Below, in pieces: positions 1-64,000 of a DNA stretch of 64,000 nucleotides. The stretch is from the human T2T-CHM13v2.0 reference genome, Homo sapiens, in assembly GCF_009914755.1 (NCBI RefSeq), contig NC_060947.1. One strand, given 5' to 3'. The notes below the pieces were generated by a model that had not been told where the DNA came from, made no database searches, and saw nothing but the letters and a program-made list of their open reading frames with translations. Position numbers and translations under genes: made by a program. Numbering within the stretch: the stretch's first letter is position 1; every line of letters begins with the position of its first letter.

Positions 1-202
1 AATGTAAATATTCCTTGTGAATATTATCAACTTTTATCATACCTTGTCCTTAACCCACATAAGTTTCTCAGCTCTTAACTAAAAGTGATATCCTGTAAGG
101 ATGGGATACAGATAGGTACATTTGAAACTTGGAGATTGAGCTAGCTCTGGAATGTTAGTTCACCTGCAACAGTGGGTGCATATGGCTATTGTGAAAGGGC
201 AG

Positions 203-614
203 TGATATAGTCTGGATGTTCGTCCCCTCAAAATCTCACATTGAAATTTGATCCCCATTGGTTTAGGAGGGGCCTGTTGGGAGGTGTTTTGGTCATGGGG
301 GCAAATTACTTATGAATGGCTTGGTGCCTTTCTTGGGGTAATGAGTGAGTTTTTGCTCTATTAGTTCACTCAAGAACTAACTGTTAAAGAGTCTGGCACC
401 TCCTCCTGTCTTGCTTCCCCTCACCATGTGATACTGGCTCCCCTTCTCCTTCCCTTTATGCCATGATTGGAAGCTCCATGAAGCCCTCACAGGCAGCAGG
501 TGATGTCATGCTTCTTACATGCAGCCTGCAGAACTGTGAGCCAAAAAAACTTGTTTCTTTATAAGTTACCCAGCCTCAGGTATTATTTTATAGCAATGCA
601 GATGGACTAATACA
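203..614 (+). mobile_element. MaLR solo LTR (MSTB/MSTD-like)
   Basis: TGATATAG...GGACTAATACA termini, MST-type body, 5-bp TSD ggcag/ggcaa. Confidence 0.85.
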
Positions 615-639
615 GGCAACCAAAGAGAGGTTATCATTA

Positions 640-1140
640 AATCAACTTGGTCCCTTCCCTCTACATAGCTTGTGTGCCTTAGGGGAAGCTGACTCCACCC
701 CCAGGACCTCACATAGGCCTGGACTAAGGGTAATCTACTCTACCTTCTTGCAAGTGATTGGTTCAGAAATGGGCATGTTACTCATTAAGGGCCAATGAGA
801 TTTTCAATGAGACACTTTTGGGGAGAGGGTAGGTTAATTTTTCTTCATTTTTCAGGAGAGCTTTTGGTAGAACTCTTTCTTCTCTTCCTTGTGGATGCTG
901 TCATACACAAGCGTGAGATCTGGTCAGAGTAAGAAGTCAACACTTACAAGGAAGTAGAGTAAAGACAAACATAGGGAAATGGAGCCAGAGCAACTGGACG
1001 ATACGTCCCTGAAGCCCCACCTCACCACTGGATTTCTTCACCAGTGTAGAAACGTATGCCAGTACATTTCTTCACCGTATGGGCCAGGTGGTGTCAGATT
1101 TTCTGTGACTTCCTTCCCATGCAGGTCAGATGATACGAAG
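640..1140 (+). mobile_element. Old MaLR LTR (MLT1J/K/L-like), degraded
   Basis: gattggttcagaaatgggcatg...gggccaatgaga and ttttctgtgact motifs typical of old MLT1; boundaries approximate. Confidence 0.55.
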
Positions 1141-2495
1141 CCAAAGACAAATGTTGTGCTGTGTGGGTCCCACAGCCACTGTGCTCTGAGCAGATATTGT
1201 TTTTTAAAAAAAATCACAAGCATCTATACCATCTGTCACTTGGTATAAGTAAAAGCTAGACAGAAAAAAGACATGTGACTTTCCAAGGCATTGCCGTGCA
1301 ACGGACAAAATCTAGGTTGAAATATTCTTGTCTCTCCTACTCTGACAGTTTCTTCCCCTGGATTGCATTTTTTCACCATTAAGATCATTGATAAACTGGG
1401 AAAATAGTCTACAAAAATGTCACCTTCATTTTGCAGCAATTTGAATACATAATTATTCATCCATCTAAGAAAAACAATCCATTTTAGAAAATTAATTATT
1501 GAGTGTATAAAGTGCTTTCATTCTTAGAATCTATAATGTGAATTGGCTGGATCATAATTAACGGTTTCTAGCATGATTCTTATAAAGGTGTCTCTCCAAT
1601 CAGATCTGACAGCCTACTTGCCCACCTTGGCTCTTATGCCTTCAAGATCTTAATAAAACAGAAGTGAACTTGAAAGTTGTTCCAAATAGGAATGTGAATT
1701 AAATATACTATTCCTATCTAATATCTAATGTCTGTATTTACCCAACATTGCTAATATCGTAAGAGGAAAAAAATTATTATTTTTAAGTTGTTTTTGTCCC
1801 CAAAGCTATCCATTAATTCCTTCCTAAAAGAACAGTTAGAATGTGAATGGGGACAACCTTAATACGACTGCATTGACAATCTCCGCCCTATGCCTTTTTA
1901 CTCTATTACGTATGTGCAGCTTTATTTTTGCAGTAAAACAATATTTTTAATGATTATATTAAATAGCATTTTGAAGTCAAACTATACAGCCTAATAAATT
2001 ATGAGTAATATAATAAATATGCAGGATTCTATCTTGGCTCACATCCAATGGGCTTTAATTATGAAGCTATTTAAACTAACTAATTATAAGACAGAATTTC
2101 TGAGTAGACGGCACCCTCCAGCCAGTATGAACTATTTGCAAAAGGACCACAGCAAAATCTCAATATATATCTACAGTTCATAAAAATTATTAGGTTTTTA
2201 AATTTGATATAAATGCTTGCTATTAAAATATCACAATCCATTCTCATTACCTCTAGATGGGATACTACCTTTAGATCCATCTGGTGGAAATTCCTGCAGA
2301 TAATATAGTTTCTATCCCTGAAATAAGCTTTTTGGTTAACATTGCCCTCGTGAGTTTATGTTAAGATTCTAGTGACCCAAGCTGCCACCTGCTTCAGTAA
2401 GGTTTGGCCCCAATCTATTGCTACAGGTTGTATTTTTCCAGTTGCCTGTTGCAGGTAGGGGCATTATCTTCCCTCAGTTTAAGAGACAGATTCTG

Positions 2496-2836
<341 letters not shown>

Positions 2837-4135
2837 TCACAAAGGTCAACAGAAAAGTGTGGACACCTCCAAACTGGTCTTCTATATCATTAAAATGCAA
2901 GGAATCAACAACAAATAGGATATACATATGGTCACTTGTCAATGACATCTTTAGGCCAACAACAAAGCTATTATTGTTCTGAAAGAATGTTTCACAGTAA
3001 AAGGAACAGAAAATCAGTAACCCTTCAGCTGTTAAGATTTCCCATGTAGCTTTCAGCCTTCTTCCACTGTTTGCAATACTTTGCAAGCATGCTCAGATAG
3101 ACACACTGACTCAACCATGGGAGTAAGCTCACTAGTGGGTGAATTTGACTGATAAAGTTGCAAGAGAAAACCTGAGATTTAATGCATTTGCTTTTTTGTC
3201 TCTGAAGCCCTAAATAAGTGTCTATAGACAAGGGCTCCACTCTCTATTATTACAGAGTTTAAGCAAAATACTCAAGGAAGAAAATATCAAAGTTGTTTAA
3301 AATTTATCTTTTTAGTATATAGATAAAGGTTTATCCTCCAGAAATATAAACATTAATTCCTAGAGTGCAAGTTTCTCTGTCCCCTAATTACCACCATCAA
3401 AATGACTTCGATAAAAATACTGGAGTAATGGAATCAATTTAAAATAAAAGGGATTAGGAGTTGGATACAAAAGAGGATCTGCTGACTTAGTCAGATTTTA
3501 AAACCCAAAGGTATTTCAAAGAAAGAATTTTAAGATAAAGCTAGAAAATTTCCCATCCTGCAAGACCTAGGTCAACTACTAATATAAGAATTGGTAAATA
3601 AAATAGAAGGAGCTTGACACACTATTCAACAAAAACAAGCAAACAAAACACAACTTTAAAAAGAGAATGCTACCTGGTATCAAGTAGAACACTGTAAGCA
3701 CCATAAGATTAAACTGTTAATTTAGAAAGAAAATGGCACTTGCTCTTTAAAAACTGAGAGGGAGCAGTCAAAAAGATTTACAGAGTTTGCTGAACATATA
3801 ACATTCACATTTCTATTGTAAGTCCTAACTTGACACGAACCATTAGCATTAATACAAAAACCAAAAACCAAGTGTTTTTAGAGCCATAAGACAAAACATA
3901 TTATATTCTTTAGACAAATATGGTTTAGAAGGAAGTGTCTTGTGAAAGATGGCAGGGACAGTAAAAGGACTCTTATTTCCATTTAAAATACAACCACAAA
4001 ACACATGTTTTAAAGGTAAATGTTGGACACCTGTCACCTATATGATACAGATGTATTCCCAGTTACCTGTCCACGTGTTTTATTTTTAAAGCAATCCAAT
4101 GGTACCAAAACCTATTAAAACTTTGGAATCCAGAT

Positions 4136-4802
<667 letters not shown>

Positions 4803-6712
4803 TAGATCATATGCCCATTCTCCTAAAACTGTAAAGTGAAAGTACTTTCTACCTGCCTCAAGTTTGGCCTGAGATTAGCCAGTGGAAAAAGAAGAGAAGA
4901 GTTATAAATCACTGCTCTGTCAAGTCGAAAAGCAAGCATGTAAATTGCTCTGAGACTAAAAAAGATTCCTCCCTAAGGCAGAAGTAAGAATGTTTGCTTA
5001 CACCTTTATAAATAAAGTTCTGTCAAGCTGTGAGGGAAATATACTCATATCCATAGGGGAAGTCAGGGAGCCAGCCTTGTGAATCTCCAGTGTAATCTAT
5101 TTCCACACAATGGACATTCTCACCACCTTCCTCTTGGGACAGTAAATAGTCAATAATCATCCCAGATGGTTTGAATCTAAACTTATCAGTGACAGATAAT
5201 AAATCAGAGCATTCTGATGTGTGCTACGCTATTATAGTTCCAATGATTTCACACCGATGGGATATTGAAACTGCTAAGTAGCATAATTAGTTACAGATAA
5301 TTCCAAGACATTAATCATGCTTGGGATAAATCCTTGGAACAAATATTGAAAATATTCTTTATCATATATATTACCAAATGCCTGAAAGGGATTAATTTGG
5401 TACCAAGCTTGTAAGTATGCAGGCATTTAAGGAGCACGGCACTTTTTAATACCCAGAAATGATATTCCATTTGACATTTTGTAAAATGAAGTACCATCCC
5501 ACCATCACTTTTGGCATTTCTCAAGTTTTGTTCAAACAAGATATTTCATTTATTCAAGGGAATTTTAATCTGGATTTTATTCATTTCAACTATTTATTGA
5601 AATAATGCAACTGCCCCTTTATTAAAGAATGCAATATCCACCCCAGGAATCATTATGAAGCAAATGAGTTTTGTTTTTGCATTTTTTCCTGGTGCTTATT
5701 TCAAAATCTTAACTCATTTTCAGGAAATAGGTCCTGTAAGGCTCCCCTGGGTCCTGCAATCGAATACCCCATTCAAGTAGACTTTCTCTGGAATCGAACT
5801 CTGATCACTTATTTTCCATAGTCTCTCTTCAAACTTACTCCTCCTGTGTCCCGTTTACTCAGAATCAAGATCTTCACCAGCTACTCTCAGTAACCAAGCC
5901 ATACCCAAGTATGAATAACTGAGAATAACTTAATTAAAGCTTATCTTCCCCAGTATTATAGCTGCATTTTAAACTGTAAGGCTTGAAAATGAGCAGAGAT
6001 CTTGGGATGTGGTATATTGGTCTTTGGCGATCCCATAAGCCATGACATACAAGCAAATAGCTTATGTCTAGAGGTGGTAAAGAGGTAAAAGGCCAACTCA
6101 GGGTATGTGAGCTACCAATATGAGTTCTTGCAAGCATTCAAAAGCACTATATGCAAAGAATGTCATTAAACTCCTACATATGTTTCCTCTAGATGTTCCA
6201 CAAATTGGTTATCATCGAAAACTCTAAATCCAGTCTTCCAGATTATGTATCCCTTCATATAATTTATGGTGATTCTATAACTTAGAATATTTTCACTCTT
6301 GTGAAATTAAATCTGTTCATTCTTTTCCTTTAAACTTCAGTGATTTAAATAACTCTTGCAAATTCTCCCCCTCTCCATAAATTAATGGAAATATTCCCTT
6401 GAGTTATCTTCTAGTACTTTTACTTTTAAAATAATATTTAAACCTTCAATGTATCTGAAATTTGTTGCAACTATGGCATGAGCTAAGGATTTAACTTTAT
6501 ATTTTTCCAAATTGGTAGCTAATTGTCCTAACACCATGAATTTAAAAAGCCAACCATTTGATCCAAATTACTATCAACAGGATATAGATAAAGCCAATTA
6601 AAACATATCTATATGATGGAATACTGTGCGGTTTTTTTAAAGACTAAAGTTGCTCTCTATGAAATGATGCCAATAATATATAGGGCTGACCTACAACAAT
6701 AAGAAAAGCTAA

Positions 6713-6785
6713 CTCAATTTACCCATGTAACACACCTGCACATGTAGCCCCTGAACCTAAAATAAAAGTGGAGGGGGAAAAAAAG
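6713..6785 (+). mobile_element. Very short L1PA/PB 3' end
   Basis: caatttacccatgtaacacacctgcacatgtagcccctgaacctaaaataaaag followed by an A tail. Confidence 0.75.
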
Positions 6786-8574
6786 GAAAGTATGTATATT
6801 ACAACCCCATTTTGTTGTTGTTTTTTTTTTTTTAACTCTCTCTCTCTCTGGATATACAACTATAGACACATTTGTATAAATATTTTAAAAATTCTAAAGG
6901 CATACAAATCAAGCTGTTTATAGCTACATCTGAGGATTAGGATTGGGGATGGAGAAGGGTCTTCTTTTTCCAACTAATGATACTTATATAATTTAAAAAA
7001 TTTATTTATAGTAAGCATACACATATTTCACACTGTAATGCAAGTCTTGCAAACAGAATCAAATCCTTGATGTTACCCAACAGTACAATTGAAATATACA
7101 TTCCAAATCACTGAATGCATAGAAAAATCAGTTGCTAAGACACTCCTACCCTATTCCTTTCTTCCTTCCTTTGCTGGACCGTGACATGAACAAGAAGTTA
7201 ACCTTTATCGAGTTTAGCCTCAGAGATTTTGGAGTTATTGCAGCAGTTAGCCTACTGTGACTAACACAAGCCTCCAGTCCCTTGCCAATGACTTTACAGA
7301 CTACTGAGGAAAATGAACTGTGCATATGAAAAGTTAAGAGATCAGAGCAGCAATCATATACAACACTGCTGATAGTAAGAACTGTAGGGATGAAATGAAG
7401 AAGAAATCTCCAGAAGATTTTCATAAATATAGGATGAAGCTCATCAAATTTTGATGACACGAAGAAGAAGTGTAAAAGAAGTGTGTAAGTAAAGTGTGGA
7501 ACTGGGAAAATAAACATATCAAATAATGGGTTTCATTCGAGTAGAATCTATTTATTAAGAAGTAGTGGAGTTAGTACTGAAAATGTAGGTTAGAATCTAA
7601 TTACAGAGAACCCGTAATATCAGCCCAAGGGTGTTGAACTTTGTCATGCAGAACCAGTCAAATAGATATTATTTCTCATGCCAGTTGCTAAGGAGGGCTA
7701 CCAGTCTCAACTAGTTTGAGAACGATTCTCAAGTTACACTCAGTGTCAGTAAGAAATAGCTTCCTGATCAATTAACAGTGTCTGACATGGGCTAATGAAG
7801 GAGGCATTGTTCTATACCAGACATGCGCTAACTGCTAGAGGCAAGGATATTTTTGAGATGTGGAGAAATAAGTAGACTTGATAGTGTTCTTAAAAGATAA
7901 AACTGACCTAATGTTGGTGAGACAAGGAAGAGTTTGGAAAGACGGTACAATAGAATGTGGTGAGGCTTGAGAGAAAGGAGGAATCAAAGACAAGCCTAAG
8001 GTTTTGAGCTTTGACTCTTAGAATATTGTTACCATTTTCAAATAAAGACAATTAAGAAAACAAAGTCCATGTCAAAATGTCTTGTAAAAAGTTTGCGGTA
8101 TGAAACAGAAAATGCAGAATCAAGAAAAACGGAAGCTTTTTTCCTTTCCTCTTTAAGAAGGCATGTTGCCAGAAGAGAAAAAACTTATGACTTAATTACA
8201 GATCATCCCAAGTCAACATAACTGAATTCCAAGAAGAATATGGCTTAACGATCCACTGGATAGAATAAAAGAAAGAATTGCACATTTTCCCTCTCAAAAA
8301 TGATGTTTTAAAGAACCACAGTTTTGCAATGCAGTGATACTCAGTTCTTCTTAACCTTCATTACAAAAGTTACAAATACAGATGAACTATTTTATAATTT
8401 TTCAAGTTCAAATTACTTAAAAGTTTAGCTTGACATGCTTTTAATCAAACTGATATTTTTAGCTCCATTTTTAGTTTATATTTAAAAGAAAATTTTGCCT
8501 GAAGAAATCTACCTATAACTAGGCCATATATTATGTGTACATGGTGCACGGAACAATTCAAAATGCTTCCACAA

Positions 8575-8765
8575 TTACTTGTTTGAGCTTCACAACCCTC
8601 CAGTGAGGGAATAACGCTGGGATTATAATCTCCACTATAGAGTGGCTTCAATTCTACTTAGAGAAGTGATCTGGCTTGCCTACAGCCTACACAGTAAGTT
8701 TAGTGATGGAACTGGCATAAGAATTTAGGTCTCCTAACTCCAAATCCAGTGTTGTGCTTTTTTTT
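8575..8765 (-). mobile_element. MIR
   Basis: MIR core: agagaagtga...ttgcc...acacagtaag...ctcctaactccaaatcc. Confidence 0.65.
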
Positions 8766-8768
8766 TAA

Positions 8769-9194
<426 letters not shown>

Positions 9195-10124
9195 TCATAT
9201 TGGCCTTTTAAAATATTACATATTTTTTTTTTATAAAGAGTCCATTAGTGGGTTCCTTGTCTACTTTTTCTATTAAATTGTGTTTACTTGCCTCAAACAG
9301 AACAAGGTTATGCCCTTTGTGAAAGTTTGAGGTATAGTCCATAACACCCTTGAGAAAGACTTGTGATATCACACAATATTTTACTGCTGTCATTAAAAAC
9401 AAGTGGTGAGATAAAGTGGTTTTAATTACACAATGAACGACTTGCCCTATTGCAAAGGAAGACTGAATTCAAAATGCTTGAAATAACTGAGTTACTGTTT
9501 TCTCTTCTGTTCCAAAATATTGTAGTGTTCTACAAAAATGAATGAATTTCCTGGTTTCTTTTATTATTTATGGTGAACAAATATTGCACATGCTGGAAAA
9601 ATAATGATTCACTCCAAAGCAGATTTTTTTTTTAATTTTTCCACTGTGCAATTGCTTTCTCTGTGGCTAAGTTGAACATTTGGGAATATCCAAAGGCTAC
9701 TGAATTTTCTACAGGTTTTTAAGAGGTGTGTTTTCCTCATATCATCGGATAAGATTTATTCAGAACCTCTTGCTCTTTACCTGACAGCATGTGACCCAGG
9801 GTGAAGGATAGAAAAGTTGACTGAAATTATACACCTCTGGGAGACCTCCAGAAGATTGACACCTATGTTCAGATTTGTTTACAGTCAATTGTTTGAGAAA
9901 TAAAATGTTTCCATTTTATACCAGGGGTAAAAATGTCATCTGCAAGGGCAAAGACCATTTTCTATATGCCTTCTGGGAAATTTTGTAGCCTCTAATGTAG
10001 TCCCAAACATACATTGACCGTCTAATAAATACTTATTTAATTGACCTCCATGAAAGTAATATATGAAGAGTTTCAAGGTAGTAGCATACTCCACAGGGTA
10101 TGAGGGAAGCTGTTTGGATACAGA

Positions 10125-10593
10125 AGATTGCTTGTAGAAATGGCACCAATTCTCTGCCCTTTACTCTATTCACATCCTTAGCAATGTAGTTTGGAAGCGC
10201 CTCTGAGCCACAGGTGTTGCCTATTTCCCTACCCGTTGAATCTGGATTGTCCCTATGACTCGATTTGGCAAACAGAATGTGGCAGAAGTAACAATGTGCC
10301 AGGTCTGAGACAGGGCCCTTCTGTCTTGGAACCAGCCACCATTTGAGCAAGCCCAAGCTAGGATGATGAGGATGAGATAACTCATGAAGCAGAGACAAGA
10401 TGTCCCAGCTAAGGTCATCCTAGATCGGCCAGCATGTAGCTGACCCAACAGCTAACTACAGACACACGAGCAAACTCAGTTGAGACCAGCCCAAATTGCT
10501 GATCCGCAAAATAATGAGATGAATAAATGGCCGTTGTTTATAAGCTCTGAGGTCTTGAGGTGGTTTATCACACAGCAAAAGCTTATTAAAGCA
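10125..10593 (+). mobile_element. MLT1G/H-like MaLR LTR
   Basis: cagaatgtggcagaagtaac...gtgccag and aataaatggccgttgttt motifs. Confidence 0.7.
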
Positions 10594-11939
10594 TAGGGAA
10601 AGCTGGCATAGGAAGAATCCTATATCCGTACCCGGAAAATACCTTCTGTCAAGTTTCACACTTCTGGGAAGTCTCTATAGGGGAAATACCTTCTCCTCTT
10701 TTTACCCCTTACTCATTTCTTCTCAAGAGAACAAGGATAGGTAGCCTGATTGATAAAAGCCTATCATTTATTGTGCTACATTTTCTACCATTGGGATTAA
10801 GAAAGATAAAGATGGCTGGCCTGCTCTCTTGCTCTCACCAACTTGCTCGCAAGTGGAAGAAGTCTTCTTCTTTCTCTGCTCCCTAATTCTTTATGGAAGA
10901 ATCTTTTGTGTTTATGGATAAGGAAAGGGGTTCACCACTGTCACTGTCCTGCTGGCTATGGTATAAGAAGCAGGCCTGTGGTCCTTCCCAGTGGCCTCTA
11001 AAACTGCCCTAAAGAAACAGATCTCTTCACAGACAAGTCCAGATTCACAGTAGAAGTAGGAGTGACCATTCAACTTCAGCTTCAAACTACACTTTCCAAA
11101 AACAGTTCAGCAGTTGGATACCTTTATGTCCATTCTCACCGAGAAATTCCCAACAGGAGAAGGGATGGAGCTTCACACTGCCTCCTCAACAACTTTCAAC
11201 AGCTAGAAATATTGACCTGAAAAATGTAAATGTACAATGAAATGTTCATCCCTTAGATTTTCTACATTATAATGTCACTGTCTTTCATTCCAAGTTTTGT
11301 AAGAGTATTAGGACTAGAATATAACCCTACTTCTTTTATATTCAATTTTTCTATAAAATGTCTAGGGAAGAATGACACATAAACTTCCAGTCACTCTATT
11401 TTGGTACCTTTTTATATAGAGATGACAGGATACTTTGATCAAACAACAGCAGGTCTTCCTTTCCAATTTGTCAGGTTTTCTGTTCCTGGTAATAGAATTA
11501 GATTTTTTTCCAGAAAGAAAAAAAGAGATAAAATTAAATAATGGACAATAACTAAATTTGGCATGTTAAAAATGTCTGCATTTCGCACACGCATGTACGA
11601 GCTCACACATGAAAACATAGTTTTTTATTGAAAAGTGTGTTAGTGAACGATACAAAAGTGACATTTTATATAGTGTTGTTTCACCTTCCAAAAAACTTAA
11701 GAATCATACGATGTAAGGAAATGTGACAAAAATTGTGTGAAATAAGTAAGATCAATATCAGGAGAAAAAGAGCCTAGATAAGTGCTCTATTTAATTCAAA
11801 ACTCAACTTTTTCTACATCCCAGGAGACCCTACTCTTGGGTCTTTGTCACTTCTGTGTGTATGGAATTCAAGCAGAACCATCATAACTCCCTTTTAAGAA
11901 AGTATTTGCATTTGTAAAACCAGTCTGAACACGTCTATT

Positions 11940-14610
11940 TCTGTATACTAATCCAATTTATTTAATGTTTCTATTCAGGTTTCTATTTCTTCCCCAGTTT
12001 TTGTAAACAGTATTTTTCCAAAATAATAAGTATTAATTTTTTCTAATATACAAATTTATTGATGGAAAGTGGTTTAAGTATGGTTTTATTTAATCTTGAT
12101 ATATCTGTGATTATGTCTTCTTTTTCATTCCTAGTATGATGAATTTATACTTCTCTTATTTATTTTTTGGCAGTCAATCTTGGTTGAAGTTTGTCTATGT
12201 TATTGAACTTTTCAAAGAACTATCTTTGGGTTTTTTGTTCATCCCTAATGTAGGTTTGTTTTCTCGTTCATTAAATTATGCAATTATCCATAGGTTGTTT
12301 CTTCACTCTGCTGATAATTTCCTTTGTTGTGCAGAAGTTTTTCAGTTTGATGTAATCCCACTTCTTTATTCATGCTTTTGTTGCCTGTGTTTTTAGGTTT
12401 TTACCCAAAAATTATCACCCAAGTAAATGTCATGGAGCTTTTCCACTACGTTTTCTTCTAGTAGTTTTATGATTTCAGGTCTTATGATTAAATGTCTAAC
12501 CCATTTGGAGTTAACTTTTTTATGTAGTGTGAGATGAGGGTCTAATTTTATTCTTGTACATGGGATATCCAGTTTTCCCAGAACCACTAATTAAAGAGAC
12601 TGTTCATCCCTCTTTGTGTGTTCTTGGTATCTTTTCCAAAATTAATTATCTATAAATGTGTGGGTTTATTTCAGGGCTCTCTATCCTGTTCCATTGGTCT
12701 ACGTGTCTGTTTTTACGCCAGTACCATGCTGTTCTGATTTTCTGATAAAGGGTTAATATCCAAAATACATAAGGAACTCAGCTCAATAGTAAGAAAACCA
12801 ATAACCTGATTTTAAAATGGGTAAATGACTTGAATAGACATTTCTCAAAAGAAGACATACAAATAGTCAACAGGGATATGAAAAAATGCTCAACATCACT
12901 AATCATCTAGGAAACGCAAATTAAAACCACAATGAGATATCACCTCACACCTGTTAGAATGGCTGTTATCAAAAAGATGAAAGATAAACGTTGGCAAAGT
13001 TGTGGAGAAAAGGGAAGCCTTGTACACTATTTGTGGAAATGTAAATTGGTACAGACATTATGAAAAACAGCATGAAGTTTCCTTTAAAAATGAAAAATAG
13101 AACTACCTTATGATATAGCAATACTACTACTGGGTATATACATAAAGATATAAAATCAGTATGCCAAAGAGATATCTGCACACTCCATGTTCATTGCAGC
13201 ATTATGCACAGTTGCCAAAATATGGAATCCACCTAAGTGTCCATCAACAGATAAATGTATAAAGAAATACCATGTACAACGGTATTTACATACATATGTA
13301 CATATTTACATTGTACATAAATGTACAATGAAATACCATGCAGAATTTAAAAAGAAGATAATCTTCTCATCTGAGACAATGTGGATGAACCTGCATGGCC
13401 TTAGGTTAAGTAAAATAAGCGAAGCACAGAAGGACAAATATGGCATTATCTTACTTATAAGTGGGATCTTACAAAGCAAAATTCATAGAAACCCAGAGTA
13501 AAATGTTGACTACCAGAGGCTGGGGGTAATCAGAAGTGAGGACTGGGAGATATTGATCAAAGAGCAGAACATTCCAGTTAGCCAGGAGGAGTAAGTTCAA
13601 GAGATCTATTGTAAAAGACTACAACCAATAACAATCTATTACATACTTGCATGGTAACTATAACTAATAACAGTATATTGTATACCTGAAAATTGCTGAG
13701 AGTAGATTTTAAGTGCTCTCACCACAAAGAATAAGTACATTATATAATGCATATGTTAATTATCTTGATTTATCCATGTCACAATGTATACATATATCAA
13801 ACATCATGTTGTACACCATAGTTACATAAAATTTTTACTTGTCAATTAAAAAATTAATTATACAATTATACATGTATTGTTCTCTTCATTCTACTTTCTC
13901 TAAGATTATTCTCTTGTATTTTTAAAATTTTCTACTCTTAAGATACATGATTAGCTCATTGATTCTCAGCCTTTCTTCTTTTTCTAATATAAGCATTAAA
14001 GCAATAAATTTCCTCTGAAATATATATTTAGTTGCATCCCATATGTTTTGATGTATTCATTATAGTTCATTTCTAAGTGTTCTTAAATTTTATTTGTAAT
14101 TCTTTTTTGACCCACAAATTACTTAGCAGAGTATTTAAAATGTGAAATATAAGGAAGCTTTTAAATTTGTTTTTATTCATCCTTAATGGTATTATGGTCA
14201 GGCTTGCTTTATGGATTAATAGGTGGACATATTTTGTTTAAATTGTTTTCTGCAGAACTATACTCTGCAATTGAGTACAAGATTTTAGATGTGTCTCTTA
14301 GATCAATACTGTTGATTATAACATTAAAATCTCCAAGGTTATCCGATTTTGTCTGCGTGATCTATCAATTGCTAAGAAGGTTCTATGTGTCAACTTGCCA
14401 AATTTTCATTGTATTTCTACCTACTTTTGCTGTACTGAGGCCATGTTAATTGCATGTAAGTTAAGGCTTGTTATATCTTCCTGGCGAACTGGACATTTTA
14501 TCTTTATATAATTATCTTCTTCACTCTGATATGGCCTTTTGTTTGTTTCAAACTCTTTTCTGTCTGATATTAATATATGTACTGTAGAAACATTTAGGTT
14601 TATATTTGTC
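11940..14610 (-). mobile_element. Ancient L1M fragment, split by a younger L1MA
   Basis: T-rich antisense L1-like sequence at about 11940-12273 and 13870-14610. Confidence 0.6.
12288..13855 (+). mobile_element. L1MA (L1MA4-5-like), 5'-truncated with 5' inversion
   Basis: 12288-12740 antisense ORF2; 12741-13855 sense ORF2 end plus L1MA 3' UTR; TSD aattat(g/a)caattat at 12274-12287 and 13856-13869. Confidence 0.85.
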
Positions 14611-14619
14611 TTATGATAT

Positions 14620-16030
14620 GTCAGGTAATATATGCCATGGAAATGGAGCAGGGTAAAGGTATCAAGAGTTATGGAGGGGTGCTTTGAGAAGACTTCCTGC
14701 TAGGCTGAGTTTTGAGCAGAGATCTGAATGAGGTGAGGCTAGAAGCCATGTAAATATCTGGGAAGAAAGGATCTAACGTAGAGGGAACAGCATAGGCAAA
14801 TGCTACAACATGCTTTGTGTGTTTGTAAACCAGCAAGGAGGCCAGTGTGGCTGTGGAGATAAGATCTGAAAGGAAAGGGGCTAGATCATGTCGAGATTCA
14901 TAGGCCACAGGAGGATTCGAGAATTTATTCTAAGAGGAAAAGCTACTGGGGGGTTCTGAGTAGAGAACAAACATGATCTGACTTATATTTTAACAGTATC
15001 AATGTGACTGACATTTTTAAAAAGAATTATTGGGACAAGGTAGGGCATGGATCAAGGGTAGAAGCAGAGAAACTAGTTGGGAGACTTTTGAAATAATTCA
15101 AATCTGAGAAAATGGTAGCTTAGACCAGCAAAGCAACAACAGTAGAGAAGGTGAGAAACAGTCTAATTTGGTGTATATTTTGAAATTTAAAACCGAATGA
15201 GCTTGCTGATGGATGGATATAGAGTACAAGAGAGAGAGAAATTAAGAATGAGTCCTATATGCTTGATATGAACAATGAACACTTAGGATCGACATTTACT
15301 AAAATGAGGATGACTCCAAGAGGATTTGCTTTGTATAGGGTAAATGAAAACTTGGTTTTATAACCTGCTAAGTTTAAGGTGTATGTTAGTCACCCAAATG
15401 GAGATGTCTGGTTGGCTCTGGAGTTGGGTCTAGAGATTCAAGCTAAAGATATAAACATGAGAGTTATCAAATATAGAGATGGTCTTTAAAACTGTGAGAT
15501 ATGATAAGAGCACATAGGGAGTGAGTGAAGATGGAGAAAAGAAGATATCTAAGCATGGAGCCCTAGGATGCTTCAATGTTTAAAAGTGAGATGAAAAGAG
15601 CACAGAGGAAAGTGAGAGAAAGCCATGTCCTGAAGACCAAGGGGAGAAAATGAGAATGGAGATGATAGGTCAAATGGTCAAGTAAGATGAGAACTGAGAA
15701 TGTTTCATTCTCAGGCAGGCAATGTGAAAGTCACACAGGAACTTGAACAAAGTCATTTCAGAAAAGTGTTTAGGGATGAATGCCGTATTGGAGTGCAGTC
15801 AAGTGAGAATGAGAGAAAGGAGTGATAATAGTAGAGAAAACTCAAGTTTTTGGTAAAGGGGAATATAAAAATGAGAAGAGGTTATATCTGGAAAGAGAGG
15901 GATCAAGACAGATGTGGTTTTATACTTTTTTTTAAACGGAAGATATTATAGCATGTTATTATGCTACTGATAATGATGAGAAAAATGATTATACCGAAAG
16001 AAAGGAAAGACGGGAATTGCAGGAGTGAAG
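14620..16030 (-). mobile_element. L2 (L2a-like)
   Basis: Purine-rich antisense L2 3' region (gagcagagatctgaatga...gagggaacagc). Confidence 0.75.
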
Positions 16031-16041
16031 TCCTACTATTC

Positions 16042-16245
16042 CAGAGGTCATCAAACTTTTTTCTGGAAACGGCCAATAGTAAATATTTTAGGCTTTTGTG
16101 AGCCATACTAATCAACTTTCTCATTGTAGCCCACTAAAGCAGCCATAGGCAATATGTAAACAACTGAGCATGGCTGTGTTCCAATACTACTTTATTTTCA
16201 AAAACAGAAAGTTGGCTAGATTTGGCAGTAGTCTGCCAACCTCTG
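16042..16245. mobile_element. MER58A hAT-Charlie MITE
   Basis: cagaggtc...gccaacctctg TIRs; 8-bp TSD tactattc/ttctattc. Confidence 0.8.
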
Positions 16246-16639
16246 TTCTATTCAATAAATAATTCCTGGATTGGAATAGAATTCATTTTAACAAAATGGA
16301 AAATTGTTTACTACAAATAGTATAGTTAAATGGAATGAAATTTGTTTAATAGTAAGATTCCACATTAATGAGTTGTCACCCTACAGGGAAGATCCTAGAT
16401 CTGGACCACATTACTCTCTACTTAGTCTCATTATATTTAATTCTCACCAGTACCTAGTATAAAGATAAGGAAAACATGATTAAGATTACATAGAGCTGAG
16501 AGGGAAAACATTCTTTGACAAAAAAATCGAAAGATGTCAATTTAAGCAGGCTACTGATTTTGTCGAAGAAAATTTACAGTAAAACATAAATTATACAATT
16601 TCAGTAGACCTAACATAGAAATCCATATACAAAATACCC

Positions 16640-17140
16640 AAAGGTCTCAGTTGACTGTAATTTAAACTCCATATTACTCAAGAGCAACTTAATTTCCAAA
16701 AGAGTTAACACTCAAAATTAACCTACACTGATAACTATCTAGCATCCAGAATAAAGGAGAGACTCATCCCAATGTGAAGATACATACCCTATTTCAGGCA
16801 CTACATTTTAAGGAGAGTTTCTGATCAGTTAAAGCCCATTCAAGGGTGCGTGAACTAGGATGTTGAGAGGTCAGAAAACCATTTTACATAAAAAAACAGT
16901 TGAAGCATCCAAGGACATTTAATACGGAAAAGAGAATATTTAATATAGGCATGAGGGAAGTCTTCAAATACTTGAAGGACTAGCACATGAAAGGGAAAAT
17001 AGGCAGCCATTGGTTATAGGATAGCAATTTCTAAACAATGGAAAGAAGACTTTAATGGTTAATGAGAGCTGTTTATAAATGCTTCCAAGTGAGCTGGAGA
17101 GCTCCCTAAAAGTAATCAAGCAGAGGCTAGGTGTTAAAAA
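16640..17140 (+). mobile_element. L3/CR1 LINE 3' fragment
   Basis: cactacattttaagga...gtcttcaaatacttgaagg resembles the L3 RT end. Confidence 0.6.
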
Positions 17141-17247
17141 GGAGATGGCTTTGCTCTTAATAATTATGCCTTTTCTTTTTTATGAATAAACATGAATATT
17201 ACGTAGAATAGACCAAGTGCACATACATGGAAATTATTTCAAAAGGT

Positions 17248-17715
17248 TTTTTTAACTGTTAAGCTCAGGGGTACATGTGCAGATTTGTTATGTTGGTAAA
17301 CTTGTGTCATAGGGGTTTGTTGTACAGATTATTTTTATCACCCAAGTATTAAGCCTAGTACCCATTAGTTGTTTTTCCTGATCCTCTTTCTCCTCCCATC
17401 CTAGACCCTCTGGTAGGCCTGAGCGTCGGTTGTTCTCCTCTATGTGTTCGTGTGTTCTCATAATTTAGCTCCTACTTCTTAGTGAGAACATGTGGTATTT
17501 GGTTTTCTATTCCTGACGTTAGTTTGCTAAGGATAATGGCCTCCAGCTCCATCCATGTTCCTGCAAAGTACATGCCCTCATTCTTTTTCATGGCTGCATA
17601 GTATTCCATGGTGTATAGGTACCACGTTTTCTTTATCCAGTCTACTACTGATGGGCATTTAGGTTGATTCTATGTCTTTGCTATTGTGAATACTGCTACA
17701 ACAAATATATGTGCT
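17248..17715 (-). mobile_element. Old L1PA (L1PA13-16-like) 3' end
   Basis: Antisense L1P 3' UTR (ggggtttgttgtacagattat...agtgagaacatgtggtatttgg). Confidence 0.85.
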
Positions 17716-18947
17716 CCTTGATTTTCTTATCAGTAAAATAGGAGCAACATTTATGGTCTACCTCTTGGAGAATGTGCTAATAAATTAACAGCGGCTCCTT
17801 CTGGTTTTTTAAGGGACTCCTGAAAGGTTAAGATAGATTTGGTCTGCAGCTGGAAAGTAACTGAACCATGGAAAATAGAACATCACTCAATACTTTTTGT
17901 CATTAAAGAAGCTCTTCCATCATGACACTTTTTTGCTCATTTTATATATTTTCCCGCAACAGTCCACAGGCTCTGCCTGGCCTGTCAGCCACAGGGTTCA
18001 GCAAAGCAACTACCAAGCCATCATTTTTCCAACTCATTAGACCATATTATTAGAGCTGTTGCTACTACAGCCCTTATAACTCAAGGCATAAGTATGTCTG
18101 AGCCTACAACTTAGAGCTTATCCTTCATTTTCTTCCATTTTATTTTATTATTTTTAATTTTATTTAACAACACAAGAAGAACATTCTCTCAGGTCTTAGA
18201 TTGTATTTTGCTTTAACATGCTTTTGCTTACCAAGCTATATCTGGAAGAGGTAGAAGAAACATCTCCTTGGTGCTTCTCCATTACAGAAAAGGGCAGGTC
18301 ATACATTGCTGGTAGCCTGAGGTGGCTCTGAAATGATCTGTCAAGCACACAGAATGCCAAGCTTTGACTGTTTCAACATTACAGAAAAGCAACGCTCCAG
18401 CATGCCCTGCCTGGCATTGTCCTGTTCCGGATGTTTTTCTGACCATTTTATTTTACTGATAAATTTTACAACAAGATGCAATTGTAAGGACTGAATGTTT
18501 CTTGAGAGGCCTTTCTTAGATGTTCATTTCTCACTATTATTTGCTTTGCCCCTAGAATCACACAGGCTAAAAATCTAATTACATTTGTTGACATTCCTCT
18601 GACCACTTATTTTTCAGGTGCACAATTATAAAACTACACTGACAACACAACCATAGCTAACAATCACACAGCATTTTACCACTGATAAAGTGCTTTCATG
18701 TACATCATCTCATGGAAAATTCCCGGGTGGAAGCTTATTCAATAAACGTTTTCCAAAAAAGCATTTGTTAGAAGCCACCACAACTGAAATAGTTTAGGGT
18801 ATTTTAGGAGCAAATTAACGAGATGGGATCTGTATTGCCCATCACAATAATTCACATTAAACAATATATACAAGATAAAAGCAACTAGACAGGTTCTGAG
18901 TAAATGCAAGTTTTTATTTTATGTGTGTCAGACATAAGTCTCAGCAA

Positions 18948-19420
18948 TATTAGTTTCCTAGGGCTGCTGTAACAAAGCACGACAAATTGGGTGGCATAAA
19001 ACAGCAGAAAATTTACTCTCTTACAGTTCTGGAGGCCAGAAATCCAAAAACAAGGTGTTGTAAAGGTTGCTTCCTTCTAGAGGCTCTGAGGCAGAGTCTA
19101 TTCCATGCCTCTCTCTTAGCTTTTGGTGGTTGCTAGGAATCCTTAGCATTCCTTGGCACATAGATCAATCACTCCAGTCTCTGCCTCTATCTTTGTGTGG
19201 CATTCTCCCCTATGGCACTGTATATGCATTTCTGTTTTCTTATAAGGAAACAAGTCAGATTAGGGCTTACCCTATGAAAGTATGACCTCATTTTAATTTG
19301 ATTCAATGGACAAAGACTCTTATTTCCTAATTGTTTTATTTCCTTATTTCCTAATAAAAGCACATTCACAGGTATCGTGGTTTAGGACTTAAACATGTCT
19401 TTTGAAGGGTTACAATTCAA
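18948..19420 (-). mobile_element. MLT1B/C-like LTR
   Basis: tattagtttcctagggctgctgtaacaaag...cagttctggaggccagaa. Confidence 0.8.
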
Positions 19421-20013
19421 TATTAGCATTAATTAATATTAGTATTAATATTATAATATATTGTAATATTATATTATAATGTAATATTAGCATTAATTAC
19501 CAGCCTTATGAACCAGTGACAATAAAGTTATGTCTCTTTATATACTCTAAGTGCTATAATCCCTGCTTACCACAGAGACCTACTTCTTAATGAGTTTGCC
19601 CTACGTGTCCCAGCAATCTTTTGTAGTCTGGAAAGCAGAGTCCTCCAGAAAAAGTTCTCCCTTTACTTCCGCTCTGGCCTTCCCATTCTGTCACCATATG
19701 GCTACCCTGGGTACCAATGATCTTGATTTCTGTGAGAACAGTGGTCTGTCTCACACAGCTACATATGCTGGTGACTGCTACTAATTCCCATTCTAGCCTC
19801 AGGTTTGGGCATACCGCCGATGGGACTAGAGCTCAGATACACCCACTTGAGGCTAGGGGCTCCAACATTTCTGCCTGGCTAAATCCCTGGCCTCTTGCTG
19901 CCACTGCTACCTTTGCCTGCAGTGACAAATGAAGGAAAAGAGTTGACCGACCTGGATCTGTCTCCCTGTGTAGAAGAGAACTGGACTTACAGCACCAAAA
20001 TTATGCTGGTTAA

Positions 20014-20357
<344 letters not shown>

Positions 20358-20559
20358 TAAGCCAATTTAAGGCCTTTTCTATACCAGGGCAATAACCTAC
20401 CCCCTTTCCTGTCTTAGGACAAAACTCTTCCCAAGAAGCAAACACTATGAACATCCATTGCCCTCAGGGAAGAAGGCACCACCCCTCATTAGAACGTAAT
20501 CTTCTCCCATAGTCTCAACAATCAAAAACAAATCTGCTATTCTGTGATTCAGACTTATA

Positions 20560-21210
20560 GTTGACTATGCAATATACATTCTTCCCCCTTTCCTTAGTAG
20601 CAAAATAATTATTTTGTTGGGTGTGGCAATGGACCCAGAAATAAAATATTTGTCCAAGCTTCCATTGCACATAAAGGTGGCCAATGAGATATAGACACAG
20701 GTCTTTCAGCAAGACTTTTTGTAAGTTTCTTTACAGGAGCCTAACTCACCTCCTTTTTCTTGCCTGAAACATGGCTGGAGCTGCAGCAGCCCTCTTCCCA
20801 CCAGGACGTAACCTCAAGATTAACAGCTGCACATTAAGGATGATACAGTCACAAAACATAGACAGAACCTAAGATATTAGTTATATTGTGCAGCCACCAA
20901 AACAGCCTTGGACTTCTTTTACATTGCCCCCCTTCTTTCTCCCCGACCCCAGGGGGGACATTTTGCAATGTCTGGAGACATCTTTGATTGCCACAACTTG
21001 GGGAGAGAGAAGTTTACTGGCACCTAGTATTTAAGTGTCAAGGATGGAGCTAAACATTCTATATTGCACAGGAAAGTGTTCTACAACAAAGAATCATCCC
21101 ACCCAAAATGTCAATAATTCTGAGGTTGAGAACCGTGTGTTCAGGAATAAAAAAAAATCTCTGTGATTTCAGGCCTATGTTTTTAGCAGTCAAATGTAAT
21201 TTTTAGTACA
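20560..21210 (+). mobile_element. MLT1J-like LTR interrupted by MER20
   Basis: ggtggccaatgagatatag and ggctggagctgcagcagcc motifs. Confidence 0.6.
20925..21137. mobile_element. MER20 hAT MITE
   Basis: ggggacattttgcaatgtctggagacat...caaaatgtcaata...gaggttgagaa. Confidence 0.8.
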
Positions 21211-21742
21211 CATTAGAACAAGTCTCAAAATCAGGGTTGTTTCATCATTCTTACTGCTATGTCACGTATATAAGAACCAGAGTGAATGTTAAAATGTTTC
21301 CACTGTATGACTCAAACTTCTTTCATTTACTATTTTCACTGCCAAGAGAGATCAATACTTATGAACACTTTATGGTGCTACTGGGCAAAGCATCATTAAC
21401 GAAGGTTATTACAGCCCTGCTGTCTGAGTTGAAAGCAACAGGCTTGGTTCCTCAAAAAGTTAAACACAGAGTTACCATACAACCCAGCAATTCCACTCCA
21501 AGGTATATACACCAAAGAACTGAAAACAGGAATTCAACCGAATATTTGTACACAAATGTTCATAACAATCCTATTCACAGTAACCAAAATGTGGAAACAA
21601 CCCAAATGTCCATCAATGGATGAATGGATAAACAAAATGTTTTTTATATATATTTACATATATATATATATAAAATCACATTATATATTATAATATATAC
21701 ATATAATCGCATTTTTATGGCTGAAAAACATCCCATTGAGTG

Positions 21743-21877
21743 TGTAGAATTGGAGGAAATGAACATTCTTCCCATTATGTCCTACCATGATTCCTTAATC
21801 CATAAATAACTAAAAGAACTTAGGAGGTTTATTTATTTTCCCACTTTAGTTCAAATTAAGAGCTCTGCCAATAATCT
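21743..21877 (-). repeat. Inverted copy of 22575-22693
   Basis: Reverse complement of 22575-22693 aligns across its whole length; ORF-track peptides VELEEMNILP and VELEEVNVPP mirror this. Confidence 0.9.
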
Positions 21878-21917
21878 TGTTGTAGCCCTGCTGAATTGAA
21901 AGCAACAGGCATTGTGT

Positions 21918-21919
<2 letters not shown>

Positions 21920-21950
<31 letters not shown>
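21920..21950. repeat. (CA)n microsatellite
   Basis: Direct reading. Confidence 0.95.
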
Positions 21951-21953
<3 letters not shown>

Positions 21954-22992
21954 GAATATTCAGCCATTAAAAGGTATAAAGCAATAGGCAAATCCTGATT
22001 GTCTCTGGTTCAGAAATAGTCATTCAGGACCTACCAAATTTCATGAGGGACCAGATTATTTGCCTAGAAATTAGACTGACTGAGGGAAAATTCAGCATCT
22101 AGTGTTTCAACCTTGTACAACCAGTGCTAAACCTGCTGTCTTAGCACTAGTTTTCTGTAAGGTTTGGGAATTGGTCATCTTCAGTTCCCAAACCTTCTCA
22201 GAATAACTGCTTCTTCCCTGAAGGGCTGCTACAAAAAGGGAAAATGGTGGGGTAAAAATTTTGAGCTCAAAATATTGGTATCAGGACCTCTGCTGAAAGA
22301 CTGGTCAAGGGCTCAGAGCCAGGTTCCAGCATCTCCTTCTACAAGGTTCTTTCCAAATCTGGTGGAATAATGCTGTAACTGGATAGATATTAAAATTGCC
22401 TCAGTCTAAAATATGCTTGGCATCACTCTGGTGAAGTTCCTTCATATCATAAGAGATCTATTTAAAGGTTCTGTTGAATATATTTTAGAAATCTATGAAA
22501 AAGCTAGGTTTGCATGTCAATCTATTTGAAACTAGAATTAAATTCACTTTTCAAATAGCTTTTTTTCCCTAACTAGGTTATTAGCAGAACTCTTAATTTG
22601 AAATAAAGTGAGAAAAATAAATAAACCTAACTTATTTTAGTTATTTATAGATAAGGAATCATGGGAGGAACGTTCACTTCCTCCAATTCTACAAAAGAAA
22701 AAAATACCCTCATGTAGACCTCATAATTCAGTAATTGATTAATTTTTTTTCTCATTTTAGCATGTGAGTTCAAACAGGAACAACTTCCTGCTTGAAAAAG
22801 GTATTTCAACCCGTCTTCTGCCTCCATGCAATGACTATTTATGGCTACATTCACACTGGAGCAATTAAAAAGAGAACAATAGTCCTGCAAACTTATACAC
22901 ATACACATTTGTTTTCAAATTAGCCCATACATATCATGTAATTGACTAAGTATTGCTATTACCTGTGATTCTTAGAAAGAATTTAAGGATCC

Positions 22993-23471
<479 letters not shown>

Positions 23472-23884
23472 TGAGTTGGCAATCAGATTCTTTAAAGAAG
23501 TAATAACAAAAATATTAAAATTAAATTTAAGTTAGTTTTTAACCATCAAACCCTTTGAAAATTCCTTCTAAATAACTCATAATTACATCTTTCAGCACAC
23601 AGCAACTCACCCAGAATTATTTTGCACCCATCTTCCTGCAAGTTATGTAAAGCACGTGAACCCACATCCAAATTTTATAAATTGTAACTATAGTTATACA
23701 ATTAATTGGTCACCTTCATTTTAGAACCAAGGGTGTTTATGACTCTAGGTTGTTTAAGGGCAGAATATATGTGTTTCTTCAGTATTTAATATGTAAGATT
23801 GGTAGAGGAATAGCTGGAAGTTGATAGAGGTAGAAGTTGTGAAATCAATGAGATGCCAACAACCTGGGGAAAATGCTATAACAG

Positions 23885-24150
23885 ATTTTGCTGGTGTCCC
23901 ATCTATATCCCCCCTACCCTCATCAGTTCCTAAAAGCCAACTTCCAATTGCCAATATCTATATTTCTTTGCCGGAGGGATTTCTCTGCTCTCCAAAGCCC
24001 ACTCTTTCCATGCAGACGGCAGGTTAGAAATGTCAAGGAATTAGCTCGTCACCAGGAACAGCCCCCAATCAATGAGTGTCAGGAGTTCATATAAATACCC
24101 CTGCTCCTTGCATCTCAGAGGTATAACTTGGAGGCATGTTCTACACTGCC
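23885..24150 (+). mobile_element. LTR16-like ERVL LTR fragment
   Basis: cagcccccaatcaatgag...ggagttcatataaatacccctgctcc...gttctacact. Confidence 0.65.
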
Positions 24151-24178
24151 TTTCTCTCCTTCTCTCTCTTTCTCTCTG

Positions 24179-24189
24179 TCACACACACA

Positions 24190-24222
<33 letters not shown>
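24179..24222. repeat. (CA)n microsatellite
   Basis: Direct reading. Confidence 0.95.
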
Positions 24223-24227
<5 letters not shown>

Positions 24228-25608
24228 CATGATTGCCACAATAAAGTCCACATTTCCCAGCCTTCCTTGTAGATGAATGTGGCTATGTGATAAGTGTTCA
24301 ACAATGAAATGTGAACATAAGGGATATGTATGAATTCCTTCTCACTTGCTTCAAAGAAATCATTTGCCATTGATTTATTTTCTTTCTTCCTTCCTGCAAG
24401 CAAAAATATGGGTGTTCCAAAGATGTAGCTTCAACTATGCAGATGAGGATCATGTCTTAAAGGATGGAAGATCAATGACATAAAAGTCCCCTGAATGGCA
24501 AGGCTCAATAGGAATGAATGTCCTGACACTGTATTTTGTTCTCTTGGTTATAGACACTGTTCTTTTACTCTAATAGAGTATTCAAAGAAAAACAGAGGAA
24601 ATCATCTACACAGTAGCATGTCATGATATGACATCACTATACAGTGAATTTCTAAGCAAATTCCACATCTACACTATAATGATGCAATCAGCTCTGACAC
24701 CCAGATCTCCCACTGTTATCACATATTCGCTCTTCAGTGGCTTCTTCAATTTTATCTCCAACTCTCATAAGCTTTGACATGCTTGGGAAGCATGAAATAC
24801 TTTGTGGGAACGTTAGCCACTGAGTACATATCTCAACCTTGCTTAAAATCCCCCGAGGAGCTAAGAATTGTAATAGGACAATAAGGAAATGTACTTCAAC
24901 TTTATCAAACATTATCTCTAATGTGCTCATAATGTCAGTTCAACCAAATTAGCCACATGCTACATTGACATCATCTGAAATGATGTAATTCTCCCTGCTG
25001 AAAGCCTCCATCTGAGTGAAAGGCTATGCTCTTCAAGAGAATCAGCCAAGGAGGGAAGAGGAGAGAAATATTCATAAGCAGAATAGTTTCCTATCCTAGA
25101 GCAGATGGATTTTTGTTGCCTAAAAGAGGAGAGAAGCAAAAGGAAGGGTAAAATTTAGAACTGTTTTATTCAGGAGTAATAGCTTTAAAATTGATAAACC
25201 AGGTCACGATACCTCTTCCAACAGAACAAAATAACCAACCCAGTTGGATGAAATATAAAAACACTTTTATTGATTTTCAACTAATAAGTTGAAAGTTATT
25301 AACGTTCTTTTAAAGTAATAGTTTCTCCCAAGATTCATAAGTATCACTCTCTTTACCAAACCTGTATCTTTCTACTGTTCCCCTGCATGATTAGTTTAGG
25401 AAAATACAGAGAACATATTTGCTTACTAAAAATACCAAATACTCCAAAATTGTTGGGACACACAAACTCACTCCCAGTAACATCATGTTCTGGCCCAAGA
25501 TACTCTGAGACTCAAGTTTATATGCATTAATGGCTTCAATATGTTCCTTGTCCTGGGACTTAGTCATTCAATTATTTGAAAAGCTTTCTGTGAAACTATT
25601 TCTATGGC

Positions 25609-26110
25609 AACAGTTCTCAACCTTGGATGCGCATGAGAATCACCTGGGGAGATTTCAAAATTTCAATGTCCAGGTCATACCCTATACTAATTAAATCAAT
25701 ACTGATAGCCAGGAATTTGTATCAGTATTTGGTAGTTGGGGGGGAGGGGTGGGGGGCAGGAAGTGGGGATGTTTAATAAGTACAAACATATAGTTAGATA
25801 GAACGAATAAGTTATACTATTTGATGGCACAACAGGGTGACAACAGTCAACAACAACTTATTGTACATTTTAAAATAACTAGAGTAGTATAATTGGATTA
25901 TTTATAAAACAAAGAAAGGACAAATGCTTGGTGTGATGGATACCCCATTTACCCTGACGTGATGATTATGCATTGTATGCCTATATCAAAATATTTCATG
26001 TACCCCATAAATATATACACCTACTATGCATCCAAAAAATTAAAAATTAAAATTAAATTTTAAAATCTTCTCAGATGTTTCCAATGTGCAGCAAAGGTTG
26101 AGAACCCCTT
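25609..26110. mobile_element. MER5A-like MITE split by L1MA
   Basis: cagttctcaaccttgg...gaatcacctgggga before the L1 and ccaatgtgcagcaaaggttgagaacc after it. Confidence 0.75.
25731..26055 (+). mobile_element. L1MA2/3-like 3' end
   Basis: gatggataccccatttaccctga...catgtaccccataaatatatacacctactatg followed by an A-rich tail. Confidence 0.85.
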
Positions 26111-26311
26111 GAGTAGATCAAGCTCTACATTTAGTTAACTATATCTCCTGGGCGTCCTAACTTTTCTAAATGGGAGCTTTAGACTAGATCTTCAAGTACT
26201 AAGAACCAACTCAACAGTCAAATATTTATAAGGTTCCGACTATCCACCAGGCTCCATGTTCAGTGTTGGAAATGCAAGACTGAAAAAGACATCTTGGTAA
26301 GGTAGTAGGAG

Positions 26312-26475
26312 CAGGGCTTCTCAAGCTTTAATGTGTACATAACCCATCTGGAGATCTTGTTAAAATGTGGGTTCTGATTCAGTCGGTCTAGGGTGAGGCC
26401 TGAAACTGCATTTCTAACAAGCTTCAAGGTGAGATGCCAATGCTGCTGGTCCATGGACCCCACATTGAGTAACAT
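26312..26475. mobile_element. MER5A/B MITE
   Basis: ttctcaagctttaatgtg...ctgcatttctaacaagc...gctgctggtccatggacc. Confidence 0.8.
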
Positions 26476-27639
26476 GGAGAGTTGCAAAATGAAGTAATGT
26501 CTACTATGAAAAGTGCAGGGTGCTCTGGTATGTCTAAGAATGAACAAAGTCTACAATTCTGTAAGATGCTGGCCTCCTGCAGTTTTTAATCATCTTTATC
26601 TCTCCCTCACAGAGAGCTTTCTAATCTTTGTTAAAAAAAAAAATCTGTATCCTGTCCCAAGTCATTGTTACAGAAGGGTCTACAAATTTTATGATTTGTT
26701 CAACAGTAAGCCCACATAAAGTGCTGCAAGGACTATTTTAAAAAACAGTGTGAGAAAGTAACATTGTCAAAACCAAAATTGATGAAACTCAAAAGGGAAA
26801 GGCATGAACACAAAATCTAGAAAGAGAAAATGTGTGTCAGAGGAACACAGCATTGGAAGGCAACTAGGAGGTTACCTTTTTATTTTCTTGCCCTCTTGGT
26901 GAGTTCCTAATTCATACTTTCCCCCTTTGTCTAAGGAAACGAAAGGTCGTGTGCACTTGAAAGCAACACTTGGGGAGAAAGGTGCCTTCAAAATCCCCAA
27001 CACCTAGATTTTTGTCATAAATAACTTTAAAGTAATTCAAACTTTAAGAGTTCAAGCTATAACATTTCAATTAAAGTGAGACTTTTTAACAAAGAGCCAC
27101 CTATTTATATTGATTCTTTGACACAATTTGAAGAGAAATAAAAATGTATTGTTTCTACTTGGTAACCTTAATGGTAAAATAAAATGTACAGTAAAGTCTT
27201 TAAGTGTCTCAACAGCCCTTTGATCCCTTTAGATTCTACTGTGACCAAATATCAAAGTCACGTTTAAATTCTTCCAGGAAGAATGAAAGAGTGACATGTT
27301 GGCATGAGTAAATGATACTAGGATTCCCTGTAAATTAATTAAATGATTAATAGAATATGATCCTCAGTACCAAAAAACTTACAGACTAATGGAAGAGATG
27401 AAAGACGAGGAGTGGTAGGGGAAGAGAAAGATCCAAGAAGATGAAGGCCTCCATAGGAATGAAGAATTATTCTCATGGTGTTTGTCGTTTGGAGAGTTCT
27501 TTTGACACACATACATCTCCATGCTACAAGTTAATATTAAATTCTTCTAACTTGTTATCACTGAAAAGAGAGGTTCCTCCCTACAAGGGAGTTACTATGT
27601 AACCTGTCCTCACCATGCACTAGATTGAGTTCTAGCGTT

Positions 27640-27870
27640 ATGGGCAATATGACAGAATAGAAAGTGAATGGTCTCTGGTTCTAATTCCAGCTCTGCAACT
27701 TCTTAGATGTGTGTAGTTAAAAATCGGGCAAGTTATTTAAATTCTCATAATTATCTGAGTTTTAGTATCCTTCTCTATAAATTGGAGATAAAAATATAAA
27801 ATTGGTGGGATCGTTGTAAGAACTAACAATTCTGTATTTAAAGTGTCTGACACTTCAAAATCACTTTGCA
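27640..27870 (+). mobile_element. MIR hosting the PDCL2 retrocopy in its 3' end
   Basis: MIR core (ccagctctgc...ggcaagttatttaa...ctataaattggagataa); tail continues as ataaatggcag after 28549. Confidence 0.7.
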
Positions 27871-28535
27871 GGTGAGGGGCAGAGCAGTGCATCATGCAGG
27901 ATCCCAATGAAGATACAGAATGGAATGACATTTTAAGAGATTTCGGCATTCTTCCTCCTAAAGAAGAGTCAAAAGATGAAATTGAAGAAATGGTTTTATG
28001 TTTACAGAAAGAAGCAATGGTGAAACCATTTGAAAAGATGACTCTTGCACAGCTAAAGGAAGCTGAAGATGAATTCGATGAAGATATGCAAGCTATTGAA
28101 ACATAGAAAGAAGCGGTTACAGGAATGGAAAGCTCTTAAGAAAAAACAAAAATGTGGAGAATTAACAGAAATTTCTGGAAATCAGTAAGTGAATGAAGTC
28201 ACAAATGCAGAAAAAGACGTGTGGGTTATAATTCATCTATACAGATCAAGGGTCTCACTGTGTTTCCCAGGCTGGAATACAGTGACAATTGTATAGCTCA
28301 ATGCAGCCTTGAATGCTTGGGCTCAAGCAATGATCCTCCTGCCTCAGTCCTCCAAGTAGCTTGGACGACAGGTCTGCACCACCACATCTGGCCAGGTTTT
28401 AAAATTTTTTTGTAGAAATGGGGTATTGCTATGTCGCCCAGACCGGTCTCGAACTCCTGGCTTCAAGTGATCCTCCTGCCTCAGCCTCCCAAAGTATTGA
28501 GATTACAGGCGTGAACCACAGTGAAAAAAAAAATA
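27871..28535 (+). pseudogene. PDCL2: Processed pseudogene of phosducin-like 2 (PhLP2B): 5' UTR plus codons 1 to ~121 fused to an antisense Alu and poly(A)
   Basis: Intronless [35 protein letters not shown]...; 2-bp frameshift near 28104, then RKKRLQEWKALKKKQKCGELTEISGNQ*VNEVTNAEKDVWVIIHLYRS; A tail from 28524; TSD aaaatcactttgca (27857-27870) and ataataactttgca (28536-28549). Confidence 0.93.
28251..28523 (-). mobile_element. AluJ-like sequence carried inside the retrocopy
   Basis: ggtctcactgtgtttcccaggctgg...gattacaggcgtgaaccacagtg; lacks its own poly(T) and TSD. Confidence 0.9.
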
Positions 28536-28601
28536 ATAATAACTTTGCAATAAATGGCAGAATCAGGATTTGACAGGTTCTGTCTGTTTAACACTGCCAA
28601 G

Positions 28602-28603
<2 letters not shown>

Positions 28604-28641
<38 letters not shown>
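28604..28641. repeat. (TG)n microsatellite
   Basis: Direct reading. Confidence 0.95.
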
Positions 28642-28644
<3 letters not shown>

Positions 28645-28853
28645 GATAGAGAAAGAAACAGAGAAAGAGGTAGATTCTAAATTGTTAACCTTTGTTACAT
28701 CTGGAGAGTACAACTGGGCTTAGTGGTAGTTAGATAAGGAAGAATGTGATAAGTGAGTTTAAAAAAAAGCAAGCAAGAAATATTTCACTTATTACAATTG
28801 TATAATATTTAGATTCTTATAGCAACCGTTATCACTTTTGTAATAAAAATTGA

Positions 28854-29233
<380 letters not shown>

Positions 29234-29409
29234 CTAATAAAGGTCATAAGCTCATTAAAACCAATACTACGGTTTGTCTTTGTAATTCCCTTTGATTCAG
29301 ATGAGCTTAAGGATTTAATGGTGCTGATGACCTAAGCATTTATCTAAACATGATCTAATTCTTGGGTCTCTTTTCTCTTGCTGACATGAAATGTTTAGGG
29401 CACTAAAGC

Positions 29410-29748
29410 AAGCAAACAGGAGGCCTGTGGGCCCAGTGCAGCAAACCAATGTTTTGTTTGATTTGCACAGTGCTCAATAAAAATGTTAAATTAGTTCATG
29501 ACATTTGAAAATCAGAAGATTTAATATAAATGTCTAGATTTCTAGCTCCTTCTGAAAAATCAGAAAATCTGGCAACACTGCCCCAACAATCATGCTTGGC
29601 AACCATCAGTGGGAGCTGAAAAACAATTACTGAACCCGTTAGACACGATGTGTTCTCTGCAATTTGCTGCTGGTTCCACCCGATCCATTGCATTCCATTA
29701 AGTTAGGTAAGTGGTCCTTATAGGCATTTGAGCTTGAGACTGTCACTC
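29410..29748. mobile_element. MER102-like hAT element
   Basis: catttgaaaatcag...aaaaatcagaaaatctggcaacactg...ggcatttgag. Confidence 0.6.
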
Positions 29749-31618
29749 TCCAGGGAATTTTTTTTTTTTTTTTTTTTTCCAGAGAAACCACAAGAAATGA
29801 TTAGACAACTAAATTACCTCTTTGGAACTGTAGCCAAGTTTCAACTTGAGTTTGGACACACAGGAAAAATTTAGAAGGAAAAACAACCAGGGGTATGTTT
29901 TAAGTGGAACTAAGGAGTTCAAAACAATAGGTAGAGGGACATGAGTACTGTTTTTGACTCACATTATCGTCCATGGCCCTGCTCCCCTGTACTCACACCC
30001 CATGCTGGAGTAAATTTGATTTATCCAAAGACGGAATACTAAAGGAACTGCAGGGCAGGCCGTCAGCTGCTTTGATGACATTAGTCTCAGCAGCAAAAGA
30101 GGCTAACGCCCTTAATACAGATAACAGCACCTTCACAACTATCATAGGCACTCTTGGGGAAGACACCAGCCACAATTAGGAGAGGGTGACCACCTTGTGG
30201 GCACCAGAATCTACAGAGCCTTCAGTAAGACTCATCAGCAATAACTCGTGATGTTTTCAGCAACAGTGTACGCAAGAGAAGAAGAAGAAAATGGCAGACG
30301 ACGGAATAGAAAAGTATTCAATGGGTTTGCACTTTTGTGTGCACTTGGAACACACAAGAGACACATCCTGTACTCTTCCAGAATTATGTGGGCTGATTCT
30401 GAGAGGTAGATTCCCATTTGCAGGGGGCAGGGACTGAAGCTAGAGAAATATTGTTGGTGATTATGATCAAAACTCTATGGTTACCCACAGGATGGGGTAA
30501 AAATTAAAAGGCAGTCCAACAGATGTTATCAGTTGTTTTGAAAACTTGTCAGTTGATAATTACCAATCTGCTCTGTTTAAAAAAAGTCACTTCTCATTAA
30601 ATTTATTTAGGTGTATTAAGCAGAGACTCAGATTTTCAATGCTTAATGGTTCATCCTAGATTGTCAACACACTGACTGTTTTCCCTTGTTCATCATTGGC
30701 AAAGGGGACGACTTGGATTTTCACGTGGTTCAACAGTACACACAGTTGCTTTTTCTTTCAGCTCTTACCTCGGTTTGTTATACAGAAAAAAGATGAAAAG
30801 GTTGAAATCCCACTGCTTGTAGGAAATGTCTGTTGGCATTCTTGAAAGTTTCATTCTAAAAAAGTCTCCTTGGCATTGGTGTGTCTAATTTACTGTGACT
30901 GGCACCCAGGATAATTCTAGAAACAGTAATAACTTAAGGGTAAAAACAATTTCACAAGCTGAGTGAATGATATATGGGAGCCCGGTCTCTTTGCAGCTCT
31001 TCTGTAAATGTAGAAGTATTTTAAAATGAAAAGGTTAAAAAAAACTTTACACTTACTGCCTGTTTATCTTATCAAGCAAAAGATTTTCAGCAATTGAGAG
31101 ACAGAAGAATTCGGTAGGAAATTAAATCAATATTGAGGGTATATTTTCATTTCCTTAAGATTTATATGTGATTATCACTCAATATTATATTTGAAATTCT
31201 ATTCCGAATCAACTTTTGAGGCACTATCTTAAAGCAAGCTCTCTTTGGTTGATTATTTTAATGATAACTCAACTCTCAGTGGTTTTCATCTGACTTCTCC
31301 TCCCATAGGCAGCAGGGAAGATTTTGTTTCAGAGTTTTAGGATAATACGATTTAGAAAAATCTTATACAGAAACTTTTTTTCCTGTTCCATTCTTGGCAG
31401 ATACAGCCATACTTCAAATACTTTAGGGGCTTACATTTGTCTAATAGTGGAGCCAAAGTTGCATTATTCCTTGGAGAGCTTAAAAGGGCCAAGAATTGAG
31501 AGTCACAAAATACCTAAGGTATGGAAGGAAACTGCTCAGCTATTGTATTTTTAGGTAGCTATTCTAGGGATAGCTCTAAGGATATTCTGAAATTTCTCTT
31601 TAGCTGTCCCTCATTCTA

Positions 31619-31662
31619 GTGATGATGATGCTGCTGCTGCTGCTGCTGATGATGATGATGAT
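31619..31662. repeat. Compound (GAT)n(GCT)n(GAT)n trinucleotide repeat at the tail of an antisense MIR
   Basis: Direct reading; MIR-like sequence follows to about 31820. Confidence 0.9.
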
Positions 31663-32118
31663 AGACATATGTGAATCCTTAATGAGTATTAAGGGACAGG
31701 TAATTTGCTAATTAATGGGTTTCAACTACATTATCTCATTTAATTCTTGCAACAGAGCTATAAAGTAGGTAATATTTATTTTTCCTATTTTATCCATTAA
31801 AAAGTTGAGTCAGTAAGAATTTGTTCCATAAAACATATGTGCAAGAATGTCACATTCCCTTATTTTTCTAGATAAAATTAAATGTGGTTCTAAATCCCCA
31901 CCCTAATGGTCAAGTTTTGGTTCCACTGAGGCTTAAGTAAAGCCAGGAAAGGAGAAGTAGGCACAGAAAAGTCATCCACTGTGGTGGTATCTATCATTCT
32001 CGTTGCTCCATCTGCTTAAGTAGAGCTCTGTTGAGCTCTGGACCTCAGGCAGCTGTTGGCCACTTCAGGCTCACAGTGATTCTCTTTACTGACCACAAGC
32101 TCCGGTAGAGATCTCAGC

Positions 32119-32297
32119 ATGTGGTTGCCAGATTTAGCAAATAAAAAGACAAGATGCCCGGTTAAATTTGAATTTCAGATGAACAACAAATACTTTCTCA
32201 GCATAGGCATGTCTCATGAAAACGTGAAACAAATCTTTGTTATTTGTCTGAAATTTACATTTAACTGGGAATCTTATATTTTACTGGGCAATGCTAT
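32119..32297. mobile_element. MER53 palindromic MITE
   Basis: ggttgccagatttagcaaataaaaa...gttaaatttgaatttcagat / tctgaaattt...tttaactgg. Confidence 0.8.
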
Positions 32298-32906
32298 CTG
32301 TCAGCAGCCATCAAGGCCACAACACTTAGTTTTCAGCCACTGCATTCATCCCACAGCTATTTTCCATCCAGGAGGGACAGATAGAGGCAGGGCTTTGTGA
32401 TTATGAAAACATCCTGGTTGTATCCAGTGCTCTGTTCCCCACTAGCATAGCTATATAGATATCAAAGGTCTGATAAATACTGACCAGCTCCACTGAGTGC
32501 TGAAAAAAACAAAAAAGTGGCAGTGGAAGGCAAATTCTTCTGGTGAAACCTGGTCAAGAGGTTAACTCCCTAAGTCTGCAGTAACCACGTGGCAGAGAAC
32601 TCAGGTGGACCTGCCTCAACATAATCCAAGTTCAGTCCCCTAAACCACTCTGCGGATGGCTCTCAGACTAGTAACATTCAGTGTCACCTCATCCCCCAGG
32701 ACCTCTCACCTGGAACTCCAGCCCTGCAAATGCACTTGCAAAAGACCCCAGCTGGCCATTTAAAACAATCACAATTCAAAACAAAACAAACCATCTTTAC
32801 TACTACATGAGCAGTAGATTTGCAGATATCTTCAGTATTCGGTTTCATCACGTTATTCTTTTATCCTTGTTTTCTTTCAGCAATTCTTTTTAAGACTGCC
32901 TTTCAC

Positions 32907-34084
<1,178 letters not shown>

Positions 34085-35849
34085 AAGACTGCCTTTCACA
34101 TTTAAACTGCCCCAACAGAAAGTGCTTGTATAAGGGATCCATGAGAGAAATCCTAATCAAGGGAAGCCAGAGAAATATTTTCCCTCAATTTGTTCTTGTG
34201 TTGGCATTCCAGGACCATGATAATTTCATCGCTAAATAAATACATGGACACTAAGGCTAACCTGCAAGGAAAGGCCAGCAGGATCTCGGTAAGAATCACC
34301 TTCACTCCCTAATCTATAAAAGGAAGCACAGATTTCAAAGCAAATAATGATAATGATGCTTTAAATAAAACTTGATTAATCTCCTAAATATTAATAAATA
34401 CACCAATCACATAGTTCTAGATACAGGATTAATATTACAGTTACTTTCTCCTTAAAGACAACTCAGATTAAGAGGCAGTGAATCTGTTAATCTAATCATC
34501 TCCTTTTTTTTTATTTAACAAAACTGAAAGCTTTGCAACCATCTGGTTAATGATTCATATAAACCACTGGCAAAAAGAAAATTACCTAAACAATCCTAAT
34601 TTATCGTTTTCAGAACATCTCTGTCTACAAGTATTTGATTCAATATCTTTATGCATCATATTTTTCAAAAACAGTTATAAAAAATTTGGCCAATAGTAAT
34701 GAAATACTTTCCCTTGTATCAGAAAAAAAATTCAATCTTCTAATTTGACTCTTTTATCTTATTATTTTTAGTCTTTATGTTGGAGAACAATGGCAGAAAA
34801 AAGAAAGCAATTTGGCAATTTGGGCATGAAATGAATATATTGCACATTTGTAGGCCCTCTTGAGGTGTATGTTCTGGTTTTGAGCCACATGATGATGGCC
34901 ATTCATGTGAAATTGGTAGTACACTTGTGCTAGATTTTCTGACCAGAGCTGGTCATCTCAAACATTATCCACCTTTGCTATTCTGTTTCAGATTCTAGAA
35001 GTCAGGTCCCAACAAGATGCTGCAAAGTGAATTAGAAAGCATTAGATGGAAAAGCTGAGAAATGCAGCTATTAAAATTTCACTGCATTTCTTTCTTAGTC
35101 TTTTTTTTCTCAGTGAAGATCATGATCTGACTGAAGCCCATTATTTACTGTCAATTGCAAAACCTTTGCTAAATTTTTCATGAGGTAAGGAAAAAAAGGG
35201 CAGGGGATAAAAGGAATTGGAAAAACACTTGGGCAATTTACATACCATGAATCTTCCCAACTTTATCTATAAACATAAACTTTTGGCAACTTTGCTGAAC
35301 CAGATTTCTAGCTGTTTATCCTCATGCTTCATGAAAATCAAACAAAACCTAATAGTGCATCTCAGTTAATCACTTCCACGTACTGTTTTATAATTCATTG
35401 ATTCAATAATTCGACCATAATCAGTCATGCCATGATCATCTAGTATAATAAACGACTCAAATCCTGAACTCGTAGTCTCAGTAACTATATTTATTGACTT
35501 AAAATCTGGGACAGAAAAAAATCTGGGTTTTATACTAAGCATGTAACACTTGGAAATTAACCATGATTATTGTTACTATTTTCAAACGTACTAAAATCAA
35601 GCAGACTGCAGTAATTTCTTTCAGAAAAGAATAGGTATGTTTCCATCTAATGGTGGCCTAAGAAAACAAATTGAACCGGTCAGAGTTTGCCAAATTCAAA
35701 ACTCCTCGGGAAGGAGTAGTTTTTCAAAAAACTTTCGAGCCCTGGGACACTTGCTTATAAAGAAATGTACATAGGAGACCAAATTATAAATGAAGTAAAG
35801 AAGACCTTTCTGGTGAAGTAAGAAGTAGAACAAAGCAAATGTTGATGAT

Positions 35850-36250
35850 ACCCACCCATATCCTTACAGGCTCCCTGGAGGTCCCTCAAACAGTTCTCTG
35901 ACATGCAGTGGCTTCCTGCAACTCTCTGATGGGCAACATATTCCAGCCTCAGCAGCATGCTTGGCCCGTGCCCGGGGCAGGCTTAGAGTGCTGCGTGACC
36001 CATGCTCCAGAAGCCACCCTCAATCATTGTGGGGTGGGGGATGGAGGACAAATACCCTAGCTTCCTCACCCCTCAACAGGACAATTCTCAGGTATGGTTC
36101 ATAGAGTTTCTCAAAGGCTTCCCAGAACAATGCATCCCACGTTTCCCATAGCAGTAACTTGCTGGTTAATGTACTTTTTACTGGCTTTCTCCCTTCCCAA
36201 TCTCACTTCATTTCCTCACAGTGTGTCTTAGGATCACCTTACAAATAAGA
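35850..36250 (+). mobile_element. LTR16C-like ERVL LTR
   Basis: aaataccctagcttcctcacccctc...ggacaattct...ggatcacctt.caaataa. Confidence 0.65.
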
Positions 36251-36944
36251 GGAAGGGAGGGAGCAGACAGAACCATACTCATCCCGACACCCCACACCAG
36301 ATGGACCCAAGGGATCCTTTGAACTTTGAAAACCAGAGCTGCTCTAAGTCACTTTCCTCATTTCACAAGGGGGCGAGGCCTGCTGCAACCAACACTTGAC
36401 AAGTTCGCAGCATAGGCTGAACAAAGTATGCAACCTTGCTCTCCACTGAGCACCTGCACCCACCTCAAGTTCCACCACTTCTCTGGAGTTCAAGCGCAGC
36501 CTATACACCTCAACTACCTCCACCGACATGATAGAACAGGCCCCAAAATAAAATGGAATACTTCTGACCTTAAATGAATATAGGCATCTACTGCTTAACA
36601 TCAGAAATCCATTCCTGAGTTTCCTACTATACATCTAGGGCTCTCTTACTATTTCCAATGGGAAAATATGTAACAACTGAAATCCTCCAACCAATTTCTT
36701 AAAACATACTTAAAACACAGTAAAATACATACACACAGAGAGATATCACAGGATGCACAATGTTCAGATCCTTGCTTTATGATCATCCATTCATAGACTT
36801 GTTAAAACAGAGCTTCTTTGTTTGCATTAACACTGACATCCCTCTTAGCACAGGTAACATAAAGCAAGCATATCTCTTTTCTTGACACTCTGGTGCATGT
36901 AACCAAACTTCTAAACGTGTGTCTGACATTCTACCAATATTCTG

Positions 36945-37559
<615 letters not shown>

Positions 37560-37598
37560 TCAGGTATTAAAAAGCAGGAAGTGTTCCACCAGGAAAAT

Positions 37599-37745
37599 AC
37601 AGGTTCTCATTGGAGCAGTTCAAATTTTATATTTTTGGATGCTCAACTGGTAAGAGTAATGCAAATATTTCAAAATCTGAAAAAAATTCAAAATCTGAAA
37701 CACTTCCGATCCCAAGCATTTCAAATAAGGGATGCTCAGCCTGTA
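37599..37745. mobile_element. Tigger4a/MER46-like TcMar fragment
   Basis: aaacacttccgatcccaagcatttcaaataagggatgctcagcctgTA. Confidence 0.7.
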
Positions 37746-37891
37746 ATAACCAGGAGGTGTTCTGTGGGGTACGCTTGTTATTATTATGGAGGGGCTTTCA
37801 TAGTGTATGCATAATTGTAGCAAGGAATTTTGTTTGTGGCTTTATAAATTACTGATACATCTAAATTAAATTTTCTGCTCAAAACTCCTGG

Positions 37892-38613
37892 ATTATCTCA
37901 TACCGGTCATAATGGTGATTATTAAAAAGTCAAGAAACAACAGATGCTGGTGAGGCTGCAGAGAGATAGGAATGTTTTCACATGGTTGATGGTTGGTGGG
38001 AGTGCAAATTAGTGAAACCATTGTGGAAGACAGTGTGGCAATTCCTCAAAGACCCAGAAGCAGAAATACCATTTTACCCAGCAATCTTATGACTGGGCAT
38101 ATACCCATAGGGATATAAATCATTCTATTATATGGATACATACACGTGTATGTTCATTGCAGCACTACTCATACTAGCAAAGGCATGGAATCAACCTAAA
38201 TGCCCATCAATGATAGACTGGATAAATAAAATGTGGTACATATACACCATGGAATACCATGCAGCCATTCAAAGGTATGAGATCATGTCCTTTGCAGGGA
38301 CATGGATGGAGCTGGAAGCCATTATCCTCAGCAAACTAACACAGGAACTGAAAACCAAACAGCACATGTTCTCACTTATAAGTGGAAGCTGAACAATGAA
38401 AATAGTGGACACAGGGAGGGGAACATCACACACTGGGGCGTGTTGGGGGGCATTTCAGGGGCAGAGCATCAGGAAGAACAGCTGATGGATGCTGGGCTTA
38501 ATACCTAGGTGATGGGTTGATCTGCGCAGCAAACCACCATGGCACACGTTTACCATGTAACAAACCTGCACATCCTGCGCATGCACCCTGGAACTTAACA
38601 TTAAAAAAAAAAA
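37892..38613 (+). mobile_element. L1PA (about PA11-13) 3' end
   Basis: ORF2 end ...HMFSLISGS*; 3' UTR with gctgggcttaatacctaggtgatgggttgat; A tail. Confidence 0.9.
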
Positions 38614-38699
38614 TCTGGCGTTTATCTTATCCGTTCTCTGCTACTTTATTTATATTTTAGGTTTAAAAATAAGTTTCATCTATCTAAATACAAAAGGAA

Positions 38700-39045
38700 A
38701 CTGCCCTGCTTGAAATCTTCCAAATAGGCCATGTTCTCTCTCACCTCCAGGACTTTACCGTTGCTTTGCTATCTCCTTAGAATACCCTTTCTCACCTGTA
38801 TTTGTATCTCCTTCTCCTAGATCACCCCTCATCCTTTGAGACTCACCTACAAAGTATCTCCTATAGGAAAACTTCCCTTAATCCCCAAGGTTAGATTCAG
38901 TACCTGTTCGCATGGGCTCCCATAGCAGCCTATCCTCACCTCACCGCCTTGTAATTGTTTCATCACTTTAAGCTCCATGTGACCAGGGACTGGTAATTGC
39001 CTGGCCCACAGTAAATGTCGTAAGTATTTGTTAAATAAGGGATTG
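38700..39045 (+). mobile_element. L2 3' end
   Basis: gcctggcccacagtaaatgtcgtaagtatttgttaaat tail. Confidence 0.6.
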
Positions 39046-40605
39046 AATCTAGGGCTATTCGTTCCCAGTACCACCATCACCACCAAACCCCAATCCCACC
39101 GATACCTCAATCAAATATTGTCCCTTGAGTCACATGTCCTGGCTGCTGTTAAATCACACATTAAAATTAAAATCTTTAATGACTAGTTTGGGTAGTGTTA
39201 CTGATGCTTGGGATGTGTCAGCAGGTAATGATTTGAAATTCTACATCACAAAAGCATTTCTTCTACTCCCTAATTTGTGACAGCCCCCTCCACAGGACTC
39301 TCCAGTATCCTATTGCTATCTTTGGCTCAATAGTCAAGGCCCTTGGTAAGATGGATAGCATCAGTACTTCAGGGGTGGTGGACAGATGTTATTCCAGGAC
39401 ACCATTCCTGCCGATCCTATCCCAGCACAGTCTAGTTTGTACAGCCTCTTGACTCTCTGTCAGTTTCTGATATGGTCATATGGGATGTGGACACAAACGC
39501 TAATTTATTTTGTGCTTGATACTGTCAAACCCTATCTGCCTTTCTCCCTATGAATGGGATTCCATCCTGGAATTCTTGATGTCTTTGGTGCTAGTTGTAT
39601 TACTGCAGTCAAAGGCAACATCAGGCTACCTTAGCCTAAAGCCACTAACACCCTAAGCTGTATCCCACATTCAAATCCTTAATAGAGGAAGAAAAAATGG
39701 TGAAGAAAAAAAATGAGGAGAAAAGCAAGAATACATGCATAAGCAAGCAGTACAAGACCATGTTTTCCTAAGTTCAGAATGAGTTGGAACTTTGTAATAT
39801 TTATGTTCACCATCCAAATAAAGTATTTAGTTCAATTTTATTTCTTGGTGACAAATTCTGCCTCTTCAACCTAAGGATAAAAGCTGAAAAAGCTTTTTCA
39901 GATGTCATTTGCCTACACAAAACAACATTCTGATGAGTAGCAAAGCATCTATTAATTAGAAACATATGGGAACTGACTTCCCTCAAATTAAATGTAGTTG
40001 TGAAACTTGAGAATAAGGAGAGGTATTTGGCAAAACATTCTTGAGTTATGCTGAATGTACAAAACTTATTAAGAGAGATATATTTATTTAAGTTTAAAAT
40101 ATGGCTACATTTTCTTCTTCTAGCAAGTAAGCCAACTCAGCAAAAAGTCTTCATCAGTAAGAGTATCATTTTTATTTATACATATGAATTTATTATTTGA
40201 CTCATAGATTCTTTTTTAAAAAATCAGGAAAGAATGGAAGGAAAAGGATTAGGGAGAAGGCTTTCGCTATACCTGCAACATTTTATTTCTTAAAAAAAGA
40301 TTTGAGACAGGGATGGCAAAATAACATCCATCAAATCTGGCTGGTATGTGTGTCTACTTAATTATATTCTATATGTTTGAAAAAAATCACACGTTTTTGA
40401 TAAAAGTATGCAAGCAATATGTCAGGGTAGATAAGAACACGGGAATTTGTTTGAGACACCTGGTTCTGCTGTTTACTAGCTCCGTGACCTTAGCAATCTC
40501 TCTACATCTCAGTTTCTCAATCTATAAAATAAGGAAATTGTGAACTGCTTCCTAGCTGAAGGGTGAGTACTATCCACAATTTAAAGCAAATACATGTGTG
40601 TCTAT

Positions 40606-41050
40606 GTCTTAGGGCAGGTTTCCCTAGAAACAGACTTTGAGACAGAGATTTGTGCAGTACTCTCATTGGACAGTGCTCTCAGGAACACCGCTAGTCAGGG
40701 GAGGTAAAGAAAGCCAGATTGGGCAGAGGGAGAAGTTGAGCCATGATGTAGTCACAACAGAGGCCTCGGCCAATCCTGCGGGGGCACACTGGAGCTGTAG
40801 TAGCCCTTCTGAATTATCCAGAGTCAAGGAAAGGGGACCAAACCTTTCTATCTCTACATCTACTTTAAACAATGGGTGAAAGCTACCCCTGGGGAAAGGA
40901 CATAACCTTGGGTGTGGCAGTGCCTTCAGCCAAGGGCAATGCCTGGAGAGGATGTAAGATGAGAACTATCAGCAAGCAACAGCCCCACCAGCTGAGGAAT
41001 GACGGCCTCAACTCTCAAGGGAGGATCTGAGTTAAGAACCACAGCACCCC
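40606..41050 (-). mobile_element. LTR33-like ERVL LTR
   Basis: tgtcttagg...ttgggcagagggagaagttga...acagaggcctc. Confidence 0.7.
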
Positions 41051-42884
41051 TGATAGTTTGTATCAGCCTCAGCAAAGGAAGGAACATGGTGAGGAGGTAG
41101 AAAAACAAGGGGCCAAGGGATAGGATGGGATCTGAAAGCCTATGAAACAAGGTTGGCTGTGGCCACAGAAGAGCTCTGTAAGCCAGACACCTAACATTCC
41201 TTCGATCTTGTAGTATGTCCCTGCTGTTCTCTAGCAAAAAATTTATTAGTAAATTCCAACCAACTGCTACTTGTGCCAAATAGTTTAAGAGGGAAGCATC
41301 ATACATACCTAGCATTAATGTGATCACAAGAACAGGAAGCCAAGCCAAAGAACCCAAGAGGAAGGTGAAATTCAGGTGAACATATCGGGCCATTGAGTTA
41401 GCCATCCCTTCTCCCTCACTGCACCCACACCAGAGATTCACTTTCCAGAGCTAAACCTTGGAGTCCTGGAGTCTGTTTTAACAAGGAGAGGACTATTTCC
41501 TTATTGCAGCCCCTTCTCCCCATCTTTCAGAATGTTATAGGTAAACTGGGGCAACCATTTCATATCTCAAGAGGGATGGAGTATTTTTCATTTTTTTTTT
41601 TTACCACTTTTACACATTCATCCTTTTTAGAAAAGGAAATTTAAACTTTAAAGCTTGCTTATATATATAGCCAAAAACCCTTCTCTAAACTCAAGGCAGC
41701 ATTCTCAAGCAGGCTGTGGTATCAAAGTCAGTAATAATTTGTACGTGAAATTTAGAGACCACATTTAACCAGGTTTTTAAACACCATACTTGAAACTACC
41801 AATTTTATTATATCAACCATTGCCAGTCACTTATTCATAGACAAATGTCCTGTCATGTGCTCATTTTATTGCCCCTAATCACTTAATTTGGATTCAATAT
41901 GCTGTATAGAGTCATAAGGACTCTGAAAACTTTGGAGTTAAAATAATAAAATATCCAACAGAAGGAGTGCTGTGCACTTAGCCGTGCAATGGGAAGACTT
42001 CTATTTTGGCTCTTTCCTTTGACATTGCTTCTGTGATCAAATCCTTAAGCTTCTTTCCATTTCAGTGTTTGCATCTGAATATTATAAGAAGCACATATTA
42101 CATCCAATTAGCCCTACAGGCATGGATTAATAACAAAAGATAATTATCATTGATTGTAGCTGGATTACATCTTTATTTCCAGATTTCTCATAAGCAGTGA
42201 TATAAATAGAGAAGAAAGGTGCCATGGCATAAAGAAAGAAGGCTCTGAACCAGTCCACTAGTGTGCAGTGGTTTCCAATGGCTTTTAAACAATAATGTAA
42301 TTCACTTCACAGTACTGATTGAGTAGACTTGAGTTTATTTCATTATGATAACACTGTTGTTAGGCATTGTCATCCAGCTTGGTGACTTCATACAGCTCAA
42401 GGCCAAACACATGGTGTGCCTGTTCTTGTAATTCATTCACACAATTAGTATAAACTACCATAGATTTAGCTTTCTAAAGACTACCCATCTACTCCCCTTC
42501 CCACCTCCACTACCACTGGGAAAAGCTAGAGCAATCCATGTTAAAGCTTTTGTCATGAAGAATTATGCACACTGACTGTGATGAAACTAAAACTACACAT
42601 GCACATATAAGACTACCTAAAAAGAACCATGCTGGAAAATTCCTTTATCTTGTTTAGCTTTGCAAAAGCTCTGCAAAAGCTATTTTTCTCACCATATTCA
42701 TTTATGGTTTTGCTTTTCCTAAATAAAAGCATGTATGCAGAGCAGGCACATGTGGGTAGCTTGTTTTTACTAATCTTTATTTAACACTAAATATCTGATC
42801 TGACGTTCTCATATACTATCAAATGTGGTAACCATATCATTCAGCCAACATAGTGTCCCTTTTCCCCAGGAACTGCCACAGAAT

Positions 42885-43190
42885 AGTATTCTTCTTTACA
42901 TAATTTTTTAACCATTTAAAATTGTAAAACCCATTCTTTGTTTGCAGACTGTACAAAAACAGGCAGGTAATGGGCCAGATTTGGCCTACGAGGCAAAGTT
43001 TGCCAATCCCTAATCTAGATCAGCTCCCAGACTTCTCTGCACGTAGAATCACCTAGGGAACATTGTAAATTTTCAGTGCTCAGGCCATACCCCAGACCAA
43101 TTAAGTCACAATTTCCTGAGGATACTAGCAGCAGTAATTTTGGAAGCTCCTCAGTGGAATCCAAGGTGCAGACAAACTTGAGACTCACTG
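42885..43190. mobile_element. MER58 fragment followed by MER5A1-like MITE
   Basis: gggccagatttggcc...agtttgccaatccct, then agaatcacctaggga...ccccagaccaattaag. Confidence 0.65.
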
Positions 43191-43336
43191 ATCTCTAAAC
43201 TAAGATTTTCTTTTCAAGTGCTGATAATACATATCATTTGCTTTGACTTTGGCTTCCTTTGTCATTCCTAATATCCCTAGCAAACCATCTCGGGTTAGTA
43301 GAAGAGTAGATTTCAAAATAAAAAATCTTGGTTATA

Positions 43337-44382
43337 CAGGCAACCTACAGAATGGGAGAAAATTTTTGCAATCTACCCATCTGACAGAGGTCTAATATCC
43401 AGAATCTACAAGGAACTTAAACAAATTTACAAGAAAAAAACAAACAACCCCATCAAAAAGGGGGTGAAAGATATGAACAGACACTTCTCAAAAGAAGACA
43501 TTTATGCGGCCAACAAACATATGGAAAAAAAGCTCATCATCACTGGTCATTAGAGAAATGCAAATCAAAATCAGAATGAGATACCATCTCACACCAGTTA
43601 GAATGGCGATCATTAAAAAGTCAGGAAACAACAGATGCTGGAGAGGATGTGGAGGAATACGAACGCTTTTACACTGCTGGTGGGAGTGTAAATTAGTTCA
43701 ACCATTGTGGAAGACAGTGTGGCAATTCCTCAAGGATCTAGAACCAGAAATACCACTTGACCCAGCAATCCCATTACTGGGTATATACCCAGAGGATTAT
43801 AAATCATTCTACTGTAAAGACACACACACACACGTATGTTTACAGCACTATTTACAATACCAAAGACTTGGAACCAACCCAAATGTCCATCAGTGATAGA
43901 CTGGATTAAGAAAATTTGGCACATATACACCATGGAATACTATGCAGCCATAAAAAAGGATGACTTCATGTCCTTTGAAGGGACATGGATGAAGCTGGAA
44001 ACCGTCATCTTCAGCAAACTAACACAGGAACAGAAAACCAAACACCGCATGTTCTCACTCATAAGTGGGAGTTGAACAATGAGAACACATGGACGTAGGG
44101 AGGGGAACATCACACACTGGGGACTGTCAGGGGATGGGGGGCAAGGGGAGGGAGAGCATGAGGACAAATACCTAATGCATGCAGGGCTGAAAACCTAGAT
44201 GACAGGCTGATAGGTGCAGCAAACCACCATGCCATGGCACATGTATACCTATGTAACAAACCTGCACGTTCTGCACAGGTATCCCAGAACTTAAAGTAAA
44301 ATAAAAAAACAAACAGACAAACAAAAATGCTAATGATCATCTGAAAAAAAAATACAAGTTTCTTTCAGAGTGGACAGTCAAA
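43337..44382 (+). mobile_element. L1PA7/8-like, 5'-truncated, with 3' transduced sequence
   Basis: ORF2 end plus 3' UTR; 17-bp TSD aaaaaatcttggttata at 43320-43336 and 44383-44399; about 52 nt of non-L1 sequence before the 3' TSD. Confidence 0.92.
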
Positions 44383-44450
44383 AAAAAATCTTGGTTATAA
44401 AGTAAATTAGTCATGCTTGAAATATGGTAGGTGGGGATGATAGCCTATTT

Positions 44451-44945
44451 GTCTTAGCCTGGGCATCTCCCTAAGAAGCCCTCCAGAAAGCAATCTGAGA
44501 CAAGTAGTTCATTTGGGGACGTGCTCCCAGGCAGCAGGAAAGGGAGATGTAGAAGAGCAAAATAAGAAATGAATAAGAGCCCATACAAGCGTGTATTATC
44601 AAGCTGGTCACCATAGTAGGCAACTGAGTCTTAATCCCACTGGGATCCACTGAGGACCTATCTAGAACACACTTCAGAATAGCCTGCCTGGGAAATAGAA
44701 GAGAGGAGCATTTACTCACTGGCTCCCATCCCCTACTTGTTAAAGTCTACCCCAGAGATTATTTCCCTCATACTTCCCAGTTGTACATATTTGAGCAATG
44801 CAGCCAACCAAGTGGCAAGCTCCAGGTAGCCAGGGCCACATGCTGTTAGGTGACATGTGCCAAAAAATGGTTGCCACAGCAATGGCTGAAGAAAAGGTAG
44901 GCTAAGAGGAGACAGGAGGTTCACAAGAGATATCCAAAATGCCAT
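44451..44945 (-). mobile_element. LTR33A-like ERVL LTR
   Basis: tgtcttag...caagtagttcatttgggga...ggcaactgag...aatcccactggga. Confidence 0.6.
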
Positions 44946-45038
44946 CCAAAAGTCATTAGAATCCAGTGTTTTAGAAACTCACATGGGCAGTTCAATAGGC
45001 GACTCAATATGGGCTTAGTACAATGCCACCTTAGATAA

Positions 45039-45385
45039 TGCTATGGACTGAATTTTGTTCCCCCAAAAGTTATATGTCCCCAATGTGATGGTATTTGGAG
45101 ATGGGGCCCTTGAGAAGTAAGTAGGTTTAGGTGAGGTTATGAGTGTGGGACCCTCATGAGAGGATTAGTGCCTTTTTAAGAAGAGACAGCAGAGAGATAG
45201 CTTTCATTCTCTCTTTCCATGTAAGAACACAGCAAGAAGGTGGCTGTCTACAAGCCAGGAAGAGAGCCCTCACCAGAACCCAACCATGCTGGCAACCTGA
45301 TCTCAGACTTCCAACCTCTAGAACTATAAGGAAATAAATTTCAGCCTTTGGTACTTTGTTATGGCAGTCCAAGCAGACTAATACA
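45039..45385 (+). mobile_element. MLT1A solo LTR
   Basis: TGCTATGGACTGAAT...GACTAATACA; perfect TSD gataa. Confidence 0.9.
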
Positions 45386-45989
45386 GATAACTCCTCTTTC
45401 TTCAAAACACAGTGTCAACAATGATATACCACTCATTTTAACAGTAAAAAAAGTAAAAGTCACACACTTTATCAAAGTTGAATTTAAACTCCTCTCTAAA
45501 TGTTCCTATTAGCACTATTCTACTTAATTGTATCAAGCTGAAGTTCAATCAGAAAGTAAGAACAATATATAAAAAATACACTCAAAATCCTTCCACATAA
45601 AAAATAACTTATGTTAATATTGTGGCCCATTTTCTCCCAGCCATTGTCTAAGCATTTTATTGCGGTTGAGGTAACTGCATGTTTCTACACATTTCTGGAT
45701 TTGATTGGAATTTCAAGACCTAATTAAAGTTCGCTTTTGCCCATAGCAGACACACTGCCTCCCTTTGCCCTTCCTAAATGTACTCTCTTTTACTAACTGC
45801 CCCTTCACATATTTCCCGGTGTCTTGAACATTCTCTCCCCCACACCAATCCCTTCTAAAGCCTAGATAAACAACAACTTCCTAATTATCTTTTCTTCCTG
45901 ATCCCTCTTATGTGGCTATTTCACTCTCCTTTTAAATCCCATTATCCTTTAAACTTTCTTTCTGAATTTTATCATTTTATTCTAATCAT

Positions 45990-46195
45990 AGGACATATAC
46001 AAGCACTGTATTATAATGTCTGTGGACTGTTTCCTCTTCCCATTCCTCATTGTCCACCTTTATATTAATGGATTATTGTTTCTGCAAGGGCAGTATTTGT
46101 CTTACTCATCTCTGTCTTTCCCACCATGCCTAGTGCACTGTCTTGCCCATAGAAAGACCTTCATAAATCTGTGTTGAATTAATGAATAAATGTTA
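45990..46195 (+). mobile_element. L2 3' end
   Basis: tgcctagtgcactgtcttgcccatag...gttgaattaatgaataaat. Confidence 0.6.
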
Positions 46196-46504
46196 AGATT
46201 GTCTCAGCTGTAAGCCATGCACCACCAGTCTTGACACTTGTTAACTATATCCAGGCAAATATTAAAACCCTGAGAGATAGAATATATGTGCCATTGTAGA
46301 TAGGAAAAGCCACAGGGTTTCTAAATGCATTTCACTTAAGAGTGTTACTGTGTTAATATCACAGTGTGTCATGGATGCCATTAGGAAAACGCATTCAGAG
46401 CAATGCTGCCTTCACGTCTCTTAACAAATGAACTATTTCACTAAGTATAAGGCCTAGCCTACAAGCGCACTCTCCACAGATTTCAAATAAGCAAGTGAGG
46501 CAGG

Positions 46505-48550
46505 CCAAATTACTTTCTTCTGCCACCCTCCAACCTCCTATGGGGGCAGTCTTTGGTAGAAGCCAGACAGCAAGAGAGGCTGGGAGGTACCGTTCAAAGA
46601 GGTCAGCCTCTCTGAGGCACAGAGTAGGGCAGAGAAATGCAGAGATTGCTTTTGGACAGAGGGAATGCAAAGAGAATAAAGCATAGTTGATAATGGACTT
46701 CACAGCTTCTACAGTTGCATATGAGCTAGATTTTTCCACCTGTACGAGATGCCTACTGTGGTTAGACCCTATTGGTAACCATATAGACCTGGAATTATTT
46801 ACGTATCCCTCAATTCAATAGATGGTCATACTGATGCTTTACATTGGGTCACGACTGTAGACCTGTAGGACACCTTCCAATCATGCACCTATTTATTTTT
46901 CAATATTACAACCATGTGATCCTGAAGCCAAAGCAACATCGTGACACATCCTCTTTATCCTGATTGTTCATAACCTGTCAGGCAAGAAAGAATACATGAG
47001 CATCTGTGAACCAAAGGGTTGGCCTTAGTTTGGAGTGCAGTAACTTGCTGTATTATAAATTCAGCATGCTAGTTAGCTGTTTATGGCTTTGCCATAGCTC
47101 TTGCCCAAAGAGGAGTTTCTCCTATTTCATTCCTGAGTTTTACAGGTTCTAGCCATTCTATCAAACCCACTGTGAAAGCCCAAACACCTACATATCATGG
47201 TGTTTGATTTTCCTCTTAACTAGCTTCTCCACAGAACCAATGTATAATACTTATTTCTGTCCACTGAGCTGATTTCCTTGTCTTCCCATATGTGAGAGGG
47301 CATCAATTATGCGGCGAGTGTCCACTGCCTTCCAATAGCATGCACTATGAAGACACTTGGCTTCCCCATAAGTAAACTATGCCTGCTCTTCCTCTTCTAC
47401 AGCCAAGGTTATTTTGAGGGGTATGAGATTTGGAAGACTTCAGTGCACTTCCATTTACATACAATCTGGCACTTTTCTGGAGGACAGAAACTTCTGTGGT
47501 GACTGATTTAGCCAATTCTTGTGAGTGCCATTTCTTCTTGGCCGTGGAAGTCACTGGGGCCTGGTCAACCTTGTGTGAAGGCAAGTCCTGCATTGCCTAA
47601 CAGGCAATATTGCCTTCAGACTAGAAATATACAACTAAAAGGTTATGGCACACCTTTAGTATTCCTTCTCATAGACACCCATGGCCAGTACCATGCTAAC
47701 AGCTGTTTCTCAAAATCTGAGCTTCCAGGATACATTCAATTCAGAACTCTGGAGTTACTGGTTTGGTCTCCCTACTGGTTTTTCCACAAGCTCAAGTAGA
47801 CTCGATTGTTAACCTCTTAGAACTCAAAAGTCATGGTGTATGCATATGTGTATCCTACTCTAATTTTTCTAGAGTAGCACACTGTGTTTCACTACCTGTG
47901 CAAAGTTATTTACTTTCAACAAAGCTCAGTGACAGCAGCCAGGAGTGGCCCAAGTGGGGTTGCTATGCTCTCCAGGACCAGAATCCCAAATGTTTTATGA
48001 TGAATAGTGTTAAGGCCATCAATTTATTCCAATTGGCAATATTTGTGTTCTTCCTAGCCACTGAATCTCAAAGAATGTAACAGAGCTCGTCAGCCCTCGA
48101 ATCTTTTTCACTGCATTTTCCATTCTCTGCACTGTATGTGGTCCACCACTGTGATTACGGTATATGGCACCATTATCTCCATCTCTCCACTAATTAGGAA
48201 TTGATGGATATGGTAGCGGTCTTACCTAATAGAGAGTAATGTGCCCACTAAGTCTCAAAGAATGCTTTGCCCTTAGGAGGCAAATTTTCATAACCCTGTG
48301 GCAATATCATTAAAGTATATTGCAAACTTTCCCAATTAAAGGTCAGGTGAGGCTAGCTGTCCTCAATCTTTGAGATAGAGAAAATGACATTTGCCATGTA
48401 CACAGGCCTAAGTGACCTGGTTGTTGACTATGATCATGATGTTCCTGCAACTAACAACATTTCATAGTAGAAGGTAAGAATTGCAATACGTCCTTTATTC
48501 CCCAATTTGTGGATCTATTTGCTAAAATCAGCCCATTTAGCTTTCTTAAA
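46505..48550 (-). mobile_element. Ancient ERVL-class provirus remnant (LTR fragment plus decayed pol: RT, connection, RNase H)
   Basis: Minus-strand translation gives VYMANVIFSISKIEDS*PHLTFNWESLQYTLMILPQGYENLP (~48275-48405), DFEKQLLAWYW (~47685-47717), DLPSHKVDQA...KKKW...ARLYVNGSA (ORF 47345-47593) and KSAQWTEI (~47253-47275). Confidence 0.8.
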
Positions 48551-48939
48551 TTGGGGCTAATGAATTTTAAGCCAGTAACTCCTAGGTAGAGAGAGGAATG
48601 CATATTTTAAAAGTTTTCTTTGAATATTGGTGTCTTTGCCACAAGAACTACAGCAAATTGCTGGTTTTATAAATTTTAAAAAGTGTTTGAACATTGACAA
48701 TTACATGTGGTTCAACTATGCTCCACCACAGGAAACTGACTACCCTACTTGCAGAGAAGTATTACAAGAATGGATTTGTTCCTGAGAAAAAGTAAGAATT
48801 AATGTGATGGGTCTTGTTCCTGGCCCCAGGTTTTAAATGCTTTATGCATTTCCTTCAAAAAAGTTAAATGTTGGAAAAGGGAGTTACTATTAATAGAATT
48901 TTAAAGAAGTAAATACAGATGATCACCACAAGCTACATA

Positions 48940-51320
48940 CAGGCATACTTCAGAGATATTGCAGGTTTGGTTGTAGACCACCACGATAAAATGAATAACA
49001 CAACCAAGCAAGTCACATGGATTTTTCGGTTTCCCAGTACATATAAAAGTTTTGTTTACACTATTCTGTAGTCTATTACGTGTGAAATAGCCTTCTGTCT
49101 AAAAAAAAAAAACTACATACCTGAATTTAAAAATACTTTGCTAAAAATGCTAACGATTATCTGAGCCTTCAGCAATTCATACTCTTTGCTGGTGGAGGGT
49201 CTTGTCTCGATGTTGATGGCTACTTACTGATCAGGATGGTGGTTGCTGAATGTTGAGGTGGCTGTGGCAATTCCTTGAAATAAGGCAACAGTGAAGTTTG
49301 CCACATCGATTGACCTTTCCCTTCGTGAGGGATTTCTCTGTAGTACGTGATGCTGTTGAACAGCAATTTACACACAGTAAAACTTCTTTCAAAATTGTAC
49401 TCAATCCTCTCAAATTCTGCTGATGCCTTACCAACTAACTTTATATAATCTTACAAATCCTTTGTTATCATTTCAAGAAAGTTCACAGCATCTTTACCAG
49501 GTGTATAACCCATGTCAAGAAACCACTTTCTTTCCTCATCCATAAGAAGGAATTCCTCATCAGTTCAAGTTTGATCATGAGATTGCAGCAATTCAGCCAC
49601 ATCTTCAGGCTCCAGGTCTAATTCCAGTTCTCTTGCTATTTCCATCACATCTGCAGTGACTTCCTCCACTGAAGTCTTGAACCCCTCAAAGTCATCCATG
49701 AGGGCTGGAATCAACTTCTTCCAAACTCCTGTTAGTATTGATATTTTTACCTCCTCCCGTGTGTCACAAATGTTCTTAAGAACATCTAGAATGGTGAATC
49801 CTTTCCAGAAGGTTTTCAATTTACTTTGCCCAAATCCATTGGAAGAATAATTATCTATGGCAGCCATAGCCCTGCAAGATGTATCTCTTAAATAATAAGG
49901 CTTGAAAGTCAAAATGACTCTTTGATCCGTAGGCTGCAGAAAGGATGCTATATTAGCAGGCACAAAAACAGCATTAATCTCCTCATATATCTCCATCAGA
50001 GCTCTTGGGTGACTTGGTACATTGTCAATAAGCAGTAATATTTTGAATGGAATCTTTTTTTTTTCTGAGCAGTAGGTCTCAACAGTGAGCTTAAGATATT
50101 CATTAAACCATGTTGTAAATAGATGTGCTGTCACTCAGGCTTTGTTGTTCAATGTATAGAGCACAGGAAGAGCAGATTTAGCATAATTCTTAAGGGCCCC
50201 AGGACTCTCAGAATGATCAATGACCACTGGCTTCAACTAAAAAGGCATTAACTGCATTAGCCCTTAATAAGACAGTCAGGCTGTCCTTTGGACCTTTGAG
50301 GCCAGACATTGACTTCTCTTCTCTAATTATGAAAGTCCTAGATGGCATCTTCTAATAGAAGGCTGTTTTGTCTACATTGATAATGTGTCGTTTAGTGTAG
50401 CCACCTTCATCAATGAGCTAGATCTTCTGCAGCAGCTTCTACATCTTGTACTTTCATGTTATGGGGATGACCTCTTTCCTTAAACCTCAGAAACCAACCT
50501 CTGCTAGCCTCAAACTTTTCTTCTGCAGTTTCCTCACCTCTCTTAGCCTTCATAATTGAAGACACATAGGGACCTTGCTCTGGATTAGGCTTTAGCTTAA
50601 GGGAATGTAATGGCTGGTTTGATCTTCTATCCAGAGCACTCAAACTTTCTTCGTATTAGCAGTAATGCTGTTTCACTTTTTTATTATGTGTGTGTTCACA
50701 GAAGTAAGTCTGTTAATTTCTTTCAATAATTTTTCCTTGCATTTATAACCTGGCTAACTGGTGCAAGAGGCCTAGTTTTTGGCCTGTCTCAGCTTTCAAC
50801 ATGCCTTCTTCACTAAGCTTAATCATTTCTAACTTTTTATTTCAAGTGAGAGAGGTGCGACTCTTTCTTTCACTTGAACATTTAAAGGCCATTGTAAGGT
50901 TATTAATAGGCCCAATTTCAATATTGTTGTCTCTCAGGGAGACATGAGGAAAGGAAGAAAGACAGGAGAATGGCTTGTTGGTAGATCAGTCAGAGCAAAC
51001 ACAACATTTATTGATTAAGTTTGCTGTCTTATATGGGCACTGCTCATGGTGCCCTAAAACAATTAACGACAGTAACATAAAAGGTCATGGATAACAGATC
51101 ACCCTAAAAGAGATAATAATTATGAAAAAATCTGAAATATTCTGAGAATTACCAAAATATGACACAGGCACACAAAGTGAGCACAAGCTGTTGGAAAAAT
51201 GGTGCCAACAGAGTTGTTTGATGGAGGGTTGCCACAAACCTTCAATTTGTAAAAAATAAAAACAAATGTAGTATCTTCAAAGTGCAATAAAGTGGAGTAC
51301 AATAAAATGGGATATGCCTG
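48940..51320 (-). mobile_element. Tigger1 DNA transposon, near full length (about 2.38 kb)
   Basis: TA|caggcatac...tatgcctg|TA; minus-strand transposase remnants. Confidence 0.95.
49565..50643 (-). pseudogene. Tigger1 (pogo-like) transposase remnants
   Basis: [16 protein letters not shown] (CENP-B-type HTH) and [13 protein letters not shown]...LQPTDQRVI (DDE-like) in separate broken frames. Confidence 0.9.
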
Positions 51321-51348
51321 TATTAGTTAAAAAAGGATATTAAACTCA

Positions 51349-51642
<294 letters not shown>

Positions 51643-52608
51643 AAAAAAGGATATTAAACTCATAACTAAATTTTGTAGCATTAATTTGGTCATTCTATAA
51701 TAGATTAAGATGTCTTATAAAATATGTATTTTGGCTTTAGAAAATAGTTGAAAATAACATCATGCTACATTACATTCAAGTGTATCCGTTCAATTCAGCC
51801 TATATGTTCCTCACTATACAAGTAATTTTAATAATTTTGATTTTGTATGCCTTTAAATCGGTCATGTACTTTTCAGTTACCCATAGTCCCTACCACTCCC
51901 TATTGCTTTATACGTAGCCACTTCGCATATTTGGTACCTGCATGACATATGAAGGCATTTGAATGTTAAATTTCTGCTATTCATAATGACACACAAATTA
52001 TGTAGGAACTATTCACTTGTCAGCCAAGGAAAATATGAAGAGGTGTTTTTCTTTAAACAGTGAGCTCCTCCACTGCATTAAAAATGAATCCAACTTGAAA
52101 ATAATTTGTTTTGTGCTGAATTTTTTAGAAACACGACGTGTATGAAGTTAAATACTTGAAAAGATTATCAAGAAAATAAAGAAATTTGAAAGTGAGAACT
52201 GATGTGATGTCAAAAAAACACTCAAAGACAAAAGCATTTAGAAAGTAAGTTTCCTTGCAACAAAATACAGGCGAGTCAGACTTCAAAAGGAATGGTTTGA
52301 AAAATGTGTGCGTGTTTAATGGGAAAAAAAGTAAGACTGCCATCAGTCTGCTCATGGTAGAAAAACAGCAACTTTCTAATGTGATTATCAAATCCACAAA
52401 GGTTGTACCATTTTTTCAGACATCAGCATTGCCAAAGTCACAGCTAAAGGTGCTTTAGCCAGATGAGTCCAGGCATACAGGAAATGTGCAAGGTGCCATC
52501 CAATGTAAGATCAGAACTAGAGAACTAGATGGGGTGGCCTTATTATTTTTTACTAATTGTGGAGTACAGAGTGGTTTTTCCCCCTAACGGCAAAACATGA
52601 TCTATACC

Positions 52609-52843
52609 TGTATTAGCCCATTTTCACACTGCTATAAAGAACTTCCTGAGACTGAGTAATTTATAAAGGAAAGAGGTTTAATTGACTCAGTTCCCCATGG
52701 CTGGGGAGGCCTCAGGAAACTTACAATCATGTCAAAAGGGGAAGCAGACACGACTTACATGGCAGCAGGCAAGAAGAAACTAGCATTTATAAAACCACCA
52801 GATCTCATGAGAATTCACTCACTATCACGAGAACAGCATGGGG
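52609..52843 (-). mobile_element. MSTA/THE1D-like LTR, truncated
   Basis: tgtattagccc...gagaacagcatgggg, then abrupt end. Confidence 0.85.
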
Positions 52844-52849
52844 CCCAGC

Positions 52850-53275
52850 TCTGTTGCTAACAAGCTGCTGGTGCTCAACAGTCTTCTTATTCTCCGCTTG
52901 TTCCGGAGCACCACCTCTGGACTACATTCCTCAGCCTCCATTGTAGGACCACATTCCTGTGACTGAGGTCTGGAATGGAAGTGATGTGTGCCATTTCTAG
53001 GCCTGGCCCATCAAAATCTGCCATTTGTAGTTCTTCATGTTTTTTCCCCATCCGCTACCTATGAGTAAAGGAATCTGAGGACTCAGAGGAGGGTGAAGGC
53101 ACAAGAGGGAAAGGAGAAGCAACCTTGAATAACTGCATGGAACAAAACTCTATTTCCCATTCTCCCCATCCCTGCTAACCTACACAGGATTGAATGTGTT
53201 CAAGGTAGAAATTCTAAAACCACAGATATATTGCAGTTGTTTATTACAGCTATTGGTCTACATGAATAAATATAC
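52850..53275 (+). mobile_element. MLT1I/J-like LTR
   Basis: ggactacatt...gaagtgatgtgtgccatttctaggcctggccc. Confidence 0.6.
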
Positions 53276-54344
53276 CGTGTGACAGTGTTAGTTACTAGAA
53301 CTTCTCTAAACTCAGTATCTTCATCAGTAAACTGAGAATAACAATGCACCTAATTGAGGGGATTGGTGTGACATTTAATAAGAAAATGTACAACACTGAG
53401 CACAATGCTTGGCACACAGTGAACAATCAATAAATACCATCTACTAAAATGGTTCAGTGTGTGTTAGCTATTACAATATTAGATGAGTTGGAAAAAAAGA
53501 AAACGGAATCATTTCTTTTGCTTGGTAATATATCTCTATACTTGGACACATAGAGAACCCAGTCCTTCTAGTTAACCAGTGCTAATACCATGTATACTGA
53601 TTAAGTACTCCTTTGAAGATCTGGAGTCCTACAGAGCTGGGATTAATGTTAAGCTGGATAAGTCACTATTACAACAGCTGCTTGAACCACTGGAGTGTAC
53701 CCAATCGCTCTCCAAATTGAAAACTCTGAGGAATCACTATTAGGCATTATATCCCCAAGCATAACAACTCCCATAAGTTTCAGAACACCATGGAGTCAAT
53801 AGAAGAACAGCCTACTCAGAGACTGCACCAACTGAAGAAGATCCTGCCTCTGCTGTCAACATCAATTACAGTGTATTAAGGTCCCACAGGGTGCAGTGCT
53901 TAATAAATGGCCTTACTTAATAGATGTTAACTAATTACACCTAGAAAATTCCCATCCACCCAAGGAAAGTATTGTAATATGCCAGATGAGAAAGACCAGA
54001 TTTCTCAGTTAGATCCTTCAAATGCCTCCATGTCTCCTCAAGGTAGAATATGAAAGCAAAAGAAGCTTTTTCCTTCCCTAAAGTCTGCCCTATTCTAATA
54101 CCTAAGTCAGGCACCTGTACACCTTGACTCTGGACATAATCACTTTATCACCAGGATCTAAAAATGATTTTCAGAGAATGGAAATCAGGTCAAATTCCTA
54201 AAATGGAAGAGTAGAAGGTCAGCCCCCAACCTGAGCCAGTTCTCTTCATCTAGCCTCTCAGGTAATGATGGCTGGTCACTGCAGCTAAAATGCAAAACAC
54301 AAAAGAAGACCTTTTACTTTAACCCAGGTGTCTGCTTATCATAG

Positions 54345-54703
<359 letters not shown>

Positions 54704-54750
54704 TTTTTTTTTTTTTTTGAGAACTTGATGAAAGTTAGGAATCCTATCTC

Positions 54751-54753
<3 letters not shown>

Positions 54754-54791
<38 letters not shown>
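54754..54791. repeat. (CA)n microsatellite
   Basis: Direct reading. Confidence 0.95.
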
Positions 54792-54796
<5 letters not shown>

Positions 54797-54842
54797 AAAA
54801 CTGCATTTCAAATTTATAGACCCTCCCATTGTAACTCTGGAA

Positions 54843-55025
54843 CAGTAGCTTTCATGCTTCAGAGTGCATGAAAACCCCCCTGGAGGGCTTCTTAAAGCAC
54901 AGGCCCCCAGAGTTTCTGATTCCATTAGTCTGGGTGACTTGGGCCTGAGAACTTGCACTTCTAACAGGTTCTGATGATGCTGATGCTGCTGTGTCTGGGA
55001 ACCACTCCCTGAGAGCTGCCACTCT
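54843..55025. mobile_element. MER5A
   Basis: cctggagggctt.ttaaa...cccagagtttctgattc...ctaacaggttc...gatgctgatgctgctg. Confidence 0.8.
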
Positions 55026-55620
55026 AGGACTCTATGGACCAGGTTGAAAGTATCTGCTCCAAGGAGTCCACTTCGGAGCATTTCAAATGCTGGGAACAGG
55101 GGCCCATCAATATGTCATAGGGCAGAAGACAAAGATCCTAACTCTCAGCAACACTGAGCTCTGATCTGTGACCTTCAGCAAATTCTCACCTATAGCTTGT
55201 GAAATCCTCCTGGTCTTTTCCTCTGATTCCTGCTTCTCTCCCCACCCCTCAGCCTCCGCCTTTCTTTATTCCTTTCTGTCTCAGGACCTCCATGTTTATG
55301 CATCGCTCTCCTTCCCCATCTGTTTCTGTGTGCATATGTATGGGTAACTAGATGCCTGAGCTCACCTCTGTCCCTCTCTTATTGTCCCCAATCTCTTTCC
55401 CTCTGTACACTATAATAGGAAACTGTATTTGCATTTACAATTTGTTGTAGCTATTCAATTAAGTTTTATGACTCATATTCTTAATTTTGAAGCAGGTAAA
55501 TGGGATATTTTATATTTGTCTCTAAGGATATAAAATACTAAAGCCTCTTAATATTTTTCCTAGGATAACTCACATCTTGGTTAACAGAGGAAAATATTCC
55601 CATGTTTTTTTTTTTTAATA

Positions 55621-55824
55621 CAAGCACTATGTAATAGAACTTTCTATAACGACAAACATGTTTTGATTCTGCACTGTTCAACTCAGCAGTAGCTACTGGC
55701 CACGTGTGGCTACTGAGCACTTAAAATACAGCTATAATGACTGAGGAAGTGAGTTTTTTATCTTAAGTAGTTTTAAATTTAAATAGCCACATGTGCCTAG
55801 TGGCTACAGTAGTGAACAGTGCAG
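55621..55824. mobile_element. MER3 MITE
   Basis: aatagaactttct...ggccacgtgtggctactgagcactt...aaatagccacatgtg. Confidence 0.8.
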
Positions 55825-55998
55825 CTCTATATTGTCTACCTTGAACATTTATATACTGTATACATACAGGATGCAGAAACCTTTCAAAATCTCTCAAGCT
55901 ATGCTTGGTCACCTCAACATCAAAACAGAAATGCATCCATCCCCTAAACCTCTCATGAATCCCATGTTACATAAACAAGGAGTTATGTTTTTAACTTA

Positions 55999-55999
55999 A

Positions 56000-56032
<33 letters not shown>
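55999..56032. repeat. (AAT)n microsatellite
   Basis: Direct reading. Confidence 0.95.
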
Positions 56033-56033
<1 letters not shown>

Positions 56034-56588
56034 TAATTGTAAAGAAAGCCATGTCAAACACTGAAGAGATTTTTCTCCCAGTCACCTAGGAGCTGAAAAC
56101 CTCCTCTCCAGGGAGGAACATAACCATCTGTGTGCATCAGTTGGACCAGCACTGTTTGCTCCACTTGAACAGGGACTGGAAAGCAACAGCATGAACATCC
56201 AAATCATTCATTAGCAGACACCCAGAATCCCACCGGTAAATAACCCAGCATCAAGTCTTGCTGCAGTCTCCAAAGTATCTCAACTCCTGTTTTGGTGATT
56301 ACTTTGGCTCTCAAGAAATCTCAAAAATTCTACAAATCTCTCCAATCAAAATTACTTTAAACTTACTTTAATTTACAGACACATGCCATGTAGCCCCTTT
56401 TCAAAGCTACTATGGGAAAGTAAGTGAACTGATAGGGCGTAATAATTTCAAAGGGATCATGGAATCACTGTTCAGCCTCCATTTTAAAACTTCTCTCATG
56501 TTACAGACTCAGATTCTTCATCAAACATCTTCAAATCTTCCTATCCCTAGGGTTTTGAGCTAAGAAAATATAAAAATTAAGAATTAAG

Positions 56589-56897
56589 TTTTCTTTTCTT
56601 TTTCTTTTTTTTTTTTTGAGATGGAGTCTTGCTCTGTAGCCCAGGCTGGAGTGCAAGGGCACGAACTCAGCTCACTGCAACCTCCACCTCCCTGGTTCAA
56701 GTGATTCTCCTGTCTCAGCCTCCTGAGTAGCTGGGATTACAGGCGCCCGCCACCACGCCTGGCTAATTTTTGTATTTTTGGTAGAGATGGGGTTTCTCCA
56801 TGTTGGTCAGGCTGGTCTCGAACTCCTGACCTCGTGATCCACCCGCCTCGGCCTCCCAAAGTGCTGGGATTACAGGCGTGAGCCATCACACCCGGCC
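56589..56897 (-). mobile_element. Alu (AluS-like)
   Basis: Full antisense Alu; flanks share taaaaattaag. Confidence 0.95.
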
Positions 56898-57099
56898 CTA
56901 AAAATTAAGTCTTGTTAGAGACTACATCTGCCCGTGAAGACCTTGAAATCTGTGCTATGGAAATGGAAAACAAATCAGATTTCACTATCTTTAATTGTTG
57001 TCCATTAATTCGGTCCTCACCAAGGATTCACACCATTGACCAAAGTTCCTTAGGAGAAATCTGAGTTTTCCTAGGGCCTAACATAACATCTGTATTGGT

Positions 57100-57350
57100 T
57101 ATAAGGCATTATATCTGTATGGCACTTAAGAACTTATTAATTGCCTTCGTTTACACTGACCTCCAATCCTCACCACATTGGGAAGTGGATGTTACAGCCT
57201 CACTTTTACAGATGAGGATATTTAGGAGCAGAGGGTCTAATTGATAAGGAAATGATCAATTGAAACAGACATGCAGGTAGAAAAGAAATCTAAATTGCAG
57301 AGAAGTAGGTTTGGGTCACAAGGCTAGAAAATAATATCGAACTCTCCACT
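57100..57350 (-). mobile_element. MIR
   Basis: cttttacagatgagga...agagg core. Confidence 0.55.
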
Positions 57351-58602
57351 ATCTTAAATTTAGTACATAATACGTTTTGAGAAGCAAAATTGCCATTTCA
57401 CATTGAATTAACCACGTGGAACTTAGCCCAGGCTGTCCCAAGGCAGATTAATAAAAACTGAATTTGTGAGAGTGCCTTTGAACCTTCTTGAAGTACATGT
57501 AATCGTATGTGAGGCTTTTACAGATGCATTTTGTTTCTGAATCAAGGATTGGCACATTGTAAGAGCTTGATATAATGACAGGAGTCTTTCCGCTGAAACC
57601 AGTCAGAAGCCAAAAACCTCATAAATGTTTACCATAATAAATCACCTTAATATATCTCACTTTGCTAAGTTGTTACCCAATTAGTGTAATGTAAGCCAAG
57701 TCTGTGGTAGGAGCTATCTGAACTCAGTGTAAACCTATTAAAGAAATTTACTTACCCCTGAATTGACCTGTTTTGAACACTGAGCCATATTTTCAGGGAC
57801 AGATTAAGAAACAGATTCTAGCCTGAATATAGAAGACTTTTTTCCTTTAAATAAAATCTATATGTGGAGCATAGAACTTTTACAGCCTTTATTTGAAGTT
57901 CCAACATGAAGTGATATTCTGTTGAACACTTTTCGGGTAGCTATGGCAACAATGATTATCACCACATACTACCAACCAAAATACCACCTGCATCCACGTC
58001 TATTCTAGACCGTTAATTAACAAGAAAAGCCCAGTTCAAATTCCCAGTTGGTAAATTTGGCAGAAAACTTTTTTCAAAATGTTGGGAAATCTATTTAGCT
58101 TTGGCTTCTGTGTTTGCTTCACAGAGTTTTGTTGTTGTTGTTGTTATCTTTCAGAACAACTTAAGTCTGACTCTCTCTCTTCCTGCTCACACCAGAACCA
58201 CCCACACACACTGTTAAGTTTCGGGAGAAATAGAGGTTTCGGCATTTCCTTTTCTAAGGAGTTAATCAGTAATAAGATCTCCAGGGGCCCCCCAGAGTAC
58301 TCCTTTCAAACAATTATCCATGTACATGAGAATTTCAGGCTTGTTTTTAGTTTCTCTGTAGGAAGGAGGGGAGATAGAAGGGGAACAGAAACAGGAGGTA
58401 AAGACTGAAGAGAAAGGAAGCTAGAAAAAGAAAACATAGAAGGAAAACGAGCGAAGAAACGTAGAAAAGAAAGAAAATGAGCCCAGGATCAAAAAAGAAG
58501 AGAACAATTTATTTCAATCTGTGAGGAAGAAGGCAAAGGGGAAAACATGCAGAATCCATGGAAAGCAGAAACAGGCTTCACACAGGCTTACAATGGAAGA
58601 TT

Positions 58603-59090
58603 CTGCAATTGACTAATTGCAGGAACTGCTCCAGTTCGTCACTGCTCCCTATTTCAATGCCCTCTATCTTGTAACTTTGAAGTGCCCACCCACTCCAACT
58701 TTGGACTCAGCCACGAACTTGCTTTGGCCAATGGGATATTAGCAAATGTGATGCAACCAGATGCTTGACAAGTGCTTGTGAGAGTAGACTTGCTTGCTCT
58801 CGCCCTTTACCACTGCTATGAGAACATGCTTGGAGAATGAAAGACACATTCTGAGCTGAGCTGAGGTGCTCCTATCTTCCCAGCCAACGCCATCTCAGAT
58901 CAGCTGACAGCTAGCATACCCAGAGATGTGTGAGCCCAGCCAGTATCAGGAAAGTTGCCTGTGTCAACTAGCAGCTGAGTGCAGACACAGGCGTGAGCCC
59001 TGCCCAGATCAGCTAAATAAATGCACATTGTTGTAAGCCACCTAGGAGGTTTGCGATGCAGCATTACTGTGGCAATACATAACCAATATA
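58603..59090 (+). mobile_element. MLT1H-like LTR
   Basis: cttgctttggccaatgggatattagcaaatgtgatgca...cattgttgtaagccac...gcagcattactgtggcaata. Confidence 0.75.
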
Positions 59091-60439
59091 AGTATATACC
59101 CTGATAATCAAGGAGCTCATTCTATCCCCATTATATTAATGATTTCTACCACGTAATCTTGTAACTAAGTATCAAAACTCCATAGGAAAATACAATGTAG
59201 AATAATCTTAAAATAAATACAGTCAATGCAAATTTTTGGACATGATAGGTGTTATTAACCAACAAAGTAAAAAAACCCAGGATATTCCCCAAGGTAAGGT
59301 CATTGAGATTCTAAAACCACAGAAAACTTGGAAAAAAGCCAGCCAATCCTACTTTAGGATAAATTCAATTTAGGTAATTACAAGGACACAGCAAACTTTG
59401 TCCACAGTCACTAACACTGCAGCAAGTAACGGACTAAAAAGTTTGCAAATTCTCAGGTGCCCTATCAATTGCAGCTGAAGAGCTATAACAATAAAAGCGT
59501 TTTCTCCAGCTGTGGGCCTGAGGGTAAACAGGGTAGGTGATCCCTGATGAATCTGTGCTGCCAACTGCAAGAACAGAGGGTAACAGCTGCTATCAACACC
59601 ACACTCCCTAGCTTACCATAAAAGTAACAAATGAATTGTCATTTAAACAACAACAAAAAAATACCTTGAACACATATGGGCAAGAGCACTGCATTCACCT
59701 TCTGTAAACTGAACTACACAAAGAAAAACATGACTGGAAAGTGGACGATACAAGCAATTAGAATAGAAAGGTTTCTTTGCCTGTAAAGCTGAGTTACATT
59801 TTCTTTCCAATGAGAAGTGCTCGGGGGGAATTCTTAGAGGGTCACTGGTAAAGGGATACCTGTGTACTAAGTGAATGAGACAATATTCTCTGAATCTCAA
59901 ATCATATGTTTAATCAAAGACCCTGTTAGGTATGCGGCTGAGTAAATAGAGTAGTAACATATTGACAAAAAATGGATTTTTAATTGACTTCAGTAATCAG
60001 GGAACAGTGGCGTGAACAATCTCTGAATTATTTTATTATGATCTTGGAAGGCGTTTTTTCATTGACAATAACTAGAAAGGGAAAAAGAAACACCTTGGCA
60101 GAATCTGAAGGATTTCTAGTTTTGTATTCTGATCATTATCCAACTCACGTGTGGTACCCACGGCATGGCAAAAATTGCCAGTCTCTCTCCTCAGCAACTG
60201 GAACCCCACTCTGTCTCACACCTTCCTTGGGTGGATGGCAGAGTAAGGATAAGGTAACTATTGTGTTTACAATACCTTTTCTAATGTGTGAGGGGTAAGA
60301 AGACAGCTGACTCTGGTTCCTTGAATCTTTTCCTTCTTTCCTGTTTTTAATGGTTTCCAGATGCCAGGAAGATAGTTCAGAGATGAGGGAATCAGAGGAA
60401 TCCAGTGAAAAGCAGTGATACTTCAAGCCCCTTGAGATT

Positions 60440-60780
60440 TGTTCATCCATCCATCCATCCATCCATCCACCCATCCATCCATCCAACAAACTCAATGCAA
60501 ATATTGGATGCCTACTATGTGCCTGCTATGTGTTAAGCGCTGTGGAAACACTGATGCACAAAGAAAAACAGTGAGAGAGATACATGAGAGATATAAGAGA
60601 GATACATATACGTCCTTACAATACAACACTAGGGTGCCACAGTGGAGAGTGTAGGAGTGCCGTGGTAGCCGTGGGGAAGGACTGACCAAATATACCTGAG
60701 GAGTGGAGCTGGGGAGGCATCATGGTGGAAAAGAAGCTGGGCTCCTTCTTAGACAGTCCCCAACAAAATCAGCCAGACAA
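60440..60780 (-). mobile_element. L2 3' end with (ATCC)n-expanded tail
   Basis: (catc)n at about 60444-60485, then caaatattggatgcctactatgtgcc. Confidence 0.7.
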
Positions 60781-61699
60781 TGGAAAGTTTACTTCACAAT
60801 GATATTTTAAGGGGGTCTTGTCTCAGAAGTGCAACCAACAAACCCTTATCATCCTCGAGCCTCCATTAATAGGCTCTAAAATCTCAAACTCTAAAGTTTA
60901 GGAATATAGATGTATGTGAATTAATACAAAAGTCTGAACGCCTTAGCATGAAAAATTCCTACAACTACGTGGGCCTGGAATATTTGTGGAACACCTTATT
61001 AGATTCCAGAAACTGCACTAGGCATGCTGTCTTATTTGTTTAAAAGAGGGGCAAAGGCTTGGTTATAGTTCTTTAATGCATGTGAAATCTCTGAGATATA
61101 CACCGATAGATTTGGCAGACTTTCCATATCTACTTACACAATGAAATGTACTTTGGATTTAGGTTTTTCTCTCTAAAAATAAGATACTGTTTTAATTTGA
61201 AAAGTATATGTTAGTAAAGACAACAAAATATGTTTTTTTCCACTAAAATTGTCACTTTAAGGATGTTATGTTATACTGAGAGATCTAATCAGAAAGCCTT
61301 TTAACACAAGTATATTTTTTCCCCCACATGAATAAATTTTACTTTTTGTCCTTGAGAAGAAAGGCCAAGAAAACTTACCACTGATTAAGGAGAGGGGACT
61401 CAAATACATTGCATTTTCTTAAATAAGTCCCTTGGATTTATGGGCTGGTTCCATTACGGAGCCAAGGTAGTGCATTGTGTCATTATCACCTGACTTCTGC
61501 TTCTTCACTTTATAGAGAGTTAATTCAAAGACGACTACTGAAAAGAAGCCAATGAAACAATTTCAAAAGCATTTCCAAAACTTACTCTGGATTGTAAACA
61601 AATATAAGCCAACAAAAAATTAAAAGGCCATGCTTTGCAGTCTGGAGACCATAATTTACAGTGTTTATAAGATTTTTCTGCTTCAAAGTTCAAAATGAA

Positions 61700-61885
61700 G
61701 AGTAGTCAATTTATGAACCTCATTTAATCCTTTGAATAACCCCATGAAGTAGGAATTATCACTATTTTACAAGTGAGGAGAATGAGGCTCAGAAAGGTTT
61801 AAGAGAAGGTTGTAAGTGAAGCAGCCAAGACTGAACTGTAGGACTGATGGACTTCAAAAGCCATTGTTTTACCATTAAAACACAT
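61700..61885 (-). mobile_element. MIR
   Basis: ttttacaagtgaggagaatgaggctcagaaaggtttaag. Confidence 0.7.
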
Positions 61886-61892
61886 TACCTGT

Positions 61893-62679
61893 TGATATAA
61901 TTTCATTGTCTGTCCGCTCCAAATCTCATGTTGAAATCTAATCCCCAATGTTGGAGGTGAGGCCCGCTGGGAAGCGATTGGATCATGGGGATTGATATGG
62001 TTTGGCCGTTCCCCATCCAAATCTCATCTTTAACTGTAGCTCCTATAATCCCTATGTGTTGTGGGAGGGACCTGCTGGGAGGTAATTGAATCATTCAGGG
62101 TGGGTTTTGCTGTGCTGTTCTCGTGATAGTGAGTAAGTCTCACGAGATCTGATGGTTTTATTAAGGAGAGTTGCCCTGCACACACTCTCCTGCCTGCGCC
62201 ATTGAAGACATGCCTTTGTTGCTCCTTCGCCTTCCGCCATGATTGTGAGGCCTCCCCAGGCATGTGGAACGGTGAATCCATCAAACCTCGTTCGTTTATA
62301 AATGACCCAGGCTTGGGTATGTCCTTTTAGCAGCATGAAAACGGACGAATACAGGGCTGCATCCCTCATAGATGGCTTACCACCATCCCCATGGTAATGA
62401 GTACATTCTCACTGTAAGTTCACACAAGATCTGGTTGTTTTAAAAGAGTATGGCACTTCCTCTTGTCTCTCTCTTGCCCCCACTCTTGCCATGTGACATG
62501 CTGGCTCGTCCTTGCCTTCTGCCATGATTGTAAGCTCCCTGAAACCCTCACCAGGAGCAGATGCTGGCACCATGCTTCTTGTAATGTCTGCAGAACTATG
62601 AACCAATTAAACGTCTTTTCTTTATAGATTACCCAGCCTCAGGTATTTCCTTATAGCAACGCAAGAACGGCCTAACACG
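61893..62679 (+). mobile_element. MSTB-like LTR interrupted by THE1B
   Basis: TGATATAA...ctaacac; TSD cctgt/tctgt. Confidence 0.85.
61993..62353 (+). mobile_element. THE1B-like solo LTR nested in MSTB
   Basis: TGATATGGTTTGGC...GAATACA; TSD gggat/gggct. Confidence 0.9.
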
Positions 62680-63089
62680 TCTGTGATTAAACCCTTTTCT
62701 GTTTGATTTGACTATTAAAATACTACATTCTGTTGATGCTATGGAACTAGCTAAAAGACTGCTGAATCTGGAGTTTGGTAAAACTAAAAAATGACAGATT
62801 TATTAATTAACTTCACTACTGTTTGAGGAGTTAACAATACCAATCATAAGAGAAAAAAATGGAGCAAGCTCATCCTCTCGTTGGGCTCCATTCAAGTGTC
62901 AAGACAGGGAAGGATAAAATATTAAACCAAAATGAGAAGAAAAAAACAAAAAAATAGATTTCGTATGATTGGAGAAAACTTAATTACAGATACATATGGC
63001 CCTTTAAGAGAAGGCAACAGTTAAATCTTCTGTTTCATTTTGTTTCCTCTTTCTCCCAGAAAGGATGTTTGGGCCAGAAATATAATACT

Positions 63090-63300
63090 TTTATAATTTT
63101 AAAGCACTTTACAGCATGTTTTCACATAGATTATTGCATTTGATCTTCACACCTACTCTATGAAGTGAGATTTATCAGTGTTCCCATTTGATGTATGGGG
63201 ACACTGAGTTCAGAGCAGCTACACAACTTACTGAAGCATGTAAACTGTGCTTGACACAGCACTCAATGCCAAGTTTTCTGATCTGAAGTCCTTCTTTCCG
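63090..63300 (-). mobile_element. MIR
   Basis: aaagcactttac...catttgatcttcac...cccatttg...gacactgag. Confidence 0.6.
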
Positions 63301-63804
63301 ACAAAACACTGCTTCTCCTTCCTGCTTTGAGCCAAAGAGAAACAACATAAAAAAGAGATGAGAAACAAAGAAAATCATATAAATTATAAGACAAATCACA
63401 TATAAGCTGAGTTCAGCTCACGTCCAAAAGCATTTGGCATTAAATTAGCATTCAAGCTAATTTCTAAAATATAAGTCTCCTATCAGAGTCTATGTATACA
63501 ATCATAATTTAAAAAAATAAGGCATTTGGGGGTTAAAAATCAAGTGGGAAAAATATTTCATTTCATCTTATAATACACCTTATACTTTAAACTCCATTTT
63601 CTGCTTCTACATTGTTTGGTATTTGATTTAATAAACTATTAGGCCTGTAGCAGATTCTCAGTAAGTGTGTCCACTGAGAATTTTTAGCATGAAAAGGCCC
63701 GCATATGAATTTTATCATTATATTTAAGCAAACATGGATCTATACTATCAAATTTTGCTGATTTGTTTTAAAATGGTGGAATAAAATGCTGGAATCTTGG
63801 CTCA

Positions 63805-64000
63805 GCTTTTACAGAGTGAACCAATATTCATCTTGCATATGTTGATTGATGTCTCATGTTTCCCTAGAATGTATAAAAACAAACTGTGCTCTGATCACCT
63901 TGGGCACAGGTCGCCAGGACCTCCTGAGGTTGTGTCACAGGCAAGCGTCCTCAACCTTGGCAAAATAAACGTTCTAAATTAACTGAGACCTGTCTCAGAT
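63805..64000 (+). mobile_element. MER4/LTR8-like ERV1 LTR 3' part (runs off window)
   Basis: gattgatgtctcatgt...caccttgggcaca...ggacctcctgagg...ttggcaaaataaac...gagacctgtctcagat. Confidence 0.8.

What the first reader, a model, noticed from the sequence alone, without database searches (positions are those of the whole stretch)
27857..28549. PDCL2 retrocopy preserves an isoform in which one antisense Alu forms a complete alternative last exon
Seen: intronless PDCL2 sequence stops at ...CTATACAGATCAAG (28250) and continues directly into GGTCTCACT, an antisense AluJ missing its poly(T) and GAGACAG. A single poly(A) and one TSD pair (12/14 identical) enclose both parts. Known: (T)nGAGACAG|GGTCTC is the classic cryptic 3' splice site of exonized antisense Alu right arms, and PDCL2 is testis-expressed, so it is available for germline retroposition. 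Inference: the template was a spliced mRNA joining a PDCL2 exon end (phase 2 of codon 121, which I recall but cannot verify as an exon boundary) to an intronic Alu. In frame it reads ...HLYRS-RVSLCFPGWNTVTIV-TAG (28294-28296), a PhLP2B lacking most of the thioredoxin-like domain. A stop in a terminal exon would escape NMD. The retrocopy may therefore record an unannotated or extinct germline isoform.
Basis: partly seen in the sequence, partly recalled or inferred. Interest (0 to 1): 0.8.

Follow-up and report, generated by a model that had tools for sequence, protein, structure and literature searches.

The report
Retrocopy of an Alu-terminated PDCL2 transcript
This dead X-linked copy of the testis gene PDCL2 was made from a spliced messenger RNA that ended in an Alu repeat from the gene's fourth intron, so it is a clean but ordinary example of a pseudogene fossilising an alternative transcript.

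Summary
The observation and the core inference both hold. Window 27873-28250 is PDCL2 exons 1-4, precisely spliced (parent on contig C4, minus strand). Base 28250 is the last base of exon 4, followed in the parent by gtaatt.

Window 28251-28523 is 97% identical to one antisense Alu inside PDCL2 intron 4. It lies 2,189 nt past that donor and about 4.65 kb before exon 5. The next-best Alu in the genome is 80% identical. In the parent the Alu part is preceded by a pyrimidine tract ending gatacag, so the junction is a canonical GT..AG splice.

The poly(A) is not templated at the parent locus. Together with the 12/14 target-site duplication, it encloses both parts. This excludes template switching and post-insertion deletion.

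Points added here:
- The in-frame TAG (28294-28296) is ancestral. The modern parent has since lost 2 bp there, so its tail would now be 54 residues rather than 15.
- The only poly(A)-signal-like hexamer is the rare ATTACA.
- RefSeq's PDCL2P1 span omits the Alu part.
- Divergence is 2.6%, suggesting a great-ape-age insertion.

Whether the isoform is annotated or still made could not be tested. This is a new member of a known kind, of modest interest.

The parts
27857..27870 (+). 5' target-site duplication (AAAATCACTTTGCA); the implied bottom-strand nick is TTTT/G
   Evidence: 12/14 identical to 28536-28549; 15 of 20,000 shuffles reach this.
27871..27872 (+). Two G residues not templated by the parent locus, which has ...gggctct before the first matching base. 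They may be cap-related additions at a full-length 5' end (inference).
27873..27899 (+). PDCL2 exon 1 (27 nt, includes the ATG at 27894-27896)
   Evidence: matches C4:59080244-59080270; the parent donor is CAG|gtgagg.
27900..28020 (+). PDCL2 exon 2 (121 nt)
   Evidence: C4:59070253-59070373, 98% identity.
28021..28106 (+). PDCL2 exon 3 (91 nt in the parent, 86 here). It carries a 3-bp and a 2-bp deletion; the 2-bp deletion shifts the frame and gives a TAG at 28104-28106.
28107..28250 (+). PDCL2 exon 4 (144 nt). A TAT>TAA nonsense change lies at 28186-28188. The exon ends exactly at the parent's donor AAG|gtaatt.
28251..28523 (+). Antisense Alu copied from PDCL2 intron 4 (C4:59055389-59055659) and used as the terminal exon. 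It starts exactly after the parent's ...gatacag acceptor.
   Evidence: 97% identity to the intronic Alu; next best in the genome 80%.
28294..28296 (+). TAG that closed the PDCL2 reading frame in the source mRNA, 15 codons into the Alu. The modern parent has lost it from the frame through a 2-bp deletion.
   Evidence: 24 of 25 outgroup Alus have the retrocopy's length here.
28502..28507 (+). ATTACA, the only poly(A)-signal-like hexamer in the last 60 nt; it ends 16 nt before the tail and is identical in the parent.
   Evidence: AUUACA is listed at 0.40% of annotated human signals in PMC12421377, Table 1.
28524..28535 (+). Poly(A) tail remnant (A10, then TAA repeats that run into the 3' duplication). 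It is not templated in the parent, where cctggcctgctg follows.
28536..28549 (+). 3' target-site duplication (ATAATAACTTTGCA)

Best explanation
Window 27857-28549 is one L1-mediated processed pseudogene (RefSeq PDCL2P1). Its template was a capped, spliced and polyadenylated PDCL2 transcript with the structure exon 1 - 2 - 3 - 4 - Alu exon.

In that transcript the exon 4 donor was joined to the AG that ends the pyrimidine tract in front of an old antisense Alu. This Alu lies 2,189 nt into intron 4. Transcription was then cleaved and polyadenylated at the far end of the same Alu, which made the Alu a complete alternative last exon. Exons 5 and 6, which encode most of the thioredoxin-like part of the phosducin domain, were skipped.

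The mRNA encoded residues 1-120 of PDCL2 plus 15 Alu-derived residues and a TAG. L1 endonuclease nicked the X-chromosome target at TTTT/G. The poly(A) tail primed reverse transcription, and the whole RNA was copied with a 14-bp target-site duplication.

The copy has since decayed, with one frameshift, one nonsense change and one 3-bp deletion, and is non-functional.

Shown: the anatomy, the identity of the parent, the splice-exact junction, the non-templated tail, the duplication and the ancestral state of the stop.

Inferred: germline expression at the time, use of the weak ATTACA signal, and an age of roughly 10-15 Myr. I also infer that the isoform was a low-level by-product rather than a selected product.
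For: - Exons 1-4 are joined exactly at parental GT..AG introns.
- Base 28250 equals C4:59057849, followed by gtaatt.
- 28251-28523 matches C4:59055389-59055659 at 97% in the same orientation as the gene. No other Alu in the 60-kb PDCL2 region exceeds 75% apart from short partial matches, and the next best genome-wide is 80% (40 of 6,702 candidates scored).
- The parental Alu is preceded by ctctctttttatttttgatacag.
- It lies between exon 4 and exon 5. Exon 5 was located at C4:59050538-59050738 by tblastn with paralogue ORFs, and it matches Pfam Phosducin positions 158-219 of 265.
- The tail is not templated, because the parent continues cctggcctgctg.
- The target-site duplication is 12/14; 15 of 20,000 shuffles reach this.
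- Divergence is the same in both halves, 10 of 378 exonic and 7 of 271 Alu positions, as expected if they arrived together.
- PDCL2 is described as germline-specific in the abstract of PMC9576706.
Against: - No canonical AATAAA or ATTAAA precedes the cleavage site. Only ATTACA is present, a hexamer annotated for 0.40% of human signals (PMC12421377 Table 1).
- From recall, Alu-borne poly(A) sites are overwhelmingly in sense Alus, so a 3' end at the head of an antisense Alu is atypical.
- There is no RNA evidence that the isoform exists today.
- The genome-wide Alu search scored only 40 of 6,702 candidates, so a closer Alu elsewhere is unlikely but not formally excluded.
- The name PDCL2 for the C4 locus rests on the hub's pseudogene name, the 97% identity and my recall of the gene's position.
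Confidence: 0.93

Rival explanations
1. Chimeric retrocopy by L1 reverse-transcriptase template switching. Reverse transcription began on an unrelated polyadenylated Alu-containing RNA and jumped to a PDCL2 mRNA.
For: Such chimeras are known (recalled). The junction at 28250/28251 has no intron and joins a repeat to a gene.
Against: The Alu part comes from PDCL2's own intron 4 (97% against at most 80% elsewhere). The breakpoint falls on an exon end on one side and directly after an AG acceptor on the other. The Alu is antisense, so it has no poly(A) of its own at that end.
Confidence: 0.02
2. A retrocopy of a longer RNA, either canonical or partly unspliced, in which a later genomic deletion or rearrangement brought exon 4 next to the Alu.
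For: Small deletions did occur in the copy: 3 bp and 2 bp in exon 3.
Against: The missing 2,189 nt begin with GT and end with AG exactly. No exon 5 or 6 sequence exists anywhere else in the genome, since exon 5 has only its own hit. The tail and duplication directly flank the Alu end.
Confidence: 0.02
3. Same origin, but the template was not a regular mRNA isoform. It was a rare mis-spliced RNA whose 3' end came from surveillance-type oligoadenylation or a one-off cleavage, captured by chance.
For: Only the very weak ATTACA hexamer is present. The parental Alu exon shows no sign of constraint since retroposition. It has 4 derived substitutions and a frame-changing 2-bp deletion, against 2 derived substitutions in the dead copy.
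Against: The tail is long enough to have primed L1 reverse transcription. A U/GU-rich stretch (tgctgtctcatttt) follows the cleavage site in the parent. This is the only recognisable PDCL2 retrocopy in the genome, which is easier to understand if the RNA was not vanishingly rare. From recall, testis commonly uses non-canonical signals.
Confidence: 0.3

Closest known systems
[quoted passage not shown] I saw only the title, in reference lists. The paper is not held, so its content is recalled.
   Same: An intronless, poly(A)-tailed, duplication-flanked copy preserves an exon combination that differs from the reference transcript of its parent gene.
   Different: This case preserves an Alu-derived alternative last exon and its cleavage site. 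It also allows the ancestral reading frame of that exon to be recovered. No paper in the searched library mentions PDCL2P1.
Alu exonisation through the 3' splice site at the end of the U-tract of antisense Alu right arms (Lev-Maor/Sorek/Ast work, recalled; hnRNP C/U2AF65 competition as described in PMC4666398, passages read)
   Same: The Alu is antisense. The acceptor AG closes the pyrimidine tract that is the complement of the Alu's A-tail. The exon starts GGTCTC.
   Different: Typical Alu exons are internal cassettes of about 120 nt that use a 5' splice site inside the right arm. Here a candidate donor CAG|GTCTGC at 28371/28372 was not used, and the whole dimeric Alu was retained.
Alu-derived alternative terminal exons and transcript ends (Tajnik et al., NAR 2015, PMC4666398; abstract and passages read)
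   Same: Splicing into an antisense Alu creates a new last exon and a new polyadenylation site, often tissue-specific.
   Different: That study concerns intergenic Alus downstream of the gene. This Alu is intronic, and cleavage occurs at the end of the Alu itself behind a very weak hexamer.

Membership tests
L1-mediated processed pseudogene (retrocopy) | Intronless copy of a multi-exon parent, with exon joins exactly at parental splice sites | tested here: met
   four exon-exon joins, each at a GT..AG intron of the C4 locus.
L1-mediated processed pseudogene (retrocopy) | 3' poly(A) tail not templated at the parent locus | tested here: met
   A10 plus TAA repeats from 28524; the parent continues cctggcctgctg.
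L1-mediated processed pseudogene (retrocopy) | Target-site duplication directly flanking the insert | tested here: met
   12/14; reached by 15 of 20,000 shuffles and 37 of 20,000 random 14-mers.
L1-mediated processed pseudogene (retrocopy) | Insertion at an L1 endonuclease-type site (TTTT/A-like; consensus recalled) | tested here: met
   the duplication begins AAAA after ...CTTC, so the bottom-strand nick is TTTT/G, a one-base variant.
Alu exonisation (antisense Alu, 3' splice site after the U-tract) | Alu lies antisense to the host gene inside an intron | tested here: met
   the Alu lies between exon 4 and exon 5; the SRP-like arms are on the strand opposite to the transcript.
Alu exonisation (antisense Alu, 3' splice site after the U-tract) | Exon begins right after an AG preceded by the Alu-derived pyrimidine tract | tested here: met
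   ...ctctctttttatttttgatacag|GGTCTC.
Alu exonisation (antisense Alu, 3' splice site after the U-tract) | Transcript evidence for the junction | not testable with these tools
   The retrocopy itself is the only, indirect, record. No RNA-seq, EST or chromosome 4 annotation was available.
Alternative last exon with its own polyadenylation site | Recognised poly(A) signal hexamer 10-30 nt upstream of the cleavage site | tested here: inconclusive
   only ATTACA, ending 16 nt before the tail. AUUACA is among 18 annotated hexamers, at 0.40%, and its binding was not measured.
   No Alu consensus library was available. The element is old: at most 80% identity to any scored Alu. Its two nearest relatives share the ...CAT[A/G]... 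stretch where most others have ...CTC/T.... The AluJ label is therefore plausible, but only by recall.

The most novel reading that the evidence does not exclude
The Alu-terminated transcript is a real, hominid-specific germline isoform of PDCL2 that current gene models miss. It may once have been the abundant form, since the only recognisable PDCL2 retrocopy in the genome derives from it. It would encode an N-terminal-domain-only PhLP2B. The tail was 15 residues at the time of retroposition and would be 54 in modern humans. Such a protein could modulate the chaperonin-linked role of the full-length protein in spermiogenesis.
Probability: 0.06. Interest if true: 0.55.

Novelty: new member of a known kind. 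Interest (0 to 1): 0.33.

Why it matters
The locus gives a dated, sequence-level record that a PDCL2 transcript ending in an intronic Alu existed in the ape germline.

- It corrects the extent of the annotated pseudogene. RefSeq's span stops at 28265, while the retrocopy runs to 28523 plus tail.
- It points to a precise junction (C4:59057849 to 59055659) and a 3' end (near C4:59055389) that can be looked for in testis long-read and 3'-end data.
- It shows how a retrocopy can serve as an outgroup. Here it reveals that the parental Alu exon has since lost 2 bp and changed its reading frame, which argues that the Alu-encoded tail is not under selection.

The principle has been known since the mid-2000s, so the value is that of a clean worked example, not a new mechanism.

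Tried and rejected
- Pfam Phosducin search of the whole genome. It found PDC, PDCL and intronless PDCL3-like copies but not the short PDCL2 exons. I located exons 5 and 6 instead by tblastn with ORFs of two intronless paralogues.
- Pfam on the retrocopy's own open pieces. The 70-aa and 35-aa pieces gave 0 families each, being too short or N-terminal. Only parental exon 5 matched Phosducin.
- Literature. 'PDCL2P1' gave 0 papers. 'PDCL2' plus 'Alu' gave 7 papers: five are palladium-chloride chemistry or otherwise off-topic by title, and two are versions of a CLK kinase-probe paper that I did not open. Shemesh et al. 2006 is not held. Three review or analysis papers and PMC3162935 contained no description of retrocopies that record Alu exons. 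Supplementary tables of Alu-exon catalogues were not examined and might list this exon.
- Earlier findings of this scan were not open to the session.
- MAFFT placed the 2-bp gap a few columns away from where the pairwise alignment does. This created apparent mismatches at 28287-28293. I treat these as one 2-bp indel, following and the alignment print-out.
- Dating by presence or absence in other primates was not possible, because no primate genomes are held.
- Template switching and post-insertion deletion were considered and rejected (see rival explanations).

Full report
**What is in the window**

- A 14-bp sequence (27857-27870) is followed by two G residues.
- PDCL2-like sequence then runs without introns from 27873 to 28250 and ends ...GATCAAG.
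- An Alu in antisense orientation occupies 28251-28523 and starts GGTCTCACT.
- An A-rich tail follows from 28524, and the 14-bp sequence recurs at 28536-28549 with 12 of 14 identical.
- Rfam gives two sub-threshold signal-recognition-particle RNA matches on the minus strand, at 28248-28392 and 28413-28510. This is the signature expected of the two arms of a dimeric Alu.
- A duplication this good was reached by 15 of 20,000 shuffles of the 3' flank and by 37 of 20,000 random 14-mers from the window.

**The parent gene**

The window's own genome could be searched.
- Window 27871-28250 has four matches: itself, and three exon-sized pieces on contig C4, minus strand, at 93-98% identity.
- A local BLAST against 60 kb of that region added a 28-nt match to a first exon.
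- With flanks printed, the exons are 27, 121, 91 and 144 nt. Every join in the retrocopy falls on a parental GT..AG intron.
- Exon 4 ends ...ATCAAG at C4:59057849 and is followed by gtaattacc.
- Counting from the ATG, exons 1-4 hold 120 codons plus two bases. The recalled 'phase 2 of codon 121' is therefore right.
- I call the locus PDCL2 for three reasons: RefSeq names the window copy PDCL2P1 (hub note), the identity is about 97%, and I recall the gene's location.
- Its exon 5 matches Pfam Phosducin. Its exons are 48-64% identical in protein to intronless phosducin-like paralogues.

**Where the Alu part comes from**

- In the same 60-kb region, 28249-28523 matches one Alu at 96.7% over 275 columns, at C4:59055389-59055661 and on the same strand as the gene. 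Every other near-full-length Alu there is at most 75% identical.
- Genome-wide, the best non-self match is that same Alu at 97%. The next is 80%, with 40 of 6,702 first-look candidates scored.
- tblastn with ORFs from two intronless paralogues placed exon 5 at C4:59050538-59050738 and exon 6 near C4:59044736-59044840.
- The Alu therefore sits inside intron 4, 2,189 nt past the exon 4 donor and about 4,650 nt before exon 5.
- Immediately upstream of the matching part the parent reads ctctctttttatttttgatacag.
- The sequence missing from the retrocopy thus begins GT and ends AG, and the junction at 28250/28251 is a canonical splice.

**The 3' end**

- In the parent, the last matching base is followed by cctggcctgctgtctcatttt. 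There is no A-run, so the tail in the window was added to RNA rather than copied from DNA.
- None of the common poly(A) signal hexamers occurs in the last 60 nt.
- Of 22 hexamers tested, only ATTACA is present. It lies at 28502-28507, ends 16 nt before the tail and is identical in the parent.
- AUUACA is one of 18 hexamers annotated as human poly(A) signals, at 0.40% frequency. Its affinity for the recognition complex was not measured (PMC12421377, Table 1 and Results passages).
- The U/GU-rich stretch just downstream in the parent could serve as a downstream element. This is inference.
- The cleavage site is the weakest link in the story. Its existence is shown by the non-templated tail; its efficiency is unknown.

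**Both halves arrived together**

- A global alignment of the retrocopy to the five joined parental pieces shows 17 substitutions in 649 aligned positions. That is 2.6%, with a Poisson 95% interval of 1.5-4.2%.
- The split is 10 of 378 in the exons and 7 of 271 in the Alu. Six of the 17 lie in CpG context.
- Equal divergence in both halves, one tail and one duplication fit a single insertion event.
- The retrocopy is dead. A 3-bp and a 2-bp deletion in exon 3 produce a frameshift and a TAG at 28104-28106, and a TAT>TAA change lies at 28186-28188.
- Using recalled primate divergences (human-gorilla about 1.6%, human-orangutan about 3%, human-macaque about 6.5%), 2.6% suggests an insertion roughly 10-15 million years ago. 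This could not be checked against primate genomes.

**The reading frame of the Alu exon, then and now**

- In the retrocopy, the PDCL2 frame continues from ...HLYRS into RVSLCFPGWNTVTIV and stops at TAG 28294-28296.
- The parent today is 2 bp shorter just there.
- I used 25 other near-full-length Alus as outgroups, taken from the window, the PDCL2 region and two fetched loci. Hits were dropped if they exceeded 90% identity or did not span query positions 12-262.
- 24 of the 25 have the retrocopy's length in this stretch, and one has a larger gap.
- The 2-bp loss is therefore a deletion in the parental lineage after retroposition.
- Translating the modern parental pieces gives a 174-residue product with a 54-residue Alu-encoded tail.
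- Of the 7 Alu substitutions, the retrocopy keeps the majority outgroup base at 4 (28270, 28308, 28451, 28492). The parent keeps it at 2 (28277, 28367). One (28520) is unresolved, because 18 of the 25 outgroup rows end before it.
- The parental Alu exon has thus changed at least as fast as the dead copy and has changed frame. This argues against selection on the encoded tail, though the counts are small.

**Rivals**

- Template switching by the L1 reverse transcriptase would need an independent polyadenylated RNA from the same intron, starting exactly after an AG. It would also need a jump to a PDCL2 RNA ending exactly at an exon end. Splicing explains both facts at once.
- A later deletion would have to remove exactly one GT..AG interval.
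- Exon 5 has no second copy anywhere in the genome, and exons 1-4 have only this one. No canonical-isoform retrocopy of PDCL2 is therefore recognisable.
- What remains open is whether the template was a regular minor isoform or a one-off aberrant RNA. I put about 0.3 on the latter.

**Comparison with what is known**

- Processed pseudogenes that preserve alternative splice forms were described by Shemesh et al. 2006. I saw only the title in reference lists. The paper is not held, so its content is recalled.
- Splicing into antisense Alus at the AG after the U-tract is textbook. So is its repression by hnRNP C competing with U2AF65 (PMC4666398, passages).
- Alu-derived terminal exons with new poly(A) sites are described in the same paper for intergenic Alus (abstract).
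- This locus combines the three.
- Unusually, the whole dimeric Alu was kept as the last exon, and a candidate internal donor (CAG|GTCTGC at 28371/28372) was ignored. Cleavage also occurred at the head of an antisense Alu.
- No paper in the searched library mentions PDCL2P1. None links PDCL2 with Alu: of 7 hits, five are unrelated by title and two are versions of a CLK kinase-probe paper that I did not open. Supplementary tables were not searched.
- PDCL2 is described as germline-specific and needed for spermiogenesis in mice (PMC9576706, abstract). That fits heritable retroposition.

**Annotation note**

RefSeq's PDCL2P1 span (27873..28265, hub note) stops 15 nt into the Alu part. The start of canonical exon 5 (CATCCCAATGTGTTT) matches 28251-28265 at 10 of 15 positions by my own count. 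This probably let an alignment of the canonical mRNA run on by chance. The retrocopy really extends to 28523 plus its tail.

**Verdict**

This is a new, well-resolved member of a known kind, of modest interest. The open questions are whether the isoform is still made, whether it is annotated, and exactly when the insertion happened. All three need RNA data and primate genomes that were not available here.

Noticed in passing
window 27873-28265 (RefSeq PDCL2P1 span) versus 27857-28549: The annotated pseudogene span ends 15 nt into the Alu part and omits the remaining 258 nt of the retrocopy, the tail and the duplication. The overshoot to 28265 fits a chance 10/15 match (my count) to the start of canonical exon 5.
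   Followed up: yes
window 28371/28372: A candidate 5' splice site CAG|GTCTGC lies inside the Alu right arm, and the GT is present in the parent too. It would make an internal exon of 121 nt (119 nt in the modern parent). It was not used in the RNA that was retrocopied.
   Followed up: partly
window 28604-28642: A (GT)n microsatellite of about 20 units lies about 55 nt downstream of the 3' target-site duplication. It is unrelated to the retrocopy.
   Followed up: no
window 28343-28394, minus strand: Sub-threshold Rfam match to the mir-1268 precursor family (31.5 bits against a gathering score of 83) inside the Alu. Most likely it only reflects Alu-related sequence in that family.
   Followed up: no
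L016 (G000:C8:102997400-102998800, minus strand) and L015 (G000:C6:152027700-152029300): Intronless phosducin-like copies with long uninterrupted frames: 244 residues in L016, beginning ...[14 protein letters not shown], and 199 residues in L015. They are 56-64% identical to PDCL2 exon 5. They are presumably retrocopies of the paralogue PDCL3. The open 244-residue frame may deserve a look.
   Followed up: no
window 27871-27872: Two untemplated G residues lie between the 5' duplication and the first parental base. This suggests the copy reaches the capped 5' end of the mRNA and so marks a PDCL2 transcription start at C4:59080270, only 21 nt before the ATG.
   Followed up: partly
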